Origin: Candidatus Methylomirabilis sp.
GTDB lineage: Bacteria; Methylomirabilota; Methylomirabilia; Methylomirabilales; Methylomirabilaceae
DNA length: 11,450 nt
Assembly (NCBI GenBank): GCA_041498975.1
Contig: JBGQJI010000079.1
Span: 1 to 11,450, forward strand
Direction of reading: 5' to 3'
Below are positions 1 to 11,450 of the stretch, one piece after another. Numbering within the stretch: the first letter of the stretch is position 1; each line of letters begins with the position of its first letter. Under the pieces are notes generated by a model. That model was not told the DNA's origin. It searched no databases and saw nothing but the letters and a program-made list of their open reading frames with translations. The translations under genes and the position numbers were made by a program.

Positions 1-1
1 C

Positions 2-370
2 GAGGTACTGCCCTGCCATGCAGCCCATGTAATCCCCGGGCTTCACTTCGACAGCGTCCGCGACCAGTCTCTGACCACGATCTGGGCGGACTCGAAGGGC
101 CTCAACGCCTTCCGCGGCGAGAGCTGGATGCAGGAACCCTGTCGGAGTTGCCCCATGAAAGCCATCGATTTTGGCGGCTGCCGGTGCCAGGCGTTCATGC
201 TGGCCGGTGACGCCGCGGCCGCCGATCCTGTTTGCTCCCTCTCCCCCCACCATGATATCATCCAAGAAGCGATAGCCCAGGCGGAACGAGGCGATGGCTC
301 GTTTATCTATCGGGATGTCAAGAACAGCGAACGCCTCTCGAGCCGCCTTCTCGAACCCGCCTCTCGCTAA
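2..370 (+). CDS. pqqE: PQQ biosynthesis radical SAM protein PqqE, C-terminal SPASM region (5'-truncated by window edge)
   Basis: Frame open from base 2 to TAA at 368-370: EVLPCHAAHVIPGLHFDSVRDQSLTTIWADSKGLNAFRGESWMQEPCRSCPMKAIDFGGCRCQAFMLAGDAAAADPVCSLSPHH. The segments LPCHAA, WMxEPCRSC, DFGGCRCQA and DPVC are PqqE SPASM signatures. Confidence 0.95.
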   Translation, partial: EVLPCHAAHVIPGLHFDSVRDQSLTTIWADSKGLNAFRGESWMQEPCRSCPMKAIDFGGCRCQAFMLAGDAAAADPVCSLSPHHDIIQEAIAQAERGDGSFIYRDVKNSERLSSRLLEPASR

Positions 371-390
371 TACAAGCACACAAGACCACC

Positions 391-528
391 TGTCATTGCG
401 AGGGAGCGGAGCGACCGAAGCAATCTCGCAACTGTTCAAGGTTCCAAGTGCCAAGTTCCGAGTTCTAAGCAACCTGGAACCCGGTACTCGAAACCTGGAG
501 CTGCGAAGCTTAGTCGCTCGCAATGACA
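391..528. repeat. Palindromic REP/MITE-like element of the (C/T)GTC-tagged type
   Basis: Perfect 12-bp terminal inverted repeat: TGTCATTGCGAG (391-402) and CTCGCAATGACA (517-528). The left arm continues GGAGCGGAGCGACCGAAGCAATCTC, as is typical of this repeat class. Confidence 0.8.
434..501. repeat. Inverted heptamer array nested inside the 391-528 element
   Basis: Five units GTTCAAG GTTCCAA GTGCCAA GTTCCGA GTTCTAA (434-468), then four roughly complementary units CTGGAAC CCGGTAC TCGAAAC CTGGAGC (474-501). Confidence 0.8.
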
Positions 529-658
529 TTGCATGGCTGCCTTGCGCATCTGCCTTGGTATTCCATTAGGGCCTAAGTTTCATTGTCCACAATACGTCTT
601 GGACAGAAGGATGACGGGTTTGTCCAATAAACCGAACCGACAGAAGCGGAGGAAGACA

Positions 659-1159
659 GTGGATACCGATGTCGCCGTGATGGGGGGTCTGACCATCCTC
701 ATGGTCATATGGGCCTTCACGAGGGGCCGTGACCTGCCGCTCCGTGGCTTCCAGGCAGCTTTCAGGCTGCTGGACGACGTCTGGCTTCCGCTCCTTCTCG
801 GCTTCTGCCTGGCCGGCCTGTTCGAGGTCATGGTCTCCAGGGATACGCTCGTCAAGTGGATGGGGGAGGAGTCCGGCTTTCAGGGGATTCTTCTCGGCTG
901 GCTGACGGGTCTTCTGATACCCGGCGGACCGTATGTTGTCTTTCCCGTCGCCGCCTCCCTCCTCAAAGAGGGGATGGGAGTCGGACCACTGCTCACCTTC
1001 ATTACGGCGAAATCTCTCCTCTCCCCGATACGGATGTTCACCTGGGAGGTTCCGTTCCTCGGCTGGGCCTTCGTAACGGCCAGGACCGTCCCAAGCCTCC
1101 TGCTTCCCCCCATCGTCGGCATCGTCGGCCACCGCCTCTTTACCCTCTTCCCGAAGTAA
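659..1159 (+). CDS. Predicted permease, DUF318/UPF0718 (ArsP/YraQ-like) half-size type, 166 aa
   Basis: GGAGG at 648-652 precedes an in-frame GTG at 659. Several hydrophobic helices, with motifs W(M/L)GEESG, PGGPYVxFP and G.G.GP as seen in short DUF318 permeases. The ORF-track extension from 533 is probably non-coding. Confidence 0.8.
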   Translation: MDTDVAVMGGLTILMVIWAFTRGRDLPLRGFQAAFRLLDDVWLPLLLGFCLAGLFEVMVSRDTLVKWMGEESGFQGILLGWLTGLLIPGGPYVVFPVAASLLKEGMGVGPLLTFITAKSLLSPIRMFTWEVPFLGWAFVTARTVPSLLLPPIVGIVGHRLFTLFPK

Positions 1160-1180
1160 TACCCTATGCCCCTGCGGCGC

Positions 1181-1202
1181 GCCCTTCGACAGGGCTCAGG
1201 GC
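1181..1202. repeat. Single arm of a CCCTTCGACA..GCTCAGGG palindromic repeat
   Basis: GCCCTTCGACAGGGCTCAGGGC with GCCCT/AGGGC ends. It resembles a widespread intergenic repeat type; no partner arm is visible nearby. Confidence 0.6.
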
Positions 1203-1242
1203 AGGCCCATGGACATGAAAGTCCATCATCGCCCGCCAAGAT

Positions 1243-1283
1243 CCCCTCTCCCCGTGTGGGGGAGAGGGCGCGGGTGAGGGGGG
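1243..1283. repeat. CCCTCTCCC/GGGAGAGGG..GGGTGAGGGG palindromic repeat
   Basis: Perfect 10-bp stem CCCTCTCCCC (1244-1253) / GGGGAGAGGG (1259-1268) with a 5-nt loop, followed by CGCGGGTGAGGGGGG. Confidence 0.75.
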
Positions 1284-1309
1284 CTTTCGCGGCAATCACG
1301 CGGCGTCCT

Positions 1310-2833
1310 TTGCGGATTTTCCCCGCCGCCCAGGAGCTCCTCGACTTCAGGGGAGACGCCCTCATCCTTCCACTGGCATTAGGGGGTGGACCTCTTCGAG
1401 GACCTTTAAAAAGGATCGACGCTGCTCTTCACGGAGCCATCACTCACGCCATTCGTCGGAAGGCCTTTCGCGGTCAACCCTCCGAACGCTACGTCCTACG
1501 CCCCGGCGGCCGACTTGGTGTCGAGCAGCTCTTGCTTCTCGGCTTCGGCAAAGCGACTGAACTCACCCAGGATCGTGTTCGACAGGCCGCGGCCGAGGCG
1601 CTTCGCTACCTCCGGACCCTCAAGTGCCGAAGGGTCGCGATCCCTCTTGATCATACCCACTGGGGAGGTCTCGCACGGGAGACAGTCGCCCAGGGAATCG
1701 CGGAAGGGGCGCTTCTCGGCCTCTACCGATTCGATGCCTACAAGGCAAAGGGGAGCGGTGACAACGACCGGGAAATCAGATCGCTCGAGGTTCTTTGCAT
1801 GGACCGTGAAGCGGTGCGGCCAGTCAAGCGCGCCATAGAGCGAGCCGAGGTCATCGCGCAGGCGACCAATCTGGCACGCGATCTGATCAATGAACCGGCC
1901 AACATCCTGACGCCGGCGGAGCTGGCCGCCAATGCCAGGGGGGTGGCTCGCCGATACCGCCTTGGGATCGAGGTGCTCGATCGGAGCGCGATGCAGCGCC
2001 TGGGAATGGGCGCCCTGCTCGGCGTCGCCCAGGGGAGCGCGAACCCGCCTCAGCTCATCATCCTCAGGCATCGAGGAGGCGATGGCCGAGGAAAACCGGC
2101 ACTCGGGCTGGTGGGAAAAGGAGTCACGTTCGACGCCGGCGGCATCTCCATCAAGGCGAGCGAGGGGATGGAGACGATGAAGGGCGACATGGCCGGGGCG
2201 GCGGCGGTCCTGGGCGCCATGATGGGCATTGCGGCCCTGCGGCTGCCGGTCCATGTCGTGGGGGTGATCGCGGCCGTCGAGAACATGCCGAGCGGCACAG
2301 CGCAGCGGCCGGGCGACATCGTCCGGGCGATGGACGGCACCACGATCGAAGTGATCAACACCGACGCCGAGGGGCGGCTGATCCTCTCGGACGCGCTCTG
2401 CTACACCCGTCGCCTCGGGGTCAGGCGTTTGGTGGATGTCGCCACTCTGACGGGCGGGGTCGTGGTGGCCCTCGGCTCAGTCCGAACGGGATTCTTCTCC
2501 AACGATCGAGCGCTGGCTCAGCAGGTGCAGGCGGCGGGAGAGGCGACGGGTGAGAAACTGTGGGAGTTGCCGCTCGACGATGAATACGAAGAGCTGATCA
2601 AAAGCGACTGCGCGGACCTCAAAAACACGGGAGGAGGGAAGAAAGCCCCGGCAATTGGAGCGGCTCGGTTCCTGAAACACTTTGTGGGTGAGGTGCCATG
2701 GGTCCACCTCGACATCAACGGCACGTCACTCCAGGAGAAGGCTCACGGCTATCGGCCAAAGGGAGCAACCGGCGTTATGACCCGCACGCTCATCCACCTG
2801 GCAATGAACCTCGCGGCTGAGCGCGAGCGCTGA
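1310..2833 (+). CDS. pepA: Leucyl aminopeptidase, peptidase family M17 (start uncertain: ATG 1166, GTG 1274 or TTG 1310)
   Basis: Motifs LVGKGVTFDAGGISIK, MKGDMAGAA, ENMPSG.AQRPGDIV, NTDAEGRL, DVATLTG and WVHLDI; all M17 metal ligands and the catalytic Lys/Arg are present. M17-like N-terminal sequence starts near (M)RIFPAAQELLDFRGDALILPL at 1310. Confidence 0.95.
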   Translation: MRIFPAAQELLDFRGDALILPLALGGGPLRGPLKRIDAALHGAITHAIRRKAFRGQPSERYVLRPGGRLGVEQLLLLGFGKATELTQDRVRQAAAEALRYLRTLKCRRVAIPLDHTHWGGLARETVAQGIAEGALLGLYRFDAYKAKGSGDNDREIRSLEVLCMDREAVRPVKRAIERAEVIAQATNLARDLINEPANILTPAELAANARGVARRYRLGIEVLDRSAMQRLGMGALLGVAQGSANPPQLIILRHRGGDGRGKPALGLVGKGVTFDAGGISIKASEGMETMKGDMAGAAAVLGAMMGIAALRLPVHVVGVIAAVENMPSGTAQRPGDIVRAMDGTTIEVINTDAEGRLILSDALCYTRRLGVRRLVDVATLTGGVVVALGSVRTGFFSNDRALAQQVQAAGEATGEKLWELPLDDEYEELIKSDCADLKNTGGGKKAPAIGAARFLKHFVGEVPWVHLDINGTSLQEKAHGYRPKGATGVMTRTLIHLAMNLAAERER

Positions 2834-2851
2834 CATTGCCCCATGCGAGGC

Positions 2852-2904
2852 GTAGGGGCGCTGCTTGCTGCGCCCCCTAGGGGCAGGGCAAGCCCTGCCC
2901 CTAC
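2852..2904. repeat. Inverted doublet of GTAG-family REP sequences between convergent genes; possible bidirectional terminator or mRNA stabiliser
   Basis: GTAGGGGCGCTGCTTGCTGCGCCC on + (2852-2875) and GTAGGGGCAGGGCTTGCCCTGCCC on - (2904-2881). Each is a GTAG foot plus hairpin; they are separated by 5 nt. Confidence 0.85.
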
Positions 2905-2942
2905 AAATTCCTCAAAGGGTCCGCCGGTCTGACGACTCCCCG

Positions 2943-3716
2943 CTACTTATCCTTGAACGTCGGCTTCCGCTTTTCGAGGAAGGCGCGCATTCCCTCCTGG
3001 GCGTCCTCGGTCAATGCCGTCGCAGCCATGACCTCCATCGCGTAGGCGTATGCCTTCGGCTGATCCAGGTCGATCTGCGCGTAGAACGCTTGCTTGCCTA
3101 TCCCCTTGGAAAGGCCGCTGCCACGCGTGGCCCGCTCCAGTAACAGGCGGGTCTCCTCGTCCAGGCGATCGCCAGGGACGACTTTGTTGACCAGCCCCCA
3201 GGCCTCGGCCGTTTTTGCGTCGATGGGGTCCCCCGTCAGCAGCATCTCGAGCGCCCGTTTCTGGCCAATCGAGCGGCTGAGAGCGACCATCGGCGTCGTG
3301 CAAAACCACCCACCCTTCCCGCCCGGTGTGGCGAAGGAGGCGTTTTCAGACGCCACCACGAGGTCGCAGGAAGCCACGAGCTGGCAACCGGCCGCTGTGG
3401 CGAGCCCGTGGACCTTCGCGATCACCGGCTGCGGAATCGACTGGACGAGTGTCATCAGCTCGGTACAGGTCGCCAGGAGGGTCCGCATAGCACTCAGGCC
3501 TCGTCCGAGGATGTCGGCGAAGTCGTGGCCCGCGCAAAAGACGGGGCCGACCCCCGCGAGGATGACCCCCCTCGACTTGCCGGCACCCACTGCCCGGAAG
3601 GTTTCGATCAGCTCCTCCATGTGATCCTGCGAGAGCGCATTGCGCCGCTCCGGCCGGTTCATCACCACGGTGGTGAAATCACCGTCCTCATGACGCTCGA
3701 CATTCCTGCCCGCCAT
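2943..3716 (-). CDS. Enoyl-CoA hydratase/isomerase (crotonase) family protein, ECHDC3-like subgroup
   Basis: Motifs NRPERRNALS, FCAGHD, PVIAKVHGLATAAGCQLVASCD, EMLLTGDPIDA..A..WGLVNKVV and EGMRAFLEKRKP. AAGGAGG RBS upstream of the ATG. Confidence 0.93.
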   Translation of the reverse strand: MAGRNVERHEDGDFTTVVMNRPERRNALSQDHMEELIETFRAVGAGKSRGVILAGVGPVFCAGHDFADILGRGLSAMRTLLATCTELMTLVQSIPQPVIAKVHGLATAAGCQLVASCDLVVASENASFATPGGKGGWFCTTPMVALSRSIGQKRALEMLLTGDPIDAKTAEAWGLVNKVVPGDRLDEETRLLLERATRGSGLSKGIGKQAFYAQIDLDQPKAYAYAMEVMAATALTEDAQEGMRAFLEKRKPTFKDK

Positions 3717-3794
3717 GGCCAGCCCTCCTTGCTATTGATAGTCTGTTGTGCGAACCCTTTGTCCTTCGCCTCGTAACAATGCGATTTCCCGCTT

Positions 3795-3992
3795 TCATCG
3801 CAGCCTGAGTGACTTGAGAAAGTACCTGAGATAGATGGCGAACGCGCAGGCGGCGATTGCAGATATGATACCACGGACAAGCGCCCACACGCCACCCGGG
3901 TCAGGGTAGTTCCGGATCTCCCAGCCCGCATAGAAAAGGAAGAAGACGATCGCGGTCGTAATAAGGATCTTGTGGGCGGTCACGATCGACAC
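3795..3992 (-). CDS. Small hypothetical membrane protein, 65 aa, two predicted TM helices
   Basis: GTG start preceded by GAGAGGT. Two hydrophobic stretches (ILITTAIVFFLFYAGW; IISAIAACAFAIYL) and a basic C-terminus. Fills the gap between co-oriented genes. Confidence 0.7.
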   Translation of the reverse strand: MSIVTAHKILITTAIVFFLFYAGWEIRNYPDPGGVWALVRGIISAIAACAFAIYLRYFLKSLRLR

Positions 3993-4034
3993 AGGATACC
4001 TCTCACTCAGCCACGTCTGTCCCGGCGGAGGACC

Positions 4035-5627
4035 TCACGATTCTGCTTTCCCAGCCGGCTCTTGGTCAAGGCTTGCACCATTCAGGGGCGAGTCATTGCG
4101 GCTGCGCCCCATGTAGTGGAGCAGGATCAAGAGAGCTGCGGTCAGGCCATACATGAGGGCGAACTCAGGGGCTGCGGCGATCCCGAATTTGTTGTGCACG
4201 CCCGTGGGGGTAAGATCATAGGCATGGATCAAGCCAACCATCGACAGGACCGCTGCGGTCGTAGCCCACCACGCTGCTGTCAGGAATTGACGGTCGATTA
4301 CAAACACGAGGATAGCCGCGAGGACCATGGAGGTCAGCAGGAATCCCTGATTCAGGGCGATGACGCCGTGAATGTAGAAGTTGCTGCCGAAGGCCGGCGC
4401 GACCTCGAAGAGGCTCTTCCCTGCGGCGCGAAGGCTGGTCTCAACGATCAGGAGCGCCCAGGCCGCAAGGGACGGAATCAGCCCGAAGGCGACGGCCAAG
4501 GCATGACTCTTGGGCACTTCCTGGAATGCCTGTGCCGTGATGATGATCCCGATCCAAAGCAAGATTCCAAGAGTCGCCTCGAGCGGGACGACCTTGAGCA
4601 CGAGCGTGATTCCCCCGAGCAGGCACAGGAGGGTCACTACTCCTCCGTTGAGGATCGAATAGCCCGCCCGTGCGCCCATGGCCTTCCAGCCAGGATGTCC
4701 GATGTAGATCGTGGTCGGAAAGGCGCTGCCGAACAACGCCGCCGCGAGCGTCCCGATGCCATTCGCCAGCAGCGAAGGTTTTGTCTCGTAGCGGTCCCCG
4801 GCCGCTTCCGCGCTTTCGAGGTTCTGCAGGGAGCCAATCACGTTGAAGAGCCCCATGGGGAAGATCACTGTCATGTATTTCCAGCCCATCGGGCTCGTCA
4901 GCAGGGCGAACAGATGTCCCGGCACCGGAACCGGGGGATAGATGGCCGGGATATACGGTTCTCCGGAGGGCTCAAAGTACGGCAGGCCCATCGCGCGAAG
5001 TATCCACGCCACCGCCACGCCCGTCAGCACCGCCACGAGTCCTCCTGGGAGGGCCAACGGCAGCCGGACATGAGAGGCGTAGGTGATAAGAATCATCATC
5101 ATGGGAAAGATCGCAATCGCTGGCGAGGCGAAGATCTGAAAGATGAACCCCATGGCGATGAACGTGATGGCGACTCCGGCAAGGGCAGAGAGCAGGGCGG
5201 CGCGAGGTGTGTGGCGCCGCAACCAATCTCCGACGAACGCGCCGGCCGTTTCCATGACGCCGCTCATCAGGCAAGCGAAGAGCCCGGCTTGCCACACGAG
5301 CGTTGGATTCCTGGTCTCCTGATAGATGGGTCCCATGATCAGGAAGACGTAGGCGAGGAGACTTGGAGTGTTGATCCCGTAAGGAAGCGCGGTCACATCG
5401 TCGCGACCTGTCTTCCTCATGAGCTGCCTGGCCTGCCACGCATAAAAGAGGTTGCCCACCAGAATCGAGACCGCTGCTCCGGGCAGGATGCGACCAGTGA
5501 TCAGCTCGGGCGGGAAGCCGCAGACATGCTGGCACAGCACCGCGATAACCATGAGCTGCAGCAGGTTGTCGATGAACAGTCCGAAAAAGCCGTCGATGTC
5601 GCCGCGGACAAACCACCGGGGTTTCAT
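4035..5627 (-). CDS. NCS2-superfamily (AzgA-like) nucleobase permease
   Basis: 530 aa with more than 12 hydrophobic segments. Motifs GDIDGFFGLFIDN, DVTALPYGINTP, PRAALLSALAG, QNLESAEAAGD.Y and PTTIYIGHPGWKAMGARAGYS. Confidence 0.88.
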   Translation of the reverse strand: MKPRWFVRGDIDGFFGLFIDNLLQLMVIAVLCQHVCGFPPELITGRILPGAAVSILVGNLFYAWQARQLMRKTGRDDVTALPYGINTPSLLAYVFLIMGPIYQETRNPTLVWQAGLFACLMSGVMETAGAFVGDWLRRHTPRAALLSALAGVAITFIAMGFIFQIFASPAIAIFPMMMILITYASHVRLPLALPGGLVAVLTGVAVAWILRAMGLPYFEPSGEPYIPAIYPPVPVPGHLFALLTSPMGWKYMTVIFPMGLFNVIGSLQNLESAEAAGDRYETKPSLLANGIGTLAAALFGSAFPTTIYIGHPGWKAMGARAGYSILNGGVVTLLCLLGGITLVLKVVPLEATLGILLWIGIIITAQAFQEVPKSHALAVAFGLIPSLAAWALLIVETSLRAAGKSLFEVAPAFGSNFYIHGVIALNQGFLLTSMVLAAILVFVIDRQFLTAAWWATTAAVLSMVGLIHAYDLTPTGVHNKFGIAAAPEFALMYGLTAALLILLHYMGRSRNDSPLNGASLDQEPAGKAES

Positions 5628-5822
5628 AGGTCTGGTATCTTACCGTGAGGGGAGCCGGAAGTCGAGAACCTCTTCCTTGCGGGGACAGCCGCCCGAATGC
5701 ACCGCACGGGCTTCGGCTATCGTCGAAACCGAATCTTGTCTCCGATCTTGAGGATAAACAGTTGGGCGGCTGACCGCACCCGTCGGGGTGGGAGATAGGG
5801 GATTTCCGCCTGCTGGGCAGGA

Positions 5823-6902
5823 CTACTCGAACAGGCGGAGTTGGGCGGTGCTCGGAGGTCGGCGGAACGATGCCGTGGAAAGGCCAGGCCCCTTTCCCTC
5901 TATGCCTGCCTTCCGGCAGGCGAGGGTGAACATTGCGCCAATCTGTCTGGCGAAAATGCCCTCGCCCCGCATTCGCGAGACGAAGCGCGAGTCGTTTAAT
6001 CTGCCGCCACGGATCGCGCGAATCCGATTCAGTACCTTCTGTTTCCTGTCGGGGAAGTGTTGTGTCAGCCATTGCTCGAACAACGGCGCCACCCCGTGCG
6101 GCAGGCGTAGTGGAATATGGCCCGCAAACCGCGCTCCCGCGCGAGCCGCCGCAGCGATGATCGAGGGCAGTTCATGATCGGTCAGCCCTGGAATGACCGG
6201 CGCGACCATCACCCCTGCGGGCACTCCGGCCTGCGTCAGGGCCTCGATCGCGGCGAGGCGACGGGCAGGATGGGAAGTCCGTGGTTCCATGATGCGGGCC
6301 AGACCGCCATCCAGGGTCGTGACGGAGAGGAACACGGCGGCCGCCCCGTAGCGGGCAAGCTCCCCGAGCAGGTCCAGGTCTCGTGTGACAAGGTAGTTCT
6401 TGCTGACAATGGCCAGGGGATTACGGAACTCTACGAACACCTCGAGACACCGTCGCGTGAGCCCCAGCCGCCGCTCGACCGGTTGATAGGGATCGGTGAC
6501 GCCGCTCATGGCGACCACCTGAGGTTTCCAGCTCGGGGAAGACAGCTCTCGCCGCAGGAGGTCCGGCGCGTCCTCCTTCACCAGGATCTTCGTCTCGAAA
6601 TCCAGGCCTGCGGAAAACCCGATGTATTCGTGGGTGGGGCGCGCGTAGCAGTAGATGCAGCCGTGCTCACAGCCCCGGTAAGGGTTGACGCTGGCATCGA
6701 ACCCGACATCGGGGCTGTCGTTGTACGCGATGATCGACCGGGACGGGTCTTTCAGAAACTGCGTGGCCGGGGAGGGGTCTTCAGGATCGGCCCACTCCCC
6801 GTCGCGCTCATAGCAGATTTTCTCGAACCGATTGACTGGATTTCCGGTCGCGCCCCGGCCATGGACCGGATCTCGTTGCGTGGTGCCCTTTCTGGATAGC
6901 AT
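5823..6902 (-). CDS. PA0069/Rv2578c-family radical SAM protein (spore photoproduct lyase-like)
   Basis: GRGA..NP.NRFE N-terminus, NDSPDVGFDASVNPYRGCEHGCIYCYARPTHEY (CxxxCxxC), SGVTDPYQPVER, APVIPGLTDHE, SRMRGEG and a QLRLFE C-terminus. Confidence 0.93.
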   Translation of the reverse strand: MLSRKGTTQRDPVHGRGATGNPVNRFEKICYERDGEWADPEDPSPATQFLKDPSRSIIAYNDSPDVGFDASVNPYRGCEHGCIYCYARPTHEYIGFSAGLDFETKILVKEDAPDLLRRELSSPSWKPQVVAMSGVTDPYQPVERRLGLTRRCLEVFVEFRNPLAIVSKNYLVTRDLDLLGELARYGAAAVFLSVTTLDGGLARIMEPRTSHPARRLAAIEALTQAGVPAGVMVAPVIPGLTDHELPSIIAAAARAGARFAGHIPLRLPHGVAPLFEQWLTQHFPDRKQKVLNRIRAIRGGRLNDSRFVSRMRGEGIFARQIGAMFTLACRKAGIEGKGPGLSTASFRRPPSTAQLRLFE

Positions 6903-6934
6903 AGGACATCCTAATCGGGGCCATACTGTTCACC

Positions 6935-6982
6935 GCCCTTCCCTCAACCTCCCCCGAGGGCAGAAGGAAGGGATGAGAGGGC
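6935..6982. repeat. Degenerate purine/pyrimidine palindrome related to the 1243-1283 repeat type; possible terminator for the fusion gene
   Basis: CCCTTCCCTCAACCTCCCCCGAGGGCAGAAGGAAGGGATGAGAGGG, with CCCTTCC/GGAAGGG and CCCTC/GAGGG complementarity. Lies immediately 3' of the stop at 6987. Confidence 0.4.
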
Positions 6983-6986
6983 CGCA

Positions 6987-9900
6987 TTACTCCATCAGCT
7001 TGACGACTTGGCCGCGCAGGACCATGGTGCCGCGCTGATTTGTTGCCTCGGTTTCGATTGGGACGATCGGCTGGCCCTTCCCCTTCTGAGATCGTCTGAT
7101 CTGGTCGTGCGGCGGGACGCTGGCGGTCATCGTCAACACGTCCCCCGCCTGGATCGGTCCGGCAAACTCATGCAACGTCGCGCTCAACAGCAGGTGGCCC
7201 GGAGAGCTCTCTGCCGACGTCATGGCCATCGTCCCCAGGGCGAGCAGGGGAACCAAGTGATCGGGGCCAGGTCCGCCGAAGAGCGCTCGCGTGGCCCGAA
7301 TGAGTTCTTCGCTGATCGTCCTGGAAAAGGTCTGCCGGCGGGGGCTGCCGGGATCGGTGAAGTCATAGACCTTGACCGGAATCGAAGGAGTGACGTCCTT
7401 CGCCCATTGCTTGAGCCAGTTCAGATCGTCGCCTGCAGGCGTGGCGGCGCGAGTCGCGGCCAGCGGCTTGATGGTTGCGACCCCTTCACATACCAGCTTC
7501 CCGTCTTGATTGAGCGCCCGTACGCGAACCCGCCCCCTGCCATGGTCGAGGAGCTGCTCGACATCGACCACCGGCGTGATGGTGTCGGCGAAGTAGACCG
7601 GCGCCTTGAAGTCGGCTTCCAGCGACGCCAGCGCGTAGCCGGGAATGAGCCTCTCGAGGCTGGCCACCAGGCTGGAGACCGTCCACAGGCCGTGCGCCAC
7701 CATCCCCTTGAAACGCGACCCTTCGGCGTATGGCCTGTCCAGGTGGTACCTGTTCCGGTCGCCTGAGGCCTTGGCAAACGCCTGCACCATCCAGTCGCGG
7801 ACGGTAACGGCGTACCCCATCAACCTCTGGCCTGGAAACAGCGCCGTGCCGGTTTTTTCGGTCCCCCCTGGTCTGAGGGCCAGGAGCAGCCGCTCGCGGG
7901 CCGTGATGTAGCGTGTGGCCTCCTCGGCGGTCAGGCGCTTGGCCTTCAGCGCCCGCTCCAACTGGCGGTAATAGATTCGCGCCGTCGCGGCATCCACCAG
8001 CTCGGGTTGATTGGTTACCGGATCATTGTAGGCCACTGCTCCAAGGTTGCGTTCCTGATCCGCGGTGGCGTAGAGCTCGAGGATCTCGAGCGCCCGCTCC
8101 ACGCAATTGATCCAGCGCGCCTTGTAGGCATTCCACCCGTGGTCCGTTGGCCCCGCCGGGCGGTCGCCGCCACGCGGCGGATTCATAATCTCGTCAACCC
8201 GCGCAGCCTGTTCTACCGTCACCAGCTTGCCGTGGAACCCCAGGTTAGCAGCGAAGAGGGTTTCGGCCTCAGTCTCGGCCGGCTCGCTGATCCCGTCGAT
8301 GGCGTCGATATCGGCCTGAGCCGTGGCCGCGATGAGCGCGGAGTGGTAGTAGTAATACCCTCTGGTGCTCGGATCGGTCGGGCTCTCCTTGGGCATCCCA
8401 GCGGGGAGATCCAGAAAGAGCCACATCATTCGTCGGCTGGCCGTCGCGATGGCGAGAGCGTGGGACTCGATCGCCTCCGGGCTGCTGAGGCGCGCGCCAA
8501 GGGCAAAGGTACCAACCGGCAGAGCCAACTCAATCTCGATCTCTGTCAGCAGTCCGTCGGCGCGTCGAACGAGATCGGGCTGATCCACCGAGGGAAGGAT
8601 GACCGCGCCCGCAAGGTCACGCAGGAGGCGCAGCAGTTCCAGAAGCTGTTGATGTGCCCGGGGCTGATGCAGATCGAGCTGCAGGGCGATCACCTTCCCT
8701 GATAGGTCCGTCCGGCCGAGAACCCGAGCCACCTCGCGTTGGGCGTCGAGCCCGCCGCTGCCCAGCAGATGCTCGGCGTCGATGATGATCATATCGGCGA
8801 CGGAGGCCAGAGCCCGCCGAATCGCGTCTGCGTTGCCACCGTCCGCTGCGACGACCGAGCGGGCGAGGATGATAGGCCGCGGGACAAAGACCTTTGGCGG
8901 CAAGACCGGTTTCTGCTCGGCCGCCAGCCGCTTGAGCAACTCGAGATCGAAGGGCACCAGCTCCGGGTACGTCAGCCGCTTGCGGATCACCGGGGCGAAT
9001 TCATGCTGATGCCGCGCAATTCCCTCGATATGCGCCGGGTGCACGCTCCACTTCCGATGAATCCCGATAGCGATCGCGCGGATCGTGTCCACCTCAGTAT
9101 CATCCGCGTTCAACTTCGGGGTGATCCCCGTCCCAGCCACCTTGCCGGTCGCCCGTGCGGCCTGTACCAGCCTGAGCAGCGGATACCGCATGTAGGTGTA
9201 CTGCTCTTGCTGGATGACGCTGCGGCCGCCGGTCGCGGCCGTGTAATCGACGATGCCGAGGTTCCCCTCCTCCACCTCCGGCGCGGCGGACAGGATCTGC
9301 TCCACCGAGAGGATGGCGCCTGGCAGCTCGGTCAGCACAAAGATCTTGTGCCGGCCCAGCACCCAGCCACGGTCCTGCTGGATGGCGCGGAGGATCTGGC
9401 CGGTAACGCGCACGTCGTCCGGCCCCTCGACCTTCGGCATGTAGATGCCGTCGATGAGGTCGCCTACCTCCCGGATGACGTGATAGTAGTCGCCTGCCGT
9501 CCACTTCGTCCGGAGGTTGTTCGGCCTGATCAGGATCATCTGATCGTCGGGAAACCGCTCCTTGAGCTGGAATCTGTCGCTGGCCGGGAGGAACTGCTGT
9601 TCGAGCTGCTCACCCTTGCCCTGGGGAAGCGCGTGCGCCTTCAGAAACTCCAGCTCGTCCTTCGTGAGCGGCTGGCCACGGAAGGCCCTGATCAGGAGCA
9701 CAATCACCTTCCGAGCGATCTCCTTGCGGGTGGTTGCGACCGCGTCTTCCAGGTCGAGGAGCAGGATATGGGCGCCCGACTGCGCGGCCTTGAGCATGAA
9801 GGTCCAGTTATCGCCCGGGAAGACGTGCTCAATGGTTCGCGGCTTGTATTCCCATGCCAGCCGCAGCGTTGCCTTCTCGCGAGAGGCTGCGGGATCGACC

Positions 9901-10040
9901 CGCTGCATCGCATGCCACCGCTCCATCACCTCGGCTTCTGCCTGGGCCGCATCTCCTCCGAATGCCGCCACCACGGTGGCCCAGGCCTGGCCCAGTGTTT
10001 CCGTCTCACCTGCAGGTGCACTTTCCTGATACACAGCCAT
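6987..10040 (-). CDS. Multidomain protein, 1017 aa: two CitE/malyl-CoA-lyase-like (HpcH/HpaI) barrels plus two MaoC-like hot-dog domains
   Basis: GGAGG at 10048-10052 before ATG 10040 (the ORF-track start at 10163 overlaps the upstream gene). Barrel 1: LDLEDAVA, IRPN, MPKVE, LTE, GIVDY, KWSVHP. Barrel 2: LPSV..PDLVRRADGLLTEIE, DAIDG, GFHGK. Lid: GAVAY..LVDAA. MaoC: FAKASGDRNRYHLD..F.GMVAHG..FKAPVYFADTI. Second hot-dog: FAGPIQAGDVLT..ATNQRG. Confidence 0.88.
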   Translation of the reverse strand: MAVYQESAPAGETETLGQAWATVVAAFGGDAAQAEAEVMERWHAMQRVDPAASREKATLRLAWEYKPRTIEHVFPGDNWTFMLKAAQSGAHILLLDLEDAVATTRKEIARKVIVLLIRAFRGQPLTKDELEFLKAHALPQGKGEQLEQQFLPASDRFQLKERFPDDQMILIRPNNLRTKWTAGDYYHVIREVGDLIDGIYMPKVEGPDDVRVTGQILRAIQQDRGWVLGRHKIFVLTELPGAILSVEQILSAAPEVEEGNLGIVDYTAATGGRSVIQQEQYTYMRYPLLRLVQAARATGKVAGTGITPKLNADDTEVDTIRAIAIGIHRKWSVHPAHIEGIARHQHEFAPVIRKRLTYPELVPFDLELLKRLAAEQKPVLPPKVFVPRPIILARSVVAADGGNADAIRRALASVADMIIIDAEHLLGSGGLDAQREVARVLGRTDLSGKVIALQLDLHQPRAHQQLLELLRLLRDLAGAVILPSVDQPDLVRRADGLLTEIEIELALPVGTFALGARLSSPEAIESHALAIATASRRMMWLFLDLPAGMPKESPTDPSTRGYYYYHSALIAATAQADIDAIDGISEPAETEAETLFAANLGFHGKLVTVEQAARVDEIMNPPRGGDRPAGPTDHGWNAYKARWINCVERALEILELYATADQERNLGAVAYNDPVTNQPELVDAATARIYYRQLERALKAKRLTAEEATRYITARERLLLALRPGGTEKTGTALFPGQRLMGYAVTVRDWMVQAFAKASGDRNRYHLDRPYAEGSRFKGMVAHGLWTVSSLVASLERLIPGYALASLEADFKAPVYFADTITPVVDVEQLLDHGRGRVRVRALNQDGKLVCEGVATIKPLAATRAATPAGDDLNWLKQWAKDVTPSIPVKVYDFTDPGSPRRQTFSRTISEELIRATRALFGGPGPDHLVPLLALGTMAMTSAESSPGHLLLSATLHEFAGPIQAGDVLTMTASVPPHDQIRRSQKGKGQPIVPIETEATNQRGTMVLRGQVVKLME

Positions 10041-10116
10041 ACGTCCGCCTCCACATGGCGTGACTCTCACAAATCGGTCCCAATAAATTGACGAGCCTGC
10101 CAGCTCTCCCCGCTCC

Positions 10117-10653
10117 TTACACCGCTCCAGCCACGCCCCCGAACAGAGTGAACAGGAGGGCAAGCGTAAGTAGCTGCACGATCCAACCGATCACGCAGAC
10201 TCCTACCGCCCTCAGCGTTCCGGTGTAGTCCAAGGCCTGTCTGACTGCGATCACCATCGCCACCAGCATCCATACCGATGCCGCCACAAAGACCAGCCAG
10301 GTAAGGCCGGGGATGATGCCCAGCACCCGGATCACCCCAGGGGCGCTGGAGAAGCCGATCGAACGCAACAGCTCACCATAGTCCGCCTTGGTCTGAGGCT
10401 CCGGCAGGAGTCGCGTGCCGATCCAGTACGTGAGGAAGGCCCAGACGTACCATCCAACCAGCGCTGCGATCGTCCCTACGACAAGTCCTCCGATCCCTGT
10501 GTGGGCTGCTGCACCCACCCCAGCCGCCAGACTCGAGAGGAGTACCACAATCGTCGCCTGTCCAAGGGCGCCCCGATCGGCCTCCACCTCTTCGTAGAGG
10601 TTCGCGTCCAGCTTGGCGGCCCGGATCATCCGCTCCCACAGACGTTCCATCAT
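10117..10653 (-). CDS. YIP1-family membrane protein, about 178 aa
   Basis: RMIRAAKLD..LYEEVEAD..A..QA..VV.LSSLAAG N-terminus, ELLRSIGFSSAPG, AMVIAVRQALDY; about five TM helices. GGAG elements precede the tandem ATGs at 10653/10650. Confidence 0.8.
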   Translation of the reverse strand: MMERLWERMIRAAKLDANLYEEVEADRGALGQATIVVLLSSLAAGVGAAAHTGIGGLVVGTIAALVGWYVWAFLTYWIGTRLLPEPQTKADYGELLRSIGFSSAPGVIRVLGIIPGLTWLVFVAASVWMLVAMVIAVRQALDYTGTLRAVGVCVIGWIVQLLTLALLFTLFGGVAGAV

Positions 10654-10773
10654 CGCTCCGTCTCCGCTTTCATTTCCTTCGACCGCGCAGGAACCTGCCA
10701 TCCGTGCGGCTCGGTCAAGATGGCCTTATTCCCTAGCGGCCACTTGAACCGTTAAGATCGGCGAGACGACCCG

Positions 10774-11262
10774 TCATCGTCCCATCGGAACACAGGGCAA
10801 GACGTGGCGAGCGCGCGACTCCTTTTCGGCGCCGGTCTTGGGATCTCTCCCAAAGGTGAGGAAAACACTCGTCACCATCGGGGACACGTTCGAGGAATCG
10901 GCCGTCCAGGAGACGATAGCCTGCAACCCGGAACTGGCTGGGGGCGTCTTCAAGACGTCAGCCAATCGGAGCGACGTGTACTGATGAGGACCGAGCGATG
11001 CACGGAAGCCGGACGGGAACTTTCCCGGCGCGAGAGAAGCCGCAAGCCCGCCGTCCGACTGATAGATCTCGACCTTCTCAACGGTCATGTTACCTTTGCT
11101 GGACAGGTTGCGGAAGCTGATGTTGGTATAGGTGATCTCCGCCCCCTCAAGCCGCGAAGCATAGTACAGCGAGCAACCGAATCTCCCTCCCGCGGCCTCC
11201 GCGAACCCGAAAGTGCCGAACGTGAATCCCGCAATGAGCAAGACTACCACGATGCTTCTCAT
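10774..11262 (-). CDS. Exported hypothetical protein, 162 aa, beta-rich, distantly DUF3124-like
   Basis: GGAGGAGG RBS at 11272-11279 before ATG 11262. Signal peptide MRSIVVVLLIAGFTFGTFGFAEA with an AxA site. The pattern ISFRN..MTVEKVEIYQSDG..LGP..IVSWTAD..P recalls DUF3124; the family call is tentative. Confidence 0.75.
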   Translation of the reverse strand: MRSIVVVLLIAGFTFGTFGFAEAAGGRFGCSLYYASRLEGAEITYTNISFRNLSSKGNMTVEKVEIYQSDGGLAASLAPGKFPSGFRASLGPHQYTSLRLADVLKTPPASSGLQAIVSWTADSSNVSPMVTSVFLTFGRDPKTGAEKESRARHVLPCVPMGR

Positions 11263-11450
11263 GGTCTCAAACCTCCTCCACGATGAAAGCTGCGAACCTG
11301 GATTTGCTAAAGGCGGCCCACGGAGGTGGGACGACCCTGGGGTCTCCTTTGGACTGCGGAGATACCTGCTAAAGGTACAAGAACCAATCACAAAAAGCAA
11401 TACCAGTCCCGCTGCCTGTCGTTCGCATAGGCGCTCGCCCTTGCAGCGGA

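Follow-up and report, generated by a model that had tools for sequence, protein, structure and literature searches.

A candidate single-chain mesaconyl-CoA hydratase and beta-methylmalyl-CoA lyase with a degenerate second CitE-like barrel in Candidatus Methylomirabilis

The window analysed here, an 11,450-nt stretch of a Candidatus Methylomirabilis sp. contig (JBGQJI010000079.1), carries on its minus strand a gene (6987..10040) for a 1017-aa protein in which a CitE-type barrel, a degenerate second barrel, a lid and a double hot-dog module are joined in one chain. We consider it probable (roughly 0.6) that this protein is a bifunctional mesaconyl-CoA hydratase and beta-methylmalyl-CoA lyase of an ethylmalonyl-CoA (EMC) type pathway, of which the gene would probably perform the last two steps. 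A wider claim can be made only tentatively: that the protein represents a new CitE-superfamily architecture, a single-chain pseudo-oligomer in which a dead barrel delivers the lid and beta-methylmalyl-CoA is both made and cleaved on the protein, and that it belongs to an EMC pathway that has gone unrecognised.

The gene and its parts

The minus strand holds a single open frame from 6987 to 10163, the translation of which likely starts at the ATG at 10040, with a GGAGG ribosome-binding site (10048..10052) 7 nt before it; this gives 1017 codons and a stop (6987-6989). All features below lie on the same strand. The full-length frame is kept in 42 of the 62 database relatives (60-100% identity, counting the window's own protein), and the gene was found at 19 loci of species-representative genomes, some of them cut by contig ends. 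DNA unitigs of another run (X1) tile positions 6800-10250 with at most one difference per tiling piece, and a single 1609-nt piece (7941-9549) spans both barrel junctions. With so many full-length relatives, and with the unitigs of another run tiling the gene, an assembly artefact is ruled out and the 1017-aa gene is real. Relatives with separate genes, which the preliminary description had named as a possible sign of such an artefact, do exist as adjacent genes. However, the separate genes form paralogous pairs, found together with the fused gene in no fewer than two genomes (G024 and G027) and arranged in the opposite order; they thus point to functional coupling and away from an artefact. 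Some of the split paralogues are retained even though they lack the hydratase motif.

Domains were called with Pfam and NCBIfam profile searches, an AlphaFold2 model of the 1017-aa protein (pLDDT 85.7, pTM 0.86) and VIA structural alignment. Pfam HpcH_HpaI (PF03328) matched in three stretches, for 88.1 bits over the whole protein against a gathering cut-off of 25, which places the protein in the CitE-like superfamily. MaoC_dehydratas (PF01575) matched residues 743-829 (47.3 bits, cut-off 27) and FAS1_DH_region (PF13452) residues 949-1007 (27.6 bits, cut-off 22). The first two of these families had been read from the sequence in the preliminary description, and both are over their cut-offs; its five-part division of the frame also agrees with the model boundaries to within a few residues. 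The NCBIfam lyase equivalogs all stay far below cut-off (NF041626, 36.5 of 500 bits; NF038242, 74.1 of 375; TIGR01588, 75.2 of 443.4). Residues 1-64 (9849..10040) form an N-terminal extension, modelled as three helices, that matches no family in Pfam or NCBIfam, and a linker with one modelled helix (residues 347-381; 8898..9002) separates the two barrels.

Two barrels, one lid and a double hot dog

Barrel 1 (residues 65-346; 9003..9848) is a TIM barrel of the CitE/malyl-CoA-lyase type by Pfam, structure match and alignment. It superposes on 1sgj over about residues 64-346 (Z 21.4, rmsd 2.0, 228 aligned) and carries an insertion of some 50 residues (about residues 117-166). By sequence, the solved structures closest to it are those of malyl-CoA/beta-methylmalyl-CoA lyases (5ugr, E 2.2e-12; 4l9y; 4l7z). 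Alignment pairs E98 and D99 of the 'DLED' motif (codons 9744..9749), which would hold Mg-bound waters, R172 (9525..9527) and the Mg ligands E238 (9327..9329) and D265 (9246..9248) with E44, D45, R76, E141 and D168 of MCL-R, and likewise with the E/D, R, E and D of 4l9y. These five residues are invariant in 43 sequences and also in distant and split forms. According to the structural literature (PMC3832036), the Glu-Asp pair, the Arg and the Mg-binding Glu and Asp are kept across CitE-like enzymes and malate synthases, the Arg being conserved throughout the superfamily. By this measure, barrel 1 has the full catalytic set and barrel 2 does not.

Barrel 2 (residues 382-625; 8166..8897) scores 36.7 bits with HpcH_HpaI alone, provides the best match to the NCBIfam citE/RipC models (residues 393-622) and is the least conserved part of the protein. 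Gln ('ALQ' against 'IRIN' of 5ugr) stands in place of the universal Arg, 'DLED' has become 'DAEH' or 'DVEG' with loss of the Asp of the Glu-Asp pair, and the degenerate positions differ between clades. Only the Asp at the Asp168 position (D544) is retained, the Glu141 position not being placed with certainty. Barrel 2 is probably non-catalytic. The earlier proposal was that a MaoC-type hydratase and a CitE-type lyase acting one after the other share a chain. Both the architecture and this coupling are supported; a second lyase in barrel 2 is not, since that barrel lacks the Arg, which PMC3832036 gives as conserved across the superfamily, and the Asp of the Glu-Asp pair.

The protein holds a single lid (residues 626-725; 7866..8165), a helix, beta-hairpin and helix placed after barrel 2; none is directly attached to barrel 1 in the AlphaFold2 model or the VIA alignment. 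It is the most conserved part, with 72 of 105 columns invariant in nine sequences. Barrel 2 with the lid (residues 382-703) superposes on the complete subunit of a malyl-CoA lyase (5ugr; Z 27.6, rmsd 3.7, 291 of 323 aligned), the single-chain model positions the lid over barrel 1, and malate synthases align from model residues 58-60 to 716-722, that is, over barrel 1 and on into the lid. The two sets of alignments suggest an intramolecular lid swap, in which the apparent role of barrel 2 is to carry the lid that covers barrel 1. Barrel 2 would thus be a catalytically dead copy at the place of the neighbouring subunit in a CitE trimer, and because it carries the lid, we propose that a single chain suffices to close the barrel 1 active site, with no swap between subunits.

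The putative catalytic base is D683 of the lid ('ELVDAATAR'; codon 7992..7994), invariant in 17 of 17 aligned sequences. E. coli malate synthase A (chain 3cuz_A) has the identical DAATA at residues 447-451, Asp447 being the catalytic base of that enzyme. In PMC3832036 this lid residue is Asp in lyases and malate synthases and Glu in the Mcl2 thioesterase group, so that D683, as placed by sequence alignment, falls on the Mcl1 side. In the bifunctional protein that we favour, barrel 1 would cleave beta-methylmalyl-CoA to glyoxylate and propionyl-CoA, in an active site with Mg2+ held by Glu238 and Asp265, with Arg172 and with Asp683 from the lid; like Mcl1, it may also act on malyl-CoA.

The C-terminal module begins with a MaoC hot dog (residues 732-862; 7455..7847; PhaJ 5cpg, E 2.1e-13) that contains D761 and H766 in 'SGDRNRYH' (codons 7743..7760). 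These align with the PhaJ motif of 5cpg and 1iq6, are invariant in all fused forms, down to 37% identity, and correspond to the hydratase Asp/His pair. With this motif and a PF01575 score over cut-off, the domain is of the (R)-specific enoyl-CoA hydratase kind, and its sequence is closest to PhaJ-type crotonyl-CoA hydratases (5cpg, E 4.8e-18 with profile; 1iq6). The second hot dog (residues 895-1017; 6990..7358), matched by PF13452, lacks the motif and completes the double hot dog. By VIA, residues 730-1017 are matched by 4e3e (Z 24.6), Rv0216 (2bi0, Z 24.5) and the mesaconyl-CoA hydratase MeaC (8hgn, Z 24.1, rmsd 3.2, 263 aligned), MeaC tying with the other two. At E<=1 no mesaconyl-CoA hydratase model of NCBIfam was matched, and the RipB/Ich model reached only E 0.17.

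This module would hydrate mesaconyl-C1-CoA to beta-methylmalyl-CoA through Asp761 and His766. MaoC hydratases yield the configuration found in (S)-malyl-type esters, and Mch and Mcl1 both act on beta-methylmalyl-CoA. We infer the substrates, the direction of reaction and any channelling from the observed domains, conserved residues and genomic associations.

Another way to read the same parts is as an apparent malate synthase or thioesterase: barrel 1 would condense glyoxylate and acetyl-CoA to malyl-CoA, and the thioester would be hydrolysed either by the hot-dog module or, in the manner of Mcl2 and haloarchaeal malate synthase, by barrel 1. Many thioesterases have the hot-dog fold (here with weak 4HBT matches, E 0.036-0.24), the lid shares its motif with malate synthase A, DUF6986 and MS_TIM-barrel match weakly (the latter at only E 0.13), and split paralogues are kept without the hydratase motif. 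We nevertheless regard this as very improbable: the Asp/His pair does not vary among the fused forms, the lid residue is not the Glu that PMC3832036 gives for the Mcl2 group, and a malate synthase A-type gene is already present elsewhere in the genome (175 bits; 3cux, E 4.9e-67).

Genomic context and co-occurrence with Ccr

Genomic context favours the bifunctional EMC reading. Of three distant genomes examined, one, G022, has the gene in an EMC operon, where the order is Ccr (TIGR01751, 548 bits against a cut-off of 378.55), a FabH-like gene, an acyl-CoA dehydrogenase, a B12 acyl-CoA mutase and, about 30 bp downstream of the mutase, the fused homologue. For the dehydrogenase of the operon (385-398 aa), all NCBIfam scores stay below cut-off, and it is therefore only a candidate methylsuccinyl-CoA dehydrogenase. 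Near the fused gene of G004 there is a methylmalonyl-CoA epimerase (TIGR03081, 164 bits, cut-off 115), and the ORF upstream of the gene has no Pfam match; in G006, the contig ends inside the fused gene. The G022 homologue is 37-43% identical to the window protein over the aligned pieces, and at only this identity to the operon-linked homologues, the function of the gene in the window's own clade may have drifted.

Within that clade the gene stands alone. It never adjoins ccr at the loci seen, including those of the 65% clade; the two lie 131 kb apart on one contig in G033 and on different contigs in the window's genome. The latter encodes a Ccr (G000:C14:25116-26285; 562.6 bits, cut-off 378.55) that has an acyl-CoA dehydrogenase and a B12 mutase as its neighbours; ccr, dehydrogenase and mutase are 82, 80 and 71% identical to those of G022. 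This EMC cluster also encodes a 194-aa PhaJ-like MaoC protein with a single hot dog, which fits the crotonase role. PF03328 matches over cut-off (35.9 and 36.4 bits) occur in this genome only in the 1017-aa gene, which is thus its only CitE-family gene, and among the four PF01575 matches this gene is the only double hot dog (leaving out the C18 match, in a 473-aa frame).

These observations also bear on an EMC role in which the two activities are not consecutive, the hot-dog module being an (R)-specific CroR-type crotonase, barrel 1 the lyase, and mesaconyl-CoA being hydrated elsewhere. PhaJ enzymes are indeed the closest solved sequences to the MaoC domain. However, PhaJ is a single hot dog whereas the module is double, like MeaC; the 194-aa protein already fits the crotonase role; no other double hot dog with the MaoC motif was identified among the matches just described; and in G022 the fused gene comes straight after the dehydrogenase and mutase genes, at the point where a mesaconyl-CoA hydratase is needed next. 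Such a division of labour is improbable.

An unlikely alternative, without any tie to the EMC pathway, is the breakdown of C5-dicarboxylates to pyruvate and acetyl-CoA by an itaconyl-CoA or mesaconyl-C4-CoA hydratase and an (S)-citramalyl-CoA lyase. The catalytic residues are equally compatible with citramalyl-CoA chemistry, and the genome has four family III CoA-transferase matches with a sub-threshold likeness to succinyl-CoA:mesaconate CoA-transferase, but no CoA-transferase adjoins the gene at any locus examined. RipC/Ccl is among the best NCBIfam matches (the 74.1 bits given above) and citramalyl-CoA lyase 8khl matches by structure (Z 20.6), though both of these fall on barrel 2, the degenerate one; malyl-CoA lyases are the nearer relatives of barrel 1. 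RipB/Ich reaches only the E value given above, and itaconate degradation would not account for the association with Ccr, mutase and dehydrogenase. Among the pairs that had been suggested from the sequence, the EMC pair is favoured by operon, Ccr and the giant fusions described below.

Among 66 genomes of the order, 17 have both the gene and a Ccr over cut-off, three Ccr only, seven the gene only and 39 neither, the last including eight genomes at 99-100% completeness. The same four counts are 4, 2, 1 and 13 in the window's own genus and 9, 0, 5 and 1 in family f3, where they carry no co-occurrence signal by themselves. Fisher's test over the 66 genomes gives p = 1e-7, which is too strong because the co-occurrence rests on three related clades. 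Within the genus to which Candidatus Methylomirabilis belongs, the gene accompanies Ccr in only a part, and in a sister genus it does so in all 14 genomes, which points to a capacity for acetyl-CoA assimilation that differs between close relatives. Among the papers listed by full-text searches, we found none that describes such a varying capacity.

The same or related CitE-like and double hot-dog parts are combined in one chain, in association with EMC-type enzymes, in giant Omnitrophota proteins (P0104, P0105 and P0252). P0104 (2974 aa) consists of a B12 mutase, a B12 domain, an acyl-CoA dehydrogenase and the four-part module, and P0105 (2640 aa) of the module and a Ccr-like domain; the whole module of these two is 45-63% identical and is set in multi-enzyme proteins of 2.6-5.5 kaa. 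P0119 and P0122 combine a dehydrogenase with hot-dog and barrel-1 matches only, and P0125 and P0130 (630-665 aa) have the hot dog first and a single barrel. The fusion itself is therefore not unique.

The protein could also be a hydratase/lyase pair for a substrate new to the family, for example another 3-hydroxy-3-carboxyacyl-CoA, its link with Ccr reflecting shared ecology instead of a shared pathway. The low equivalog scores, the barrel 1 insertion and the N-terminal extension, and the isolated position of the gene in the window's clade would all fit. Operon, co-occurrence and fusions all point instead to EMC enzymes, and we give this possibility little weight.

Comparison with known systems

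Routes of CO2 fixation and acetate assimilation, both natural and synthetic, rely heavily on Mch and Mcl; among them are the EMC pathway, the 3-hydroxypropionate bicycle and engineered cycles. A natural one-chain Mch/Mcl with a built-in lid would be of interest to enzymologists and pathway engineers, and could show how an active site that depends on oligomerisation becomes self-contained through a pseudo-enzyme domain. Nitrite-dependent methane oxidisers are usually described as Calvin-cycle autotrophs; if our reading is true, a subset of them and their relatives would have an unrecognised EMC pathway, and hence acetyl-CoA assimilation and mixotrophy. If the function is wrong, a conserved dead barrel with a hyper-conserved lid is still a structural solution without an explanation.

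Mcl1 (R. sphaeroides 4L9Y/4L9Z, M. extorquens 5UGR, Chloroflexus 4L7Z/4L80) has the same TIM-barrel residues and an Asp-bearing helix-hairpin-helix lid. In contrast, the protein described here has two barrels in one chain, the second degenerate, a 64-residue N-terminal extension that canonical CitE/Mcl proteins lack, a 50-residue insertion, a fused hydratase and NCBIfam lyase scores of 36-75 bits against cut-offs of 375-500. Its one lid comes after barrel 2 in the chain and seems to cover barrel 1 in cis, whereas PMC3832036 describes the known Mcl enzymes as hexamers of trimers whose lids are exchanged between subunits.

The hydratase module shares the double hot-dog fold of MeaC (8HGN), 4E3E and Rv0216 (2BI0) over 253-263 aligned residues (Z 24.1-24.6) at a sequence identity of only 14-16%, and differs from them in being covalently joined to a lyase; its scores reach no hydratase equivalog model of NCBIfam. 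The MaoC half with the motif precedes the PF13452-type half in this protein, whereas the usual order of the two Pfam families is the opposite. RipB/RipC (Ich/Ccl) of itaconate degradation likewise use a MaoC-type hydratase and then a CitE-type lyase on C5-dicarboxylyl-CoA, but as separate proteins in an operon with a CoA-transferase, whereas here the two are fused and the RipC-like match falls on the degenerate barrel. A parallel to the proposed lid closure is malate synthase A (E. coli 3CUZ/3CV2), whose barrel is covered in cis by the lid at its own C-terminus. The structural alignment with it covers barrel 1 and stops within the lid (335-337 residues, Z 19.3-19.8, rmsd 4.3), and the lid motif is MEDAATAEIS there and LVDAATARIY here. 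Malate synthase A, however, hydrolyses the thioester and has neither a second barrel nor a hydratase.

Reality of the fusion and its split relatives

The window makes up the entire contig C79 of its genome. The fused gene lies on the minus strand in a long open frame (6987..10163), in which an ATG at 10040, 7 nt past a GGAGG, gives a protein of 1017 residues. A Pfam scan of this protein returned HpcH_HpaI (88.1 bits), MaoC_dehydratas (residues 743-829) and FAS1_DH_region (residues 949-1007), and an AlphaFold2 model made from an input of 43 relatives was confident (pLDDT 85.7, pTM 0.86). The boundaries found with Pfam, NCBIfam and the model match those that the preliminary description had placed for the five parts. 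That the fusion is a real gene and not an assembly artefact is also borne out by several lines of evidence. Counting the window's own protein, 42 of 62 protein matches were full length (950-1026 aa, at least 98% query cover, 60-100% identity), the remainder being 13 forms without hot dogs (716-758 aa), one protein of 1544 aa and six fragments. At 19 loci from species-representative genomes, nearly all labelled Methylomirabilis, Methylomirabilota or NC10, either the gene or a piece cut by a contig end was present. Finally, positions 6800-10250 are tiled by DNA unitigs from sequencing run X1, no tiling piece showing more than one difference, and a single piece, 7941-9549, spans both barrel junctions.

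Near-identical DNA of 6987-10040 was found in sediment metagenomes from 24 runs (X1-X24) in 23 studies, and in 12 of these runs half or more of the sampled words occur. The RNA-library run X19 yielded contigs 90-99% alike to the fused gene, which does not itself show transcription; one contig of 1046 nt, with 29 differences, spans MaoC, lid and barrel 2, and bins without cover in this run are uninformative. Three orthologues that are otherwise full length (G030:C113, G031:C80 and G034:C71, the last from a genome flagged as unpublished) carry one in-frame stop each (TAA, TGA and TAG, respectively), which may be sequencing errors or mark decaying copies. A 3-kb contig binned in a Nitrososphaera MAG (L014, 1886-3070) encodes residues 5-397 at 72% identity; its presence in an archaeal MAG probably reflects misbinning rather than transfer.

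Separately encoded parts, which the preliminary description would have taken to indicate an artefact, do exist. For example, two genes lie 296 bp apart on the metagenome contig L028 (5087-8867). The upstream one codes for a lid-like segment and a double hot dog and shares 45% identity with residues 630-1013; the other, of 755 aa, codes for barrel 1, barrel 2 and a lid and shares 62% identity with residues 18-711. This order, which is the opposite of that in the fused gene, is repeated at G024:C7 (L032 1320-4972), G036:C63 and G028:C35. However, two genomes, G024 and G027, encode a split-type barrel gene as well as a complete fused gene, and the split genes are therefore paralogues, not a broken gene. 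The split pairs have two lids as well as two barrels. Residues 728-1017 are also matched, at 50-58% identity, by standalone proteins of 366-388 aa; hot-dog forms of 366-377 aa are without the SGDRNR stretch, which is present in forms of 380-439 aa, and some split hot-dog partners persist despite the deleted hydratase motif. Whether fused or split, the lyase and hydratase modules stay together.

Genomic context and the ethylmalonyl-CoA pathway

In the window's clade, the neighbours of the fused gene are uninformative on function. Relatives at least 78% identical have DUF3124-Yip1 upstream in common, and L001, the closest relative, is alone in having radical-SAM, permease-like and crotonase genes downstream, as in the window. 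The radical SAM gene directly downstream of the fused gene (5823-6902, minus strand) belongs to the PA0069 family (NF033668, 467 bits, cut-off 360) and is syntenic solely in L001. Two ORFs overlap at 3972-5648 (plus) and 4035-5627 (minus); the latter, of 530 aa, is the real gene, being 86% identical in L001, versus ~60% for the plus-frame fragments. Its product had no match in Pfam or NCBIfam scans and was placed with NCS2/AGZA-type permease clusters in the protein atlas (score 0.99). In the clade with a ~65%-identical fused gene, the neighbours are instead NUDIX, EndoIII, HAD and transglutaminase-like genes, and a conserved operon in close relatives was dropped. Phosphoglycolate salvage through the HAD hydrolase encoded just upstream in the 65% clade was also dropped on NCBIfam scores: its best match was the beta-phosphoglucomutase family (139.7 bits, below the 153.35 cut-off), and the phosphoglycolate phosphatase model gave 74.7 bits against a cut-off of 180.

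The decisive evidence from gene neighbourhoods is in family f2 of the same order. An operon link was seen in one of its genomes, G022, where genes for Ccr (TIGR01751, 548 bits, cut-off 378.55), a FabH-like protein, an acyl-CoA dehydrogenase that reached no NCBIfam cut-off and a B12 acyl-CoA mutase (TIGR00641, 726 bits) are followed on the same strand by a fused homologue, 37-43% identical over aligned pieces. The FabH-type ketoacyl synthase III within this operon (G022:C64, L036 3152-4204) may form acetoacetyl-CoA and feed the pathway. In another genome, G004, a methylmalonyl-CoA epimerase gene lies near the fused homologue.

Among the order's 66 genomes, taking the fused-gene type as present at E<=1e-30 and Ccr at a score over its cut-off, Ccr was found in 20 and the fused-gene type in 24: 17 genomes had both, 3 Ccr alone, 7 the fused-gene type alone and 39 neither, a distribution for which any p-value is inflated by kinship. 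Leaving out the unpublished G034 and G044, these counts become 16, 3, 7 and 38. The three Ccr-only genomes are 80, 81 and 93% complete, the last with six other PF03328 matches; the seven with only the fused-gene type are 68-95% complete, and one of them has Ccr fragments. Within the window's genus the same four counts are 4, 2, 1 and 13, with neither gene in eight genomes of 99-100% completeness.

Searching 1.84 billion representatives with a profile gave 32 proteins at E<=1e-30, and P0104 and P0105 are among the hits. Giant library proteins of 2.1-5.5 kaa (P0104, P0252, P0105, P0109 and P0119) join the module, or its barrel and hot-dog portions, to further acyl-CoA enzymes, with domains of the B12 mutase, acyl-CoA dehydrogenase, Ccr-like and acyl-CoA ligase kinds. 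For example, P0104 (2974 aa) combines a B12 mutase, a B12 domain and an acyl-CoA dehydrogenase with the four-part module, while P0105 (2640 aa) joins the module to a Ccr-like domain; P0119 and P0122 have a dehydrogenase with matches to hot dog and barrel 1 only. At least one giant is labelled Omnitrophota, P0105 bearing an NCBI name from an Omnitrophota MAG. Operon, co-occurrence and fusions together therefore point to a place directly after methylsuccinyl-CoA dehydrogenase, where mesaconyl-CoA is hydrated and beta-methylmalyl-CoA cleaved, a role that is well supported but unproven. Titles and abstracts returned by literature searches held nothing relevant on this fusion, nor on the ethylmalonyl-CoA (EMC) pathway in NC10/Methylomirabilota.

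A rival reading is citramalyl/itaconyl chemistry instead of this step. In NCBIfam, the citE/RipC models did best at residues 393-622 and a malyl-CoA lyase model at residues 187-313, both with scores far under the cut-off, and no equivalog model reached its cut-off for the fused protein. Alternatively, hydratase and lyase could act in non-consecutive EMC steps; by sequence, PhaJ is closest to the MaoC half. In favour of the mesaconyl-CoA reading, the window's own genome (2.68 Mb, 84.9% complete) has on contig C14 a ccr/dehydrogenase/mutase cluster matching that of G022, behind which a PhaJ-like single hot dog is encoded. Elsewhere in this genome are two more mutases, one adjoining an epimerase-like gene, and, on another contig outside the C14 cluster, the best match to the G022 FabH-type gene; PF03328 was over its cut-off nowhere outside the fused gene.

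Replacement of the Calvin cycle by the serine cycle and EMC pathway was considered and dropped. No RuBisCO was found in the 84.9%-complete genome of the window, but of the 19 others in the genus 18 have it, among them those that carry the fused gene. CoA-transferases on C81 and C68 were likewise rejected as partners, since lyase or hydratase genes were not found nearby and every score was below cut-off; the C81 cluster (L030, 2784-10525) comprises an IclR/BhcR-like regulator, two tandem family III CoA-transferases, an acyl-CoA ligase and a second IclR-like regulator.

Barrels, lid and catalytic residues compared with known enzymes

In VIA alignments of the predicted model, residues 382-703 match a complete malyl-CoA lyase subunit including its lid (5ugr, Z 27.6, rmsd 3.7, 291 of 323 aligned), and residues 64-346 a lidless CitE barrel (1sgj, Z 21.4, rmsd 2.0). 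The alignments with malate synthases (A, G and the haloarchaeal form) start at residue ~57-61 and stop at 693-722, so they take in barrel 1 and end in the lid (for 3cv2, Z 19.8, rmsd 4.3, 337 aligned). From these ranges, the lid would have towards barrel 2 the position of a swapped lid towards its own barrel, and towards barrel 1 that of a lid over the barrel that it closes. In the model, barrels 1 and 2 thus appear to mimic two adjacent subunits of a CitE trimer, and the lid may close barrel 1 in cis; channelling between the hydratase and lyase parts can also be envisaged. Lid-only sequence searches of PDB and Pfam gave just repeated weak matches to designed 'Cake' beta-propellers, taken as chance at E ~100 per stretch.

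The lid is well conserved, with 72 of 105 columns invariant, and its D683 is unchanged in 17 of 17 sequences compared. Its stretch ELVDAATAR has DAATA in common with the segment MEDAATAEIS of E. coli malate synthase A, where these five residues are numbers 447-451 and Asp447 is the catalytic base. A third rival is a malate-synthase-like role; the window's own genome has a malate synthase A. In the hot dog, the hydratase residues D761 and H766 (SGDRNRYH) are invariant across all fused forms compared.

Against the 65% clade, identities are roughly 76% (barrel 1), 77% (lid), 62% (barrel 2 with the lid) and 60% (hot dogs). Barrel 2 is the least conserved part of the protein. Relative to 5ugr it has Gln at the Arg position and, in place of DLED, DVEG or, in the window, DAEH; both positions differ from clade to clade, and the alignment gave no certain counterpart of the Mg-binding Glu. 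A paper on malyl-CoA lyase and CitE-like enzymes (PMC3832036) describes a set of residues that CitE-like enzymes share with malate synthases: Glu44/Asp45, Arg76, Glu141/Asp168 and lid Asp299 by R. sphaeroides numbering, the lid Asp being replaced by Glu in the Mcl2 thioesterase group. In barrel 1, E98/D99, R172, E238 and D265 fall on the conserved positions of 4l9y in a HMMER alignment, with no variation in 43 sequences, and the set is also kept in the fused homologues of 37-43% identity and in split forms. The fused gene is real and conserved, and encodes an uncharacterised variant of known enzymes whose pseudo-barrel is structurally unusual.
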